From contig CAXWPL010000001.1 of the NCBI GenBank assembly GCA_963666215.2, forward strand, positions 448,001 through 512,000: 64,000 nucleotides of DNA, in the 5' to 3' direction. Below the pieces are notes generated by a model that worked only from the letters and a program-made list of their open reading frames with translations, had not been told where the DNA came from and searched no databases. The DNA is from Acidobacteriota bacterium. Its GTDB lineage: Bacteria > Acidobacteriota > UBA890 > WLXD01. Below, in pieces: positions 1 through 64,000 of this stretch (position 1 is the stretch's first letter; each line of letters begins with the position of its first letter). The position numbers and the translations under genes are program-made.

Positions 1-646
1 GGAACAGCGGCATCACGTTCAGGCAGCGGTCGTCCGCCGTGAGTCCGAGCGTATTGCGGATGTTGCCCGCCGACGCGCACAGGTTGGAGTGCGTCAACGG
101 CACGATTTTCGGACGCGACGTGGTACCCGAGGTGTGCAGCACCAGAGCTACATCGTCGGGCGCTGCCGCACCCCCTGCGGCAGTCAGCTCGCCCACCGAG
201 TGGCCGGTGATCTCGAAGCTACCGGCCGGGGCTCCCTCCGTCACCACAATCTCGAGCACCGGTACGCCGGCAGCAGCAGCGGCGGCGCGTGCCGGCGAAG
301 TGGAGCCCTGCTCGACGAGCAACGCGCGAGCGCTGAGATCTTCCAGATAGAACTCGAACTCCTGCTGCCGATACCCCGGATTGAGCGGTGCCGTTGTCGC
401 ACCGCTGGCAACCGACACGAAAGCGCTCGCCATTTCCGGTCCGTTGGGCAGCACAATCGCCACGCGATCGTTACACCCTATGCCGCTCGCGTTGAGCGCC
501 GCGACCACTCCCCCCACATGCTCGCGTAAAGCCCCATAGCTCATCGGTGGCCGACCGGGGGAGGTGAGCGCGATGGCCTCTCTATGCCCGGAGTCCAGCA
601 ACGAAGCGACTGTGGCCCTGCTAGCGGGGCTTGCGCTATCCGACAT
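1..646 (-). CDS. Acyl-CoA synthetase / AMP-binding enzyme (oxalate-CoA ligase-like), 5' part; runs off the window
   Basis: Not in the ORF track. Manual translation from ATG 646 (RBS GGAGGGG) gives DRVAIVLPNGPEMA...APLNPGY...DVALVLHTSGTTSRPKIVPLTHSNL...DRCLNVMPLF, which includes the AMP-binding motif. Confidence 0.9.
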   Translation of the reverse strand, partial: MSDSASPASRATVASLLDSGHREAIALTSPGRPPMSYGALREHVGGVVAALNASGIGCNDRVAIVLPNGPEMASAFVSVASGATTAPLNPGYRQQEFEFYLEDLSARALLVEQGSTSPARAAAAAAGVPVLEIVVTEGAPAGSFEITGHSVGELTAAGGAAAPDDVALVLHTSGTTSRPKIVPLTHSNLCASAGNIRNTLGLTADDRCLNVMPLF

Positions 647-684
647 CTTCCCCTCCGTTGGGGCGTTTGATCTGAGGGCGCCCG

Positions 685-2157
685 ATGCTACAGGAGCGGT
701 CCACAGGGGGCCAACCGACTGACCCTTGTGTAATCCCATCGAGTGGATATCTTGACGCCATGTTTCCTCTCGGAGAGCCCGGCAGCAGCGAGATTGCGGT
801 GCGTGCCGGCCGGGGTTGGAGTGGCTGCATGAGACGAGCCGATTTGGCCGCCTTCGCTGGAGTATCGATCGTCGGGCCCTTCCTCGCCTGCGGGTTCTTC
901 TTCGGCCTCAACTACCTCGCGCTCGGTGTGGACCCGGAGCTCGTCGCCGAGAAGGTGCGGGCAGGCTTCGAGGAGGGGCAACTGTCGTACCAACGAACAA
1001 CGGCCAACAGCGCCCTCGGCGGCCATCCTTGGGCTGACTGCGAGACCCTCACGTTTCTGGTCGTCCGACCGGAGCGGCGACTGAGAATGGCGATCTCCGG
1101 CGCCAAACTGCACTCGCAGGCAGGCGGTCATCCGTGCGAGCGCTTGGGAAATTTCGTGTATGGCCGCGCCTCCGCCGACGGTAGTTTCTTTTTCCATCGA
1201 TATTGGAATGGTCATCGCGCGCTCGCGGGACTCGCACTGCGGTGGACGTCGGTTGAAGGCCTGCGGAACCTCTCTCGCTATGCCACGTACATCGGTCTGG
1301 CGGTACTGTTCTTGCTGCCAGCTGTCGCCCTCGCCAGCACCAGGAACCGCGCCGCCCCGGCCGAGACACGATTCCGCATCGCTTTCCTCGCTCTGGTGTT
1401 GGGGCTGTACCTGTTCTTTGCAATTCCCTACTACGCGCCGACCTTCTCGCACTCACCTTCCCATCTGGTGCTCTTCGGCTTCCTTGCGCTGGCGTTCGCG
1501 GTGAATCTGCATCGCGTCCGTCTGGTCACGGCGCTCGCTATCGCCTGTGGGTTCGGCTGCCTCACGGCGTACTTCGAGTACCTGATCGGCGCCACGCCTC
1601 TGGGGCTCGGCGCGATCATCGCTGTGCTGGCGCTGCAGCCCAAGCATGCCGCCAATCCCCGCGCTGTGATCGAACGCGCCGCGCTCATGTGCGCATGCTT
1701 TTCCGCGGCGCTGGTGGCCTGCTTCGCGATCAAACAGGTGGTGGCGACGCTCGCCTTCTACGGCGAGGCCTGGTCGCAGTTCTTCGCGTCGTTGTTTCAC
1801 CGCATCGGCGGCAGCGACTACCCCGCCGGTGAGTCGTTCGAGCGCTTGCTCAGGAGCAGCGCGCAGCTCGCCTGGGGCTCCGACAGCGTCGGCCGATCGC
1901 TGTTTGTGCTCTCGCCGTTGCTGTTTCTAGGCGCATACCTGTTCGCTCGCCGCCGGTGCCGGCTGACCAACGAGACACTCGCTGTCGACATGCTGCTGGG
2001 CTCGGCTCTGGTGATTCCGCTGTGGTACGCGGTTTTCTGGCAGCACACAACACAGCACGCGTCCTTCATGATTCGCATCGTCGCCTGGCCTTTGTCGCTG
2101 GCATTGGCTGCGATCGCGTTCGGGGCCGCTACGCGTGCCGTCCGCCCGATCAGCTAG
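685..2157 (+). CDS. Polytopic membrane protein, unknown function (true start possibly about 829)
   Basis: 490-aa ORF with about 10 hydrophobic segments; motifs HRYWNGH and WYxxFxQHTxxH. Confidence 0.7.
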   Translation: MLQERSTGGQPTDPCVIPSSGYLDAMFPLGEPGSSEIAVRAGRGWSGCMRRADLAAFAGVSIVGPFLACGFFFGLNYLALGVDPELVAEKVRAGFEEGQLSYQRTTANSALGGHPWADCETLTFLVVRPERRLRMAISGAKLHSQAGGHPCERLGNFVYGRASADGSFFFHRYWNGHRALAGLALRWTSVEGLRNLSRYATYIGLAVLFLLPAVALASTRNRAAPAETRFRIAFLALVLGLYLFFAIPYYAPTFSHSPSHLVLFGFLALAFAVNLHRVRLVTALAIACGFGCLTAYFEYLIGATPLGLGAIIAVLALQPKHAANPRAVIERAALMCACFSAALVACFAIKQVVATLAFYGEAWSQFFASLFHRIGGSDYPAGESFERLLRSSAQLAWGSDSVGRSLFVLSPLLFLGAYLFARRRCRLTNETLAVDMLLGSALVIPLWYAVFWQHTTQHASFMIRIVAWPLSLALAAIAFGAATRAVRPIS

Positions 2158-3755
2158 CTCCCGGCAATGGCGGCGCGGATTGCCTTCACCGTTTTGTCGA
2201 CGCGGAACTGGATGAGCTTGCGGCCGATGTCTTGGGTCCACTCCAGGTCGGCAATGCTGACGCCGTTGATGCTCGCCTTGCCGGCCTCGACCCGCTGCTC
2301 ATAACGCACGCTCTCGGGAGAGACCGTCGACTGCATGGCGGTCAGCCAGAAGAAGTCGTGGAAGCCCTCGTTGCCCTCCTCGATACCGAGATCGTTGGTC
2401 ATGTACTCGATCATGTCGTCAACGGCGTAGAGCTCGGGGATGAAGTGGATCCTGCTCTCCGATCCCGCTCCCCAGGCTTCGTTGAGACGATCGGCAACAA
2501 CTCGCATCCCGTCCTGGTTGCCGCCGCTGGCGCCGATGAAGATGATGTTTTCGAAGCCATGGGCCTTGAGGCTCGAGGCAACGTCCTCGAGCATCATCTC
2601 GAAGGTCTCCTCGCGGACGCTGATCGTGCCCGGGTAACGCATGTGCCCAGACGGCGGGTCGTGACTGCCCTCGGGGACGAGCTTGATGATCGACGAGCAC
2701 AACGCATCGCCCAGCGCGCGGGCAATTCCCTCGCACAGGCCGGTGAGCTCGTAGTTGTGCTTCCCCGTTGCGACGTAGGGGCCGTTCTGCTCGAGGCCTC
2801 CGGTGGAGACGATGATGATTTTCTTGCCGGCGGCCATCTCGTCGCGCACTTCGATCCAGGTGAGCTCCTCCATCCAAACCGAGTCGAGCGCCGGAATCGG
2901 GTTGGGCATCGCCAGCTCGCGGCGCGTGGCCTCCTCGCGTTCCGCCGACTGGGCAATGAAGCGCTTGCCGTTCTCGAGTGCGGCGCTCTCGGTAACGATG
3001 ATCGCGCGGAAGCCCTGGCGTAGCCGCCGGCCGATGTCGTCGACGCCCGCGGTGACGCCGCAGGCAACCTGCTCGGCGCGGCAAGCCGCCAGGATCGTCT
3101 GGATGGCCTCTTCGACCGCCTCCATGTCGCCGTCATAGGCGCGACGTAGATCACCCGGTCCGGCGAACATCACGCTGAGGCCCGGTGTGGCTGCGATCTC
3201 TAGGGCGTTCGCGACTCCCGCCTTGTCTTCGACGATGAGCATGTTGACGTAGTCGCCGTCGGGGTTCGCCGGCCACACATTACCCGCGGTGGCGTCGTGC
3301 AGCGCCGCCACCGCAGCGGCGGCTTCTTCGGCCGTTGTTACATGCGGGAAGACGATCGCCGACACACCGGCCTCGACACCCTGCCGAACGTGGTCACGCG
3401 CGGCGTCGAGTGCGTCGCCAACCGGCGGTACGCGCAAGATCAACGGCCAGTTGGCCGCCGCGCTGGCGCCACCAACAGCTCGGTGCATGGCTTCTTTATA
3501 GGAGCGCATCGTCGCGATGTCGAAAGGACCGTTCTCGAGCGAATAGAAGACGAAGTCGGTGTTGCTGTTCTCGACGATCGCCGCGCCACCGGCTGCGCTC
3601 TGTTCGCCGGGAAACACGCCCAGCACCGCGCCACCGCCGGCCAGCATTCGCGCGATCTTGTTCGAGTGGTCATCGTCACTGCCGGCCGCGAGTCCGGCAC
3701 CCGCTACGCCGGCGACCACAACGCTGACCGCCAACATCAACAGCTTGGGTCGCAT
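2154..3755 (-). CDS. Exported fusion of an HpcH/HpaI aldolase-citrate lyase-like domain and a creatininase-family domain
   Basis: Start MRPKLLMLAV (signal-like). N-domain SLENGPFD..LRVP..IVFPHV..IVED..FAGPGDL; C-domain WMEELTWIEVRD..GGLEQNGPY..GKHN..PEGSH..PGTI..SGGNQ. Confidence 0.85.
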   Translation of the reverse strand: MRPKLLMLAVSVVVAGVAGAGLAAGSDDDHSNKIARMLAGGGAVLGVFPGEQSAAGGAAIVENSNTDFVFYSLENGPFDIATMRSYKEAMHRAVGGASAAANWPLILRVPPVGDALDAARDHVRQGVEAGVSAIVFPHVTTAEEAAAAVAALHDATAGNVWPANPDGDYVNMLIVEDKAGVANALEIAATPGLSVMFAGPGDLRRAYDGDMEAVEEAIQTILAACRAEQVACGVTAGVDDIGRRLRQGFRAIIVTESAALENGKRFIAQSAEREEATRRELAMPNPIPALDSVWMEELTWIEVRDEMAAGKKIIIVSTGGLEQNGPYVATGKHNYELTGLCEGIARALGDALCSSIIKLVPEGSHDPPSGHMRYPGTISVREETFEMMLEDVASSLKAHGFENIIFIGASGGNQDGMRVVADRLNEAWGAGSESRIHFIPELYAVDDMIEYMTNDLGIEEGNEGFHDFFWLTAMQSTVSPESVRYEQRVEAGKASINGVSIADLEWTQDIGRKLIQFRVDKTVKAIRAAIAGS

Positions 3756-4186
3756 GTTTGGTTTCCTCTCAGATCGTTCGTAGGGGTCGAACGCGGCGGT
3801 GTGGAGAACATATTCCACGACGGTGGCCACCAACGCTCCACGCAGCCGGACTTTAGCAGGCCGTGGTGGAAGTGTGGTGGGCCTGGCGACAGGGTCTTGC
3901 GAGGCGGAGGCGCGGAGAGAGGAGGAGGCGATGTTCGAACGCATCGTCGACGACGAACGACAAAGCATACGACCGCGGGGCCCCTGCCGGATCTTTGCAT
4001 AGGGGGGGTTACGGCGATTTGGGGCCGCCACACTCCCACCACGGCCTGCTAGTGCCGTCTCGGCGACGAGGCAAGAGTCTGAGCTGGAGTGGCGTCGATG
4101 TGGGACGACGCTGGAGCCATGGCAAACTGCGGCGCGGGCATGATTCACTCGAGCTGAGTCTCCCGTAGGACGTACCCCGACGAGGA

Positions 4187-4945
4187 TTGACCATGCGACG
4201 AGCTCTACTCGGATCCGTTGTCCTCGTGCCACCCGTGCTCCTCGGCGCTGCCCTGGCGTTGGCCTACTCCGCCTCACAGGAGCAAGCGGTGCGAGCCGCC
4301 GACCTGGCACTGGCCGAGGCGGTCGCCAGTCGCGACGTTGAGCGATTCAAGTCGCTGATCGCGGACAACGGGACTTTCTTGGGAGCCTCTGCCGTAGTGG
4401 GACCCGATGAGGTTGCCGCGGCCTGGGCGGGCTTTTTCGACCCGGCGTCGCGCACGACCCTGACCTGGGCGCCAACACATGCCGTGGTCGCCGCGTCTGG
4501 CGATCTGGCGTTCACGATCGGCGACGCTCGGCTTCGAGCGCCGGACAGAAACGGCAACATCACCGAGAGCCCGAGTCACTACGTCAGCGTCTGGGCACGG
4601 CGCGGCGGCGGCGCGTGGCAAGTCGCAGCCGATGGCCCGCTCACAGCCCGGCACCCGGAGGCCGAGGCACCAGATGACCAACGACCGGAGGTATGGGGCG
4701 CGACCGGGCTCACGATGACGCCAGGCCATGCGCTGTCGTTCCAACGTCGGCCAACTCGCGTCGTGACCGCCGACTCAGGCGAGCTCGCCTACAGCCTGGG
4801 CGAGTACACCTTGCACCTCGAATCGAGCAGCTCCGCGAACTCGGACGCGCCGCGGCAGAGCCTCTACCTCGCGGTCTGGCGACGCCAACCAGGTGGGCGT
4901 TGGCAAACGGTCGCCGAAAGCGTGCAGCCTACAGCCAGGTCGTAG
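4187..4945 (+). CDS. Exported NTF2/SnoaL-like (DUF4440-type) protein with a duplicated domain
   Basis: Repeated SGDLAFTIG...YVSVW..GGAW and SGELAYSLG...YLAVW..GGRW motifs; N-terminal hydrophobic signal. Confidence 0.75.
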   Translation: MTMRRALLGSVVLVPPVLLGAALALAYSASQEQAVRAADLALAEAVASRDVERFKSLIADNGTFLGASAVVGPDEVAAAWAGFFDPASRTTLTWAPTHAVVAASGDLAFTIGDARLRAPDRNGNITESPSHYVSVWARRGGGAWQVAADGPLTARHPEAEAPDDQRPEVWGATGLTMTPGHALSFQRRPTRVVTADSGELAYSLGEYTLHLESSSSANSDAPRQSLYLAVWRRQPGGRWQTVAESVQPTARS

Positions 4946-5086
4946 GGCAAGATCAAGATCGCTGCTGCTGGACGCGGCAGCCACTCCCGCCCCCGAGGGG
5001 ACACCCACCGTATCCGCCGTACGACGTCTCACGCGCTTGTCAGAATCCCATGGTGTTGGACCGCCAGAACGCGCTAGCGTCGAGGC

Positions 5087-6223
5087 ATGTCACTGCTTGC
5101 TCTCGTGGGACTGGGTACGATGGCCATGTGGCTGTCGTACGCCAACGGCGCCAACGACAACTACAAGGGCGTTGCCACCCTGTTCGGCAGCGACACCACC
5201 AGCTACCGGCAGGCGTTGGTGTGGGGCACGGCCACAACGTTCGCTGGCTCGCTGGTGGCCGTGCTGTTTGCCGGCCGACTCGTGCGCGCTTTCTCGGGCC
5301 ACGGAGTCGTACCCGACGCGCTGGTGGGCGATCCACGGCTGTTGTTTTCCGTGGCAGCGGCGGCAGCTGCCGTCGTCATGGTGGCGACGATCACCGGCCT
5401 GCCGATTTCGACCACCCACGCGCTCGTAGGGGGACTGACGGGCGCGGGCGTCAGCTCGACGGGCCTCACCGGCATCTCGTGGCCTACGCTCGGAGCGGCG
5501 TTCGCCGCACCATTGCTCATCAGCCCATTGATGTCAGGGCTTATTGTCGCGGCCACCTACCCGCCGCTACGCGCCGCTCGTAGGCGTCTCGGCGTACGCC
5601 ACGACTCTTGTGTCTGCATCGAGCCCGAGCCCACAGCCGAGCTGGCGGCCGCCGACGGGGCCGCGCTGCTGTCGCACACCACCACCACGCCGTTACGCAC
5701 ATAGATCGGCCAGGCACAGCAATGCGGGCTCGGCTACGAGGGCTCGATCTTCGGGTTCACGGCTCAGCACGTTCTCGATACGCTGCACTACGCGAGCGCC
5801 GGCGCGGTGAGCTTCGCACGCGGCCTCAACGACACCCCCAAGATCGCCGCGTTGTTGCTCGCCGGAGCCGTGCTCGAGCCCCTTTGGGTGATGGTCTGCA
5901 TCGGCCTCGGCATGGCCGCCGGAGCCTTGCTGCAGGCCTATCGGGTGGGCCACACCATGAGTCGGCGCATCACCCGCATGAACTCCGGACAGGGCTTCAC
6001 CGCCAACGTCGCGACGGCGTTCATGGTGCTGCTAGCGTCGCGCTTCGGCGTACCCGTCTCCACCACACATGTCTCTACCGGAGCACTCTTCGGCCTCGGA
6101 ATCTCAACCGGGGAGCTCGACACCAGCACCGTCCACGCCATCCTGCTGGCTTGGGTGGCGACGTTACCCGCGGCCTTCGTGGTCGCGTGGGTCACATACC
6201 GACTCATCGCAATGGGCGCCTAA
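5087..6223 (+). pseudogene. PiT-family phosphate/anion transporter interrupted by an in-frame TAG at 5702-5704
   Basis: GANDN..PISTTH in the N-half and GLNDT..PVSTTH in the C-half. ORFs 5087 and 5807 share a frame and are separated by one TAG. Confidence 0.85.
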
Positions 6224-6274
6224 CCGAGAAGTGCCGCGGACGGCCCACCCCAATCGGGCGCTCGGCGCGCTCTT

Positions 6275-8614
6275 CTACTGGATGTAACCCAGGCTCCGTA
6301 GACGCTCGAGCTCTGCGGCATCGAGCCCTTCCGTGGCCTCTGCGTCGGTCGGCAACTCGAGCGACTCTGCCCACGCGAGCCATTTGTCGAGCTCACCCGA
6401 GAGCCGCTCAACGACCTCGGGATTGTCGCCCGCCACATCCTGCTGGTCGAGGGGGTCGGCGGCGTGGGAGTAGAGCTCGTGCTCCGCTGCATCGCCCGGA
6501 TGGTTAACGTTCCGGATGAGCTTCCAGTCGTCCACGATGATGCTGTAGGCATCGCCGAAGGGAGCATCGAGTTGATCGGTGCGACGACGCCACTCCGACA
6601 CCGCTGGCCGCGCCCGCCAGCTGTGCTCGAGGCCGTCGAGCGACAGCAACGGAGCAAGGCTCTCGCCCGTCATCCTCTCGGGGGTTGCGAGACCCACGAG
6701 ATCGAGCACCGTCGGCGCCAGGTTGAGCATCTCGACCGTCTGGTCAACAACCTGTCCAGCGGGAATCGCCGCCGGCCAACGGAAGACGAGCGGCACGTTG
6801 AGCAGCTCGCCGTAGACGTTCTCCTCGTGGAACCCGCCACCGTGATCGCGGAATTCCTCGCCGTGATCGCTGAAGAAAACCACCAGCGTGTCGTCGGCTA
6901 TCCCCAGTGCCTCGAGCTTTTCCATGAGGCGCTCGATCTCGGCGTCGGCTGCGCGCGTGGCGCCGTCGTACCAATCGAGCTCACGACGGTCGTAGGCTTC
7001 GGGGTCCACACCAGCCTCGATCAGATCCTCGCGGTGTGGGAGGCCCCCCGTGCGCTCCTCGCGATCGATAATCGGACGGATCTTTTCCATCTCCTCGTCG
7101 TGACGCTGTTTGGCGTCGGCCTCGCCCCAGAAGGTGTCATAGGGCCGATACGGCTGGTACGGGCTGTGTGGATCGGTGGTGTGCAGGAACACGAAGAAGG
7201 GCGCGTCGGCGTGGCTATCGAGCCACGGCAGCAGTCGATCGACGAGAGCCCGCGCCGACTTGCTGCGGTGCTGCCCCTCGGGAACCACGAGCGACCCTGG
7301 CTCGTGGAACACCTCCATGCCCTGGTGCAGGTTGCTGGCGCGACCCGAGAAACCGTTCGCTGTGGCACCCCAGGTGGCGTAGCCAGCGGCACGGAACGAC
7401 TCGGCCAGCGTGTCGGCAGCGGCCGGCAGCTTGTGAGCCAGCTCGTAGATGCCGTTCGAGGTCGGATACGTCGACGACAGGATCGACGGCACCGAGACCT
7501 TGGTCCACGCGCCCTGCGCGATCGCGTCGCTGAACATCACTCCGTCGGCCGCGAGACGCGCCACGTTCGGAGCCGTCTCGCGCTCGTAGCCATAGGCGTT
7601 GAGGTGGTCTTTGCGAAGCGTGTCGAAGAGAACCAGCACCACGCCGCGTGGTGGGTGAAATCCCGGACGATCCTCCACGGCACCGGCGGCCGTGGCGCCG
7701 CGACTGCGGATCGCCGGCGCTCCCCAGAATCCGATCGCGCCCTCTTCCCGCCCCTCGAGCGCCAACGTCACCGCCACGTCCTGGTTGGCGAGGTGGCCGA
7801 GATCGATCGTGACCTCTTCCCAGCGGTGCGGCGTGGTCAGCGTTCGCCGCAGCACGACGTCGTCGCCAACCTCAATTCGGAAGGTCACGGGAAGCTCCTC
7901 AACCGTGCCCAGTGCCAGATCGAGAACCGGGTCGGCCGGCAGGCTAACGGTGAACCGAGCGCGCTCGGGTGCTCGCGTGACGATCGACTCGCGATAGCTC
8001 TCCGAGAGCCCTTGCCAGCCCACGCCCGCGGAGATCGTCGACAGGTGCTCCTTGCGAAACACCAGCCTCACCGACTCGATCTCGAAGTCGGCATCGGCGA
8101 CGTCTGTGGGCTGCAGCAACACGTGCCGCGTCCCCGACGCCGTGATCGACCGCTGGCCGGCAACGTTGATCGTGTAGGACTGCGCGTCCTCGCCCGGAAC
8201 CAGCGGTGTCGACAGTTGCCAGGGAAACTCTGCCGCCCTCTCGGCGAGACGCTCGAAGTTCACCTCGTCGGAGCCCGAGAAGCTCATCCGCATCTCGCTG
8301 CCGGCCGAGACACGGGCACGAACAACCACCTCGTGCAGGATGTCGGGATCGTCGAGTCCCGTGGTCCGTTCGACGTGCAGGATCGGCAGCGTCGCAGTAG
8401 TGCGTCCGACGAACCGAGCGTCGCGAACTCGGCCACTGTCCACTCCCAGCGCTGCGGTCCATTGCGGGTTGTCGGCGTCGTCAAAGCGCCACTCGATGGG
8501 CTCGTCGGGGGCTCGCGACGCCGGGGTACCGGCCAGGGTTGCCGAGTCAAACTCGTCGACCAGGCGCGTAACGATCGGCCGCTCTACCGGGTTACTGCAT
8601 GCGGCAACGGCAAC
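6275..8614 (-). CDS. Sulfatase-like hydrolase, probable lipoprotein; 5' end cut by IS256
   Basis: DTLRKDHL..YGYERET.P, WTKVS, HTTDPHSPY, FSDHGEEF, VPLVF, C-terminal LRSLGYI; lipobox-like VAAC at the IS junction. Confidence 0.85.
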   Translation of the reverse strand, partial: VAVAACSNPVERPIVTRLVDEFDSATLAGTPASRAPDEPIEWRFDDADNPQWTAALGVDSGRVRDARFVGRTTATLPILHVERTTGLDDPDILHEVVVRARVSAGSEMRMSFSGSDEVNFERLAERAAEFPWQLSTPLVPGEDAQSYTINVAGQRSITASGTRHVLLQPTDVADADFEIESVRLVFRKEHLSTISAGVGWQGLSESYRESIVTRAPERARFTVSLPADPVLDLALGTVEELPVTFRIEVGDDVVLRRTLTTPHRWEEVTIDLGHLANQDVAVTLALEGREEGAIGFWGAPAIRSRGATAAGAVEDRPGFHPPRGVVLVLFDTLRKDHLNAYGYERETAPNVARLAADGVMFSDAIAQGAWTKVSVPSILSSTYPTSNGIYELAHKLPAAADTLAESFRAAGYATWGATANGFSGRASNLHQGMEVFHEPGSLVVPEGQHRSKSARALVDRLLPWLDSHADAPFFVFLHTTDPHSPYQPYRPYDTFWGEADAKQRHDEEMEKIRPIIDREERTGGLPHREDLIEAGVDPEAYDRRELDWYDGATRAADAEIERLMEKLEALGIADDTLVVFFSDHGEEFRDHGGGFHEENVYGELLNVPLVFRWPAAIPAGQVVDQTVEMLNLAPTVLDLVGLATPERMTGESLAPLLSLDGLEHSWRARPAVSEWRRRTDQLDAPFGDAYSIIVDDWKLIRNVNHPGDAAEHELYSHAADPLDQQDVAGDNPEVVERLSGELDKWLAWAESLELPTDAEATEGLDAAELERLRSLGYIQ

Positions 8615-10015
8615 GGTGATGTCTCGCTTTCCGTTGAAAAAGGTGACGGTGATCCGACCTCGATAGTGTGTCGGGGTCAATCCACTGGCATGGAGGATCA
8701 CCGTCATGAGCAAGAGTCGCAGAACAGAGACAAGTAGGAAAGCGGAGCGCCAAGAGAACCCGCTCCTGGAGGCAGTGGTAGCGGCGCGATCGGATCTACG
8801 AGCGCTGGTCATGGACGCGGGCTTCGGGGTGTTGGGTTCGCTGCTGGAAGAAGACCGGGCGGAGCTCTGCGGAGAGCGCTACGCGCGGTCACAGCAGCGG
8901 CGGGCGTACCGACACGGCTACGACGAGGGCTCGCTGGTGATGGGCGGCCGGCGGGTCAAGGTACGCAAGCCGCGGGCTCGGAGCGTCGATGGCCAAGAGC
9001 TGCCGCTGCCGCACTGGGAGAGGTTCAAGGCAACAGATCCGCTCGAAGAGCGCGCCGAGCAGATCCTGTGCGGCGTCACGACGCGCAAGTACGAGCGCTC
9101 GTTAGAGGCTCGACGACGGGCGAGCTTCGTCGGGAACGAGTCGCTCGAGTGTGTCGCGGCGGTTCGTAGCGCGTACAGCCAAGCAGGTGCAGCAGTACCT
9201 GGCCCAACCGCTCAATGAAGTGGACCTGCCGGTGCTGGTGATCGACGGCACGCACATGGGCAAGCACTTGTTGGTGATCGCCATGGGCATCGACGCGGAC
9301 GGCGTCAAGCATGTGCTGGGTCGTAGAGGGCACCACGGAGAGCTCCCACGTGTGCCGGTCGCTGCTGCGGCAGTTGATCGAGCGCGGCATGCCCGTCGAA
9401 CGGGCGCGGTTGGTGGTAATCGATGGCTCCAAGGGCCTCCGTAAAGCAGTGCGCGACACGTTCGGCGAGTGGGCCCTGATCCAGCGCTGCCGTGTCCACA
9501 AGATCAAGAATGTATTGGAGCATCTGCCAGGGCATATCCGGCCCTGGTTCGCAGCCAAGATCCGCAAGGCGTGGAAGGCGGAGACGGCCACGGCAGCGAC
9601 CAAGCAGCTCGACGCCGTGGTCAAGGAGCTGGAGACCGATCACCCCGGTGCAGCGGCCTCGCTCAGAGAAGGAATGCAAGAGACGCTCACCGTCACTCGG
9701 CTCCGAGTTCAGGGGCCGCTGCTTCGGACGTTACGTTCAACGAATACGATCGAGAACCTGAACGGGACGATCAAACACGTCAGCCGCAACGTAAAGCGGT
9801 GGCGCTCCGGGAGCATGATCGTTCGATGGGCGGTTACTGCACTCATCGAGGCCGAGAGCAAGTTCCGGAGGGTTCGTGGCTACCGCGACATCGCCAAGCT
9901 CGATGCCGCACTCAACACCGCCGTCGACGTTCCCCTTGAGCAGGAGCGCCGTACTGCGTAACAATCCCCAACCACTTCACCGTCGCCTTAGTTCAACGGA
10001 CGGTGGGACATCCCC
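8615..10015 (+). mobile_element. IS256-family insertion sequence
   Basis: Imperfect TIRs: GGTGATGTCTCGCTTTCCGTTGAA (8615) versus reverse complement GGGGATGTCCCACCGTCCGTTGAA (ends 10015). Contains a transposase; no clean TSD. Confidence 0.85.
8706..9961 (+). pseudogene. IS256-family transposase, frameshifted (about 9110 and 9320)
   Basis: Three overlapping ORF pieces with LCGERY..RHG, VLVIDG, VIDGSKGLRKA, QRCRVHK, RSTNTIE motifs. Confidence 0.85.
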
Positions 10016-10158
10016 CGACGGCCATGATGACCGCGTGATCGACGCCGTCGATCGTGGTCATGGGCACTGGAGAGCGAAAGAGCACGGCCGGCGACGATCG
10101 TGGCCCGCCCGCTCAAACCGACGAGCCACGAGCAAACCGACTCGCTCACGGACCCCGC

Positions 10159-11169
10159 TCACGGCGTCAGGACGATCTTGCCGAAAGCCTCACGCTCCTC
10201 AACCAGGCGCTCGGCCTCCGCCGCCTCGCTCAGCGGCATCACACGGTCGATCACCGGAACCAGCTGTTGCTCGGTCGCCAGGCGCATGAGCTCGACCAGA
10301 TCCTCGACCTTCCAGCCGTTGCAGCCGAGGATGTTGTGCTCGAACGTCCAGATATAGCGGATGTCGGTGGGCGGGCCGAAACCCGCCGTCGCGCCACACG
10401 TGAGCAAACGACCTCCGTGCGAGAGGCACTGCAAAGACGGCACCCAGGTGTCGCCGCCGGTGAAGTTGACCACCACGTCGGCGCCGCCATCCCCACCCGC
10501 CTTGTGCGGCCTGCCCCAGAGCCTGGACACCTCGTTGCGGAAGCTCCGGTTCTTGTAGTTGATCAGATGGTCGGCACCCAGCTCGGCAAGGCGCGCCAAC
10601 ATCGCGTCCGAGCTGGCGCAGGCGGCGACCTCGGCACCCACGAGCTTGGCCAGCAGCACACAGCCGGTGCCCACGCCGCCGCTGGCGCCCAGAATCAGAA
10701 CTCGGTCGCTCTCGGCAACACGTCCGCGCGTGATCATCATCCGATACGCCGTGCCGTAGGCTAGCGGTAGCGCCGCGGCGATCTCGAAGCTCAGCTTGTC
10801 GGGCATCCCGAGCAACTGGCTCGCGGGAACCCGCATGAGCTCGGCACGACCGCCGTCGCAGGTTTCGCCCACCATCTCGAAGCGTTGGCCGGAAGCCCAG
10901 GCCGGGTCCACCAGCACGCGATCGCCGCGGGCCCAGCCGTCGACGCGGTCACCGAGCTCGAACACCTCTCCCGCAACGTCCGAACCGGTGATCAAGGGCA
11001 GCGGCGTCTTGATGCCCGGCATACCGCGACGCGAAAAGATGTCGTGGAAATTGACCGACGTGGCGCGAACACGCACCACCACGTCGTCGGGCCCCGGAAC
11101 CGGATCGGGAACTTCCCTGTACACGATCTGGTCGAGACCGCCGTGACCCACAAGAACGGACGCTTTCAT
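10159..11169 (-). CDS. MDR-superfamily (zinc-binding ADH / quinone reductase-like) oxidoreductase
   Basis: Start MKASVLVGHGG; SVNFHD, GSDVAG, VLILGASGGVG, TCGAT.G, FGKIVL. Confidence 0.9.
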   Translation of the reverse strand: MKASVLVGHGGLDQIVYREVPDPVPGPDDVVVRVRATSVNFHDIFSRRGMPGIKTPLPLITGSDVAGEVFELGDRVDGWARGDRVLVDPAWASGQRFEMVGETCDGGRAELMRVPASQLLGMPDKLSFEIAAALPLAYGTAYRMMITRGRVAESDRVLILGASGGVGTGCVLLAKLVGAEVAACASSDAMLARLAELGADHLINYKNRSFRNEVSRLWGRPHKAGGDGGADVVVNFTGGDTWVPSLQCLSHGGRLLTCGATAGFGPPTDIRYIWTFEHNILGCNGWKVEDLVELMRLATEQQLVPVIDRVMPLSEAAEAERLVEEREAFGKIVLTP

Positions 11170-11603
11170 TCGACCTTGTCCCCCTCGAACGATCCCCGCC
11201 TGCCAGGACGAGCCACGGTTCCACGTCCCAGCGCAACAACCTTGCCGCCGGCATCGCGCACCTCGGCGTCGACCACACACAGGCGTCCGCCGATCTTGCG
11301 AACCACACCAACCGCCTCGAGATCGCCGCGCGCCGGTCGCACCAGGTCGATCCTCAGATCTGCGGTGGCAACGTGCTCCTTCACCGCGGTGTAGGCGGCC
11401 CACCCCACAACGACGTCGATGAGCGCGCTGACCACGCCACCGTGCAGCCAGTCGGAGCCATCCACGCGCAGGAAATCGTCGCGAAACGGCAACCGCACGC
11501 GGATCTCTCCCTCGCTCACTTCGACGAGCTGCAAGCCCAGAGCTCGCTGGTACGGTGAGATCTCCAGGTCCTTCTGATGTACGTCAGCTGTCGGCTCAGG
11601 CAC
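11166..11603 (-). CDS. PaaI-family hotdog thioesterase
   Basis: LHGGVVSALID, TADLRIDLVRP; overlaps the next gene by 4 bp. Confidence 0.9.
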   Translation of the reverse strand: MPEPTADVHQKDLEISPYQRALGLQLVEVSEGEIRVRLPFRDDFLRVDGSDWLHGGVVSALIDVVVGWAAYTAVKEHVATADLRIDLVRPARGDLEAVGVVRKIGGRLCVVDAEVRDAGGKVVALGRGTVARPGRRGSFEGDKVE

Positions 11604-11630
11604 GGGTGCTCACGGTATTCCCCTCAGCGG

Positions 11631-13284
11631 TCAGACAGGCGCGCCGGCCTCCCGTTCGGCCATCTTCTGCATGGCCGCGCGGTCGGGCTTCCCTGTGCCG
11701 CCCAGCGGCAACGCGTCGACGAACAATACCCGCCGCGGGTGGCCATAGGCGGCGCCGTGACGCAAATAGAACTCTTTCAGCTCCTGTTCTGCCACCAGAA
11801 TCGCGGCCGAATCGAGTGCAGCAGACTGGCTCAGGTCGGCGCAACTGTCGTGCTCGACATCCGGCCGGGAAGCCGGCACCACGATAGCCACAGGCACTCG
11901 ACCTTTCAGCCCGTGCGGCACCGAAACCACGCACACCTCGGTTACCGCTGGATGCCGCAGCAGAATGTCCTCGACCTCCTTTGGGTACACGTTCTCGCCG
12001 GCGACGTTGATCATGTCGTCCTGGCGGCCGACGAAGTAGAAGAAACCGTCGCCATCGCGCCGCATGAGGTCGCCGGTGTGCAGCCAGCCGTCACGTATTG
12101 TTTGGGCAGTGATGTCGGGCAATTTCCAGTACCCCGGTGTGACGCCCGGGTTGCGGGTGATCAGCTCGCCGGTCTGGTCAACACCCACGTCCGTCACGCT
12201 GTCCTCGCCGACGATCTTGACCTCACAGCCCTCGAACGCACGGCCGCAACTGCCGCGCCGCTTCGGAGCGCGCCGCTGGTTGACAACCGGAACCGGGCCA
12301 CCCTCGGTGAGCCCGTAGCTTTCCGCAATCTCGGCGCCGAAGACCTCGCGAAAGCGATCCAGAAGCTCGGCCGAGACCTCGGCTGAGCCGCACAGCGCGT
12401 AGCGCACCGACGACACGTCAGGAACGCTCGAAACAGCCGGCGGCCTCGTGGCCGAAGACTCGGTGCGTGGGCCAGACGCCAGCGACTCGAGCTCGTCGAG
12501 CATCATCTTGTACATCGCCGGCACGCCCGTGAGGTAGGTGATTCGATAGCGCTCGATCGAGCGCACGACCTCAGCCGCATCGAAACCCGGCAGAATCACC
12601 ACCGATCCGCCGGCGAGCAGGAAGGGCTTCACCGCACCGATCATCGCGTTCTTATGAAACAGGGGGTACCGCCACCAGGGCTCTTTCGGTTGAATTGGCC
12701 TCGATCGCGCGGCGGACGACGTCGGTGTTCCAGATCTGCCCGCGATGGGTGCGCTGTACGCCCTTCGGCTTGCCGGTGGAGCCCGACGTGTAGGGCTGCA
12801 TGCAGATCTCGTCGGACTCGACGGCGCGCCGCGGCAGCGCCGCCGAAGCCTCCGAGAACACCTGCGCCGTCCCCGACTCGTCGAGCAACACCGGCCGCAG
12901 GCCGGCAACACGCCCAGCCATGCCGAGAGCCCTGTCGGCCTGGGATTGGTTGGCAATCACCACTGGCGCGTCGGCATCGCGGAGGACGTACTCGAGCGGC
13001 TCGTCGCTCATCCTCGTGTTGAGCGGCAGCGCCACGGCCCCGAGTCGAATGGCGCCGAAGAAGCACTCCACAAAGCGGGCGTCGTTGGTGAACATCAACG
13101 CCACACGGTCACCCGCTCTGACCCCGAGCGACGCCAAGCCGTTGGCGACGCGATTGCAGCGAGCGTCGAGCCGTGCGTAGCTGATGGACTCGTCGCGCTC
13201 GAGGATCGCCGCGGCCTCCGGAGCGCGCTCGAGCGCTCCGTCGAACAGATAGCCCAGGCTAACGGGAAGACCGTCCCTGTTCAT
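11631..13284 (-). pseudogene. Class I adenylate-forming acyl-CoA ligase, frameshifted at about 12670
   Basis: YTSGSTGKPKG in ORF 12652-13533; YPLFH, SYGLTE, LHTGD, GENVYPKEVE, GTGK in ORF 11631-12956. Confidence 0.85.
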
Positions 13285-13583
13285 CCTCGAGATCCCGGCT
13301 GCTGATTGCCGCCCGAAGAGTCGCCGGGCTGGCCTCGATGGCCACGATCGCGGCCGGGCTCCTGGCGAGGACCCGTCTCCCGACGGCGATCGGGCTGCGA
13401 CAGCACGCCAATACAGCCGATCGTGACCAGCACGCCGGCCACGAACAGGACCGCGCCCCCGTCCCCTGATAGCCACCGCGCGGCGCCGTACAGGGCAAGC
13501 GCGTTGGCCAGCAGGTTGACGATCAGCCCCCACACCCTGCCCGAGAACGGGCCCAAACGAGACTCGAGAAGCTGCAGGCTCAC
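13281..13583 (-). CDS. Small membrane protein (2 TM)
   Basis: GTG start overlaps the stop of the upstream transporter; two hydrophobic helices; overlaps the ligase start. Confidence 0.55.
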   Translation of the reverse strand: MSLQLLESRLGPFSGRVWGLIVNLLANALALYGAARWLSGDGGAVLFVAGVLVTIGCIGVLSQPDRRRETGPRQEPGRDRGHRGQPGDSSGGNQQPGSRG

Positions 13584-14935
13584 GACACCCACCATCCCAG
13601 TCGATTGAAGATGTAAACGATGCCGATGGCGTTGAGCAGCGTGATCTGCGCCAACAGCCCGACGTTCCACAGCCGCGATGTGCAGCGATCCTCGCCCATC
13701 ACCTCGCGGTCGTTGAGCAGCAGGTACATCGACCAGCCAACGATGTTGTTGGTCAACGACAGAAAGGCCGCGAGGGCGACCACCAGCCAGATCGGACGCG
13801 GGTACCAGACCGCCAGAAAGCCGATTTGCGGCAGCAAGGCGGTGATCCGCCAGCGCCAGGAGCTGGTGTCGGGCTCCCAGCCGAAGGCCTCGTGCACCGC
13901 CATCGCGCCGGCCAGGCTCATACCCACGGTCGTGGTGATCGGCACGGCGAGGAAGCCCAGGTAGAACAGCACCTGGGCGCCGGTCGAACCCAGCAGGGGG
14001 AGCAGAGCCTGGCTGAGCTCTGGAGCCGTCTCGGGGTTGATCCCCTGGGCGTATAGCGTGCGCGCGAACACGCCGATCACCAGGTAGTTGATCACGACGA
14101 AAGGAATGAACAGACCGAAGACCATGTCGAAGCGGGCCAGCTGCTCGTGACGGCGTCCCCAGCCGCGCGCCAACCCGGCGTAGTGGAAAAAGACCCAGTC
14201 CATCACCCCGATCGCGGCGGCCGACGAGGCGATGAACAGATCCAAGCCTTCGCCACCGCGTGGTAACCAGGGAACGAATGTGCCCTGCAGCGCGGCGCGC
14301 CAGTCAACCCCGACAACCAGCAGGCATGCGCCAAAGCACACCAGCATGAGCGCGATGCTGAGCTTCATGAAGCGCTCGACCGCCCGCGTGCCTGCGCCAC
14401 CACGCCGCCCGTAGCTCAGCGTCAGCCAGCTGGTGAGCGCAACATAGAAAACCCAGTTCACCCGACGCGGCAGCTCGAGCCCCGGCACCATCAGCGGGGC
14501 CGCCGATTCGATCAGGTGGGTGGCGAGGCTGACCTGGCCGTAGTTGAAGACGATGGCCACGAAGGTCGTCCCCACCAGCGCCGTCATCAATGAGCCCACC
14601 AGCCAGCCGTGACGCCGGTTTTGAGCCTGGATCACACGGAACCCGCCTCGGCATGTGAAGCGCGCCATCGCGGCCATCATGAAGAGCCCCAGCCCCATCG
14701 ACAGCCAGATCAGCCACATCGTGCGGTAACCAAACCGCGCGCCCGACAGCATCGACGCCGTCAACGTGCCGGCCCCGAGCGTCAGCGCCGCCCCCATGAA
14801 GCCAGGCCCGGCGAGACGCAAATAACCGCCGGCATGCTGTGCCAGAGGGGCACCGCGAAGCTCCTCCAGCAAAGCGGCCTCGGCATCGAGGCGCTCGGCG
14901 GGAATCTCCTCGGCGATCGGGTAGCGAGAGCTCAT
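13580..14935 (-). CDS. NRAMP/MntH-like (APC superfamily) divalent-cation-type transporter
   Basis: GPGFMGAALTLGAG..SGARFGY..W; about 11 TM segments. Confidence 0.8.
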   Translation of the reverse strand: MSSRYPIAEEIPAERLDAEAALLEELRGAPLAQHAGGYLRLAGPGFMGAALTLGAGTLTASMLSGARFGYRTMWLIWLSMGLGLFMMAAMARFTCRGGFRVIQAQNRRHGWLVGSLMTALVGTTFVAIVFNYGQVSLATHLIESAAPLMVPGLELPRRVNWVFYVALTSWLTLSYGRRGGAGTRAVERFMKLSIALMLVCFGACLLVVGVDWRAALQGTFVPWLPRGGEGLDLFIASSAAAIGVMDWVFFHYAGLARGWGRRHEQLARFDMVFGLFIPFVVINYLVIGVFARTLYAQGINPETAPELSQALLPLLGSTGAQVLFYLGFLAVPITTTVGMSLAGAMAVHEAFGWEPDTSSWRWRITALLPQIGFLAVWYPRPIWLVVALAAFLSLTNNIVGWSMYLLLNDREVMGEDRCTSRLWNVGLLAQITLLNAIGIVYIFNRLGWWVS

Positions 14936-15071
14936 TCGCCTGCCGGCTGCGGGTTCACACGGGTCGTCGGCGCCGGATTCTAGCGCGGGCTGCCCTCAAA
15001 CATCCCGTCCAGGCTGACGGCCGCCAGCATGCAGGTGAGAACCGTGGCCTCACGTCGCTCGGCGAGCGCCA

Positions 15072-16067
15072 TCAGCCTGTGGTCGACTCGGCGCGCTCGG
15101 CGTCGATGCCCGGCTTGCGGCGTCGTACCAAGCGCCTGACCTGTGTGCTCAATACGAGGGCGACACCGGCAATCGTGATCGCTGCTGCGAGCAACGTGCG
15201 GGCGGTGATCGGCTCGCCGAGAACCAGCCAGCCGAGCGTGACAGCGACCAACGGGTTGACGAACGCATAGCTCGACGCTTTCGCCGGCGACTCATGCGAC
15301 AGCAGCCATAGGTAGGCGGCGATGCCGATCATCGAACCCACGATCACCAGATACGCGAACGCCACAAGGATGCTCGCCCCGAGCGCCGCGGTCGTCAGGC
15401 TCGCGTGCTCGCCAAGCGACAGGGAGACCACGGCGCAAGCCGCGCCGCCGGTGATTTGCTGCATCACCATTCCCTGCGCCGATGGCGCCCCTTGCCAGCG
15501 CCGCGCCAGCACGCTTCCCAGCGACCAGGTGATGGCCGACACCACCACCAGCGTCGCCCCGATCGGATCGATGCGGTCGACCCCGCTCAACTTCCAGGGC
15601 TCGAGCAGAAGCATCAGCCCGGTCAAGCCGACGCCAACACCGAGCAGCTCACGCGGTCGGGCGGCCGCGGCGGCGTCGCTCACCCAGACCATCAGCAGTA
15701 TCCACAGCGGGATCGTGGTAGCGATGACCGCGGTGATCCCGGAGCCAATCGCCGGCATGCCGGCGAACAGCAGGGCGTTGCCACCGAGAAACATCAGCGA
15801 GCCACTCACCGCGGCCTTGAGCCAGGCTCTCCCCGAGGCCGGCCGCCATCGGCGGCTGAGCACCACCCAGGCGCACACCGGCAGCCCGGCGGCAAGATTG
15901 CGCGCCGCCGCCAACATGAACGGCGGCACCGCGTCTACCGCCACGCGGCCCGCCAGATAGCTCGAGCCCCAGCCGAAATAGACGACGAAGAGCGCCCCCG
16001 GCAGCAGCCAGCCGCTTTCAGGAGCCGGGATCGACGTCCTGGACGAGGGAACAGGCGAGGTGGTCAC
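15072..16067 (-). CDS. EamA/DMT-family transporter (YedA-like)
   Basis: VYFGWGSSY, PPFMLAAAR, SSYAFVNPLVAV.LG. Confidence 0.9.
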   Translation of the reverse strand: MTTSPVPSSRTSIPAPESGWLLPGALFVVYFGWGSSYLAGRVAVDAVPPFMLAAARNLAAGLPVCAWVVLSRRWRPASGRAWLKAAVSGSLMFLGGNALLFAGMPAIGSGITAVIATTIPLWILLMVWVSDAAAAARPRELLGVGVGLTGLMLLLEPWKLSGVDRIDPIGATLVVVSAITWSLGSVLARRWQGAPSAQGMVMQQITGGAACAVVSLSLGEHASLTTAALGASILVAFAYLVIVGSMIGIAAYLWLLSHESPAKASSYAFVNPLVAVTLGWLVLGEPITARTLLAAAITIAGVALVLSTQVRRLVRRRKPGIDAERAESTTG

Positions 16068-16249
16068 AGCGGGCAGCCCGGGAAACGAGGAATCGACGAC
16101 ACCGACCTGGAGGACCTGTCGATGCTACAGAACAGCGCCTGGATCTCCAACGCTGGTACGGCCAACCAGGTCGACGCATGACCCAACGAGCGGATGCAAG
16201 GCCATCTGGCGATTCGAAACAGAGCCCACGGCGACGAGGGTCGAGGTCT

Positions 16250-16915
16250 TCACCCCCTCGCCAATTCCGCACAGCGGTTCGAAGCGTTGGCGCTGTGCTT
16301 GCGACGCCTTGCGAAGCTCGGGACCCACGCGGTCAATACCAGCGCGACACCGGCGATCGTGATCGCCGCCGCGAGCAACGTACGCAAGCTGATCGGCTCG
16401 CTGAGAATCATCCAGCCGAGCGCCACCGCCACGACCGGGTTGACGAAGGCATAACTCGACGCCTTCGCCGGCGACACGCGCGAGAGCAGCCAGAGATACG
16501 CGCCCACGCCGAGCAGCTCGCGTGGTCGTGCCGTCGCACCTTCGTCGGTCATCCACACCATCAGCAGGATCCACAGCGGGATGGTGGTGTCGAGCGTGGC
16601 CGAGATGCCGGAGCCGAGCGGCATGCCGACGAAAAGCAGGCCGTAGCCGCCAAGAAAGAAGAGTGAGCCGATCACCGCGGCGCCACCCCAGGCCCGCCAG
16701 GAAGCTGGACGCAGCCGGCCCGTGAACGCGGCCCAGGCGTACAGCGCCAGTCCGGCGGCAAACGAGCGCGCGGCCGCGAGCAAGAACGGCGGCGCAGCGT
16801 CGAGCGCGATCCGGCCAGCCAGGAAGGTCGACCCCCAGCCGAAATAGACGACGAAGAACGCCGCCGGCAACAGCCAGTCGTGCCCGGAAAAAGACGGAAG
16901 AGACGGCCGAAAGAG
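16250..16915 (-). pseudogene. Tandem EamA paralog with an internal in-frame deletion and no start codon
   Basis: Closely similar to 15072-16067 but jumps from RELLGVG directly to AYLWLL. Confidence 0.8.
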
Positions 16916-16920
16916 CAGAA

Positions 16921-17412
16921 GTACGGGCTCGCAAGGTCGACCTGATGCTCATCAACGAGCTGCCGCAATTTTCTGTTCGGCCCACCGGGGGCGGGCGGGT
17001 TTGATCTCGCCGCACTCAACATTCAGCGCGGGCGAGATCACGGCCTGGCCGACTACAACACCATCCGGACCAGCTACGGCCTGCACAGAATCAACAGCTT
17101 CTATCAGCTCGGTGGCGAGGTGCGTCACATGCTCCGTCTCGAGCAACTCTACGGCAGCATCGACGACGTCGACCTGTGGACCGGGGCCACGCCGAAAAGC
17201 CGCTGCGCGACGCGATGGTCGGCGCCACGTTCCACGCGATCATCCTCGACCAGTTCCAGCGCTTGCGCGACGGTGACCCGCACTTCTATATGAACCGCTT
17301 CTCGGGCGCCGTGCTGGACGAGATTCACAACACCACCCTCGCCCACGTGATTCGTCGCAACTCCGACATTGGCGACGAGCTGCCCGACAACGTCTTCCGA
17401 GTAAAGCCCTGA
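16921..17412 (+). pseudogene. C-terminal fragment of an animal-type haem peroxidase
   Basis: Manual translation: RNFLFGPPGAGGFDLAALNIQRGRDHGLADYN..LYGSIDDVDLW..IILDQFQRLRDGDPHFY..TLAHVIRRN; frameshifts near 16963 and 17192. Confidence 0.85.
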
Positions 17413-17421
17413 CCTCTGCTT

Positions 17422-18198
17422 TCAGTCGCTTCCGCGACGGTCGAGCTCGGTACGGAAACACGACCGCACGTCGGCGGGGAAATCGGCCTCGAGCAGATAC
17501 TCGAGGTAGTCGGTCGGGACGTCTCCGAGCGGTTCCCCACGGTGCTTGCCAAAGGCGAGTGTAATCTCGCCGTCGTCGTTGCGGCGCAGCTTCCGCTGCA
17601 GGTCGACGGCGCGGGGATCGACACACAGATCGTGGAGATCGTCGACCCTGGCTGGCAGGTCGGCATAACGGTCGAGTTGGCCGAGCAGCACATCGACGGT
17701 TGCGCGCGCGTCGGCAAGGGCATCGTGAGCGCCCTCGTGATCGCGGTCGCAGTAGAAGCGGACGGCGGCCGCGAGATCGCGGCGCTCGCGGCGATGAAAA
17801 ATGATCATCGGGTCGACGAAGCGGACTCCATCAAGATCGAGCGGGCGGCCGACACGCTCCATCTCGAAGGCGAGCATCGGGATGTCGAACCGAATCGCAT
17901 TGAAGCCGCACAGGTCGGCGCCAGCGACCGCGGTGAGAATCTCATCGGCCAGCTCGCTGAGCGTCGGCGCCGCGGCAGCCTGATCGTCGGTAATGCCGTG
18001 CACCGCTGACGCCTCGGGAGGGATCGGCATCTCCGGGTTGACCAGCCACTGCGACTCGCTTCTGCCGCCTCCCGGATCAATCCGCACCATCGCGATCTGC
18101 ACGATGCGGTCGCGGTTGACGTCGGTGCCGGTGGCCTCGAGGTCGAAGACCACCAACGGGCGCAGCTGCTGGAGTTGACGAGTCATCAGATCATCCAA
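17422..18198 (-). CDS. DEDDh 3'-5' exonuclease (DnaQ-like) with a C-terminal FGKH.G module
   Basis: VFDLEATG, GFNAIRFD, HDALAD, FGKHRG. Confidence 0.9.
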   Translation of the reverse strand: MDDLMTRQLQQLRPLVVFDLEATGTDVNRDRIVQIAMVRIDPGGGRSESQWLVNPEMPIPPEASAVHGITDDQAAAAPTLSELADEILTAVAGADLCGFNAIRFDIPMLAFEMERVGRPLDLDGVRFVDPMIIFHRRERRDLAAAVRFYCDRDHEGAHDALADARATVDVLLGQLDRYADLPARVDDLHDLCVDPRAVDLQRKLRRNDDGEITLAFGKHRGEPLGDVPTDYLEYLLEADFPADVRSCFRTELDRRGSD

Positions 18199-18340
18199 AT
18201 GAGATCGTTCAATGGGTTGAGTCGGACCAGCACCTATGCTGGAGTGGCCGCCTGCTCAACTCCAGCGACGGCCGCCACCTGCGTTGTGTGGAGAGGAGAG
18301 ATCGAGAAAGCTTGCCACGCCTTCAAACGAGAGAGACCTC

Positions 18341-19783
18341 ATGAAATCTCGACGCCTGGCGCTTCGACCCACGCCCCTCGCGGTCACCCTTTTTGTTCTG
18401 CTCGCAGCGCCGCTCGCCGACGCGCAGCAGCCGCTGCCGGCACGCACGCCGCAGACCGACGCGGAAGCCGTTCGCCTGGCGCGCAACGAGAAGCTCGACC
18501 TGATCCTGCCCGGCGCCATGCGCGACAACAATATCGACATGTGGATTCACGTCAGCCGCTACGGTGGCATCTTCGCGAGCGACCACGGCGACCCGATGGA
18601 CAGGCACTTCGGCCGCACCTCTGGCTACCTGATCTTCACCGACCTCGGCGATCGCATCGAGCGTGCCGTGTTCGGCAGCCCGGGAGCCGTCGAGAAGATC
18701 GACGTGTGGGGCCCCGACAACGTCGCCCTGGCGCTGGACGGCTGGAACTACAACAACACCGACCCCCGGATTGGCTACAGCGTTCCCGAGGTCTACCAGG
18801 AGATCACGGACTTCGTGGCCCAGCGCGATCCGCAGACGATCGCCGTCAACACCTCCGACTGGTTGCCGCTGGCCGACGGCATCTCGCACTCGGCGTACCA
18901 GCGGCTGGTGCAGATTCTCGGCTCGAAGTACTCCGAGCGATTGGTCTCGGCGGAGAACGTCATCACCGACTTCGTCGTCCGCCGGACCACTCGGGAGATC
19001 GCGGCGCAGGTGGAGGTGCTGGCACTGGCTCGCCAGCGGGCGCTGCAGAATCTGGAGAAGGTGGTGCCCGGCGTTACGACGGCCGGCGAGATTGGTGCGC
19101 GCATGTACTACTCGGCAACCAACACGCCCGACAAAACAGTGCCGAAGTCAACACCCGACGCCCGATGGTTCTTCCGCGACCCCGACTACGTCCTGCAACC
19201 GGGTGACCTGTTCGTCGGCGGCGGCGGCCGCGGCGGTGGCCCCCGGGGCGAGTACATGGGCTTCGACGTCGACACCAAGATCCACGCCTACATCCTGCGC
19301 GAAGGTGAGACCGAGGTCCCCGAGTTCATCCAGAACGTCTTCGACGAGGCGATTGCCGGCCAGTGGATTATGCGCGACCACATGCGCATCGGCATGACCG
19401 CCAAGGAGTCGCTCGACGCCATGGTGGCGGCGATGGAAGAGGCCGGCTACGTGTACACGCCGTTCATCGATATCGGTACCAAGGACTACGAGATCATCCA
19501 GGACGGGCTCGCCAACACCCACAAGCCCGGCTTCTCGATCGACAACCACGCCTTCGGCAACAGCGGCGAGGTGGGCCCCCCGATGGCGGCGTTCCGTGCC
19601 GACACGCACCACTTGGTGATCCGTGAGAACCACCTGTTCGCCTTCGAGTACATGGTGCACATGAACATCGACGAGCGGCCCGGCTATCCCCTGGCGTTCA
19701 ACATCTCGAACCCGCAGGTTGTCACGAGCCGGGGGATGGAGTTCATCCAGCCGCCCAACGAGAAGATCTTCCTGATTCGCTAG
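18341..19783 (+). CDS. Exported M24 (Xaa-Pro peptidase)-like protein
   Basis: Signal peptide; LPGAMRDNNIDMWI, RDPQTIAVN, ADGISHS, HAYILREGE; paralog at 49033. Confidence 0.75.
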   Translation: MKSRRLALRPTPLAVTLFVLLAAPLADAQQPLPARTPQTDAEAVRLARNEKLDLILPGAMRDNNIDMWIHVSRYGGIFASDHGDPMDRHFGRTSGYLIFTDLGDRIERAVFGSPGAVEKIDVWGPDNVALALDGWNYNNTDPRIGYSVPEVYQEITDFVAQRDPQTIAVNTSDWLPLADGISHSAYQRLVQILGSKYSERLVSAENVITDFVVRRTTREIAAQVEVLALARQRALQNLEKVVPGVTTAGEIGARMYYSATNTPDKTVPKSTPDARWFFRDPDYVLQPGDLFVGGGGRGGGPRGEYMGFDVDTKIHAYILREGETEVPEFIQNVFDEAIAGQWIMRDHMRIGMTAKESLDAMVAAMEEAGYVYTPFIDIGTKDYEIIQDGLANTHKPGFSIDNHAFGNSGEVGPPMAAFRADTHHLVIRENHLFAFEYMVHMNIDERPGYPLAFNISNPQVVTSRGMEFIQPPNEKIFLIR

Positions 19784-19844
19784 CAGACCGAGTCTGCTCG
19801 AGAGAGCTCGTGCCGAATGTCTCCGATCGAGCGGATGTCGCGCT

Positions 19845-20055
19845 CTAGGCGCGCTGCCCACTCTGAGCCGCAAGCTCGCGCGATGCGTGAATCAGGGCCT
19901 CGTTGACGTCGCCGTCGGAGAGGTCACCTTCACGTCCGCACATCTCGCCCCACGCGAACCCCACCCAGGCGACCGCTTCCGTACTCTCGGCATCCAAGAA
20001 CTCCCGCAACACCTTGGCAGCGGCTCGCGCGTTGCCCTTCTTTGCCTGCGCCATG
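19845..20055 (-). CDS. Small hypothetical protein
   Basis: ORF MAQAKKGNARAAAKVLREFL...; no recognised motif. Confidence 0.3.
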
Positions 20056-20340
20056 AGCACGCTGCACACGTAGCGCTGGCACGAAAGGCTGGTGGCAGGA
20101 CCTGGTCGTCTCGCTTGCATGTGTCGAACATGTAGCTATCACGCATGGAGCCGCACCGCAAGGTCGCACGTCTCGCGTACCTACAAACGATCGCCGGTGA
20201 ACGGGCCGACCGGGATGCGTCGTAGGCTCGCTTCCCGCCGTCGGAAGCAGAGGAAGACGCTTTTTCAGCGCCGGAGGGCGGAGAGTCTTCGGGAAGCCTG
20301 GGGAGGACGGCAGACCGGCAGACGAATTGTCAACGGCACG

Positions 20341-20400
20341 CGCACTGATCGCGTGGCCGTGATCCCTATCGCTGCCCTCGGCCCGTGACAGCCGGACGGG
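20341..20400 (+). repeat. Diverged 60-bp copy of the 3' end of the DUF4143 gene fragment (28594-28653)
   Basis: Direct comparison gives 5 mismatches in 60 bp; the three inside the codons are synonymous (RTDRVAVIPIAALGP*). Confidence 0.85.
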
Positions 20401-20514
20401 AAATCGCGGTGATTCCAGCCTGCATGGCTCCCGGACAGCCGCGGCTGTAGCTGCCGCGGTGTCCTTTCAAGCCCGGCCAAGGCTACCGGCTAGGTACACG
20501 CACGGCCCTGGTCC

Positions 20515-21069
20515 TCACTGCGGCGGTGTGGCGTCAAGCATTACCGCACAGAGAGTGCACGGCTCATCTCCCACCACTCGCCACGCGTGGCTCGTCGCAC
20601 GCTGCACGATGGTGTCTCCGGGTCCGAGCGTCGCTGTTCCCTCCTCCATCAGGAGCTCGACCTGCCCCGAGATGATGAACAGGAAGTCGAGGGTGTCCGA
20701 GCGGTGCATTCCCAGTGCGTGCCCGGGCTGCCAGGTCATGACCCGGACGATCGCTCCACCGGGATCCGGCCATGTCTGGCGGCTGTAACCCACCATGGGA
20801 TCGGTCATGTCGGAGAGGTCGACCGGAACACGGCCGAGAACCCACATATCGGCGCTATCGGACGCTTCCCTCACCGACGCAGCCGCAGGCGGCACGGCCC
20901 CATCGCTCGAGATCATCGACTTGCCGGCCGAGCTCGTGCCGGTCACCACCCTGCGATGCCCAGGTTGCTTCGACGGCCGTGCGGAAGCCCGGCCCGTCAC
21001 CGCCGCCATCACGAACGAGGACAGGGCGGCCAGCACGCCGCGACGACTGCCGTATCCAGAGCGCATCAC
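20515..21069 (-). CDS. Cupin-domain protein with a Tat-like signal
   Basis: SRRGVL twin-arginine motif; RRVVTG, MHRSDTLD, GDTIVQRATSHAW. Confidence 0.85.
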   Translation of the reverse strand: MMRSGYGSRRGVLAALSSFVMAAVTGRASARPSKQPGHRRVVTGTSSAGKSMISSDGAVPPAAASVREASDSADMWVLGRVPVDLSDMTDPMVGYSRQTWPDPGGAIVRVMTWQPGHALGMHRSDTLDFLFIISGQVELLMEEGTATLGPGDTIVQRATSHAWRVVGDEPCTLCAVMLDATPPQ

Positions 21070-21073
21070 AGGA

Positions 21074-21496
21074 CTACGCCCATCCCAGCTGCTTCATAGT
21101 GACCCCGTCGTTCCAAATCTTCGTGATGTGACGGATCTTGGCACCGTCGAACTCCATGACATAGACGTACTCGGTCTCTACGCGGTTTCCCGTGGGCGGC
21201 ACCGGCCCACCCTCCGCAGTGTGGGTTCCGCGAAACACACCGTAGGCGGCGACGTTGTTCCGCTCTTCGTCCACGGCGAGCGAACGCGGCTCGTAGCCGC
21301 CGTCGGGTACCGGTGTGAAAAGGCCCTTCATCCACTCGGTGTAGGCCTGCAGAGTATCGATCCCCGCGAGAGCCTCCGCCTGGGCGGCGAAGGTCGCATC
21401 CGGGTGACAGTCCTGCTGACAGCCCTCCCATCCCTTGCCGGTGTCGCACGCGTCGAAGAATCGCCCAGCTGTGTCTCTGATCGAGGTCATGGCCAT
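21074..21496 (-). CDS. SnoaL-like ester cyclase
   Basis: FFDACDTGKGW..GTHT..GPVPPTG..TKIWND; RBS GGGGAG. Confidence 0.85.
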   Translation of the reverse strand: MAMTSIRDTAGRFFDACDTGKGWEGCQQDCHPDATFAAQAEALAGIDTLQAYTEWMKGLFTPVPDGGYEPRSLAVDEERNNVAAYGVFRGTHTAEGGPVPPTGNRVETEYVYVMEFDGAKIRHITKIWNDGVTMKQLGWA

Positions 21497-21677
21497 GCTC
21501 CCCTGTTGAGAGTCGGTGTACCGCACTGTGCCTGCGGCTCCCGAGAGTACGTGTTCTGTCTGCAAGGCACAAAGCTCAGTCGGGTGGCCCACAGCCGCGC
21601 TAGCTGTGTTTTCTAAATAGGTTGTTCACATCGGGGCTCACTTCCAAGATCCTGGCCTCGTTGGGGGCTACGTCACG

Positions 21678-24431
21678 TCATTCTTGACGAACGCGCCAAT
21701 CACTGAGGACCACCAGTCGGGCGCGTGTAACAGGACCAGCCCGTCGCACTACCAGGAATTGTTGCCGGGCAAAGGAATAGTCGACAATGCGGCTGCCTTC
21801 ATCAGCGAAACGCCGCCCATCGAGCAGCAGCTGTGGAGTGCCGATGATCGGATCGCCGCCCTCGCGCGCCGTGATGGTAACCACGAGTGTCCGACCCTCC
21901 GAGTTTTGCCAATAAACCTCCTGGTCGCTGAGCCAGCCCCAGGCACGCACATCGGCGTCTGGGCGAGTGATCTGCCAGCGTCCGGTTGTGGGGTAATCCG
22001 AGATCGAGAGGGTGGCGCCATCGACCGTCTGAAATCCGGTCAGAGGGTCCATGCCGGCCGGAAAGGTCGCAAATACGACCCAATGACCGTTCGGCGACAG
22101 GCGGGCATGCGAATCGTTGGAAGGGTCGGCGAGAAACGGCGTGGGCTGGGAGCCGCCGGAGACGTCGACAATCATGAGATCACCGCGCTTGTCGACGTTC
22201 GAACGCCGCGAGAACAGGATCTGGCCGTCGGGCGTGAAGCCTGCGGGGTATTGCCCCCCCATGCCGCTCTGCTGGGTCAATGCTACGGGCTCGTCGCCCG
22301 GCCGCAACCCCATCACCGCCAACTGGAACTGCCCCGCGACGAGGGTCTCGAAGGCGAGACGATCGCCGGCGGGAGACCAAGCCGGAGAGGCCGCCCAGGT
22401 GCCTGGCGGGTTGATCGGGTTGCGGATGCCGCGTTCGAGATCGATCTGCTCGACCGATCGCTCATTCTGTGAGTCGCTGATCTCGACCGCAGCCCGACGG
22501 CCGTCGGGGCTTACCCGCGCATGTAACAAACGGAGCGGCTCGGCAGGTATCGGCGTTTCCTCGCCGCGGCGATCGAGCCATGCCAACCGCACGCCGGAGT
22601 TCTCCGGAATTTCTTGGTACACCAGCGTCCCGCCCGCGACGACGCCGAGCTGCAGGAACATGCGGTAGCTGTCGGACTGCACGTTGGTGGCGATGGGGCG
22701 CGGCTCTCCGGTGGGTTCGAGGGCATCGAGGTCGAACGGCTGCAACATCAGGTTCGAGTCCTGTACATAGGCCAGGTAGCCTGGCTCAACGTAGAACGCC
22801 TCCGTTTCGGCATCGAGGACCTTGCGCGCCGCGCCTGTATCAGGACGGAAGGAATAGACCGCGGTGCCCACGTTCACGGGCTCCCAGGACGAGGCATCAG
22901 CTTCGAATGAAGTCGACTCCGGACCGGCGAGGTGTGTATAAACGATGGCGCGTCCGTCAGGCAGGAAGTGCGGGAGCCGATGGCTCTCCGCATCCAACCC
23001 GAGAGTTGTGAACGGTTCAGGGTTGCCACCCTCGTCGGAAACCTGAAACAATGCACCGTCGGCTGTAGGGGCGAAGACGATGAAGCCGTGCCGGCTCCAG
23101 GCGGCTCCCCGCCCCGCGGGAGCGTCGCAAAGCGTCCGCACGATCCCGCCCGCGAGATCCATGCGCTTGAGCTTCACGTCGGCGAAGAAGCCGAGGGCGC
23201 TGCCGTCCGGAGACCAGAACGGATAGCTGGCCCCCTCGGTGCCGGCGAGCGGCCTCGATTCGAGGTTGTCGAGTGAGCGCAGGTAGATCTGTCGAATCCC
23301 AGTACCTGTATCCGTTGCCACGAGTGCGAGCTGCGAGCCATCGGGCGACAAGGCGATCGCCCGATCGACAGCGTCGAGCTCGAGTGTCGGCGGCAGGTCG
23401 AGAGAGGCTCGGATTGTTGGCGTCGGTGTCGACCTCGAAAAGCCGCCGGTCAACGCCACGGCTCCGAGCGTCAAGAGCGCACCGACCGCGAGTGCCGCCG
23501 CTACGGGTTGCCAGAAAGACCTTCCAGTGGCGGCGAGTGGCGCGGAGGCCGCGGCGCCGTCCCCTCCTGCATCGAGTTGCTCACCGGAGAGCAGCTCTTC
23601 GATCACGATTCGCGCGTCGCCGATCGCCTGCAGGCGCTGGCGCGGCTTCTTGCGCAAGCTGCGGCGGATCAAGCGCACGAGTTGCGGTGGCGTTCCCGCG
23701 GGCAGGTCAGCGTAGTCTGGCTCGTCCTTGAGCACCGCCGCCAAGACGTGCGACACCGTCTCGCCGACGAACAAGCGCTTCCCGGTCAGCATCTCCCACA
23801 GCACCACGCCGAACGACCAGATGTCGGCCTGCCGGTCGGCCGCCTGCCCGGCCGCTTGTTCCGGCGACATATAGGAGGCGGTGCCGAGTATGAGGCCCGC
23901 CTGCGTGGCGGCCATCGTCAGCGTTGGGGAGTCCGTCGGGTCGTGCTGCGATTCCGTCGGCTCGAGCGCCTTGGCCAGTCCGAAGTCGAGGACCTTGACC
24001 ACGCCATCGGGAGTAACCCTGACATTGGCCGGCTTCAGGTCGCGGTGCACGATTCCCCTCTCGTGCGCCGCCTCGAGAGCCTCGGCGATCTGCAGGGCGG
24101 TCTGCAAAGCCTGCTCTACAGGGAGAGCTCCACGGGCGATCCGATCGCTCAGGTCCTCGCCCTCGATCAGCTCGAGAACAATCGCCCGGCTGCCGTCGGC
24201 CTCTTCGAGTCCGTAAACCTGACCGATGTTCGGGTGGTTCAGCGAAGCGAGAAGTTGAGCCTCGCGCTGGAAGCGGGCTAGACGCTCTGGGTCGGAGCAG
24301 AACGACTCCGGCAGCAGCTTGATCGCGACGTCGCGCTGCAGGCGCCCGTCGGTGGCGCGGTAGACCTCACCCATTCCCCCCTGCCCGAGCTTGGCGGTAA
24401 TTCGAAAGTGGGCAAACGCGGAACCAATCAT
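21678..24431 (-). CDS. Ser/Thr protein kinase with TM segment and TolB/PD40 beta-propeller
   Basis: LGQGGMGEVY, VAIK, HRDLKPAN, DFGLAK, YMSPEQ, several SPDG repeats. Confidence 0.95.
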   Translation of the reverse strand: MIGSAFAHFRITAKLGQGGMGEVYRATDGRLQRDVAIKLLPESFCSDPERLARFQREAQLLASLNHPNIGQVYGLEEADGSRAIVLELIEGEDLSDRIARGALPVEQALQTALQIAEALEAAHERGIVHRDLKPANVRVTPDGVVKVLDFGLAKALEPTESQHDPTDSPTLTMAATQAGLILGTASYMSPEQAAGQAADRQADIWSFGVVLWEMLTGKRLFVGETVSHVLAAVLKDEPDYADLPAGTPPQLVRLIRRSLRKKPRQRLQAIGDARIVIEELLSGEQLDAGGDGAAASAPLAATGRSFWQPVAAALAVGALLTLGAVALTGGFSRSTPTPTIRASLDLPPTLELDAVDRAIALSPDGSQLALVATDTGTGIRQIYLRSLDNLESRPLAGTEGASYPFWSPDGSALGFFADVKLKRMDLAGGIVRTLCDAPAGRGAAWSRHGFIVFAPTADGALFQVSDEGGNPEPFTTLGLDAESHRLPHFLPDGRAIVYTHLAGPESTSFEADASSWEPVNVGTAVYSFRPDTGAARKVLDAETEAFYVEPGYLAYVQDSNLMLQPFDLDALEPTGEPRPIATNVQSDSYRMFLQLGVVAGGTLVYQEIPENSGVRLAWLDRRGEETPIPAEPLRLLHARVSPDGRRAAVEISDSQNERSVEQIDLERGIRNPINPPGTWAASPAWSPAGDRLAFETLVAGQFQLAVMGLRPGDEPVALTQQSGMGGQYPAGFTPDGQILFSRRSNVDKRGDLMIVDVSGGSQPTPFLADPSNDSHARLSPNGHWVVFATFPAGMDPLTGFQTVDGATLSISDYPTTGRWQITRPDADVRAWGWLSDQEVYWQNSEGRTLVVTITAREGGDPIIGTPQLLLDGRRFADEGSRIVDYSFARQQFLVVRRAGPVTRARLVVLSDWRVRQE

Positions 24432-24769
24432 GGGAAACCTACGGGGTCCAGAGGTCCGATTCGAGTTGTTGGGCGAAGCGCGAGTCTACCGCAGCGAGTG
24501 CAGCGCCCAACGAAGTCATGCGCGCCCTCGGCCGCAGTCACGAAAGCTCGTCGTGTCGATTCCGGGTCGGCTCCCTCAGGAGAATCGAGAGTAGCCCAGC
24601 CGCCTGAGTGTGCGACCCGCCGGGAGCTCGCACCACGCTCGATCCTGGATGCTCAGTCGCGATCGCCACTCACCGGAGAGGCCCGATCGAACGTGGTGTC
24701 CTTCTCCCTTGTCCACGACGCGAGAGATGGAGCATTAGTCAGGTTGACCGTTCTGTGCACCCGAGGTTC

Positions 24770-25045
24770 CTAGGCCGAACGCAGCTCTCTCTCGACACGC
24801 TCCGCGAGGTAAACCTTCAGCAACGATTGGTACGGCACATCGCGCTTGTTAGCCAGCAGCTTCAGTTCCTCGAGAAGCGACTCCGGAAGCCGCACCGAGA
24901 TCGTCTTGGTCGAGGGTTTGAGGCTCCCCAACGTCACGCGCTCGGCCTTGGACCAGTCCACGTAGTCGGCTGAGTCGTGCTGCGCCCAGAATTCGCGCTC
25001 CTGCTCTTCGCTCTCGAACTCAGGAATCGTTTTTCGCCTTGGCAT
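24770..25045 (-). CDS. brnA: BrnA-family antitoxin (RHH)
   Basis: IPEFESEEQEREFW..KTISVRLP..ANKRDVPYQSLLK. Confidence 0.9.
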   Translation of the reverse strand: MPRRKTIPEFESEEQEREFWAQHDSADYVDWSKAERVTLGSLKPSTKTISVRLPESLLEELKLLANKRDVPYQSLLKVYLAERVERELRSA

Positions 25046-25331
25046 TGTCGAACGCTTTCCTTTCGCGACGGCTTATGTCGCGAGCCGAGATCAGCCGAAT
25101 CAAATCGCTGCGGACGGTGAAAACCGCGAATAGCTGTCGCCCCATGTCGGTCGTGCCGAGTGCGTAGTAACGCTGCTCGGCTTTGGAGTGCCTCTCGTCG
25201 TTAACTATCAGCACAGGCGGGTTGAAGAAGATCTGCTCGCACTCTGCACGCGTGACCTTGTGCTTGGCCCAGATCTTGTCCGCGTTCGCTGAATCCCACT
25301 CGAAGCCGGAACAGCGTTGCAGATCGACCAA
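25020..25331 (-). CDS. brnT: BrnT-family ribonuclease toxin
   Basis: FEWDSANADK..KH.V..ECEQIF..E.RY..LG..IRLISAR; TTG start after GGAGG; overlaps brnA. Confidence 0.9.
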   Translation of the reverse strand: MVDLQRCSGFEWDSANADKIWAKHKVTRAECEQIFFNPPVLIVNDERHSKAEQRYYALGTTDMGRQLFAVFTVRSDLIRLISARDISRRERKAFDNAKAKNDS

Positions 25332-25424
25332 TCGCTTCCTCCAAGGGCTTGCGACCACGAGCTAGCAGCGATCGTACTGTGTATGTCAGACATATACAAC
25401 GGTGAGGGGCTGACGAACCCGCGT

Positions 25425-25655
25425 CTGCTGCTGCTGCGCGAGGACCGAGACTTCCACACGATCCAGATGGTGGAGGCCGCCTTCAACCAGTACCGGCTGC
25501 TGGGCCCGACGGAGGCAGGCACCCACGTCCTGGTGGCCGCAACTCGCTACCTGGCAGCGCACGCGCAGACCGTGCGAGCGCAGGGCCAGACCTACCGGAT
25601 TGCCGACCGCCTCCACCGCGGTGAGCTCGCCTTCGAAGCACCGGAGCCGCGGTAG
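25425..25655 (+). pseudogene. C-terminal gene fragment (resembles the tail of Rieske-domain-containing proteins)
   Basis: LLREDRDFHTIQMVEAAF..HVLVAATRYLAAH..TYRIADRLHRGE; no 5' part. Confidence 0.55.
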
Positions 25656-25672
25656 GGTTCGGGATTCTCGTG

Positions 25673-25731
25673 GGCGGCTCCCTTCCTTTATATAAGAGCC
25701 TTGGGAAATCGCGGCGATTCCAGGTGCGAGG
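25673..25731 (-). repeat. Diverged copy of an internal segment of the ADP-ribosylglycohydrolase gene (40312-40368)
   Basis: Direct comparison gives 2 synonymous substitutions and 2 homopolymer insertions. A 21-bp third copy lies at 20398-20418. Confidence 0.85.
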
Positions 25732-25757
25732 TCTCGTCGAAGGCCATGGCCCCGACG

Positions 25758-25831
25758 CTAGCCGTCCACTCCGTACCTGAGCTGGCGCTCGTACTCAGCC
25801 TCGTCGAAATGGCCCTCAGACTTGGCGACGA
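25758..25831 (-). repeat. Diverged copy of the 3' end of the SnoaL gene (33585-33658)
   Basis: About 74 bp with about 5 mismatches, including the stop codon (GHFDEAEYERQLRYGV.G*). Confidence 0.85.
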
Positions 25832-25888
25832 ACCAACAACTGAGTCAGCCGTTTGTTGCCGTGGTGTCGTTCATCAAAACCTTCCGAG

Positions 25889-26758
25889 CTACGCCACGTC
25901 GCCGAGGCGAGCACGAAGCTCGCTCATCGCGTGCTCTGAAGCGTCTTCGTAGCTGGTGGCCGGTAGCATCGGAGTGAAATCGACGATAAGGACGTCTCGG
26001 TACCCCTCGCTTTCACTTTCAGCGACTTCCACGGGATCGACGTGGTGATACACCGCGTCATCCCAGACGGCGACGGTATCGAGGCGCTGTGCGAGTGTTG
26101 CCCGTATTAGAACCTTCTTGTCGTTATCGGCCACCACGCTTTCTCCGCCTTTGATCCTTTTGCGGGAGACCAAGTGGATCCAAGTCACCCACTCGCCGTC
26201 TTTGTGGAGCTTGTTGGGAGAAGCAACCGCAGGCTGGCCCTGCCGCGCACGCATCCGGACGAGATGCAGACCTACGTCGTATGCGACGTTGCTACTTCGG
26301 ACGCTGGCAAACGGCGAATGCTCGAAGTCGTATCGGATCAGCGCTTGAAGGAAGCTGTTCGTTGCCAGATCCTCTGGCAGCGGCTCAAACTTCCGAACCG
26401 TGCCACCATCCTTGGAGTTCAGCAGCACAGATTGGGCATAGTCGCTGATGTCGGTCGGTATCACCAGCAGGGGCCTCGGAGTGAGGACGAAGCGCTGATG
26501 GCGCCGAAACCGGCATCTAGTCTCTGAATAGGGATCCTCGGGAAGGTGCTCGTAGGCTTCGACAAAGGTTTCGAGCGGCTGAGCTAGCGCGGCCGGGAGG
26601 ATGAAGTCCTTGCCCTGTAGATACACGAAACCTCTCTCACGGAGATCGCGGCGTGGATCGACGTCCGCGGTCAATTGCAGGTCAGCCTTGTCGCCCCAGG
26701 CAAGCGCCGAGGAGCCTGTGAACGACGGGTGGGTGTCCTGAAACGCACCGTCCATCAT
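25889..26758 (-). CDS. 2OG-Fe(II) dioxygenase (2OG-Fe_Oxy_2 / amino-acid hydroxylase-like)
   Basis: LPEDPY..RFRR..LN...GGTVRKFEPL, HKDG, HHVDPV, RDVLIVDF (HxD...H...R). Confidence 0.85.
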   Translation of the reverse strand: MMDGAFQDTHPSFTGSSALAWGDKADLQLTADVDPRRDLRERGFVYLQGKDFILPAALAQPLETFVEAYEHLPEDPYSETRCRFRRHQRFVLTPRPLLVIPTDISDYAQSVLLNSKDGGTVRKFEPLPEDLATNSFLQALIRYDFEHSPFASVRSSNVAYDVGLHLVRMRARQGQPAVASPNKLHKDGEWVTWIHLVSRKRIKGGESVVADNDKKVLIRATLAQRLDTVAVWDDAVYHHVDPVEVAESESEGYRDVLIVDFTPMLPATSYEDASEHAMSELRARLGDVA

Positions 26759-26856
26759 CGTTGGGTTCCGCCCGCGGTTGTACTCGATGCCCTGCAGCAG
26801 AGAGCTGGCGCAGTCGCCATGGCCAGCGGCACGAGTCGAATGGTGTTTGTCATCAT
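26755..26856 (-). CDS. Putative 33-aa small ORF coupled to the dioxygenase
   Basis: MMTNTIRLVPLAMATAPALCCRASSTTAGGTQR*; purine-rich RBS-like AAGGGG; stop overlaps the dioxygenase ATG (ATGA). Confidence 0.4.
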   Translation of the reverse strand: MMTNTIRLVPLAMATAPALCCRASSTTAGGTQR

Positions 26857-26901
26857 GGGAACTGCCCCTTTTTCTTGCTGTCACGACGGGCGACAAGGCC
26901 C

Positions 26902-28158
26902 TCAGGCGCCTGTCGCAGCGGTGACCCCGTCGATGAGCTCCTGCTGGTGGGACAGCGGCAACTCCGCCTGCTCTAGGATGCCCTCGAACCGCTCTCGCGA
27001 AATCAACCCCTGCGTCAGGGCGTCGCTGGCAAGGACGAGCAGGCGAGTGCGGAGCGCGTTCCTCTCCGGACCCCACGCCGGGAGATCGAGCGCTGCCCGC
27101 GTCTGCTTCGTGTTCCCTTCATTGACCCGGCTTGCAAGATCGTCGAGGTCGGATCGGGAGATGAGCCCGAGGTCACGCAGAGCGTGGCAAATCAGGAGAG
27201 AGCTTGCTCCGAAGTAGCCGCCCGTGAGCGTGACCTCGACGGTGCCGCACAGTGCCGCACCCCTTCTGTCGCGCCCGCTGACCGAAACGCGCCGTTCGGC
27301 AATCGAGGACGCCTCTCGCTCGAAGTAGATCTGGAGCCTCGTACCCCCCGATCGGGCCAGCGTGTCCTTCCCGAAACTCTGGAGATATCGCTTGAGTCCT
27401 TGCTCCGGTACGAGGAAGCGGCTGGCGAAAGCGCTCGCCCGCAACTCGGGGAGCGTCTCCGCATCCCTGCCCTGGCAGACGCACGATCCGACATCGCGAT
27501 CAAACAGAACGTGCGCGTAAGCATGGAGATACTGGAACCGCCGCTCTTCGACCGGAGGATTCTTGTTCACAACGACCAGAAACCCGGTCTCCTCAGAGCT
27601 GATCATCAGGCTGGAGACGCCGTTCGGCAGCCCGAGCTTGCTCGGGCGGACGCCCACGACTGCGAGCGTCTCGGCCACGTCACGAATGGGGCCGTCGCCG
27701 AGGTTGAGCCGGCGGCGCTCCTCCGCGGCGGTCGCGTAGCCCTGATGGACAGCTTCCCAAGGCGACTCTGGTGCCGACAGGGCCTGAATCGGCGGGCGCG
27801 CGCCATAGGCGTGGACCGCCACCTTTCCCTCGATCTCGGTCAGAACGCGGCACAAAGCAACCAATCGGCCGAGTTTTTCGCGCGTGGCTTCGAGGGAGGG
27901 CAGAGTTCTGACGAGACCGTCCAGGACGTCGTCGCCACCCCGTTGGGACGGGGAAGGCGCAATGAACTGCCTAACGTCGGCACGGTAGGCCTTGGCGACG
28001 CGCTCGACCTCGGAGACCTTGATGGCTCGGTTGCCGAGCTCCATCTGAGCCACGGTTGGCCGGGAGACGCCGAGGTCCGCTGCCACCTCGCCTTGCGTCC
28101 TCCCAGCCGCCTTGCGTCGCTCGCGCAACCGCTGTCCGACCTTCTGCTCCTCGATCAT
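26902..28158 (-). CDS. XRE-family HTH regulator fused to an ImmA/IrrE-like metallopeptidase domain (HAxxH)
   Basis: N-terminal HTH RLRERRKAAGRTQGEVA..VSRPTVAQMELG; ERRRLNLGDGPI; RRFQYLHAYAH; ELRASAFASRFLVP. Confidence 0.85.
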   Translation of the reverse strand: MIEEQKVGQRLRERRKAAGRTQGEVAADLGVSRPTVAQMELGNRAIKVSEVERVAKAYRADVRQFIAPSPSQRGGDDVLDGLVRTLPSLEATREKLGRLVALCRVLTEIEGKVAVHAYGARPPIQALSAPESPWEAVHQGYATAAEERRRLNLGDGPIRDVAETLAVVGVRPSKLGLPNGVSSLMISSEETGFLVVVNKNPPVEERRFQYLHAYAHVLFDRDVGSCVCQGRDAETLPELRASAFASRFLVPEQGLKRYLQSFGKDTLARSGGTRLQIYFEREASSIAERRVSVSGRDRRGAALCGTVEVTLTGGYFGASSLLICHALRDLGLISRSDLDDLASRVNEGNTKQTRAALDLPAWGPERNALRTRLLVLASDALTQGLISRERFEGILEQAELPLSHQQELIDGVTAATGA

Positions 28159-28186
28159 GGGTGTGATTCCTCCAGTCGCCCGGATG

Positions 28187-28216
28187 ACTCTATTTCAATC
28201 ATGACCGTCATGTCAA
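28187..28216 (-). promoter_or_regulatory. Putative sigma70 promoter with a palindromic operator for the XRE operon
   Basis: Minus strand TTGACA-N18-TAGAGT; perfect inverted repeat CATGAC-c-GTCATG at 28200-28212; GGAGG RBS downstream. Confidence 0.55.
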
Positions 28217-28248
28217 TACGCTTCTGATCGATACTCTAACATCAGTCG

Positions 28249-28641
28249 ATGTCAGGCTCCCCGGATCTGGAGGGCGCCACTCCCGAGCGGCTGCTGCGTG
28301 ACTTGGAGCTGCTCGGACTGCTCTTCGAATCGCTGGTGATTCGAGATTTGCGGATCTACGCACAGGCGTCTGCCGGCCGGGTTCTCCACTATCGCGACAA
28401 CACAGGGCTCGAAGTCGATTCCGTCGTCGAGACGGTCGACGGCCACTGGGCCGCCTTTGAGGTGAAACTGGCTTCGCGTCACGTCGACGCGGCGGCGGCG
28501 ACGCTCTTGAAGTTCGCCGACAGGGTCGACACCGACCGAAGCGGCCGGGCCGCAGCACTCGGTGTCATCGTGCCAACCGGCTACGGCTACCTGCGCACCG
28601 ATCGCGTGGCCGTGATCCCCATCGCTGCCCTCGGCCCTTGA
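28249..28641 (+). pseudogene. C-terminal DUF4143 fragment of an AAA_14-type ATPase
   Basis: LGLLFESLVIRDLRIYAQ..HYRD..LEVD..FEVKL; the ATPase domain is missing. Confidence 0.8.
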
Positions 28642-28767
28642 CCACCGGACGGGACCGAAATGCGGCCGTTGGCCAGTCTCAGTCGGACGGTTCTCGCTTT
28701 GACCGTGCCCTTGAGCACATGCTACGACTCCCACACCAGAAACCACTCTCGCTCGCCGAGTCCGACC

Positions 28768-30150
28768 ATGAAGACTTCGCTCTATCGGCCACGGATGCCC
28801 CGCCCTCCAGCCACGGCCGCCTTGCTGCGCGCGATCATGGCCGGCCTCCTGCTCGTTCCGGCGTCTCCTGCCAACGCCCAACAGGCGCAGGTTCCGGCCG
28901 AACCGATGAGCTACCTCGGCGGCCAGTGGCTCGAGCGTGACGACCGTGATCGCCAAGAACGCTCCGATCGGGTACTCGCTCACCTCGAGTTGGCGCCCGG
29001 CATGAGGGTGGCCGACCTCGGCACCGGCACGGGCTTCTACGCCCGCAGGTTCGCCGCGAAGGTAGGCGCCGACGGCGTCGTCTACGGCATCGACATCCAG
29101 CCCGAGATGCTGGCGCTGCTGGAGCAAAAGACGGCGGAGGAGGGCGTGAAGGGCATCGTGCCAGTGCTGTCGACGCCGAACGACCCCAAGATACCTGGTC
29201 CAGTGGACCTGGTGTTTCTCGCCGATGTCTACCACGAGATCGCCGAGCCGTTGCCCGTGCAGCAACACGTGCGCGAGGCCCTCGAATACGGTGGACGGGT
29301 TGTCTTGCTCGAGTACCGGGCCGAGGACGAAACCGGTGACGGCATCAAGCCAGACCACCGTATGTCGGTCCGCCAGGTGGTGCAGGAGTGGGGCCGGGCG
29401 GGATTTCGGCTCGTGGAACTGCACACCGACCTACCGAGCCAGCACATGATCGTGCTGGCACAGGATGATGACCCCGCGTTCGCCGAGGGTGGCGTGCAGC
29501 ACCATGACCTCCTCGAAGCGCGGGCGGCCGGTCGCGTCGGCCTCGAGATCTCGGGCGATTCGGAGACAGAGGTGCGTCTGCGCGTGCGCAACCTGACGCG
29601 GGATCGCCTCGTGCTCACTGCCGCGGCCGGCACCAGGTTCGTGGGCGGCCCCGGCACCACACAGACGGAGATGCTGGCGCGCCGTGATCTACTCGTGGTC
29701 GTGCGCGAGGGCCGCTCGGAGGAGATCGACGTGGCCGTGATACCTCGACGCTGGGATCGCAAGACACCCGGCGGCCGCGACTCTCTCGAGATCCGCGCCG
29801 TCGGAGCCGACGACCCCGAGGCGCGCCTCATGGCAGCCGTGCAGGGTGGAATGTTCAAGCCATCCCCGACTGTCCCGCGTGCTTATGCCCCGCAGACGCC
29901 GGAAGTGGAACGAGCGGCGGTCTGGATGGTGCTCGAGGACGCGGCGTGGGCCAATGTCCGCGATGACCTCGGCGTGCGAGGCCTCCCCGCCGAATATGCC
30001 GCCGCCTTCGGCCTCGCGCTGGCGTCGGAGGGCGGCCTGGACGTGACCTCGAGGCCGGTGTGGCTCTCGCGCGCCGAGATCTTCCCCGGGCTGCAGAGCG
30101 AGGAACTGCGGCGGTGGGCACTGGGCTGGATGATCAGGCGCCGACCGTAG
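28768..30150 (+). CDS. Exported class I SAM-dependent methyltransferase with an extra C-terminal domain
   Basis: Signal peptide; WLER..R.RQE, VADLGTGTG, DIQPEM, DVYHE, EYRAED, LPSQH. Confidence 0.85.
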   Translation: MKTSLYRPRMPRPPATAALLRAIMAGLLLVPASPANAQQAQVPAEPMSYLGGQWLERDDRDRQERSDRVLAHLELAPGMRVADLGTGTGFYARRFAAKVGADGVVYGIDIQPEMLALLEQKTAEEGVKGIVPVLSTPNDPKIPGPVDLVFLADVYHEIAEPLPVQQHVREALEYGGRVVLLEYRAEDETGDGIKPDHRMSVRQVVQEWGRAGFRLVELHTDLPSQHMIVLAQDDDPAFAEGGVQHHDLLEARAAGRVGLEISGDSETEVRLRVRNLTRDRLVLTAAAGTRFVGGPGTTQTEMLARRDLLVVVREGRSEEIDVAVIPRRWDRKTPGGRDSLEIRAVGADDPEARLMAAVQGGMFKPSPTVPRAYAPQTPEVERAAVWMVLEDAAWANVRDDLGVRGLPAEYAAAFGLALASEGGLDVTSRPVWLSRAEIFPGLQSEELRRWALGWMIRRRP

Positions 30151-30302
30151 CGGTCGCGAGGATTCCCGCGGCTACAGCAGCACTTTGGCCAAATCGGACA
30201 GACAAACGTCGGCCTCGAGCCGCACGGGCTAGGGCACACGACAGGGCACGCATCGACTCGACGCCTGGGTCGCTTCCACCGGCTCAGCTGAGAGGCGGCA
30301 GG

Positions 30303-33001
30303 TTACCGCTGCTCGGGGTCGTCGAGCGTGATCAGCCACAGGCCCGAGCTGACGATGCTGCGGGTGTAGAGCAACCATTTTCCGTCGGGGCTGACGGCGG
30401 GTTCGTCGATGTAGAGGCCCGACTCCGGGAAGAACGTCACCTGGGTGAGCTCGCCGCCCTCGCGCGGTACGCGGTAGATGTTCTTGTGGTCGGGCTGAAC
30501 GTAGATCCACCGGCCCGACGGATCGTAGGACGGGTGCAGGATGCGGCCGGGTCCGAAGGTGAGTTGCTCTTCCGTCCGGTCGCCACCTCGGCTTGCCACA
30601 CCTGGAAGCCGCCGTCGGCGCTCGAGCCGTACGCCAGCCAGCGGCCGTCGGGCGACCACTCGAGATCGAATCGATCCCCGGGACCGTTGGTGAGCTGACG
30701 ACGCTCGCCGGTCTCGACATCGGCAACGAAGAGCTGTTGGCTGCCGTCGTCGATGATGTCAGGGAAAGCAAGCCAGCGACCGTCGGGGGAGTACTTGGGG
30801 GCGTCGATATTGATCGAATTGCTCAGGTCCAGGAGCTTGCGGGCGTCGCTGCCATCGGATGCCACGTCCCAGACCGTGATCGTATCGTCGATATACCGGA
30901 GTACCGTGAGCCGCTGCCCGTCGGGATGCCACGCGGGCGAGCGATTTTGGCTTCCGGGGATCTGCAGGGTGGTGTGGGTCATGGTCTCGAGGTCGAAGAT
31001 CGCGATGGTGTCGACACTGCCGAAGGTGCTCTCGTAGGCAATGTAGCGACCATCCGCCGAGTACTCGGGCAACCGGTCCATGACCTGCCCGCTGGTGAGC
31101 GCTTGCTCTGTGCTCCTGAGCGCTCCACGCTCCGGATCGAGGGCGATGCGTCGCAGATTCGCGGATGTCTGCAACTGCAGCGCCATCAGCTGGCCGCCCA
31201 CCGGTGAGGTGACCCGATCCCCGAACACACCGGTGAGGAAACCGAAGCGCCGATCGGACTCCGGCCGCACCGTGCCTTCGTTGAAGTCCACGACGCGCAG
31301 TTCGATCGCGCCGAGGGGGTCGGGTCGCAGGTAGTAAATCGAGTGCCCGTCGACGCTCCACGAATGGCTCGACGCGGCGATCAGCTCCTGAACCGCCCCT
31401 CCCGCAGAAGGCATCACGCGCAGGCGGTTGTCGTGCGTCTCGAGGGTCAGCCAGCGCCCGTCGGGGGAGTGCTTCACGCGCACGATCTCTCCCGGCGAGT
31501 CGGCGGACGCGAGCAGCAGCTCGGGCTCACCCTGCTGCACCGGCACGCGCCAGACCTCGCGCCGCAGTTCGGCGCCGCTGATGTAGGCGATGGACTCGCC
31601 GTCCGGGTGCCAGTCGGGGTAGTTGCCGTTCTCCGCCAGCCGCCGGGCCTGCCCGCCGAGCGACGAGGTGACCCACACGTCGCCGCCGTAGGTGCGGTAG
31701 TCGTAGCTCAGGTTGTCGGAAATGCTCGACAGCCCCCGCGTGCTCGCGCGGGTCGATACGAACGCCACGCGGTTGCCGTCGGGTGACACGGCCGGCTGCA
31801 CGTCGTCGGCCGGGTTCTGGGTGACGTTGATGCTCTCGGTGCCCTCGGCGCGACGGTTGTAAATGTCGAAGTTACCGTTCTCGTTCGAGGAGTACGCGAA
31901 GAACGATCCGTCGGGCGCCATCGAGGGATCGGCGATGATCGAATTGCTCTGCGAGAGTCGTTCGAGCCAGTCAACGCGCAGGTCCGTTGCTGGCGGCGTT
32001 GAACCGCCGCCACTGAATTGCACGGCGAGCGCGAGGACGGCCGTCGCGGCCACGGCCCAGGGAACGAGGCGCAACCAGGTGCGGCTGGGGGCGGTTTCGC
32101 GCGGGGGCGTGGGGGGCGCCGGCAGGTCGGGGCGGTGCAGTTGCTGCGTTGCCTCCTGCAACTCGAGCGCTGCGTCACCGGCGTCGCGCTGGCGTTGCTC
32201 CGGTTCCTTGTTCAGGCACCGGCGCAGCAGCCGGACCGCGCTCGCCGGTAGCTCCGCGGGCAGCCGCTCCCAGTCGGGCTCCTGGCGCAGGATCGAGGCC
32301 ACGATGTCGGAAGCGGTGTCGCCTTCGAACGCCTGGGCGCCGGTCAGCAACTCGTAGAGCACGCAGCCGAGCGCCCACAGGTCGGTGCGCCGATCGACCT
32401 CGCGGCCGCGGGCCTGCTCGGGGCTCATGTACGCGGCCGTACCGAGGATCATGCCGGCCTGGGTGGCGGCGAATGCCGTGGGCGACGCGGTGAGGTCGGG
32501 TGAGGTTGAGCGCGTGGATCCGGTTCCCACGGTGGCCTTGGCCAGCCCGAAATCGAGGATCTTCACGCTGCCGTCGGCGGCCACCATGACGTTGGCCGGC
32601 TTGAGGTCGCGGTGGACGATGCCGCGATCGTGCGCGGCGGCCAGTCCGGCAGCGATCTGCCGGCCGATGGGTAGCGCCTCGTCGACGGGCAGCGCGCCGC
32701 CGGCGACCCGCGCGGCGAGCGTTTCGCCCTCGGCCAGCTGCATGACCAGGAAACGGGTGTCGTCGACCTGCTCGAGGCCGTGGACCGCCGCGACGTTCGG
32801 ATGTTCGAGCGCGGCCAGAAGCCGCGCCTCGCGCTCGAGCCGGGCAAGCCGCTCCGGGTCAGACGCCAGCTCGGGGGGCAGCACCTTGATCGCGACCTGG
32901 CGCTTGAGCCGCAGATCCTCGGCCCGGTAGACCTCTCCCATGCCGCCGGCGCCGAGCTGGCCGAGAATCTCGTAATGGTGCAGCCGCGTACCGGTTTGCA
33001 T
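30303..33001 (-). pseudogene. Ser/Thr kinase with TolB/PD40 propeller, frameshifted at about 30575
   Basis: Full set of kinase motifs; the propeller continues in ORF 30303-30659 (TFGPG..SPDGKWLLY). Confidence 0.9.
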
Positions 33002-33584
33002 GGGGTCTTCTTCCTGCGCGTGGAGGTGCCCGAGGGGATACTGGGAATACTGTCAAATTAGGTTCGCTGCCGCGAGCTCAGCGCAATCCGCTTAGCGTCG
33101 AGCCGGTCTTTCTCAAGCCGCTGCGACCTCGATCCAAGTTGCGAAAGCGCACCCTCGAAGCGTCCGGTAGTTCGCCGCCAGTGAGAGGACCTGCGACCGA
33201 CTTGCAGCTTCTTCAAGACCCCCGGCGATGCGGACGCTCAAGCCCGGCCACGACTTCGAGACCTTGTCGCTGAACTGGAGCGCCTGGTCGGGGTCGAGGT
33301 CGTAAAGCGCGGTCTCCGATATCTCCGGATAGCAGGAAAACCGTGGCCTCCGACGGAACGGCAGCCTACTTCACGTCGTCCGTTGACCGGCAACGAGAGG
33401 TATGGAGCGCGTCGCCGGTCGATTCCGGAGCTGCCAGGCCGCTTACGACTAACCCCAGTCCCGCATCCCGCTGTGGCCGCATCATTACGCCCTCTCGCCC
33501 GGTGACCGTTGGCTGGCCGCGCCGCTCAGAGATCGCGCCAAGCTCGCGCGCCGTGGGGTCTTCTACGTCCGGTTCATGGACGAC

Positions 33585-34013
33585 CTAGCCCTCCACTCCG
33601 TACCTGAGCTGGCGCTCGTACTCAGCCTCGTCGAAATGGCCCTTTGACTTGACGACAAGACCGTCCTCGTCGATCTTCCACTCTTCATAGCCACTGATTC
33701 GGACCCGCGTGCCTGTTCCATCGGGGCCCGTGTTCGTGCCGGTCAGGGTCCAGTGAAACTCAACGCCGTGAGACCCCTGGGACAGTTTGTCCATGGTCAC
33801 GACCATGTCCGGGAAGTCGGTCATGAACCCCCTGGCGACCTCCGTGATAGCTGCTCGGCCTACGGCAGCGGGGTTGTTGTTGACCTCGAGCGAACCGCCT
33901 TCGGCGAAGAACGAGGCGACACTCTCGGGATTCTGGCTACACCACGCGTTGGCGTAGCGGGCAGCAAAGTCATCGAGGTCAGATGGCATGGGCGGCGTCT
34001 CCTCGTTCGTCAT
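33585..34013 (-). CDS. SnoaL/NTF2-like protein
   Basis: FAARYANAWCSQ..WTLTGTNTGP.GTG..ISGYEEW. Confidence 0.85.
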   Translation of the reverse strand: MTNEETPPMPSDLDDFAARYANAWCSQNPESVASFFAEGGSLEVNNNPAAVGRAAITEVARGFMTDFPDMVVTMDKLSQGSHGVEFHWTLTGTNTGPDGTGTRVRISGYEEWKIDEDGLVVKSKGHFDEAEYERQLRYGVEG

Positions 34014-34016
34014 GGT

Positions 34017-34475
34017 TCATGGTGTGGCCGGGAAGGCCTTGTCGAGATGCTCCAGCGCAATGGGCCATGCCTCTTCGTGACCCGATCTCGACTCGTCGTC
34101 CAGGAACCCGGCATGCGTGAGCCGTAATTGGGTTCCCTCTCCACTCGGAATGATCTCGACCGTGACAACGGTTTCAGCACCCTTGGTTCCGGCCGCAGTA
34201 ACCCACGTCATCTCTACGAGGCGATCGGGCTCCAGCCTGAGGAACCTACCGTAGTGTGGGTGATGCTGGCCATCATATTGGGTCTCGAAGAAGAAAGGCG
34301 CGTTGACCTCAGGCTTCATCAACACCGTAGTTGATGCCGCGAACCAGCGATCGATCTGGTGGGTCGTCCAGGCCGCGAAGAGCACCCGCGGCGATGCGGC
34401 CATCAACCTCTCGCAGATGGTTCGAAAAGGCCTAGATGAGAGATCGGGTTGAGTCACTGGCGGTGTCTCGGGCAT
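34017..34475 (-). CDS. SRPBCC/AHSA1-like protein
   Basis: [39 protein letters not shown]; RBS AGGAGG. Confidence 0.9.
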
Positions 34476-34598
34476 GGCTCCTCCTGAGGCCAACAAACGT
34501 TGTGGCCGGTTTACTCCATCCAGAAACCCCTGCGATATGTGAACTCATCGGCAGGCAAGAGTCGAGCAAGCTGCGAGGTTGCCGGTAACCACCTCGCA

Positions 34599-35208
34599 TC
34601 ACTCCCAGAGCCGGTTCTGCTCGAGCACCTCGAGAAACTTGGCCAGCGGCCAGACGTCGATGCCGCTTTCGGTACGCAGAGAGCGATCGCCGTTGTAGAC
34701 GACCAGGCGCCGGCGCACACCGTCGAGATCAGCAAGGGCGTCGAGTCCGGCGAAGGCGGAACGGCTCAGTCGCGTGGCCGATTTGGTCTCGATGGCGAGG
34801 AGCTCTCGTCCACGACGTAGTACGAAGTCGACCTCGAGCGATGGCGACTGGGCCGGCGACCAGTAGGCGATGCTCTCGTAGAGATCGCGCTCTTCGGCGT
34901 AGGCGCGCAGCAGCGAGAAAATCCAGCCCTCGAAGAGCGCGCCGCGTTCCTCTATGGCCACGTCACCCAGCTGGCGCTTTACCGCGCGGGCAAGCCCGGG
35001 GTCGACCCAGTAGAGCTTGGGGTGCTTGCGCTCGCGCGCGCGAAGGCGAGCTTCGTACGCGGGCAGCCGCACTGCCAGCAGGGTGTCTTCGAGAATCTCG
35101 AGGTAGCCATTGATTGTGGTCCGCGCCACCGCTGCGTCGCGCGCCAGGCCAGAAACGTTGATCACCTGACCGTGAAAGAGACCGGCAATGGGCATGAAAC
35201 GCAAAAAC
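34599..35208 (-). pseudogene. AAA_14/DUF4143 ATPase, 5' half removed at the IS21 left end
   Basis: GQVINVSGLARD..YLEILEDTLL..KLYWVDPG..GALFE..EVDF..IETKS. Confidence 0.85.
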
Positions 35209-35309
35209 TGCGTATTTCGGCCCATGGTGATCACCGTGAGGGGGCCGCAGGCGCCCCATCGGTAGCAAAGGGACACGATGGATCCTCAACCCGAACGGGA
35301 GGATCCTGG

Positions 35310-36873
35310 ATGGCAACACCGAGGCTACTGATGCGACGTTTTCAACAAGTACTCCGCCTCAAGCACGAGGCTCACCTGAGCAACCGGGCCATCGCACGCG
35401 CTTGCTCGGTCGGGGTGGGCACGGTCAGCAACTACTTGGTCCGCGCCAAGACGGCAGGGTTGAGCTGGCCGCTGCCGGTCGGGATGGATGAGACGACGCT
35501 GGAGGCGAAGCTGTTCCCGCCGGCGCCGCCGTCGGGGACGCCACGACCGGCGCCGGAGTGCGCCTGGATGCACCAGGAGCTGCGGCGGCCAGGGGTGACG
35601 CTGCAGCTGCTGTGGCAGGAGTATCTCGAGAACCACCCAGACGGCCTGCGCTACACGCAGTTCTGCGCCCGGTACCGGCACTGGCGGAGCAAGCTGCGGC
35701 CCGCGATGCGGCAGGTACATCGGGCCGGCGAGAAGGCGTTCGTAGACTTCTCCGGGAAGCGGCCGAGCATCGTGGATCGGAGCACCGGGCAGGTCGACGA
35801 GGTCGAACTGTTCATCGGAGTGCTCGGCGCCAGCTCGTACACCTACGCTGAGGCCACCGCGAGCCAGCAGCTGGAGTGCTGGATCGGCGCCCACGAGGGG
35901 ATGGTGCAGTACTTCGGCGGCAGCAGCGAGATCTGGGTATGCGACAACCTCAAGAGCGGCGTGGTGAATGCCTGTCGTTACGAACCGAGCGTCAACCGCA
36001 CCTACGGCGACTTGGCAGAGCACTACGGCGCCGTGGTCATCCCGGCGCGTCCATATCCGGCCCAAAGACAAGGCCAAGGTCGAGGCGGCCGTGTTGTTGG
36101 CGCAGCGGTGGATCCTGGCGGTGCTGCGCAACCAGACGTTCTTCTCGCTTCAAGCTCTCAACGAGCGCATCCGCGAGCTGCTGGGTGTTCTCAACGACCG
36201 GCCGATGCAGAAGCTTGGCGTCAGCCGACGCGAGCTGTTCGAGCGGCTCGACAAACCAGCGCTCAAGCCGTTGCCCGCCACGGGATACGAGATCACCTCG
36301 TTCAAGAGATGCCGAGTCAACATCGACTACCACGTGGCTCTCGAGCACAACTACTACTCGGTGCCGCATCAGCTCGTGCACGAGCTCGTGGAGGCCCGCT
36401 ACAGCCACCGTGCCGTGGAGATCCTGTACAAGGGTAGCCGCGTCGCCTCCCACCCCAAGCTCCAGGGCCAGGGCCAGGGCGCCTACAGCACTCGCCCAGA
36501 ACATATGCCCGCAGCCCATCGGGCTCACTCCGAGTGGAGTCCGTCGCGCCTGATCCGCTGGGGCGACAAGATCGGCCCGGCGACCGGGCATGTCGTTGCC
36601 GAGTTGCTGCGTGCGCTGCCGCATCCGGAGCAGGGTTACCGCTCTTGTCTGGGCCTGCTGCGGTTATCGAAGCGTTACGGGGCCGATCGTCTCGAGGCCG
36701 CCTGCTGCCGGGCCGAGCATCTCGGCTCGTGCCGTTACCGAACCGTCAAGAACATCCTCAACTCGGGGATGGACCGGCTGCCGCTCCAGACCGGGCAACC
36801 TCCCGTCGGCGCCGTTCCCGCGCACGAGAACATCCGCGGCGCCGGCTACTACGGCAAGGAGAGCACATGCTGA
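35310..36873 (+). pseudogene. istA: IS21 transposase IstA, frameshifted at about 36055
   Basis: GVTLQLLWQEY, GEKAFVDFSG, VCDNLKSGV, P.DKAKVE, YYSVP, HENIRG..YY. Confidence 0.9.
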
Positions 36874-37625
36874 ACCAACCCACGTTCGAGAAGATGCACG
36901 CCATGAAGATGACCGGCATGGCCGATGCACTGCAGCAGCAGCTGGACTCCGGCTCGTTCACCAAGCTCAGCTTCGAGGAGAGGCTCGGCATGTTGTTGGA
37001 TGCCGAGTACGCCGAGCGTGAACAGCGCAAGCTGACGCGCCGCCTGCAGCGCGCCAAGTTACGCCAGTCCGGCGCCTGCATCGAGGATGTCGACTTCAAG
37101 ACCCGACGCTCGCTCAACCGGCAGGCCTTCATGGCCCTGGCCCGGTGCGACTGGATCGGCGACGCCCTCAACGTCGTGATCACCGGAGCCACCGGCACCG
37201 GCAAGACCTACTTGGCCTGCGCGCTGGCCAACAAGGCCTGCCGCGCCGGCTTCACCGCCTACTACGTTCGCGGCTCTCAGCTCCCTCAGCAGATGGCCAT
37301 CGCCCGTGGCGACGGCTCCTACCCCCGACTGCTCCGCCGCATCACCCGCACCAACTTGCTGATCATCGACGACTGGCTACTGACGCCACTCACCAACCCG
37401 GAGCGACACGAGATCCTCGAGGTCATCGAGGATCGCCACGAACGGGCCTCCACGCTGATCGCCTCCCAGCTACCGATCAGTGCCTGGCATGACGCTCTCG
37501 GTGAGCCAACCCTTGCCGACTCCATCTGCGACAGGCTCATCCATGCCGCCCACAAGATGCAGCTCAAGGGTCGCTCGATGCGCGAGATCCGCGCCGCTGC
37601 GCGGAAGGCGGAGACCAACGCTTGA
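36867..37625 (+). CDS. istB: IS21 helper ATPase IstB
   Basis: Walker [29 protein letters not shown]. Confidence 0.95.
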
Positions 37626-37900
37626 GCCTAGTTGAAGCATCCGCAACGCGCCCCCTCCCGCCACCGCGGGCTTGTGGATCCTGCCGGGACCGTGGAAAAC
37701 GCTTCGCGTTTACCACCGCCCCTTGGACGGCGCATCACGCCGCCGCACAGGCTCCACAGCCCCTACGACTACGATCTGGACCACTCCCAATCCACTAGGA
37801 GATAACCTATCCGTCGCTTCGCTCCGATGGCGTGATCACGATCAACCGTAATCAGTGATCACGTTCCCGTAATGACCGATCACGATCACCGAAATACTCA

Positions 37901-38963
37901 GTTGGCCCGCGCAGATCGTCGTTTGCCTGATTTGCGCCACGTCACGTTGTCGGGGGAGTCCCTGTCGCGCCTGGATGTCGAGGCGTTCGAGCGGGTCAGT
38001 GGTCCAGACGCCGTCTTAGCCAATTGCTACGCGTCCAATGAGATGCCGTGGATCACAACGCATCTACACCACCACGGTGACATCATTGACGGGTTCTGGC
38101 TTCCCATCGGAACTCCCGAAGATCCGCACATTGTGGAAGTGGTTGACCACATGGGTGCGGAAGTACCCATTGGAAGCTCCGTCGAGATGGTGGTTTGCTC
38201 TCCCCATATACCGGCGGGATATATCAACTCCCCCGAAAAATCTGCCGCCGTATTTCGTAAGAGGGCGGACGGTACAAGCAGCTACCACACGGGGGATTTT
38301 GCATACCGCGATGTACAGGGAAGACTTCATTCTGTTGGACGCGCCGACGAGCAAGTCAAGGTCCGCGGTTTTGCGCTGAGGCTAGCGGATGTCGAACAGG
38401 AGCTCCTCGCGCACCCACAAGTCGGCGAAGCTGCCGTGGTCGACTTCGTATCTCCGCGCGAGATCCGCAAGCTGGCCTGCCACTACACGGGTGGTGTTGA
38501 AGCCGGGAGTTTGAAGAGATTTCTGCGCCAGAGCCTACCTGCCCACATGGTCCCAGATGTCTTCGTTCGCCATGAAGCGCTGCCTAAGACTGGAACGGGG
38601 AAGATACAAAAAAGCGAGCTCCAGCTTCCCGTTGACTACCTGCGGAGCGCCGATGCGGACTTCGTGTCAGACGATGAACGATCGGTAGCGGCGAGATGGA
38701 GGCGAATCCTCGGTCACGGGAATTTCGGGAGCGAGGACGATTTTTTCGAGGTGGGAGGTGACTCGCTGCAGGCCATGGATCTTCTGCTGGAAATCGAAAA
38801 GAAGTTCGGCTGCCGGATCCCCTTCGAAACTGTGATCCTCGAAGGCACCACTGTGAGGAGCATGGCGGAGTCGATCCGTCGGCCAATTGCGCACGATACG
38901 TGTTCGCTCGCGAGAAGAATCGGTTCCTGGTTGAGCAAGACGAGCCGCGACAACGACACTTGA
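37901..38963 (+). pseudogene. NRPS-like fragment (C-terminal adenylation domain plus carrier domain), 5' truncated by IS21
   Basis: LSGE, YASNE, YHTGD, GRADEQVKVRG, LPKTGTGK, DDFFEVGGDSL. Confidence 0.85.
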
Positions 38964-39022
38964 CCGCACAAGCGAGGTCTGAGCCGCCGGCTCGAAATCT
39001 CGACATCGCGACCGGCAAGACC

Positions 39023-39820
39023 TCACGCGTTGGCGTTCAGGCAGGCGAGCAGGACTCGGGCGAGGTCGGGCGCGTACGCGGCGTCGAGCAGCATGTCGTG
39101 ATGGTCGCCCGGCACTTCATGCGATTCGACGTTTCCGGTGACGAACTGACCGCAGCCCAGCGTCGGGTCGAGATTCGAGGCCTCGCTGCGGGTTCGGAGA
39201 ACGACGACCCGGCCCGTGTACTGACGGGGATTGAATTGGCGGATCGCGCTGTCGCAGGTGGACAAGTAGTGGAACCTGCGGAGTCGGCGCGGCACACGGC
39301 CGCGAACGCGCAGCGCCGTCTCGACGATGACTCGTTTCGTTAGCCAACGCGCACGAGCCGTTACGTGGCGCGGTGGATGCCACCATGCGGCCCTGGGGTT
39401 TCGGTTCGGGCCGTTGCTCAGATCGCGCGGCAGGGTCGGGTCGAGAAGGATGAGCACTTCGACGTTTTCACCGGCATCCACGAGTTGGTGAGCCATCTCG
39501 AAGGCGGCGACACCCCCGGCGGAGTATCCGCCCAGCCGATAGGGGCCGTGCGGTTGCACCGCGCGAACCTCCTCGAGGTACCGGCGCGCCATTTCTTCGA
39601 GGGTCCTGGGTGCAGGCACGCCGCCCATACCGTGCGGTCGCAGGCCGTACAACGGCTGGTCTTTTCCGATGTGGCGCGCAATGTAGCGAAGCGTGCCATG
39701 GGCGCAGAAAAGGGGGGTGCACTTCCCCACGGGCTGCACCGGAAGCAAGTAGCGCCAGGGTTGTTGCGCGGGGACCGGCTGTGTCGTCGGAGTGGATTCG
39801 GCTCGCCGCGAAGTTTCCAT
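39023..39820 (-). CDS. NRPS/PKS-type thioesterase domain (stand-alone or orphaned C-terminus)
   Basis: PLFCAHG, QPHGPYRLGGYSAGG, VPGDHHDM. Confidence 0.8.
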   Translation of the reverse strand: METSRRAESTPTTQPVPAQQPWRYLLPVQPVGKCTPLFCAHGTLRYIARHIGKDQPLYGLRPHGMGGVPAPRTLEEMARRYLEEVRAVQPHGPYRLGGYSAGGVAAFEMAHQLVDAGENVEVLILLDPTLPRDLSNGPNRNPRAAWWHPPRHVTARARWLTKRVIVETALRVRGRVPRRLRRFHYLSTCDSAIRQFNPRQYTGRVVVLRTRSEASNLDPTLGCGQFVTGNVESHEVPGDHHDMLLDAAYAPDLARVLLACLNANA

Positions 39821-40046
39821 GGGCTTGGCTCGGTCAGAACCGGAAGTTGGCGTCGCGTCGCAGGCGCCACGTGGTCGGCGATCGGCGATGTCGCTGGCGG
39901 GGTGTTGAGCACGGAAGGTCCTAGGCGGAAGGTACCTCGCTCGACGCGCCGACGACGAAGAGAAACCTTAGTTCGCCTTCCGGTCGACAGTAGCGCCCAG
40001 GCCTCCTTCGCACTCCACCACGGCTTCTCAGCGCGGCTTCGGCTAC

Positions 40047-41477
40047 TCAATCGGCTGCTCTCGAGCCTCGCAACCGTGTGCTCATTCCCTCGATCTCGGC
40101 CCGCATGAACAGCCTCTCCAGCCAGCTCTCCGGAATCCCCGACCTCCCATAGAAGGCCCCGGCGATCTGGCCGTACACCGCGGCCGTCGTGTCGGCGTCA
40201 TTGCCGAGGTTGACCGCCTTCAGGCACCCCTCCTCGAAGCTGGCTGTGCGATGGAACGCCCAGAGCGCCGCCTCGAGTGATTCCACGACGTAGCCCGTGC
40301 CCCGGATCTCCGGCGGCTCCTTCCTTATATAGGAGCCTTGGGAAATGGCGGCGATTCCAGGTGCGAGGGGCGCGAGCGGCTCCGTGTCCCACGATCCCAG
40401 CGGACTGAAGCCAGGCGCCAGGATCTCCTCCTTGTCACGGCCTTCGAGCGCGCCGATCAGGATGGCCGCCAGCAGCCGGCATCCATCGACCGCCTCCACG
40501 GCCGCGTGCGTGGTGCGCGAGCTCTCGGCCGCCTTCTCGATGGCGACGGCCGGGTTGGCCGCGTAGAAGAGAACAACCGGCGCCAGCCGCATAATCGAGC
40601 CGTTACCCGCGGTGTGAGGATCGGTGGAGCCGCTGTAGGGATCTCCCGTTCTCATAAACTGAGTCAGCGAGGTGCCAATGGTGTTGCCGATGTCGAAGCA
40701 ACGGCCCGTGCTGCTCATGTAGCCGTCGTGCCGCCAGCGCACGAACCGCCCCATCACGTCGTCGACGTCGAGCTCGCCGCAGCTCAGCAGGCTCTGCGCC
40801 AGGCACAGCGCCATCGACGTGTCGTCGGTCCACTGACCCGGCTCCAGCTTGAATGGCCCGCCGCCAACCATGTCGGTCACCGGCTCGAACGTGCCCGGCC
40901 TCTCGAACTCGACAGTCGTTCCCACCGCGTCGCCCACCGCAAGGCCGAGGAGGCAGCCTTGGTAGCGGTCGATCTTATCGAGGGCCGTGGCGGCGACAGC
41001 GCTCAGTGATGAGCGGTTCGCGAATAGCGGATCATCGCCCAAGTCGCCGAGATCGAGCTGGGCAATGCGGCGCAGGTCCGAGATGGCCCGAGCCTCGCGA
41101 AACTCCCCCAGTTGCCACACAACGACCTCGGTCAAGCTCCTGCCGAGCGGGTATTCATCAACCGCAACAGCCGCTGTTGTGCGCAGCAACTCGATCAGAT
41201 GCAGCCGGATCTCTTCAGAATCCGGCGACGGCTGCCAGATCTCACGCTTGCCCATGGAGTCCCCGGTGTACACGGGGCCAATCGGAATGGGGGCACGCTC
41301 AGGCTGCCGGTGCGGATGGTTGCCGCAGTAGGTATAGAAAGGATTGTCGTCGACAGAGAGCTCACGGATGACACAATACGCCGGCTCCGGATCCTCCGAG
41401 TGCCCATAGCCCGCCTCGCCCTTGTTCTTGGCATTGAACCAGCAGGTTCCGCAGCAGTCTGATCCACCGTTGGGCAT
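40047..41477 (-). CDS. ADP-ribosylglycohydrolase (DraG/ARH family) with a Cys-rich N-terminal domain
   Basis: GLAVGDA.G, WTDDTSM, FDIGNT, AGNGSIMR, TTH, GNDADTT; N-terminus CCGTCWFN..C..YCGNH. Confidence 0.9.
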   Translation of the reverse strand: MPNGGSDCCGTCWFNAKNKGEAGYGHSEDPEPAYCVIRELSVDDNPFYTYCGNHPHRQPERAPIPIGPVYTGDSMGKREIWQPSPDSEEIRLHLIELLRTTAAVAVDEYPLGRSLTEVVVWQLGEFREARAISDLRRIAQLDLGDLGDDPLFANRSSLSAVAATALDKIDRYQGCLLGLAVGDAVGTTVEFERPGTFEPVTDMVGGGPFKLEPGQWTDDTSMALCLAQSLLSCGELDVDDVMGRFVRWRHDGYMSSTGRCFDIGNTIGTSLTQFMRTGDPYSGSTDPHTAGNGSIMRLAPVVLFYAANPAVAIEKAAESSRTTHAAVEAVDGCRLLAAILIGALEGRDKEEILAPGFSPLGSWDTEPLAPLAPGIAAISQGSYIRKEPPEIRGTGYVVESLEAALWAFHRTASFEEGCLKAVNLGNDADTTAAVYGQIAGAFYGRSGIPESWLERLFMRAEIEGMSTRLRGSRAAD

Positions 41478-41599
41478 GGAGCTCGCCAAGTTCTAGAGGA
41501 GGTTATGTACTGAGTCGATCTCGGATCGTAGCTATGGTGCCGCAACTCAACGGACCACCTCGATTTTGCGAAGCGCCTCCACTTCCTGCAACAGCTCGA

Positions 41600-42075
41600 G
41601 GCCACCAGACCTTCGCGGCGGACTTCTGACGTCGCGGTTCGACGAGCACTCCATGAAGGTATCGCCCGACGGTCGCTGGATCGTGTACGTATCCGACGAA
41701 ACCGGCCGCGACGAGGTCCATGTGACCTCGTTTCCGGAGCCTGGCCGACGGTGGCAGGTCTCGGCTGGCGGCGGCTCCGAGCCCGTATGGGCCAAAGACG
41801 GAAGTGAGTTGTTCTACCGGCGCGGGCAGTCGCTAACTGCGGTGGCTGTCGAGCTCTCACCCGAGTTCGCCGTCGGCCAGCGCAGCGTCTTGTTCGGGGG
41901 CGAGTACTTCGCGTACCGATACCACGCCCAGCACGACGTGTCTCCCGGGAGCGATCGATTCCTGATGGTCGACATGTCACAGACTCGCGGCGGGGGGCCG
42001 GCCTTCGACGTCGTGCTCAACTGGGGACAGGAACTCCGTCAACTCACACGCGGCGACGCGATCGGCGCCCGATAG
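41600..42075 (+). pseudogene. C-terminal TolB-like fragment of a Ser/Thr kinase
   Basis: SPDGRWIVYVSDETGRDEV..WQVS.GGG..ELFY..DVSP..RFLMV..VVLNW. Confidence 0.85.
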
Positions 42076-42363
42076 CTCGGGTGTCGCCTCGCTTCTGACG
42101 TTGCGACCGCTCTCTCCTAGCAGGCGAAGGCGAAGTCGCTGATCAGCGGGACGTTCTTGATCTTGATTGTCACGCGGGTCTTCGGGTCGACGTGCATCAA
42201 CAGCTGGCACGTGCACTAGGCCGCGTGCCTCCAGATTCAGCAGGAGCAACCGGAACCCGTTGCGTCCGGCGTCGAGGCCCGTGTGATGCTTCGCGTGATG
42301 CTGCAGGATCTCATACGAGGCGCGCCGCGAGCTCGACTGACCGACGCTAGCAGCCACGGGCTG

Positions 42364-43350
42364 CTAGACCCCGCGGAATCCCATGCCCATCTCTGTCGTG
42401 GCGAGCTCCGCCGCGCGCAGAGCCTTTTTCTTTCCGCGTGACGCGCCGAACTGGCCAATCGCCACGCCGGCGAGAATGATCGCTCCGCCGGTGATTTGTG
42501 CCGCCATCGGCACCTCGCCGAGAATCACGAACGCTGCCGCGATGGCCACCAGTGGCGTGAAAGAGCTCGCTAGCGAGATCTGCGAGGTGTCGCAGGTCCG
42601 CAGTCCAGCGAACCAGAGCGTCTGCCCGAGGGCAACAATCAGGGTCCCGTAGAGCAGCATCCAGCGCCACAGCACCGGCGAGAAGATATCCGTGAAGTGC
42701 TGCGCGCCGAACAGAATCATCACGATCGCCGCGAATACGATCGTGCCCACCGCAACTCGCACAGTGGCGAAGATCCCGAGTGGCACATTGCCGAGCTTGG
42801 CCTTCGACAGGATCGTCCCGCAGGCGAAACAAACGGCTCCGGCCAGCGCCAGGATCTCGCCGCGCCCGAGCATCGCGCCAGCCGAGACGTTGTCCATCAC
42901 CGGCTGCAACAGAAGGCTCGCAGCAACACCGACAAGGGCCACGATTGCGCCGGCCGCACCCCAGAGGTTCAAGCGTTCGCCGAGCACGGCAACCCCGAGG
43001 CCGATAACAAGAGGGGGCTCGATGCGCCCGAGAAGCACCACGCTGGTAACCGACGTGAGGTCGAGGGCGGTAAAGATCAGGGCCGGCGCGGCCGCAACCG
43101 ACAGCAGCGTAACGCCGAGCAGCGCGCCCCACTCGCCCGGTGTGATCCGTTGAACCGCGGCACGAGTCCACGATCGCCGGTGCAGCAGAAACATGCAGAC
43201 GAAGGCAATCAGATTGCCCGCGAAAAGCACGTTGCAGAACGAGATCGGGTTGCGGCTGTCAATCAGGCTCAGCTCGCCGATCTCGGTGAGCTTGCGGACC
43301 ACGGAATTTGCGGTCGCCAAGATCGCGACCGCTAGCCAGAGCTTGAGCAC
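42364..43350 (-). CDS. DMT/EamA-family transporter (start uncertain)
   Basis: ANSVVRKL..NPISFCNVLF.GN; about 10 TM segments; LGE motifs. Confidence 0.85.
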   Translation of the reverse strand: MLKLWLAVAILATANSVVRKLTEIGELSLIDSRNPISFCNVLFAGNLIAFVCMFLLHRRSWTRAAVQRITPGEWGALLGVTLLSVAAAPALIFTALDLTSVTSVVLLGRIEPPLVIGLGVAVLGERLNLWGAAGAIVALVGVAASLLLQPVMDNVSAGAMLGRGEILALAGAVCFACGTILSKAKLGNVPLGIFATVRVAVGTIVFAAIVMILFGAQHFTDIFSPVLWRWMLLYGTLIVALGQTLWFAGLRTCDTSQISLASSFTPLVAIAAAFVILGEVPMAAQITGGAIILAGVAIGQFGASRGKKKALRAAELATTEMGMGFRGV

Positions 43351-43506
43351 GCCGTCCTTGTAACACGTGGGGTACCGCGACGATCATGGGCGTCGCGCGA
43401 CTGCCAGCCGGCGCCGCGAGAGAACAACCGGCCATGTGATGCGGCACCCACTGGAATTCGCTCTTGTTATGTGATTTGATTTTGTTTAGTTACTTCGATC
43501 ACATCG

Positions 43507-43857
43507 ATGGAGCAAACGATGGGTAAGGGTGAGCATCTCGGCGAATTCGAGCAGGTGGTGTTACTGGCGATCGCACGCCTCGATGGAGACGCGCACGGAG
43601 CGGCGATCCATGCCGAGATCGAAGCCACGACGGGTCGCGACGTATCGCTGGCGACCGTCTACGTCACCGTCTCGCGACTGGCCGACAAGGGGTATCTGAC
43701 GACCTCGGCGGGCCTGGCGTCAGAGGAGCGTGGTGGACGGGCGCGCAAGATGGTGCGCCTGACCAGCGAGGGACGCCGGCAGCTCCAGGCCGTGCGGCTG
43801 GCGATGGAGAGCCTCTGGGAGGGGGTGGCCTTCGACCCGGTGCGGGGCGGACGGTGA
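43507..43857 (+). CDS. PadR-family transcriptional regulator
   Basis: LGEFEQVVLLAI..VYVTVSRL..KG..ERGGRARK; overlaps the permease start. Confidence 0.9.
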   Translation: MEQTMGKGEHLGEFEQVVLLAIARLDGDAHGAAIHAEIEATTGRDVSLATVYVTVSRLADKGYLTTSAGLASEERGGRARKMVRLTSEGRRQLQAVRLAMESLWEGVAFDPVRGGR

Positions 43858-45155
43858 GACGCCCGCCTGCGCTGGCCGTACGCCTTATCGAACGGAGTCT
43901 TCGCGGCGTGGATCGCGAGTTTCTGCTCGGCGACCTGGAGGAGCGCTTCCGGCAGCGCGCCATAGACCGGTCGCCGTTGGCGGCGCGCGCGTGGTACTGG
44001 CGTCAGGCGGTTTCTGCGGCGACGACGCGCGGGCTCGGACGGTCGCGCTACGCGGCCGGAGCGAGAGACACGCTCCAACACCTGTTCGACGATCTACGGT
44101 TCGCGCTCCGCGCTCTCCGCGCGCGACCGCTGGTAACCGCTGTCGCGTCGGTTGCCCTGGCCCTGGGCATCGGCCTCACGGGTGGCGCGTTCGGTATCCT
44201 GCAGGGCACCGTGCTGGCCGGGCTTCCGTTCGAGCGTTCGGAGCGTCTGGTGCACATGGAACGTGCCAACCCCTCGGCCGGGCAGCCATCGCTGGCGGTA
44301 ACGCCCCACGACTACTTGGCATGGAGGCGGCACCAGACCTCGTTCGAGGACTTCGGAGCCTACGTCGAGGCGGTGGCCGTTGTCGAGAGCGACGACGGTC
44401 CCGCGGAGCGCCTCACGGGGGTGTTCCTGAATGCGGCGACGCTTCGGTTGCTGCGCGTTGGCGCCCTACGGGGCCGGGTTTTCGACGAGGCCGACGAGGC
44501 GAGCGACGAGCCGCTGGTACTGCTGTCGCACGCTACCTGGACGAGCAGGTTCGACGCCGACGAGGATCTGATCGGGGCGACGGTTCGATTGAACGGGGCC
44601 GCGCACACGGTGGTCGGGGTTATGGCGCCAGGCTTCGGATTCCCCATCGCCGAGCAGTTCTGGATGCCCCTGCGTATCGACCTGAACGCGGTGGAGCGCG
44701 GCAGTGGAAGGCTGGATGTGTTCGGCCGATTGCGTGACGGCGTGGAGCTCGAGGCTGCGCGTGCGGAGTTTGCTGCACTGGGTAGCTCGCTGGCGAGCGA
44801 GTTCCCGGAGACCAACGAGGGCGTCGAACCGGTGCTGAGCACCTTCCACGACGAATACATCGGCGAGGACTTTTCGGGCTCGGTGCGAGCCTTGCTCGTG
44901 GGCGCGGGGTTCCTCTTGCTGTTGTGCTGCGCCAACGTCGCCAATCTGCTGCTCGTGAAGGGCGCCGAGCGTCGTACCGAGATCGCGGTGCGATCGGCAT
45001 TGGGAGGCACTCGCTTCCGACTCGCCCGCCAGCTTCTTTTCGAGACGGCGCTGCTGGCGGCCCTGGGTGCGGCGATGGGCCTTGGTGTGGCCTCGGCGAT
45101 CATGCGTTGGTTCAACATCGCCGGAGCAGAGGCGGGAGTGTTGCGGCTGCCGCAC
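43854..45155 (+). pseudogene. ADOP-type ABC (MacB/FtsX-like) permease, N-terminal half only
   Basis: GDLEE, DLRFALR, LALGIG, GRLRDG, CANVANLLL..R..EIAVRSALG; homology ends at about 45155. Confidence 0.85.
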
Positions 45156-47002
45156 GGCTGCTCGGGCCACAGCTGGCTGGCCAGAAGCTCGTCGACGATG
45201 GCCACCGGCGGTCCGCTGTCGGACTCGGTTTCGGCGAGGGTGAAGCCGCGGCCGCTGCGAATCCTCACTCCGAGCGTCTCGAAGTAGTCGACGCCGACAA
45301 TGTTCGATGTTGCCGCGATTGTCTCGATCTCGCCGGCTCCGCCGCCGGCGCTCTGGGGCAAGTCCTCGGAACGCCGAACCCGCTTGCCGCTCGATACGGC
45401 GCCGAATGGCACCGTTGCCGCCAGGCTCGCGGACTCGATTCCGGGAATGCCGCGGAGCCGCTCGTTCAGCCTGCGGTACAGGTCCTGGCTCCGCGGCTCG
45501 TCGTAGCCCACCAGGCCAGGATCGACCTCCGCCAGGAGCCCGTTCTGCGTGCTGAATCCAGGATCGACGTTGGCCGCTCTCAGAGCGCCGCGAATGAAGA
45601 GCCCGGCGGCGGTCAACAGGGCAAGCGAGAGAGCGATCTGGCTCACAACGAGAAGGTTGCGCCCGCCGAACGCACCCCGCCAGCCTCCCTTGGCCAGCTC
45701 TTCGCCGCTGTGGTCCTTGAGATCTCCCATCACGTCGGGCCGCGACTGCCTCCAGGCGGGACCAAATCCGAAGAACAGAGTGCCGAGCACACAGAAAACC
45801 GCCGTCGCCAACAGCACTCGCCCGTCCGGCGTGGAACGGAGAACGATGTCCATCGACAAACTGTTGAGCGCCAGCAGTTCCTGCATCGAGGCGGCCAGCA
45901 GGTTGTTGACCCAGACCGCGATCACCAGGCCAGCAACGCCGCCGAGGGCCGCCAGCAGCAATCCCTCGGTGAGCAGCTGGCGCAGGATCCTTCCCTGCCC
46001 GCCACCAATGGCGGCGCGAATGGCGAACTCCTTGCGTCGCGCCGCGCCGCGCGCCAGGAGCATGTTGGCGAGATTGATGCACGCGATCAGCAGCACGATC
46101 CCGGTCATGCCGAGCAGCAGGACGAAGACGAGCGAAAGCTGACCATCTTCGTCGGCCGGGTCGGTGCTGATCGACAGACGAGAGACCGGGCCCACGATGA
46201 TCGTTTGGTCCTCGTTGATGGACGGAAAAGTCTCGCGCATGCGGGCGGCGAGCACGCCGAGCTGCGCGTCGGCATCTTCTGCCGTCAGGCCCGGGCGCAA
46301 CCGACCTATGAGAAAGAGCGTGTGGTTGTCGCGATCGGCCAGCTTTCCGTCGCCATCGGCGAACGCGGGATTTGTCAGGAGGTCGTGCAAGCCGAGCGGC
46401 AAGTAAATCGACGGCGACAGCAACGCCGTGCAACCGGTGAAATGACGCGGGGCGATACCGACGATGGTCAACGGCTCACCGTTGATGATCAGCGTCTGGC
46501 CAATGAGCTCCGGATCCTGGCCCGATCGTCTCCAGTGCTCGTAGCTGACGACGACGACCGGCACCCCGCTCCCCGGGGCCTCCTCGGCCGCCGTGAAGAA
46601 TCGGCCACGAAACGGGCTCACTCCGAAAGTGTCGAAGTAGTCATGCGAGGCGAGCTCGGCAAAAACGCGGCGGGTCGACTCACCCTCTGTAACCCCGACC
46701 ATGGTCAAGTCGTGGGCCATCAAGCTGGTGAACGTGGTGTTCTGCTCGCGGATGTCCTCGAAGTTCGGATACGAGAAGCTCCGAAAGGAGTCCGGGCGAG
46801 TTGTGTGCTTGCTGAACAGTGCCACCAGCTCGTGCGGAGCCTCCGCCTGAATGGGTCGCAGCAGGAGAGCGTTCGTCAGCGTGAAGATCGACGTGTTGGC
46901 ACCAATTCCGAGCCCCAGAACGGTCACCGCCACCGCTGTGAAGCCGGGGTTCTTCACGAGAACACGGACGGCGTAGCGGAAGTCCTGCCAGACGCTCTCC
47001 AA
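45156..47002 (-). pseudogene. ADOP-type ABC permease, C-terminally truncated
   Basis: WQDFRYAVRVL.KNPGF, LGIGANT, IACINLANMLLAR, LVVSQIALSL, DPGF, YFETLG; homology ends at LWPEQ. Confidence 0.85.
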
Positions 47003-47338
47003 GATGATTCCTCCGAACGGAGTAAAGGGACTGCTTCAGTCGATCGATCGATCGGTAGATAGGTAGGTACTGCTGTTCGCCAGAATGGTTTCGAGAACCA
47101 GACCCCACCCTACTGGAGAACGCGGATGACCTCGGGTTGGTTCGCGCTCCGAGTCGAAAGGTCCCTCGACCGCGACACGGCCAATGATCACCAAAGAACA
47201 CTTTTAAACAGACAAGGACATCCGTGGCGTTCGATACATTCGAATCGTCAGTGTGCCACTAGCGACAACTGCGGCCACAGCGCATCCTGACGCAGCTCAC
47301 CTCCCCGGTTGCTACCCGCAAGTGAGGTCGAGTCGCAG

Positions 47339-48898
47339 ATGAGCCAGCAAAAGAAAACGTTCCTGTTGTCGATCGTTCTAGCCATGTTGGCCACCGGGGT
47401 TGCCGCGCCCCGGCCGGCCATCGCGGCGGACGAGGACGGTCCATCGGCGCCGGCCGAGCTCGCGCTCGAGGTTCTCGAGAGCGGCGCGGTTTCGCTCAGT
47501 TGGATCGATACCTCGAACAACGAGACCGAGTTCCGTGTCTACCGCGCGGCCCATGTTGCCGACGCAAGGGTCACCGACGACTTCGAGCTGATTGCGGAGC
47601 TTCCGGCCAACAGCACCAGCTACACCGATTCCGCAGTGAACGCCAACCTGTCCGGGTACTGCTACCTGGTCAAGGCACGCAACGATCTGGGCACCTCGAG
47701 CGCGGAGGACGGGTGCACCGACCTTGTAGGCGAGAAGCCCGCGCCTCCCGTTGAGCTCCAGGCGGTGGTCAACGACCTCGGCGGCGTCGACCTGAGCTGG
47801 GTCGACCAGGCCGACAACGAAACCGACTACCTCGTCTATCGACGCTTCAACGAAGACGACGACATCAACGCCGACGGCGATTTCGTTGTCATTGCCGAGC
47901 TTCCCGCCAACAGCACCAGCTACACCGATTCGGATGTCGACGCCTCGGTGTTCGTAATCTGCTACCTGGTCAAGGCACGCAACGAGTTCGGCAAATCTCG
48001 CGGCGAAGACGTTTGCACCGAAGGAGGCGAGGGTGAGAAGCCCGCGCGTCCCGTTGAGCTCGAGGCTTTGGTCAACGACCTCGGCGGTGTCGACCTGGGA
48101 TGGGTGGACCAGGCCGACAACGAAACCGGCTACCTCGTCTATCGGAGCCACGACGACGACGGTGACTCCTTCACGGACGACGACTTCGGACTCATCGCCG
48201 AGCTGCCTGCCAACAGCACGGGCTATACCGACCTCGCGGTCAACGCCACCGAGGCCGTCTACTGCTACCTGGTGAAGGCGGTTAACGAGTTCGGCAAGTC
48301 TCGCGCCGAGGACGTCTGCACCGAGGGTGAGAAGCCCGAAGCTCCCGACGACCTCGAGGTTGGTGTGGGAGATCTCGGTGATGTCGAGCTCTCGTGGATT
48401 GACCGGGCCGACGACGAGTTCGCCTACCTCGTCTACCGCGGCGCCGACCACGTCGACGCCAGGGCCACGGACGACGACTTCGACCTCATCGCCACACTCG
48501 ACGCGAACGCCACGAGCTATCACGACTCGAAGGTGAACGCGCTCGAGACCGTGTTCTGCTACCGCGTCACCGCCATGAGCTCATTCGGCGAGTCGCACGG
48601 TGAGAAAGCGTGCACCGGCGTGTTCGACGTGCCCGACCCGCCGAAGGCTGTCAAAGCCAAGCCCGCCGAGGACGCCATCGACCTGCGCTGGAAGGACAGG
48701 TCGGCCAACGAAGACGGCTTCGTGGTGACGATGAAGAAGAAGCGCTTGTGGCCAGAGATCGCCGAGGTTGACGCCTCAGAAACGACACTCACCGTGGGCG
48801 GTCTCAAGGCCGGGCGGAGGTACTGCTTCCGGGTCGCCGCGTTCAACAGTGCTGGAGAATCCAAGGCCAGGAAGCGCTGCGCCAGGGCCGGCAGCTAG
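47339..48898 (+). CDS. Secreted protein of five tandem fibronectin type III repeats
   Basis: Signal peptide; about 100-aa units P..P..L..V.LSW.D...NE..Y.VYR..L.AN.TSY.D..YCY.V.A.N..G.S. Confidence 0.9.
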   Translation: MSQQKKTFLLSIVLAMLATGVAAPRPAIAADEDGPSAPAELALEVLESGAVSLSWIDTSNNETEFRVYRAAHVADARVTDDFELIAELPANSTSYTDSAVNANLSGYCYLVKARNDLGTSSAEDGCTDLVGEKPAPPVELQAVVNDLGGVDLSWVDQADNETDYLVYRRFNEDDDINADGDFVVIAELPANSTSYTDSDVDASVFVICYLVKARNEFGKSRGEDVCTEGGEGEKPARPVELEALVNDLGGVDLGWVDQADNETGYLVYRSHDDDGDSFTDDDFGLIAELPANSTGYTDLAVNATEAVYCYLVKAVNEFGKSRAEDVCTEGEKPEAPDDLEVGVGDLGDVELSWIDRADDEFAYLVYRGADHVDARATDDDFDLIATLDANATSYHDSKVNALETVFCYRVTAMSSFGESHGEKACTGVFDVPDPPKAVKAKPAEDAIDLRWKDRSANEDGFVVTMKKKRLWPEIAEVDASETTLTVGGLKAGRRYCFRVAAFNSAGESKARKRCARAGS

Positions 48899-48947
48899 GC
48901 GCCCCTGACCGCCGCCAAAACAAGCGAGGAGCAGCTCACAGCCCTCG

Positions 48948-48990
48948 GAGGGGTCGGACCGGCCGGAGAGGTCGGCCGGCCCCTCTTCTT
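48948..48990 (+). terminator. Probable intrinsic terminator between convergent genes
   Basis: GAGGGGTCGG...CCGGCCCCTC stem followed by TTCTT. Confidence 0.5.
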
Positions 48991-49032
48991 GGTTTTGTCG
49001 CTGTCGATTCTGCAGAGGATCCCCTGGAACCA

Positions 49033-50430
49033 TCAGCGGATCAAGAAGATCCCGTCGTTGGCAGGCTGGATCCACTCGACACCGTTGCCGGTGACCACCT
49101 GCGGGTTCGAGAAGTTGATGGTGATCGGCCAGCCGGGACGTTCCGGAAGATTTGTGTGAACCGCGAACTCGAAGGCGAAAAGATGGTTCTGGTGAATCTT
49201 GATGTTGTCGCGGTCTCGCCGGAACGGCGCCATCGAAGCTCCCACTGTCACCAAGCCGCCGCCATTGTTGCCCATGGCGTGCAGATCGACGTAGAAACCT
49301 GACTTGTCGGTTCCAGCGAGCGCCTCCTGGATCATGACGTAGTCGTCTTCGTCGACATCGGTGAGCGGCGTGTAGATGTAGTCGGCCGCCTCCATTGCCG
49401 CGATCATGGCGTTGAGCGACTCGCCCGCGGTCATGCCCACGCGCACCTGCTGGCGCAGGATTCCTTGCGCCTTCTTCACCTGATCCCAGGCGTACTGCAG
49501 ACTCGCTGGCACCTCGCGCTCGCCGTCGCGCAGGATGTAGATGTGCGCCTTGGTGTCGGTGCCGAACGACGAGAAACCGAAGTCCATCCAGTCGGACCGG
49601 TCACCAACCGCGAGAAAGTCGCCGGGCTGTATGACGTAGTCGCTGTCGCGAATCCAGGCGCGCGCGCCAGGCGGATTGCGACGCTCCGACACGGCCGAGT
49701 AGTACACGCGGGCGTCGCAATTGCAGCTCCCGATCGTTGTCGCGCCCGGAACGATGGCGGCGATCTTCGCCATGAGGTTCTGGCGTGCGATCTCGAGCGT
49801 GTTGGCCTGCACCACGACCTCGCGAATCGTGCGCCGCGAGCGGAAGTCGGTAATCAGATGCTCAGCCGACACCATGCGCTGTGAGTACTGCGGCCCGAGA
49901 ATGCGCTCGAGCTTGCGGTACTGCGTGTAGGAGATGCCGTCGGCGACCGCCAGCCAGTCGGAGAAGTTCACCGCGATCGTCTGCGGGTCGCGCGCCGCCA
50001 CGAACTCGGCGATCTCGTCGTAGACCGACGGGTCGACGTTGCCGTAGTCGTACCCCTCGATGGCGCGCGATAGCGCCAGCGAGGCCCGCACCTCGATCTT
50101 CGGTACGGCGGGCCTGTCGAACACGCCACCAAAATGCGCCCGCTCGATGCGGTCGCCGAGGTCGGTGAAGATCAGATAGCCGCCGCCCGAGCCGAGCTCG
50201 TACTCCAGCGGATCCGGATCGCCCGCACGAGTCACGTGGATCCACATGTCCACGCCGTTGTCGCGCATCGCGCTCGGCAGGATCATGTCGAGCTTCTCGG
50301 CCCGGATCATGCGCAGCACTTCGGCGGGGTCGGGCCGATACTCGTCTTGCGCGTTGGCCACCGACGGAGCAACCCATATGAGCACTGCAACGATGATCGA
50401 AGGTACGATCCGGCCAGCTGGTTTCTTCAC
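49033..50430 (-). CDS. Exported M24-like protein, paralog of 18341-19783
   Basis: EKLDMILPSAMRDNGVDMWIH, RDPQTIAVN, ADGISY, HLFAFEF, SNPQVVT. Confidence 0.8.
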   Translation of the reverse strand: MKKPAGRIVPSIIVAVLIWVAPSVANAQDEYRPDPAEVLRMIRAEKLDMILPSAMRDNGVDMWIHVTRAGDPDPLEYELGSGGGYLIFTDLGDRIERAHFGGVFDRPAVPKIEVRASLALSRAIEGYDYGNVDPSVYDEIAEFVAARDPQTIAVNFSDWLAVADGISYTQYRKLERILGPQYSQRMVSAEHLITDFRSRRTIREVVVQANTLEIARQNLMAKIAAIVPGATTIGSCNCDARVYYSAVSERRNPPGARAWIRDSDYVIQPGDFLAVGDRSDWMDFGFSSFGTDTKAHIYILRDGEREVPASLQYAWDQVKKAQGILRQQVRVGMTAGESLNAMIAAMEAADYIYTPLTDVDEDDYVMIQEALAGTDKSGFYVDLHAMGNNGGGLVTVGASMAPFRRDRDNIKIHQNHLFAFEFAVHTNLPERPGWPITINFSNPQVVTGNGVEWIQPANDGIFLIR

Positions 50431-50574
50431 GATGCTTACGTCTCTTGGGGCGCGATTCGGCTCCGTGACGGTGTCGTGGGACTGTAAGCTGCCCGTGCCG
50501 AAACCTACAGCGCGGGCGTTTCCCGCCGACTGCGATACCTTGCAGCCATCTCGACTACGATCTCGGAGACTGCC

Positions 50575-52245
50575 ATGAGCCTGACCTCGCGCACACTTCG
50601 CACCGTTCGTACGCTCGCAGCATCGATCCTCATGGGCGGAGCGCTGTTGTCGACTCCGATGAGCCCAGCCACCGCCGCACAGTCGGCCGACTACGGCGCC
50701 CTGCTCGAGCTCTTCGAAGACTGGCGCGAGTTCGCCCCGCCGCGGGTCGTCGATGGAGTCCCCGACTACACTGCGGCTGCCATGGCGGCGCAACGACGCG
50801 AGCTCCGGACCTACCGCGCGCGACTCGATGCGTTCGAGCCCGATCTCGCCTCATGGCCTGTGGAGCAGCAGATCGACTGGCACCTCGTGCGCGCCGAGAT
50901 GAACGGCCTCGACTTCGATCACCGTGTTCGTCGGCCATGGGCCAACAACCCGGCCTCCTACGTGATGATCTTCCCGGCGGAGTCGGACGTGCCGGCGCAC
51001 GAAGGCCCGGTGATCCACGGCTGGATCGACACCTGGACCTATGAATACCCGCTATCGCCAGCCGACGCAGCCGAGCTGACTTCGCGCATAGGCGTCATCC
51101 CACCGCTGCTCGAGCAGGCGCGCGGCAACCTCGTGGGCGACGGTCACGACCTGTGGCGCATGAGCATCGGCTCGATGCGCGTCCAGAGCGCCGATCTCGC
51201 GGCATTCGGCGAGCAGGTCGCCGGCACCAGCGACGAGCTCAGCGATGCCGTGCGCGCGGCCATCCTCGCCACCAATCGATTCGCCGAGTGGATCGAGGCC
51301 GAGCTTCCCTCGAAAGACGGCGTCTCCGGCGTCGGCAAAGACAACTACACCTGGACCCTGAAGAACGTCCACCTTGTTCCCTACACCTGGGAGGAAGAGC
51401 TGACGTTGATGCGCCGTGAGCTCTGGCGCGCTCACGCCGCGTTGCGACTCGAGGAAAACCGTAACCGCAACCTGCCCGAGCTGCCGCGCTACCAGAACGC
51501 CGAGGAGTACGACGCTGCTCTCAACACTGCGGTCTCGGAATACATGGAGTTTCTCGAGGACGAGGAAATCCTGAGCATGCGCGACTACATGGACGAGGCG
51601 CTGCGCGAGCGCATCGGCGCCTTCTCGCCGCCATCACGGTCGGACGGGCTACGCGGCTTCTTCGCCGAGGTCAACTACCGCGACGGCGAAGTCATGCGCA
51701 CCCACGGCTACCACTGGTTCGACCTGGCGCGGATGCGCGAGGAACCACACGAAAGCCCGATCCGCCGCGTGCCCGCACTGTTCAACATTTACGACGCGCG
51801 CTCCGAGGGCATGGCAACCGGCGTCGAAGAAATGATGATGCACGCCGGTGGCTTCGACGATAAGCCGCGCGCCCGCGAGCTCATCTGGATCCTTCTGGCA
51901 CAGCGCGCCGCCCGCGCCATCGGTGGCCTCATGCAGCACGGTCAGGAGTGGACACTCCAAGAAGCCACGGAGTTCGCCTCCGAATGGGTGCCGCGCGGTT
52001 GGCTACCCGCCGACGGCGAGACCATCCAGTGGGAGGAGCACTTCTACCTCACCCAGCCCGGCTACGGCACAAGCTACGTCATCGGCAAGATCCAAATCGA
52101 GCAGCTGCTCGCCGAACGAGCCCTCCAGCTGGGCGACCAGTTCACCATCAAGCGCTTCATGGACGAGTTCGCCGCGGTCGGCGTGATCCCGGTCTCGATG
52201 GTTCGCTGGCAGCTGACCGGGCGCGACGACGAAATCAATCGCTAG
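50575..52245 (+). CDS. DUF885-family exported protein
   Basis: VPDY, THGYHWFD, EG.ATGVEE, QPGYGTSY..GK, F..KRF.DEF. Confidence 0.85.
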   Translation: MSLTSRTLRTVRTLAASILMGGALLSTPMSPATAAQSADYGALLELFEDWREFAPPRVVDGVPDYTAAAMAAQRRELRTYRARLDAFEPDLASWPVEQQIDWHLVRAEMNGLDFDHRVRRPWANNPASYVMIFPAESDVPAHEGPVIHGWIDTWTYEYPLSPADAAELTSRIGVIPPLLEQARGNLVGDGHDLWRMSIGSMRVQSADLAAFGEQVAGTSDELSDAVRAAILATNRFAEWIEAELPSKDGVSGVGKDNYTWTLKNVHLVPYTWEEELTLMRRELWRAHAALRLEENRNRNLPELPRYQNAEEYDAALNTAVSEYMEFLEDEEILSMRDYMDEALRERIGAFSPPSRSDGLRGFFAEVNYRDGEVMRTHGYHWFDLARMREEPHESPIRRVPALFNIYDARSEGMATGVEEMMMHAGGFDDKPRARELIWILLAQRAARAIGGLMQHGQEWTLQEATEFASEWVPRGWLPADGETIQWEEHFYLTQPGYGTSYVIGKIQIEQLLAERALQLGDQFTIKRFMDEFAAVGVIPVSMVRWQLTGRDDEINR

Positions 52246-52444
52246 AAAGAACGTCGAGCTCGTTGTGTCTTCCAAGTAGGCGGAGGATGTTCGCCGCGAG
52301 GGACCGTCGCGGATCGGTTGTCACGATCTCTTCAGAGACCGCGCGACCTCCGCGCCCATGCTGATTCTGGAGATTCAGCCGAAGACTCAATCAGTTACCA
52401 TTCCGGCCGCCCTCAATCCCCGCTCCCTCGCAAGGCATCGAACG

Positions 52445-55174
52445 ATGGACGTCGGCTCGCAGCTCGCTCACTACACGATTCGTGCCAAGCTCGGTGAGGG
52501 CGGCATGGGGCAGGTGTTCCGTGCCGAAGATAGCCGCCTCAAGCGCGACGTAGCCATCAAGGTGCTGCCGCCGTCGATGGCCGACGACTCCGAGCGCATG
52601 CTGCGGCTCGAGCGCGAGGCGCAGCTGCTGGCGCAGCTCGAGCATCCCAACATCGCCGCCATCCACGGACTCGAAGAGGCCGACGGGGTGCGGTTCCTGG
52701 TGATGCAGCTGGTGGAGGGACAGGACCTTGACGTTCGCCTCGACGCCGGAGCGATACCCGTAACGGAAGCGCTGCAGATCGCCCTGCAGATCGCCCGCGC
52801 TCTGGAGTCGGCCCACGACAAGGGCGTGATCCATCGCGACCTCAAGCCCGCCAACGTGATGGTTGACGACGAGGGCGTGGTGACACTGCTCGACTTCGGC
52901 CTCGCGAAGGCGTTCTCGGGCGACAGCTCGGCATCCGTCTCGGGATTGACAGCCTCGCCGACGAGGCTCGAGGCTACGCAAGCCGGAATGATTCTCGGCA
53001 CGGCCGGCTACATGAGCCCCGAGCAGGCACGCGGCCGCCATGTCGACCGGCGTACCGACATCTGGGCGTTCGGCTGCGTGCTCTACGAAATGCTCACCGC
53101 CCAGCGGATTTTCATGGGCGAGACTGCCACCGACGTGCTCGGCGCGATCGTTCACCGCGATCCGGACTGGGATCTGCTGCCGGCCGAGACGCCGCGCCGC
53201 ATTCGCGCGCTGCTGCACCGCTGCCTGCGGAAGGACAAGGATCGGCGTATTCAGGCAATCGGCGACGCTCGAGTGTCGCTCGAGGAGTACCTCGAGGATC
53301 CGGAAGCGGCCGAGGCCATCCTCGACGCCGGCGCGCCACCGCAAGCCGCGTGGCTGCGCTGGGCGCCATGGGCGGCGGCGGCGGTTCTCGGCGTTGGACT
53401 GATCGCCAGCCTGTTGGCAAGTGACGACCCTGTCGAGCAGCCGACGCTGCGCATGGAGCTGGCGATCGGTGTTACCGAGGAACTGCGTAACGTCTCGCTG
53501 GGCTCGAGCCTCGAGGTTTCACCCGCCGGCGATCAGGTGGTCATCATCACCAGCACCGGGCAGGGCACCGAGAACCTGAAGCTTCGGAAGCTCGAGACCA
53601 CCGAGGTCGTCGAATTGGCGGCTGGCGGAGCCTACAACCCGTTCTTTTCACCGGACGGTGCCTGGATCGGATTCGCCACGCCGAACGCATTGAACAAGGT
53701 ACCCGCCACCGGAGGCACGCCACTCGAGATCGCCGAAGTAAGCCGCAGCCGCGGAGCCACGTGGTTGCCCGACGGGCAGGTCGTGTATGCGCCGTCGCCG
53801 GATTCTGGCCTGATGATGGTGAGCGCCGACGGCGGCGAGTCTACCGCCGTCACCACGCTCGACGAGTCGACGGGCGAAGCGACACACCGCTGGCCAAGTG
53901 CCATGCCCGGAGGTCGAAGGATCCTGTACACCGCGCACACTGCGATCGTCGGGGCTTTCGAAGCAGCCACCCTGCAAGTGGTCGATCTCGATACTGGCGA
54001 GCAGACTGTTGTTTACCGTGGCGGCTACTACGGCAACTATGTCGAGTCGGGCCACCTGCTGTTCGTCAACGCCGGGACGCTGTTCGCGGTGCCCTTCGAC
54101 CCAGACAGCCTCGAAACCATCAGTAGCGCCGTGCCGGTGGCAGAGAACCTCGCCGACGATCCAAGCAATGGTGGGGCCCAGTACTCGGTCTCCGGCAACG
54201 GCACGCTCCTCTTCCGGCGGGGCTCGTCCGGCCCCGAGCAATATCCCGCCGTCTGGCTCGATCGCGACAACGCGATCTCGCAGCTGCTGCTGGAGCCCAG
54301 GTCGTACGTCGAAAGCCGGGTGTCGCCCGACGGCCGATTCCTCAACATGACCGAGCTCACCGGCGACAATTGGGACGTCTGAGTCTACGACCTGAACCGC
54401 GGCACCCGCACCCGGCTCACGTTCAGCGAGGGCATCGAGGGCCCCGCGGTGTGGTCGCCGGATGGCAGCGAGTTGATCTACTCCTCCGACGAGGACGGCT
54501 CCGACGACCTGTATCGCAAGGCAGCCGACGGCTCCGGCGATGCCGTGCAGATCACCCACCACGACTTCCCGATCTACGTCAGCGACTGGTCGGCCGACGG
54601 CAGGTACGTGCTCGCCACGCGGATCGGACAGGCCGACGAAGAGGCTGGCTGGGAGGGCGGCGCCGAGATCGGCGTCATCGATCTCGAGGAGGGCGACGGC
54701 ACGCTCCGGCCGTTCCTGACGACGACCTTTGACGAGCTCGAAGCCGCCTTCTCTCCTGACGGACGTTGGGTTGCCTACCAGTCCAACGAGAGCGGCCAAA
54801 ACGAGATCTACGTACGCCCATTCACCTCCAGCGGCCGCTGGCAGGTTTCCGACGACGGCGGCAGCTACGCGCGCTTCTCGGCCGACGGAAGCGAGCTCTT
54901 CTATCGCACGAACGACGGCGTCGGCGGCGTTGACGTTGAGACCAGCGGCGACAGCTTTACGCCTTCACGGCCGCGACTGGTCGCCTCAGGCGACTTCAAG
55001 GGCGGCGTCGGTGGCATCGCCGTTGGGGGCAACACGTTCGCCGACTACGACGTGGCGCCCGATGGTCGCTTCGTGATGTTCCCCAGCGCCGGCTCCGAGG
55101 AGCCGAACATCCAGCTCGCAAATATCGTCGTCAACTGGTTCGGCGAGCTCCAGCGAGTCGCCCCGCGACGCTAG
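52445..55174 (+). pseudogene. Ser/Thr kinase with TolB propeller, in-frame TGA at 54380-54382
   Basis: Kinase motifs; ORFs 52358 and 54449 share a frame; context DV*VYDL, where Trp is expected. Confidence 0.9.
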
Positions 55175-55212
55175 CTTTTCGGAGGTTGTGCCTTCGAGCG
55201 GAGGGGCGAACG

Positions 55213-55870
55213 GTGGACAAAGACTTCAAGGTGTTCGGCGTCGGCGTAACCAAGACTGGCACGACTACACTCGGCGCTTGTTTCGAGATCCTCCAAATCA
55301 CGCCACACGCTACCTTCAACCGGGAATTGCGGGCGGTTCTCCGCCGCGGTGGCGATCGTGAGGTGATCTTCGCGGAGGCCGATCGGTACCGCGGCTTCGA
55401 GGACGCCCCTTGGTTCGAACTGTTTGCCGAGCTCGACGAGCGCTTTCCCCGCAGCAAGTTCATTCTGACGACTCGCCTGGACAGCACGACACGTGCGCTG
55501 AGCGTGTGAAATTGGCAGGTCAGGAGAGGTCGCATGCGCGGCGCGCCCTCCCGAGTATCTCGAGCGCAAGAAGCGAGAGTACGAGTCACACAACGCTGCG
55601 GTGCAGGAACACTTCCGGAATCGGCCCAATGACCTACTGGAAATGTGCTGGGAGAGGGGCGACGGCTGGCGGTGCTTGTGTGATTTTCTTGACGTTCCGA
55701 TACCGGACGTCCCTTTTCCGCACAAGAACAAGGGACAGTATCGGGCTCCGGCCGTGATGAAAGCCGCGAGTGGCTCCTGGATGCACATGCGTCTGCTACG
55801 GGTGCGGGAATGGCTGCGGCAAGCCACGCGAAAACTCCGACGGTCGCGGGCCTCTCGCCAACCCCTCTAG
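55213..55870 (+). pseudogene. P-loop sulfotransferase-family protein with a stop at 55507 and a frameshift
   Basis: KVFGVGVTKTGTTTL, FEDAPW, FPRSKFILT.R, HNAAV..HF, GDGW..LC.FL..P.P..PFPH.N. Confidence 0.8.
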
Positions 55871-56005
55871 CAAGATCGACGACCACCGTGGCCGACATAA
55901 CGTCGCCCATCCGTCGACGCCTTCGGCGCGATCTTGTAGGGTACGGGCGGCCGCGAAACGTCAACCATCCCAACGTCAACCCATCGAGTCCGCCGGAGAG
56001 ATTTC

Positions 56006-57682
56006 ATGCGTCGTGACCGCCAGTTCCGTTCTTGTCGAACGCTCGCCATCGCCCTCTTGGCCGCCCTTTTGAGCTTCTCGGTCGCCAGCACGAATGCATC
56101 CGCCCAGGACGGACCCTCGGCTGCGGCACTCAAAGAAGAAGCCCGCGAGATCGTCGGCTCGATGAGCAAGCTGTCGCAGGTGATGGTCGATTCGATCTTC
56201 TCGTTCGGCGAGCTCGGATTTCAGGAGCACGAAACGGTGAAGTACATCACCGGTATCCTGCGAGACGAGGGCTTCGAGGTGCAGATGGGCTGCGCCGGCA
56301 TGCCCACCTGCTACGTCGCGACGTGGGGGTCGGGGCATCCGGTGATCGGCTTCATGGGCGACATCGACGGGCTCCCTGAGACTTCGCAAAAGCCGGGCGT
56401 TGCCTACCAGGACCCGTTGATCCCGGGCGGTCCGGGGCACGGCGAGGGGCACAACAGCGCCGCCGCCGTCGACATCATTGGCGCCATCGCCACCAAGCGA
56501 GTGATGGAGGAGCACGGCCTGCAGGGAACGCTCAAGGTCATTCCCGGAGTCGCCGAGGAACTGGTGGCGTCGCGCACATTTATGGTCAACGCCGGGCTGT
56601 TCGAGGGTATGGACATCATGCTGTCGACGCACATCAGTCCCATCCTCGGAACGGCATGGGGCATCTCGGGCTCCGGACTTGTCTCGACCGAGTTCACGTT
56701 CCACGGCCGCTCCGCGCACGGCGCGGGCTCACCCTGGGACGGACGCAGCGCGCTCGACGCGGTGGAGCTGATGAACGCCGGCTGGAACGCGCGTCGCGAG
56801 CATCTGCGTCTGCAACAGCGTTCGCACTACATCATCTCGAACGGTGGCAACCAGCCGAACGTCGTGCCCTCTGAAGCGTCGGTTTGGTACTACTATCGCG
56901 AGCTCGACTACGACCGCATCAAAGAGCTCCACGAGCTCGGGCAAACCATGGCCAAAGCGGCCGCGATGATGACCAGCACGGAGGTCACCGAGCGCGTATT
57001 CGGCGCGGCCTGGCCCTCGAACATGAGCAAGCCTCTCGCCGAGCTGATGCACGCCAACATTCTCGAAGTGGGCATGCCCGAGTGGACAGAAGCCGACCAG
57101 GCGCTCGCGCGCGCCGTTCAGGAAGATCGCGGTGTGCTCGGCACCAAGGGCGGCTGGTTCGACATCGAGATCAACGGGCTGCCCACGGAGCTGCTGAGCG
57201 AGGAGTTGAGCGAGTCGGAACAGGGCATGGGCGGTGGCAGTGACGACATCGCCGAAGTCTCGTGGAACATGCCGACCGTGCGCCTCTACTACCCCGGTGC
57301 CATCCCCGGCGCCACCGGACATCACTGGTCGTCGAGCATCTCGGCGGCGACACCCATCGCCCACCAGGGGGCCAACTACGGCGCCCGCGTGATCGCCATG
57401 ACCGCGATCGATCTCATCGCCAACCCGGACAAAGTCGAAGAGGCGTGGACCTACCACCGCGAGGTCGTCACAAAAGACCAGCAGTGGGAGTCGCTCATCC
57501 CCCTCGACACACCGCCACCGACCCACCTCAATGCCGAGAAGATGGCGCGCTACCGCCCGCTGCTCGACGAGCTGCGCTACGACCCCGAGCGTTTCGATAC
57601 CTATCTGGAACAGCTGGGTATCGAGTATCCGACGGTCCGCAAGCCGGATCCTGATCCAGACGCGGGCGAAGGCCAGGGCTAG
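56006..57682 (+). CDS. M20 amidohydrolase (AbgB-like), exported
   Basis: ELGFQEHET, GHGEGHN, GVAEE, GRSALDAVELMN, QPNVVP, GSDDI.EVSW. Confidence 0.9.
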   Translation: MRRDRQFRSCRTLAIALLAALLSFSVASTNASAQDGPSAAALKEEAREIVGSMSKLSQVMVDSIFSFGELGFQEHETVKYITGILRDEGFEVQMGCAGMPTCYVATWGSGHPVIGFMGDIDGLPETSQKPGVAYQDPLIPGGPGHGEGHNSAAAVDIIGAIATKRVMEEHGLQGTLKVIPGVAEELVASRTFMVNAGLFEGMDIMLSTHISPILGTAWGISGSGLVSTEFTFHGRSAHGAGSPWDGRSALDAVELMNAGWNARREHLRLQQRSHYIISNGGNQPNVVPSEASVWYYYRELDYDRIKELHELGQTMAKAAAMMTSTEVTERVFGAAWPSNMSKPLAELMHANILEVGMPEWTEADQALARAVQEDRGVLGTKGGWFDIEINGLPTELLSEELSESEQGMGGGSDDIAEVSWNMPTVRLYYPGAIPGATGHHWSSSISAATPIAHQGANYGARVIAMTAIDLIANPDKVEEAWTYHREVVTKDQQWESLIPLDTPPPTHLNAEKMARYRPLLDELRYDPERFDTYLEQLGIEYPTVRKPDPDPDAGEGQG

Positions 57683-57715
57683 CGCTCCAACGAATCCTCG
57701 AAAAGGAAGAATTCC

Positions 57716-59170
57716 ATGAAGCGTCCCGCTGCTTTTCTGCTCGCTGCCGCGCTCCTCTTGCCCTCGCTTGCCGTTGCCCAGCAAGAAGAGCGCTACGACT
57801 ACTGGCGGTTCCAGCGTGACATGATCCGCTACGGCCAGCAGGCGATTCTGATGTGCAACGGGCTCTTTACGGGGAACCGAACGGTCGAGCAGGTGTTTGC
57901 GCAGGAGCTCGCCTTTTTTACCAATCCCGGCCCCGTGGGAACACCGCGTGGCGGCGACTACGAGATCGATCGCGAGCGCAAGGCGGTATCGATAGGTACG
58001 GCCGGCGGAACGCCTGTGATGCGTGCGGCCTTCCGCGAGGGCGTCGGCTGCGTGATCCTGGCACCCGATCAGACCCTCGAGGATATCGACAGCCTGCCCG
58101 AGCTCAACGTGCCGCCGGCGCCGGGCAACGCCGCCACGATCGCGTGGCCCGACGGCGATCTGGTTGAAGAACGGCCGCTGCCCTCGTACATCGACCCGGC
58201 GGCGCTGGCGGCAGCCTCGGACTGGGCGTTCGATCGCGAGTCGCCCGAGCAGGTCACGCTCAGCATGATGGTCGTCCACAACGGCCGGATCATCCACGAG
58301 CGGTACGCCCCCGGCGTCGACATGACAACGAAGACGCGCACCTGGTCGACCGCCAAGAGCATCGCTGTCACGTTGATCGGCATGCTGGTCGACGAGGGGC
58401 GCATGGAGCTCGATGCTCCTCTTGGGTTCGAGTGGTTGCCGCAGGCGCCGTCGCCGCAAGCCGACCCGCGCAACGCCATCACACTCCGGCACGTCCTCAA
58501 CATGTCGAGCGGCCTCTACACGGTGGACAACGCTCGGTTGGAGTACGCCACGGGATCCGGCATGTCGTACTGGGCCGGCGCCAGCTCGATCGTCGGCGCC
58601 CGCAGCCGCGCGCTCATCCGCGAGCCGGGCACGAACTGGGACTATGAGAACTACGACACCCTGCTGGCGGTGTACGCCATGAAGCTGGCGATTGGCGACG
58701 ACCAGGAGTACATGCAATTCCCGCGCGCGGCGCTGCTCGAAAAGATCGGCATGCGCAGCACGCTGCTGAGCGTCGACCGCTTCGGCGACTTCATTCTGAG
58801 CAGCCAGGTCTACACCAACGCCCGCGACCTCGCCCGATTCGGCCTTCTCTACCTCAACGGAGGTGTCTGGAACGGCGAAAGGCTCCTTTCGGAGGATTGG
58901 ATCGACTTCGCCCGCACCCCGGCGCCGTCGACCGCCGAGCGCGGCAACTTCTATGGCGGCCAGTGGTGGCTCGTCCCCGACGATCGTACAGACGTCCCGA
59001 AGGACGCCTACTCCACCGCCGGTAACCGCGGCCAGTTCGCCATCGTCGTGCCGTCGCACAACCTGGTAATCGTCCGCCGTGGCCTCGACTACGGCCGTCA
59101 GGGCTTCGATCGCTGGGGACTGACGCGCGAGGTTGTCAAGGCATTCGGCGCCGAGACCACGGACCGCTAG
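57716..59170 (+). CDS. Serine hydrolase, beta-lactamase class C family
   Basis: SxxK (STAKS), YEN, ARDLARFG.LYL, GNRGQ. Confidence 0.9.
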   Translation: MKRPAAFLLAAALLLPSLAVAQQEERYDYWRFQRDMIRYGQQAILMCNGLFTGNRTVEQVFAQELAFFTNPGPVGTPRGGDYEIDRERKAVSIGTAGGTPVMRAAFREGVGCVILAPDQTLEDIDSLPELNVPPAPGNAATIAWPDGDLVEERPLPSYIDPAALAAASDWAFDRESPEQVTLSMMVVHNGRIIHERYAPGVDMTTKTRTWSTAKSIAVTLIGMLVDEGRMELDAPLGFEWLPQAPSPQADPRNAITLRHVLNMSSGLYTVDNARLEYATGSGMSYWAGASSIVGARSRALIREPGTNWDYENYDTLLAVYAMKLAIGDDQEYMQFPRAALLEKIGMRSTLLSVDRFGDFILSSQVYTNARDLARFGLLYLNGGVWNGERLLSEDWIDFARTPAPSTAERGNFYGGQWWLVPDDRTDVPKDAYSTAGNRGQFAIVVPSHNLVIVRRGLDYGRQGFDRWGLTREVVKAFGAETTDR

Positions 59171-59186
59171 CCTCTCGTCCGTACTG

Positions 59187-59325
59187 TCACTTGTCGGTTG
59201 GCACAAGCCGCTTCAGCTCTTCGAACCCGTTTGAGCACAACCACCAGGTGGGTCGGTCTGCTGGCCGCCGACGTCTGCCCGCTTGACCAGGAGAAGGCGC
59301 CCGGTCCGCGGATCTACGTCGTCTC
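59187..59325 (-). pseudogene. Shard of a kinase-TolB C-terminus
   Basis: DVDPRTGRLLLVK..VVL..FEELKRLVPTDK* (degenerate). Confidence 0.6.
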
Positions 59326-59595
59326 AATCTGCCGGCCGGCTCCGCCACGTACTGGATCGAGCGCGTCCCCGCCAACTAGCCGGCCTTCTTGACATACTCG
59401 ACCCGGCGCCAGCCTCGCCGTCAGGAGGGCCTGTGTGTCGAAGCCGGGCGACACGGCCAGCAATTGCACCAGACGCTGTTCTGCCGGGAGAGAGGCCGCA
59501 CACGCTAGAATCTTCCCGTGGCATCCCATGGGAAGGACCATCCGTTGACCAGCCGGGCGGCGAAGAGCCCTCGAGTGTCGAACGGGCATCGACCC

Positions 59596-60265
59596 ATGAG
59601 CGATTCTGACCCGCGTAGCGAGATTCTCGAGCGCGTCGCCGAACTCGGCGGGCTTCGCCCTGGCGTCGCTCGAGACATCGCGCGCGAGACGGGAGTGCCC
59701 GAAGCGCATGTCTACGGCGCCGCGAGCTTCTTTCACCTGCTCGATCGGCCCGACATCAAGCTCCGCGTTTGTACGGGTCTGACCTGTCAGATGGCGGGGG
59801 CCCCGCGGGTTGCTCGACCGCGCCGTCGAAGCGGGGATGCCGGCTGAGGGCTGCTCGTGGTTGGCGGCGTGCGATCGGCCGCCCGCCGTGTTGCGCGACC
59901 GCACGCCACTCGTCGAGGTCACGCCGGCCGACCTGGACCGAGCCGGCGGTCACTGGAGCCGGCTGCAGTCGGCTGCCGTCCCCGACGAGAGCTGGCTCGG
60001 CCACGTCAGTCCCGATCATCTTCAGACAGATCTGTCCCTCTCAGACCTGCCCCCGGAAGCTCTGCCCGAAGCTCCGCCCAAGGCTCTTCCCGAAACGCGC
60101 CTGGCAATGAACCTGCTGGCGCCGCCCGAGTTCGCCGGTGCGGCGTCACGGCTTGCCGGCGACCTCGGCGCCGGGGAGGTGATCGCGCGCATCGAGGCGT
60201 CGGGGCTCCAGGGTCGCGGCGGCGCGGGCTTCCCGGCGGGCTTCAAGTGGAAGGCCGTGCGGGCT
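59596..60265 (+). pseudogene. NuoE/NuoF-like (diaphorase) fusion, 5' fragment, frameshifted
   Basis: IARETGVPEAHVYGAASFF, RVCTGLTC, then SGLQGRGGAGFPAGFKW; breaks off afterwards. Confidence 0.8.
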
Positions 60266-60319
60266 GTGCGGTCGGCGTGGTGCTCGTCGGCGTGTCGTGT
60301 TTACCATGCCTGGCTGCTC

Positions 60320-61527
60320 TTCCAGACCCCAAACGCAAGAAGCGCGCGGTTGGCCTAAGTGTAATTGCCAATCTATCAATACTTGGCGTCTTTAAGTACT
60401 TCGACTTCTTCGTTGGAACGCTGGAGTCGGCGCTTTCGTCATCCGGAATCGACGCAACTCTCCTTCATCTCGATATCGTGTTGCCAGTCGGAATCTCGTT
60501 CTACACGTTTCAAACGATGAGCTACGCCGTCGACCTGTATCGAGACAAGGTCGACGCGTGCGACGACTTTGTGGATTTCGGCTTGTATGTCGCGTACTTC
60601 CCACAGCTGGTCACCGGTCCGATAGAGCGAGCCAGCCGGCTTCTTCCAGCCCTCCGGAAGGCGCGAACGTTCGACATTGATCAGTTTTCTCGTGGCATAG
60701 GTCTCATTCTGAGCGGCCTGGTCAAGAAGGTCGACGTCGCAGATGGGGTTGCCGCCCTTGTTAGCGACGTTTTCTCGCACGAACACCCCAGCGGGGTCGA
60801 AGTTGCTGTTGGACTGGTTTGTTTTGCTGTGCAGATCTACGGCGACTTCTCGGGATATTCTGACATAGTGAGGGGAGTGTCGAAGCTGCTCGGCATCGAG
60901 CTGATGACGAATTTCCGTCAGCCTTACTTCTCACCGAATCCCTCAGAGTTCTGGCGCCGATGGCACATCAGCCTGTCGAGCTGGCTCCGAGACTACCTCT
61001 ACATTCCGCTCGGCGGAAATCGAAACGGGCCCAGGAACACCTACCGAAACCTGATGCTCACCATGTTACTTGGGGGGCTGTGGCACGGAGCCGCATGGAA
61101 CTTCGTTCTATGGGGGGCTTTTCAGGGCGGGCTGCTCGGCATTCACCGGTGGTTAGTAGGTGCCGCTCCGGAGTCTCGACCGAACAATCGTTGGGCGTCT
61201 CCGCTCAAAATGCTCCTCTTCTTTGCGGTCACGTGCTATGGCTGGCTGCTTTTCCGGGCGCGGTCCTTCGAACAGATTGCCAGCATGACTTCCGCTCTTT
61301 TCGATACAACGAGCCTAGCTTTTCGGCTTGGCACTCCGCGATTGGGCGCCGTCGTCGGGATTCTCACGTTAGTGCCGCTTGAAATCGCCCAGTTCCGAAG
61401 CGACGAAGCCGCCGTCTATTGGCGTTGGCCAACATTTGCGCGCGGCGCGTTTTTCGCAGCGCTGATTGTCGCCCTTCTTCTCGGATTGGATAATGCCCCG
61501 GAAACGTTTATCTACTTCCAGTTCTAG
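60320..61527 (+). pseudogene. MBOAT O-acyltransferase (AlgI/DltB-like), N-terminus missing
   Basis: FKYFDFF, LPVGISFYTFQ, FPQLVTGPIER, DFSGYSD, FWRRWHISLS.WLRDYLYIPLGG, GLWHGA, FIYFQF. Confidence 0.9.
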
Positions 61528-61884
61528 ATCACCTGGGTCCGATGGCCCCGCGTTTTGGCGTGGACTCTGACGTTTCTGTTCATCGCGGATTTCGCGATCG
61601 GCAGGATGGTTGGAGTTCAACCGGGGACGCCTCCGGGATTCTTTTCTGCGTACTTCGAGCGCGGGCGCTCGGTGGAATCCCGACTCCGCGACAACATCGG
61701 GCCAGACGGAGGGGCCTTCGATCTCATCTATACGATCGGGTGGGTTCATTGGAGACCATTGCGAGCAGCCGCTTGGGGGATGTCACAGGCTCTGTCATGG
61801 CGCCAGAGTCCCCGACATCTGGAGCGACGGGGACCTTACACACGTGCCGCTGCTCGTCAAGCTGCCGAGACAGGCGGTAGTGTC

Positions 61885-62769
61885 TCAGTTTGATTTACTT
61901 TTCCTCGGCCCCTTCGGACCCGGCTTCTTCGGCATCGGTGCGGATGCGTCCACCAGACCCACGATCCACTCAGCGTCACGCACCGTCTTGCTCACACCAG
62001 ACTCCATAGCCGGCGTGACCCTAAGCGTCTTGTGGATGCGGCAGAAGTTGTACCAGACCGTGTACAGCGCAACCATGTGCACGTGATTCTCGATCTTCTT
62101 GGAGAAGGCGTTGGTGAGCCGCGTGAACCGCCGCATGTGCATCCTCATCGAGAGATTGTGGCGCTCGACGTAGGACGTACTGATATGTGCCTCGTCCGGG
62201 TCTCCCTGCACTCGTAGCCGCTGGCTTCCCTGGCACTTGGCGGGGCTGTAGCGGCGCTGCGGCTCCGGGTCCGGGCCATAGACCTTCTGTAACATCGCGT
62301 AGTCGATCTCGTGTGCGAACGCATCTTCGACCGCTTCCAGGTACATCCTGTGCCCGTCGGTCGTTAGCTGGATGCGGTTGCTCAGCCGTCCTGCGAGGTC
62401 CTGCATGAACTCGGTAGCCGTACCGACATCGCGTGGGCCAACCCGCCACGATGCGATGAGCTTCGTATCCGCACAGATCCCCGTGAACGTCCACACGTCG
62501 CCGTAGCCAAACTGCCCACGCTTGTCCTCGGGCACGTTCTTGGCTTTCGAGTAGCAGAACGCCCAGATCTCGTCGGCCTGCACTCGCTTGCACGGTAGAT
62601 CTCGCACATGCTCATCGTGATACGACGCGCAAGCGTTGCCAGCGTCCACCAGCAGCTTCGAGATGGTGTTGATCGACACACCGGTGATGCGAGTTATGGC
62701 TCGAAGCGAAAGGCCTTCGCATAGCAGGTCTAGAATCTGCGCTCGGGTTTGTGTCGGTAGCTTATTCAT
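61885..62769 (-). CDS. IS1-family DDE transposase with an N-terminal HTH
   Basis: VQADEIW, GDVWTF, QLTTDG, STSYVERHNLSMR..RRFTRLTNAFSKK; stop lies inside the TIR. Confidence 0.95.
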   Translation of the reverse strand: MNKLPTQTRAQILDLLCEGLSLRAITRITGVSINTISKLLVDAGNACASYHDEHVRDLPCKRVQADEIWAFCYSKAKNVPEDKRGQFGYGDVWTFTGICADTKLIASWRVGPRDVGTATEFMQDLAGRLSNRIQLTTDGHRMYLEAVEDAFAHEIDYAMLQKVYGPDPEPQRRYSPAKCQGSQRLRVQGDPDEAHISTSYVERHNLSMRMHMRRFTRLTNAFSKKIENHVHMVALYTVWYNFCRIHKTLRVTPAMESGVSKTVRDAEWIVGLVDASAPMPKKPGPKGPRKSKSN

Positions 62770-62775
62770 ACCATC

Positions 62776-62804
62776 ATTATATGAATTTTTATGCTTACCG
62801 TCAA
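62776..62804 (-). promoter_or_regulatory. Near-consensus sigma70 promoter of the transposase (predicted leaderless)
   Basis: TTGACG-N17-TATAAT-N6-ATG. Confidence 0.75.
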
Positions 62805-62869
62805 GAATGAATGGTCAGATAATTGAATCCCGGTTGCTTGCCGTGGCGGTCCTCGTGGTACAATAGGCC

Positions 62870-62968
62870 AATAGCCGATGTAGAAATGCATCGTTTCTCC
62901 TGTTTAGCTGACGGTGAGAACATGGCTTGGGGTCGGGCGCGGATGCAACCGCGGCCCGGCCCGTTTTC
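62870..62968 (+). ncRNA. Putative structured small RNA inside the IS1 element
   Basis: Extended -10 TGgTACAAT (62856-62864); hairpins at 62876-62893 (GAAA loop) and 62895-62920; terminator-like stem 62930-62962 followed by TTTT. Confidence 0.5.
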
Positions 62969-62970
62969 GG

Positions 62971-63363
62971 TTAGGTACCCACCAAGGAATAGTCTCCGCT
63001 ATCTCCCTTTCTGATCATGCCTTTAGCGTTCATACGCCACATCTGAGTCGAAACTCGAGTCGATAGAGGCGTTTTCTTGTCGTCCAGGTAACCTTGGTTG
63101 ATTAACTCCTGCGCGACCTCTGAGGATTTAATCGGACCCATTTCTTTAAGCACGATCACGATAGCATCATTCAGGGTCTCCGACCTGATGAAGCTACCAT
63201 TCATTCCTGCTACCGACGCAGAGGATCCACTGAGAAGTTCGCTCAGCGCCGCATGTTGACGCTTGCAGGCGTCGAGTTTTTGCGTCAGTTTCTCGAGCGT
63301 ATCCTGCAGGTTATCTTCGGCTGCTCTTAGCTCATCTAGCGTCCGGTCGCTGAATAATTCCAT
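62971..63363 (-). CDS. Passenger protein: N-terminal coiled coil plus a putative winged-helix C-domain
   Basis: 130 aa, visibly lower GC; heptad-like N-terminus; IVIVLKEMGPIKSSEVAQEL..G..GDYSL. Confidence 0.7.
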   Translation of the reverse strand: MELFSDRTLDELRAAEDNLQDTLEKLTQKLDACKRQHAALSELLSGSSASVAGMNGSFIRSETLNDAIVIVLKEMGPIKSSEVAQELINQGYLDDKKTPLSTRVSTQMWRMNAKGMIRKGDSGDYSLVGT

Positions 63364-63464
63364 ATCCGATCCTCATACCCGTCCCGATGTCTGATATCCC
63401 AGTCTCAATGTCGGATAGCGAAACCATATCCGGTTAGGTGCTCCGGCGCAACCTTCCCATTCCT

Positions 63465-63515
63465 AAAAAAAAACGGGGGCCCATCCATCGCCGACGAGAT
63501 GGATGGGCTACCCGT
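63465..63515 (-). terminator. Intrinsic terminator after the small basic passenger gene
   Basis: Minus strand ACGGG-TA-GCCCATCCATC...GATGGATGGGC-CCCCGT followed by a run of 9 T. Confidence 0.8.
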
Positions 63516-63545
63516 GAGATCCTTACGTTTTCTATCCTACGATAG

Positions 63546-63791
63546 TCACTTCCCCCATCGCGCCGCGGCCGCCTTCCTCGAAATCTCGGATCGACGTTCA
63601 GGTGATAGTTTTGCAGCTCGCTGACGACCTGGCCGCTCTCAAGCGCCTGATCGTCCCAGCTTCACAGCGGCACGGTCTTTACCGTCGTCCACGGATTCCT
63701 CTTCACGCTGCCCGGTGGCGATCTCCATGACGCGCACGGCGTTCTGGGTCACGCCAGCAGGCCGCTTCTGTCCCTGCGGTCCTTTTGGCAT
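63546..63791 (-). pseudogene. Small basic IS-associated protein with an in-frame TGA at 63639-63641
   Basis: Not in the ORF track: MPKGPQGQKRPAGVTQNAVRVMEIATG..KLGRSGA*ERPGRQRAAKLSPERRSEISRKAAAARWGK*. Confidence 0.7.
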
Positions 63792-64000
63792 GGTACCGAT
63801 ATCCTAGGTGGCGACTAGCCGTGCTGTCTAGTAGGTAACGTCATCGCAGCAATTCAAACTGAGACACTACCAGACAGGCGGGAGGCGAGCGCGTCGATAA
63901 GGAATTCGGGAACTACCGACTGCGACCGGTGATGGAGCAGGTTCTCCGCGGCGGCGAGAACTCAGAAGCTTGGTATGACGAGATCCCGACCGGAGGGCCC

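Follow-up and report, generated by a model that had tools for sequence, protein, structure and literature searches.

What is the role of about a hundred nucleotides that can fold into a stable RNA on one strand and open a short reading frame on the other? The question is raised by positions 62856–62968 of the 64,000-nucleotide stretch of DNA analysed here (the window), where a first-pass annotation had proposed a structured small RNA (sRNA) convergent on a 'passenger' gene. We suggest that the interval, which separates two genes of an IS1-family element, serves as a control region with function on both strands. We have moderate confidence in this proposal, which we hold jointly with the reading of the two strands as an antisense sRNA and an arrest-peptide leader developed below.

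Gene order in the IS1-family element

The interval is enclosed by terminal inverted repeats with a short direct repeat in the flanks (Table 1). The transposase scores 28.5 bits against Pfam DDE_Tnp_IS1 (cut-off 24.1) and 61.5 bits against its top NCBIfam match, transpos_IS1, under the cut-off of 100. Judged from its sequence, the element is a member of the IS1 family, with an IS1-type DDE transposase, inverted repeats and an 8-bp duplication; target duplications of 8–9 bp are typical of IS1. On the minus strand, the accessory winged-helix gene is followed by a short leader ORF and then by the transposase gene, and the leader stop codon TGA (62768–62766) overlaps the transposase ATG (62769–62767). 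The -10 box of a putative transposase promoter, located in the downstream part of the leader ORF that is not conserved, ends 6 nt ahead of this ATG, which predicts a leaderless transposase mRNA. Since this strong promoter lies downstream of the conserved part of the leader, most transposase mRNA in the window may bypass the leader.

Table 1 Features of the element and its control region, with positions in the window
Feature	Position	Strand	Remarks
IS1-family element, 2 kb	61876–63871	.	Encloses interval 62856–62968
Terminal inverted repeats GGTAGTGTCTCAGTTTGA...	61876–61899 and 63848–63871		24 nt, 92% complementary (repeat I1)
8-bp direct repeat AGACAGGC (target duplication)	61868–61875 and 63872–63879		Read in the flanks
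Transposase gene, 294 aa, HTH, without zinc finger	61885–62769	-	Distant IS1-family member
Leader ORF, 41 codons	62766–62891	-	Conserved codons 1–16 (62891–62844), MHFYIGYWPIVPRGPP
Sigma-70-like promoter TTGACG-17-TATAAT for the transposase	62776–62804	-	11/12 consensus matches; consensus match only
RGPP codons CGA GGA CCG CCA	62844–62855	-	Block conservation ends one base past them
Candidate sRNA, extended -10 box TGgTACAAT	62856–62864	+	Over leader codons 10–12
Candidate sRNA, about 95–98 nt, predicted start	62870–62967	+	Fold -47.6 kcal/mol, z = -4.6 (62870–62968)
Hairpin 1, CGATGTA-GAAA-TGCATCG, 7 bp, GAAA loop	62876–62893	+	Antisense to leader start codon and codons 1–5
Hairpin 2, loop UAGCU	62895–62920	+	5' arm UUCUCCU is anti-Shine-Dalgarno
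Shine-Dalgarno site AGGAG of the leader, 5 nt 5' of its ATG	62897–62901	-	AGGAGG in L005 and L051
Putative intrinsic terminator, 13-bp stem with one bulge, then GTTTT	62930–62967	+	G+C stem 62930–62962, TTTT 62964–62967
Accessory gene, 130 aa, long N-terminal helix and C-terminal winged helix	62971–63363	-	AlphaFold2, mean pLDDT 73

The interval had been described as ending 3 nt from the stop of a 130-aa gene, and the stop codon of the accessory gene indeed starts at 62971. The top Foldseek matches of its product are winged-helix domains (best E = 3e-3), and Pfam and NCBIfam hold no name for the accessory proteins. In three related elements (L082, L088 and L062), the transposase strand carries a gene of ~128–150 aa immediately 5' of the leader region; the N-termini of these proteins are likewise rich in E, K, L and Q, and the order differs in L062. 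Because a gene of the same build occupies the same place in all three, the supposed 'passenger' looks like a regular accessory gene of these IS1-family elements.

The leader ORF on the transposase strand

The conserved block containing the interval is present in four DNA copies (window, L005, L008 and L051), which come from two related genomes of one bacterial family and are not independent. All four keep a Shine-Dalgarno sequence AGGAG(A/G), a 5-nt gap and an ATG, and they share the start of the leader ORF with a fifth copy known as a called metagenomic protein (P0002). The ORF lies upstream of, and co-directional with, the transposase gene in all copies. In P0002 as in all four DNA copies, its sixteen conserved codons end in Arg-Gly-Pro-Pro (RGPP); of the motif's codons, two vary, at synonymous third positions only, and two are invariant. 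Across the 16 codons there are 10 variable sites, five of which are third positions, all synonymous, and of the five sites that alter a residue, two form the compensated pair of hairpin 1. Codons 9–16 (PI[VL]PRGPP) contain four synonymous sites and one conservative one. Past the motif, the tails are unrelated (RQATG, HSIAL, LLRGP, CLPCP) and run for 9 (L008), 25 (window), 32 (L051), 46 (P0002) or 145 codons (L005, an in-frame fusion), giving total lengths of 25, 41, 48, 62 and 161 aa. A protein search for a homologous family of upstream ORFs returned a single match.

The leader thus contains the R-[A/G]-P-P core which, with its irreplaceable Arg, defines the RAPP/RGPP arrest motif (PMC12992588). 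The same source describes RGPP as the most robust, EF-P-refractory arrest motif, stalling the ribosome when its third codon occupies the P site and its fourth the A site, and as the most excluded tetrapeptide of bacterial proteomes (PMC12992588). Published arrest peptides of this type mostly carry localisation signals and have the motif near the C-terminus (PMC12992588). In our leader, where only 12 residues precede the motif, we found no N-terminal signal or membrane segment; one of the seven tested Streptomyces lividans peptides likewise has no predicted signal (PMC12992588).

We examined 70 regions upstream of IS1-type transposases for short ORFs with a Shine-Dalgarno site and R[AG]PP within 25 codons. 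Such ORFs were detected in 5/70 regions on the sense strand and 0/70 on the antisense strand, in a set that is not independent since some elements contribute several regions (L062 and L091; L061, which equals L051; the G366 copies). Three control motif sets gave 0/70 on either strand, and a wider set, made up of motifs termed permissive in PMC12992588, gave 8/70 sense and 1/70 antisense. Leader peptides recurring in unrelated groups include MIARAPP and M[ST]NP[IF]..RxPP, among others; these counts represent few independent lineages, and the motif was noticed after the ORF had been seen. Left out of the 70 were L069 and the second G166 match (genome unpublished), L081 (91 nt upstream only), matches at contig ends (G055:C88, G140:C56, G204:C30), two of three tandem copies in G003, two of four copies in G317 and all partial matches.

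Folding of the ~250-nt leaders of L051, L005 and L008 gave no common switch structure (z = -1.8 to -3.3). We had considered a switch in which an anti-Shine-Dalgarno CUCC, located immediately past the stall site, pairs with the transposase Shine-Dalgarno site, and dropped it because the three minimum-energy structures disagree.

The candidate sRNA and the conservation of the block

All the plus-strand features of the first-pass annotation (both hairpins, the T-tailed stem and the TGgTACAAT box) were recovered in place, and its claim that G-U pairs favour this strand is borne out by folding. The plus strand of 62856–62968 folds at -52.1 kcal/mol (z = -4.03, 0/200 shuffles as good) into exactly the helices noted there, against -35.7 kcal/mol for the minus strand (z = -1.75, 10/200 shuffles as good). 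In all four copies the plus-strand fold has a z of -4.0 to -7.5, with 0/200 shuffles as good in each, and the conserved G-U pairs become C-A or A-C mismatches when read on the minus strand. The -10 box reads TGgTACGAT, TGgTACGAT and TGgTAAGAT in the other three copies, so that TGgTAnnAT is common to all four. If it acts as a promoter, the RNA would start near 62870 rather than at 62856 and measure ~95–98 nt, leaving the outer stem (62864–62870/62923–29) mostly outside the transcript. The proposal of a structured sRNA of ~100 nt is supported as the best reading of this strand, with a -10 box and a T-tailed hairpin in 4/4 copies, and is corrected as to its start. The putative promoter and 3' end are consensus matches only, namely the extended -10 box and the plus-side T-tailed hairpin of the four copies; a strict promoter scan did not list the TGgTACAAT site, which has no good -35, and the long stem is missing from the terminator scan since it is followed by only four T.

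The T-tailed hairpin points in one direction. It occurs on the plus side only in all four copies, in L051 with another sequence and at another distance, whereas on the minus strand the stem is followed by CCCCAAGCC or CUCAAAGCC and a T-run is absent in the window, L005, L008 and L051; L062 and L082 also have a T-tract past the stem on the plus (antisense) side. This argues against the stem being only a bidirectional terminator, the case that would have undone the sRNA claim. Antisense promoters also lie inside the leaders of other elements: TTGACG-16-TGgTATGAT in the leader ORF of L082 (10/12 consensus), with a T-tailed hairpin ~95 nt downstream, and TTGACG-17-TAGGAT in that of L088 (9/12 consensus), and in both elements the antisense strand folds better than the sense strand. 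Among further elements, strict scans found just the antisense promoter for L084, just the terminator for L090 and neither for L111; relatives of the L082 control region were found in one of 15 genomes, L082's own. We conclude that the plus strand is best read as a terminated, structured small RNA.

These features bear on the strongest alternative, in which the transposase strand alone is functional: the locus would be a 5' leader with an RGPP ORF and hairpins over the Shine-Dalgarno site and AUG, the big stem would serve as a 3' stabiliser or processing site of the accessory message, and the sRNA would be a by-product or not made at all. Such a leader would account for the Shine-Dalgarno site, ATG and 16 codons ending in RGPP kept in 4/4 copies and for the recurrence of R[AG]PP leaders in other elements, and on this strand both hairpins would sequester the Shine-Dalgarno site and AUG. 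It also fits a tRNA-like element, a possible processing signal, found just 5' of the leader on the transposase strand in L051 and L062, as well as the metatranscriptome contigs of two runs, which cover 63167–63390, with no plus-strand transcript among them and none over the block, and which show neither strand nor ends. Such contigs, to which a third run, presumed to be RNA, added none, are uninformative about an RNA of 95 nt. However, the minus-strand fold is weak, its pairing is broken by mismatches where the plus strand has conserved G-U pairs, the T-tract is confined to the plus side in the four copies and in L062 and L082, and the extended -10 box is kept in 4/4 copies, with full antisense promoters within the L082 and L088 leaders. 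We thus regard a function of the transposase strand alone as unlikely.

In the terminator, four pairs have changed on both sides, with compensation, among three copies. A single pair of hairpin 1 shows compensation, from A-U to G-C, in L051, and hairpin 2 has two wobble-preserving changes, L051 keeping an 8-bp hairpin with an altered 3' arm and loop. All 48 of 48 cells of the body hairpins are paired, and covariation in these two hairpins, with one compensated pair, is not significant across the four copies (118/500 shuffles score as high). The search for homologues and covariation suggested in the first-pass annotation therefore yielded four copies and a covarying terminator, with no significant signal in the body hairpins. 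The covariation present is that of the terminator, and terminator covariation alone does not make a regulatory RNA. The Rfam check, also suggested there, gave no family in the interval, RNA-OUT included, when 61000–64000 was scanned on both strands with E up to 10; a malK-II hit outside the interval (62769–62808, minus strand), which scored 23.3 bits where the gathering score is 52.9, was judged to be chance.

A plus-strand sRNA might also work otherwise, in trans or by binding a protein such as the neighbouring winged-helix protein, with the minus-strand ORF as a chance frame. The near-invariance of hairpins 1 and 2 beside a covarying terminator would suit base-specific recognition, and the accessory winged helix best matches Z-DNA/RNA-binding Zbeta/Zalpha domains, weakly (E = 3e-3). 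This account is improbable, however: the L005 block adjoins an unrelated 316-aa gene in the opposite orientation, no Rfam family matches, and it leaves unexplained both the R[AG]PP leaders found in this position in unrelated elements and the conservation that extends 27 nt upstream of the predicted start, ending right past RGPP.

How far does conservation of the block reflect selection? DNA identity in the block is 82–95%, while the two flanking transposase types are 41% identical in protein (112/271 residues) and the accessory proteins 33%; in the core (62844–62905), identity to the window is 57/62 for L005, 59/62 for L008 and 51/62 for L051. Because the blocks of L005 and L008, which carry transposase type B, are nearer to the window's block than to that of L051, which is of their own type, some of the high identity may be due not to selection but to recombination among elements resident in one genome. 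Four sites vary among the three close copies, all at third codon positions that are also loop, wobble or -10-middle positions, and are thus silent under both readings.

The block is rare. BLAST found it in 2/11 genomes of the family and 2/26 of the class, and in a phylum sample 12/401 genomes gave matches at E <= 0.01, with true copies in G000 and G006 only; the other ten matches (19–37 nt, E >= 4.8e-4) were rejected. It is absent from the close relative L002, a plasmid collection held no match, and a pattern scan of viral contigs gave 0 matches. Pattern matches in metagenome contigs (four) and species genomes (two) were judged to be chance, since they show no likeness past the pattern itself. 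A covariance model (R1) run on 26 genomes added one true copy, L051 (E = 1.6e-8); its other 16 rows, with E >= 0.01, some of them overlapping known copies, were left out. The family carrying the exact block is poorly known, and one of the two block-bearing genomes is also represented in a sponge metagenome.

This rarity, with just four copies in two genomes and no further ones in the 401-genome phylum sample, the metagenome scan or the species-genome scan, would fit an account without any regulation, in which the stem, as a terminator, only keeps antisense transcription out of the accessory gene and the rest reflects recent exchange among copies; the conflict between block and transposase trees, which suggests recombination, points the same way. 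Recent exchange would, however, leave unexplained why four terminator pairs diverged with compensation next to a core that is still 92–95% identical, why the conservation boundary is a codon boundary past RGPP and why the same layout is found in unrelated sequence elsewhere, making this account very unlikely.

Type I toxin-antitoxin modules usually have the ribosome-binding site of a toxin ORF covered by a convergent structured RNA. Element-stabilising cargo of this kind, with the minus-strand peptide as toxin and the plus-strand RNA, which has its own terminator, as antitoxin, would match that layout but is highly improbable here, as only the first 16 residues are conserved, ahead of unrelated tails and in peptides of 25 to 161 aa, they end in a stalling motif rather than a membrane segment, and none of the four copies compared has a conserved hydrophobic body or helix. 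The earlier suggestion of an antitoxin or regulatory RNA accordingly keeps its regulatory half; the 130-aa product, a long helix with a winged helix, is not toxin-like either.

A proposed two-strand switch and its relation to known systems

A relation between the strands that the first-pass annotation had missed is that the predicted RNA is exactly antisense to the Shine-Dalgarno site, start codon and first codons of the RGPP leader. It is perfectly complementary to the first ~7 codons, the AUG, the Shine-Dalgarno site and a 5' untranslated stretch. Lying inside the inverted repeats and opposite to the transposase message, it covers the leader start region and not the transposase's own ATG, ~100 nt away. 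We therefore favour, at roughly even chances, a cis-antisense sRNA that covers the site where ribosomes bind an arrest-peptide leader, the leader in turn gating expression of the transposase.

In such a switch, the strong ribosome-binding site on the minus strand would start a leader peptide whose 16 conserved residues end in Arg-Gly-Pro-Pro, and stalling would be expected with the P site occupied by Pro15 and the A site by Pro16. From the plus strand, the extended -10 promoter in leader codons 10–12 would fire back over the leader start, producing a two-hairpin RNA of ~95 nt, which would end at a terminator of its own shortly before the accessory gene. By pairing with the transposase-strand transcript, this sRNA could block ribosome loading on the leader or lead to cleavage of the duplex, and would so set how often ribosomes enter and stall in the leader, gating transposase translation. 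The leader would be linked to the transposase in the window by termination-reinitiation at the overlapping TGA/ATG, and in the sister elements through a ~150-nt leader ahead of a transposase with its own Shine-Dalgarno site. The layout of the region, the degree to which it is conserved, its reappearance in unrelated sequence and the published properties of RGPP are documented. We infer that both RNAs are produced and that the ribosome stalls at the leader, as well as the direction of any effect on the transposase and a possible trans action from copy to copy. More tentatively, we propose a possible IS1-family subgroup in which the transposase is under an RGPP, RAPP or RxPP arrest leader whose ribosome-binding site is covered by an element-encoded antisense sRNA, some members adding a processing signal that resembles a tRNA and a winged-helix protein of their own.

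Antisense control of transposase starts and RAPP/RGPP arrest peptides are each already established; in the literature we found no report joining the two, or placing an arrest peptide ahead of a transposase. If the proposed subgroup is real, it would provide a mobile element with an arrest-peptide switch for the first time and put the RAPP/RGPP motif to a new use, tying transposition to the state of the translation machinery, with a ribosome parked on the leader deciding transposase synthesis. Confirmation would show how single-ORF relatives of IS1 without the classical frameshift keep their transposase scarce, and that RGPP stalling works from a peptide of <=16 residues without an export signal. 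It would also provide a compact two-strand switch of ~130 bp, transferable to other genes, with the occurrence of the exact block in two genomes of one family as the practical limit.

The closest parallel in layout is RNA-OUT of IS10/Tn10, reportedly a stable stem-loop antisense RNA whose promoter, just inside the coding region, fires over the transposase start and ribosome-binding site. Like RNA-OUT, the candidate is element-borne and structured and would be fired back over the start codon and ribosome-binding site of a transposase-strand message. It differs in belonging to an IS1-like rather than an IS4-family element, in having no sequence or Rfam relation to RNA-OUT, in combining two hairpins with a separate intrinsic terminator, and in that the covered start is that of a 16-codon leader, not of the transposase. 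Classical IS1 is controlled by a programmed -1 frameshift between InsA and InsAB'. The present element shares with it a small gene for a DNA-binding protein ahead of the catalytic part and, as proposed, a translational event that limits transposase; unlike classical IS1, it has a single-ORF transposase without frameshift and a separate winged-helix gene upstream, and the proposed limiter is a stalling leader with an antisense RNA.

In Pseudomonas putida, the antisense sRNA Asr9 is encoded next to the 5' end of the ISPpu9 transposase gene and has the 5' UTR of that gene as its target (PMC8450116). It is very stable, can pair with a structured 5' leader in which the ribosome-binding site is hidden, and raises transposase translation (PMC8450116), so that the sign of the effect in our element should not be assumed. 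The candidate resembles Asr9, as described there, in lying on the opposite strand immediately upstream of the transposase gene, but ISPpu9 is an IS110-family DEDD element, with no leader peptide described in the parts of that account used here.

The RAPP/RGPP arrest peptides comprise ApdA, ApdP, ApcA, SecM-type peptides and seven from Streptomyces lividans (PMC12992588). As described for these peptides, the small ORF found here is followed by a gene in the same direction, is conserved most strongly at R-[AG]-P-P, tolerates changes in its N-terminal context and shows no conservation past the motif. Those peptides mostly have signal or membrane segments and sense export, whereas our leader, in which arrest is predicted, has 12 residues before the motif, too few for it to be released by a pulling force. 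A further difference is the gene downstream of our leader, a transposase; the word is found 0 times in the main text and eight of the nine supplementary files of PMC12992588.

The host element and its plus-strand RNA candidate

The flagged interval (62856–62968) lies inside an insertion sequence whose minus-strand order is a short ORF with a terminator, a 130-aa accessory gene, the interval itself and a 294-aa transposase gene. The transposase scores above the cut-off of Pfam DDE_Tnp_IS1, and its best match among the NCBI models is the IS1 model, at a score below cut-off. Our structural model of the 130-aa protein comprises a single long helix and a winged helix (mean pLDDT 73), and the structures it resembles are winged-helix domains of a generic kind (best E = 3e-3). 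Metatranscriptome contigs from two runs match 63167–63390, the 5′ part of the accessory gene plus ~25 nt upstream, with 0–1 mismatches, and none lies over the block; these contigs may reflect expression of the accessory gene in nature or, alternatively, DNA carry-over. A sponge-metagenome DNA run carries 62586–62923 without mismatch.

Features of the window's element and of related loci (Lnnn, loci compared with the window; G000, the window's own genome; Cn, contigs)
Feature	Position	Strand	Basis or remark
Insertion sequence	61876–63871		24-nt terminal inverted repeats at ends; 8-bp direct repeat AGACAGGC on both flanks
Transposase, 294 aa	61885–62769	-	Pfam DDE_Tnp_IS1
Promoter TTGACG-17-TATAAT, near-consensus	62776–62804	-	ends 6 nt before transposase ATG
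Extended -10 TGgTACAAT	62856–62864	+	sequence read
Hairpin 1	62876–62893	+	sequence read, RNAfold
Hairpin 2	62895–62920	+	sequence read, RNAfold
Long G+C stem, then TTTT	62930–62962, 62964–62967	+	sequence read, RNAfold
130-aa ORF	62971–63363	-	stop 3 nt beyond interval end
11-bp stem with T-tail	63479–63508	-	upstream of accessory gene
50-codon ORF starting MPKGPQGQKRP	63639–63791	-	upstream of accessory gene
Promoter-like site	63801–63830	-
L002, sister IS1 element	G000:C2:240559–244369		transposase gene 77% identical in DNA
L002 promoter	~2310–2350
L084 promoter	2320–2348	-
L005 and L051, two type-B elements	G000:C4, ~770200–775200		within ~3 kb
Isolated 111-nt fragment	G000:C4:340602–340713		99% identical to 61876–61986, transposase-side end
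tRNA-like gene, L051	1575–1650	-	ARAGORN
tRNA-like gene, L062	1975–2050	-	ARAGORN
tRNA-like gene, L091	495–570	+	ARAGORN
tRNA-like gene, L008	2156–2230	+	ARAGORN
tRNA-like gene, L082	2555–2627	-	ARAGORN

The first-pass annotation had proposed a structured plus-strand sRNA here. All the elements it listed were found on reading the sequence, and RNAfold returned exactly the listed helices as the plus-strand structure (-52.1 kcal/mol, z = -4.03, 0/200 shuffles as good); the minus-strand fold does not stand out (-35.7 kcal/mol, z = -1.75, 10/200 shuffles equally good). If the TGgTACAAT box is a promoter, the candidate RNA would start near 62870 and measure ~95–98 nt, and the stretch from this predicted start still folds (z = -4.6). 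The Rfam search of the interval gave no matching family.

Copies of the block

Searches by BLAST and with a covariance model detected four DNA copies of the block in total: three in the window's own genome (the window copy on C1, with L005 and L051 on C4, ~3 kb apart) and one, L008, in G006, which belongs to the same family. A further copy is known solely through a 62-aa protein call on a different contig. No real copy was found in the 24 remaining genomes of the class or, outside the known genomes, in a phylum sample of 401; plasmids and viral contigs yielded none, and the six matches from metagenome and species-genome pattern scans had no similarity outside the pattern itself.

In 4/4 copies, the TGgTAnnAT box is present and the block lies between an IS1-type transposase and the remainder of the element. 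A stem with a T-run after it on the plus side alone is found in each of them; past the stem, the minus strand reads CCCCAAGCC or similar. Fold z-scores of the four copies span -3.9 to -7.5. In the terminators of the three close copies, four pairs are altered on both sides, and G-U pairs of the plus strand are A-C on the minus strand. L051 has a terminator of different sequence, farther off and past an inserted tRNA-like element; in its hairpin 1 the loop-closing A-U has become G-C, and its hairpin 2 retains an 8-bp stem with changed 3′ arm and loop. The formal covariation count gave one compensated pair in 12 with 48/48 cells paired, and 118/500 shuffles score as well; sequence conservation is thus what the body hairpins show, short of proof by covariation.

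Identity of the core (62844–62905) to the window is 57/62 in L005, 59/62 in L008 and 51/62 in L051. The copies carry two transposase types with only 112/271 residues common to both, and the window and L008 accessory proteins are 33% identical. Since the block tree disagrees with the transposase tree, recombination between co-resident elements may account for part of this identity. L002 has a transposase closer to the window's, yet it is without the block and its cargo differs, with three other genes upstream of its transposase, one encoding a DUF7689 protein.

As an element, L051 is complete and bounded by inverted repeats of its own. The transposases of L005 and L008 are disrupted, the latter by an IS3-like element; CCACCAGTG adjoins the left inverted repeat in both L005 and L051, and L005 has as its neighbour gene an unrelated ORF of 316 aa that faces the opposite way. 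The isolated fragment on C4 may be a solo end or deletion remnant. Relatives of the 130-aa protein (28–34% identity; L026–L032 in genomes G003, G004 and G005, up to five per genome) occur without IS1 transposase or block, mostly head-to-head with a 95-aa ORF starting MKRGQLVVCRMA, an arrangement that may represent a further mobile or repeated unit.

A conserved leader frame on the opposite strand

On the minus strand of the same bases, which the first-pass annotation passed over, all copies have AGGAG(A/G), 5 nt, ATG and 16 codons, encoding MHFYIGYWPIVPRGPP in three copies and MRFHIGHLPILPRGPP in L051. Ten sites vary in these codons: five are third positions, all synonymous, and five change residues, two of which make up the base pair that is compensated in hairpin 1. 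Within codons 9–16, four of the variable sites are synonymous and a single one exchanges Val and Leu. Conservation stops one base past the second Pro codon of the terminal RGPP; the tails are unrelated, giving ORFs of 25, 41, 48, 62 and 161 codons, and in the window the leader TGA overlaps the transposase ATG.

RGPP is described as the RAPP-like motif with the most robust arrest, refractory to EF-P and tolerant of varied N-terminal contexts, the stalled P site holding its third codon and the A site its fourth, and as the most excluded tetrapeptide across bacterial phyla (Fujiwara et al., PMC12992588). The main text and eight of the nine supplementary files of that paper do not mention transposases. 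By its sequence, a frame whose sole conserved part runs up to exactly this A-site codon fits the expectation for an arrest leader.

IS1-type transposases occur in 67/401 genomes of the phylum sample. In 70 upstream regions of 800 nt each, a short ORF reaches R[AG]PP within 25 codons in 7/70 on the sense and 1/70 on the antisense strand; with a Shine-Dalgarno sequence required, these counts are 5/70 and 0/70, against 0/70 on both strands for three control motif sets. A wider set with published, partly permissive motifs gave 8/70 and 1/70. None of the peptides is related to that of the window: MIARAPPSAHP (two copies of one G006 element, transposase 91% identical to L051's), MSNPIGFFHHTRAPP (L082), (V)SNPIRGPP (L088), MTNPF..RDPP (L111) and two further unrelated ones. 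Because the regions are mutually non-independent and come from few lineages, this recurrence counts as support, short of proof.

Two-strand layout and proposed model

Two of these elements repeat the layout. On the strand opposite the transposase and inside the leader, L082 carries TTGACG-16-TGgTATGAT (10/12 consensus matches), its -10 box over leader codons 9–11 and T-tailed hairpins ~95 nt downstream; L088 carries TTGACG-17-TAGGAT (9/12). The predicted antisense RNAs fold at -32.9 (L082) and -48.5 kcal/mol (L088) vs -22.4 and -34.3 for their complements. Directly upstream lies a gene of accessory-like size and N-terminal make-up (150 aa in L082, 128 aa in L088), and in L088 the whole arrangement sits within 24-nt inverted repeats. 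The layout is partial in L084 (antisense promoter) and in L090 and L062 (antisense-side terminator); L111 has neither.

tRNA-like genes lie inside related IS1 elements, adjoining the leader ORF in 4/5 loci; none was found in the window's element. ARAGORN calls them Ser (anticodons UGA, GGA, CGA) despite lengths of 75–76 nt, plus one Ala(AGC). That of L051 scores 31.8 bits against the Rfam tRNA model (gathering score 29), has an enlarged anticodon loop and no close copy elsewhere in its genome. These genes could be processing signals or cargo tRNAs of odd identity.

The best-supported reading, to which we give an even chance on sequence grounds, is a combined two-strand model with a cis-antisense sRNA over the ribosome-binding site of an arrest leader. 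The plus-strand sRNA would occlude this site in the transposase-strand message, and ribosome traffic on the leader would gate the transposase. Of the functions proposed in the first-pass annotation, a regulatory plus-strand RNA is likely as a prediction, and an antitoxin is unlikely. Folds of the long leaders revealed no common switch. Because the conserved part of the leader precedes the window's transposase promoter, any effect of the leader may fall chiefly on transcripts that read through from the accessory gene. In the window, L002 and L084, the -10 box of strong sigma-70-like promoters ends 6–8 nt before the transposase ATG, a spacing which suggests that transposase mRNAs of this IS1 subgroup are leaderless.

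The RGPP leader peptide would form the second half of the predicted switch, and its more novel part. For the sRNA, we take RNA-OUT of IS10 to be similar in kind. Asr9 of ISPpu9 is likewise similar in kind to the proposed cis-antisense sRNA, and is described as an activator (PMC8450116).
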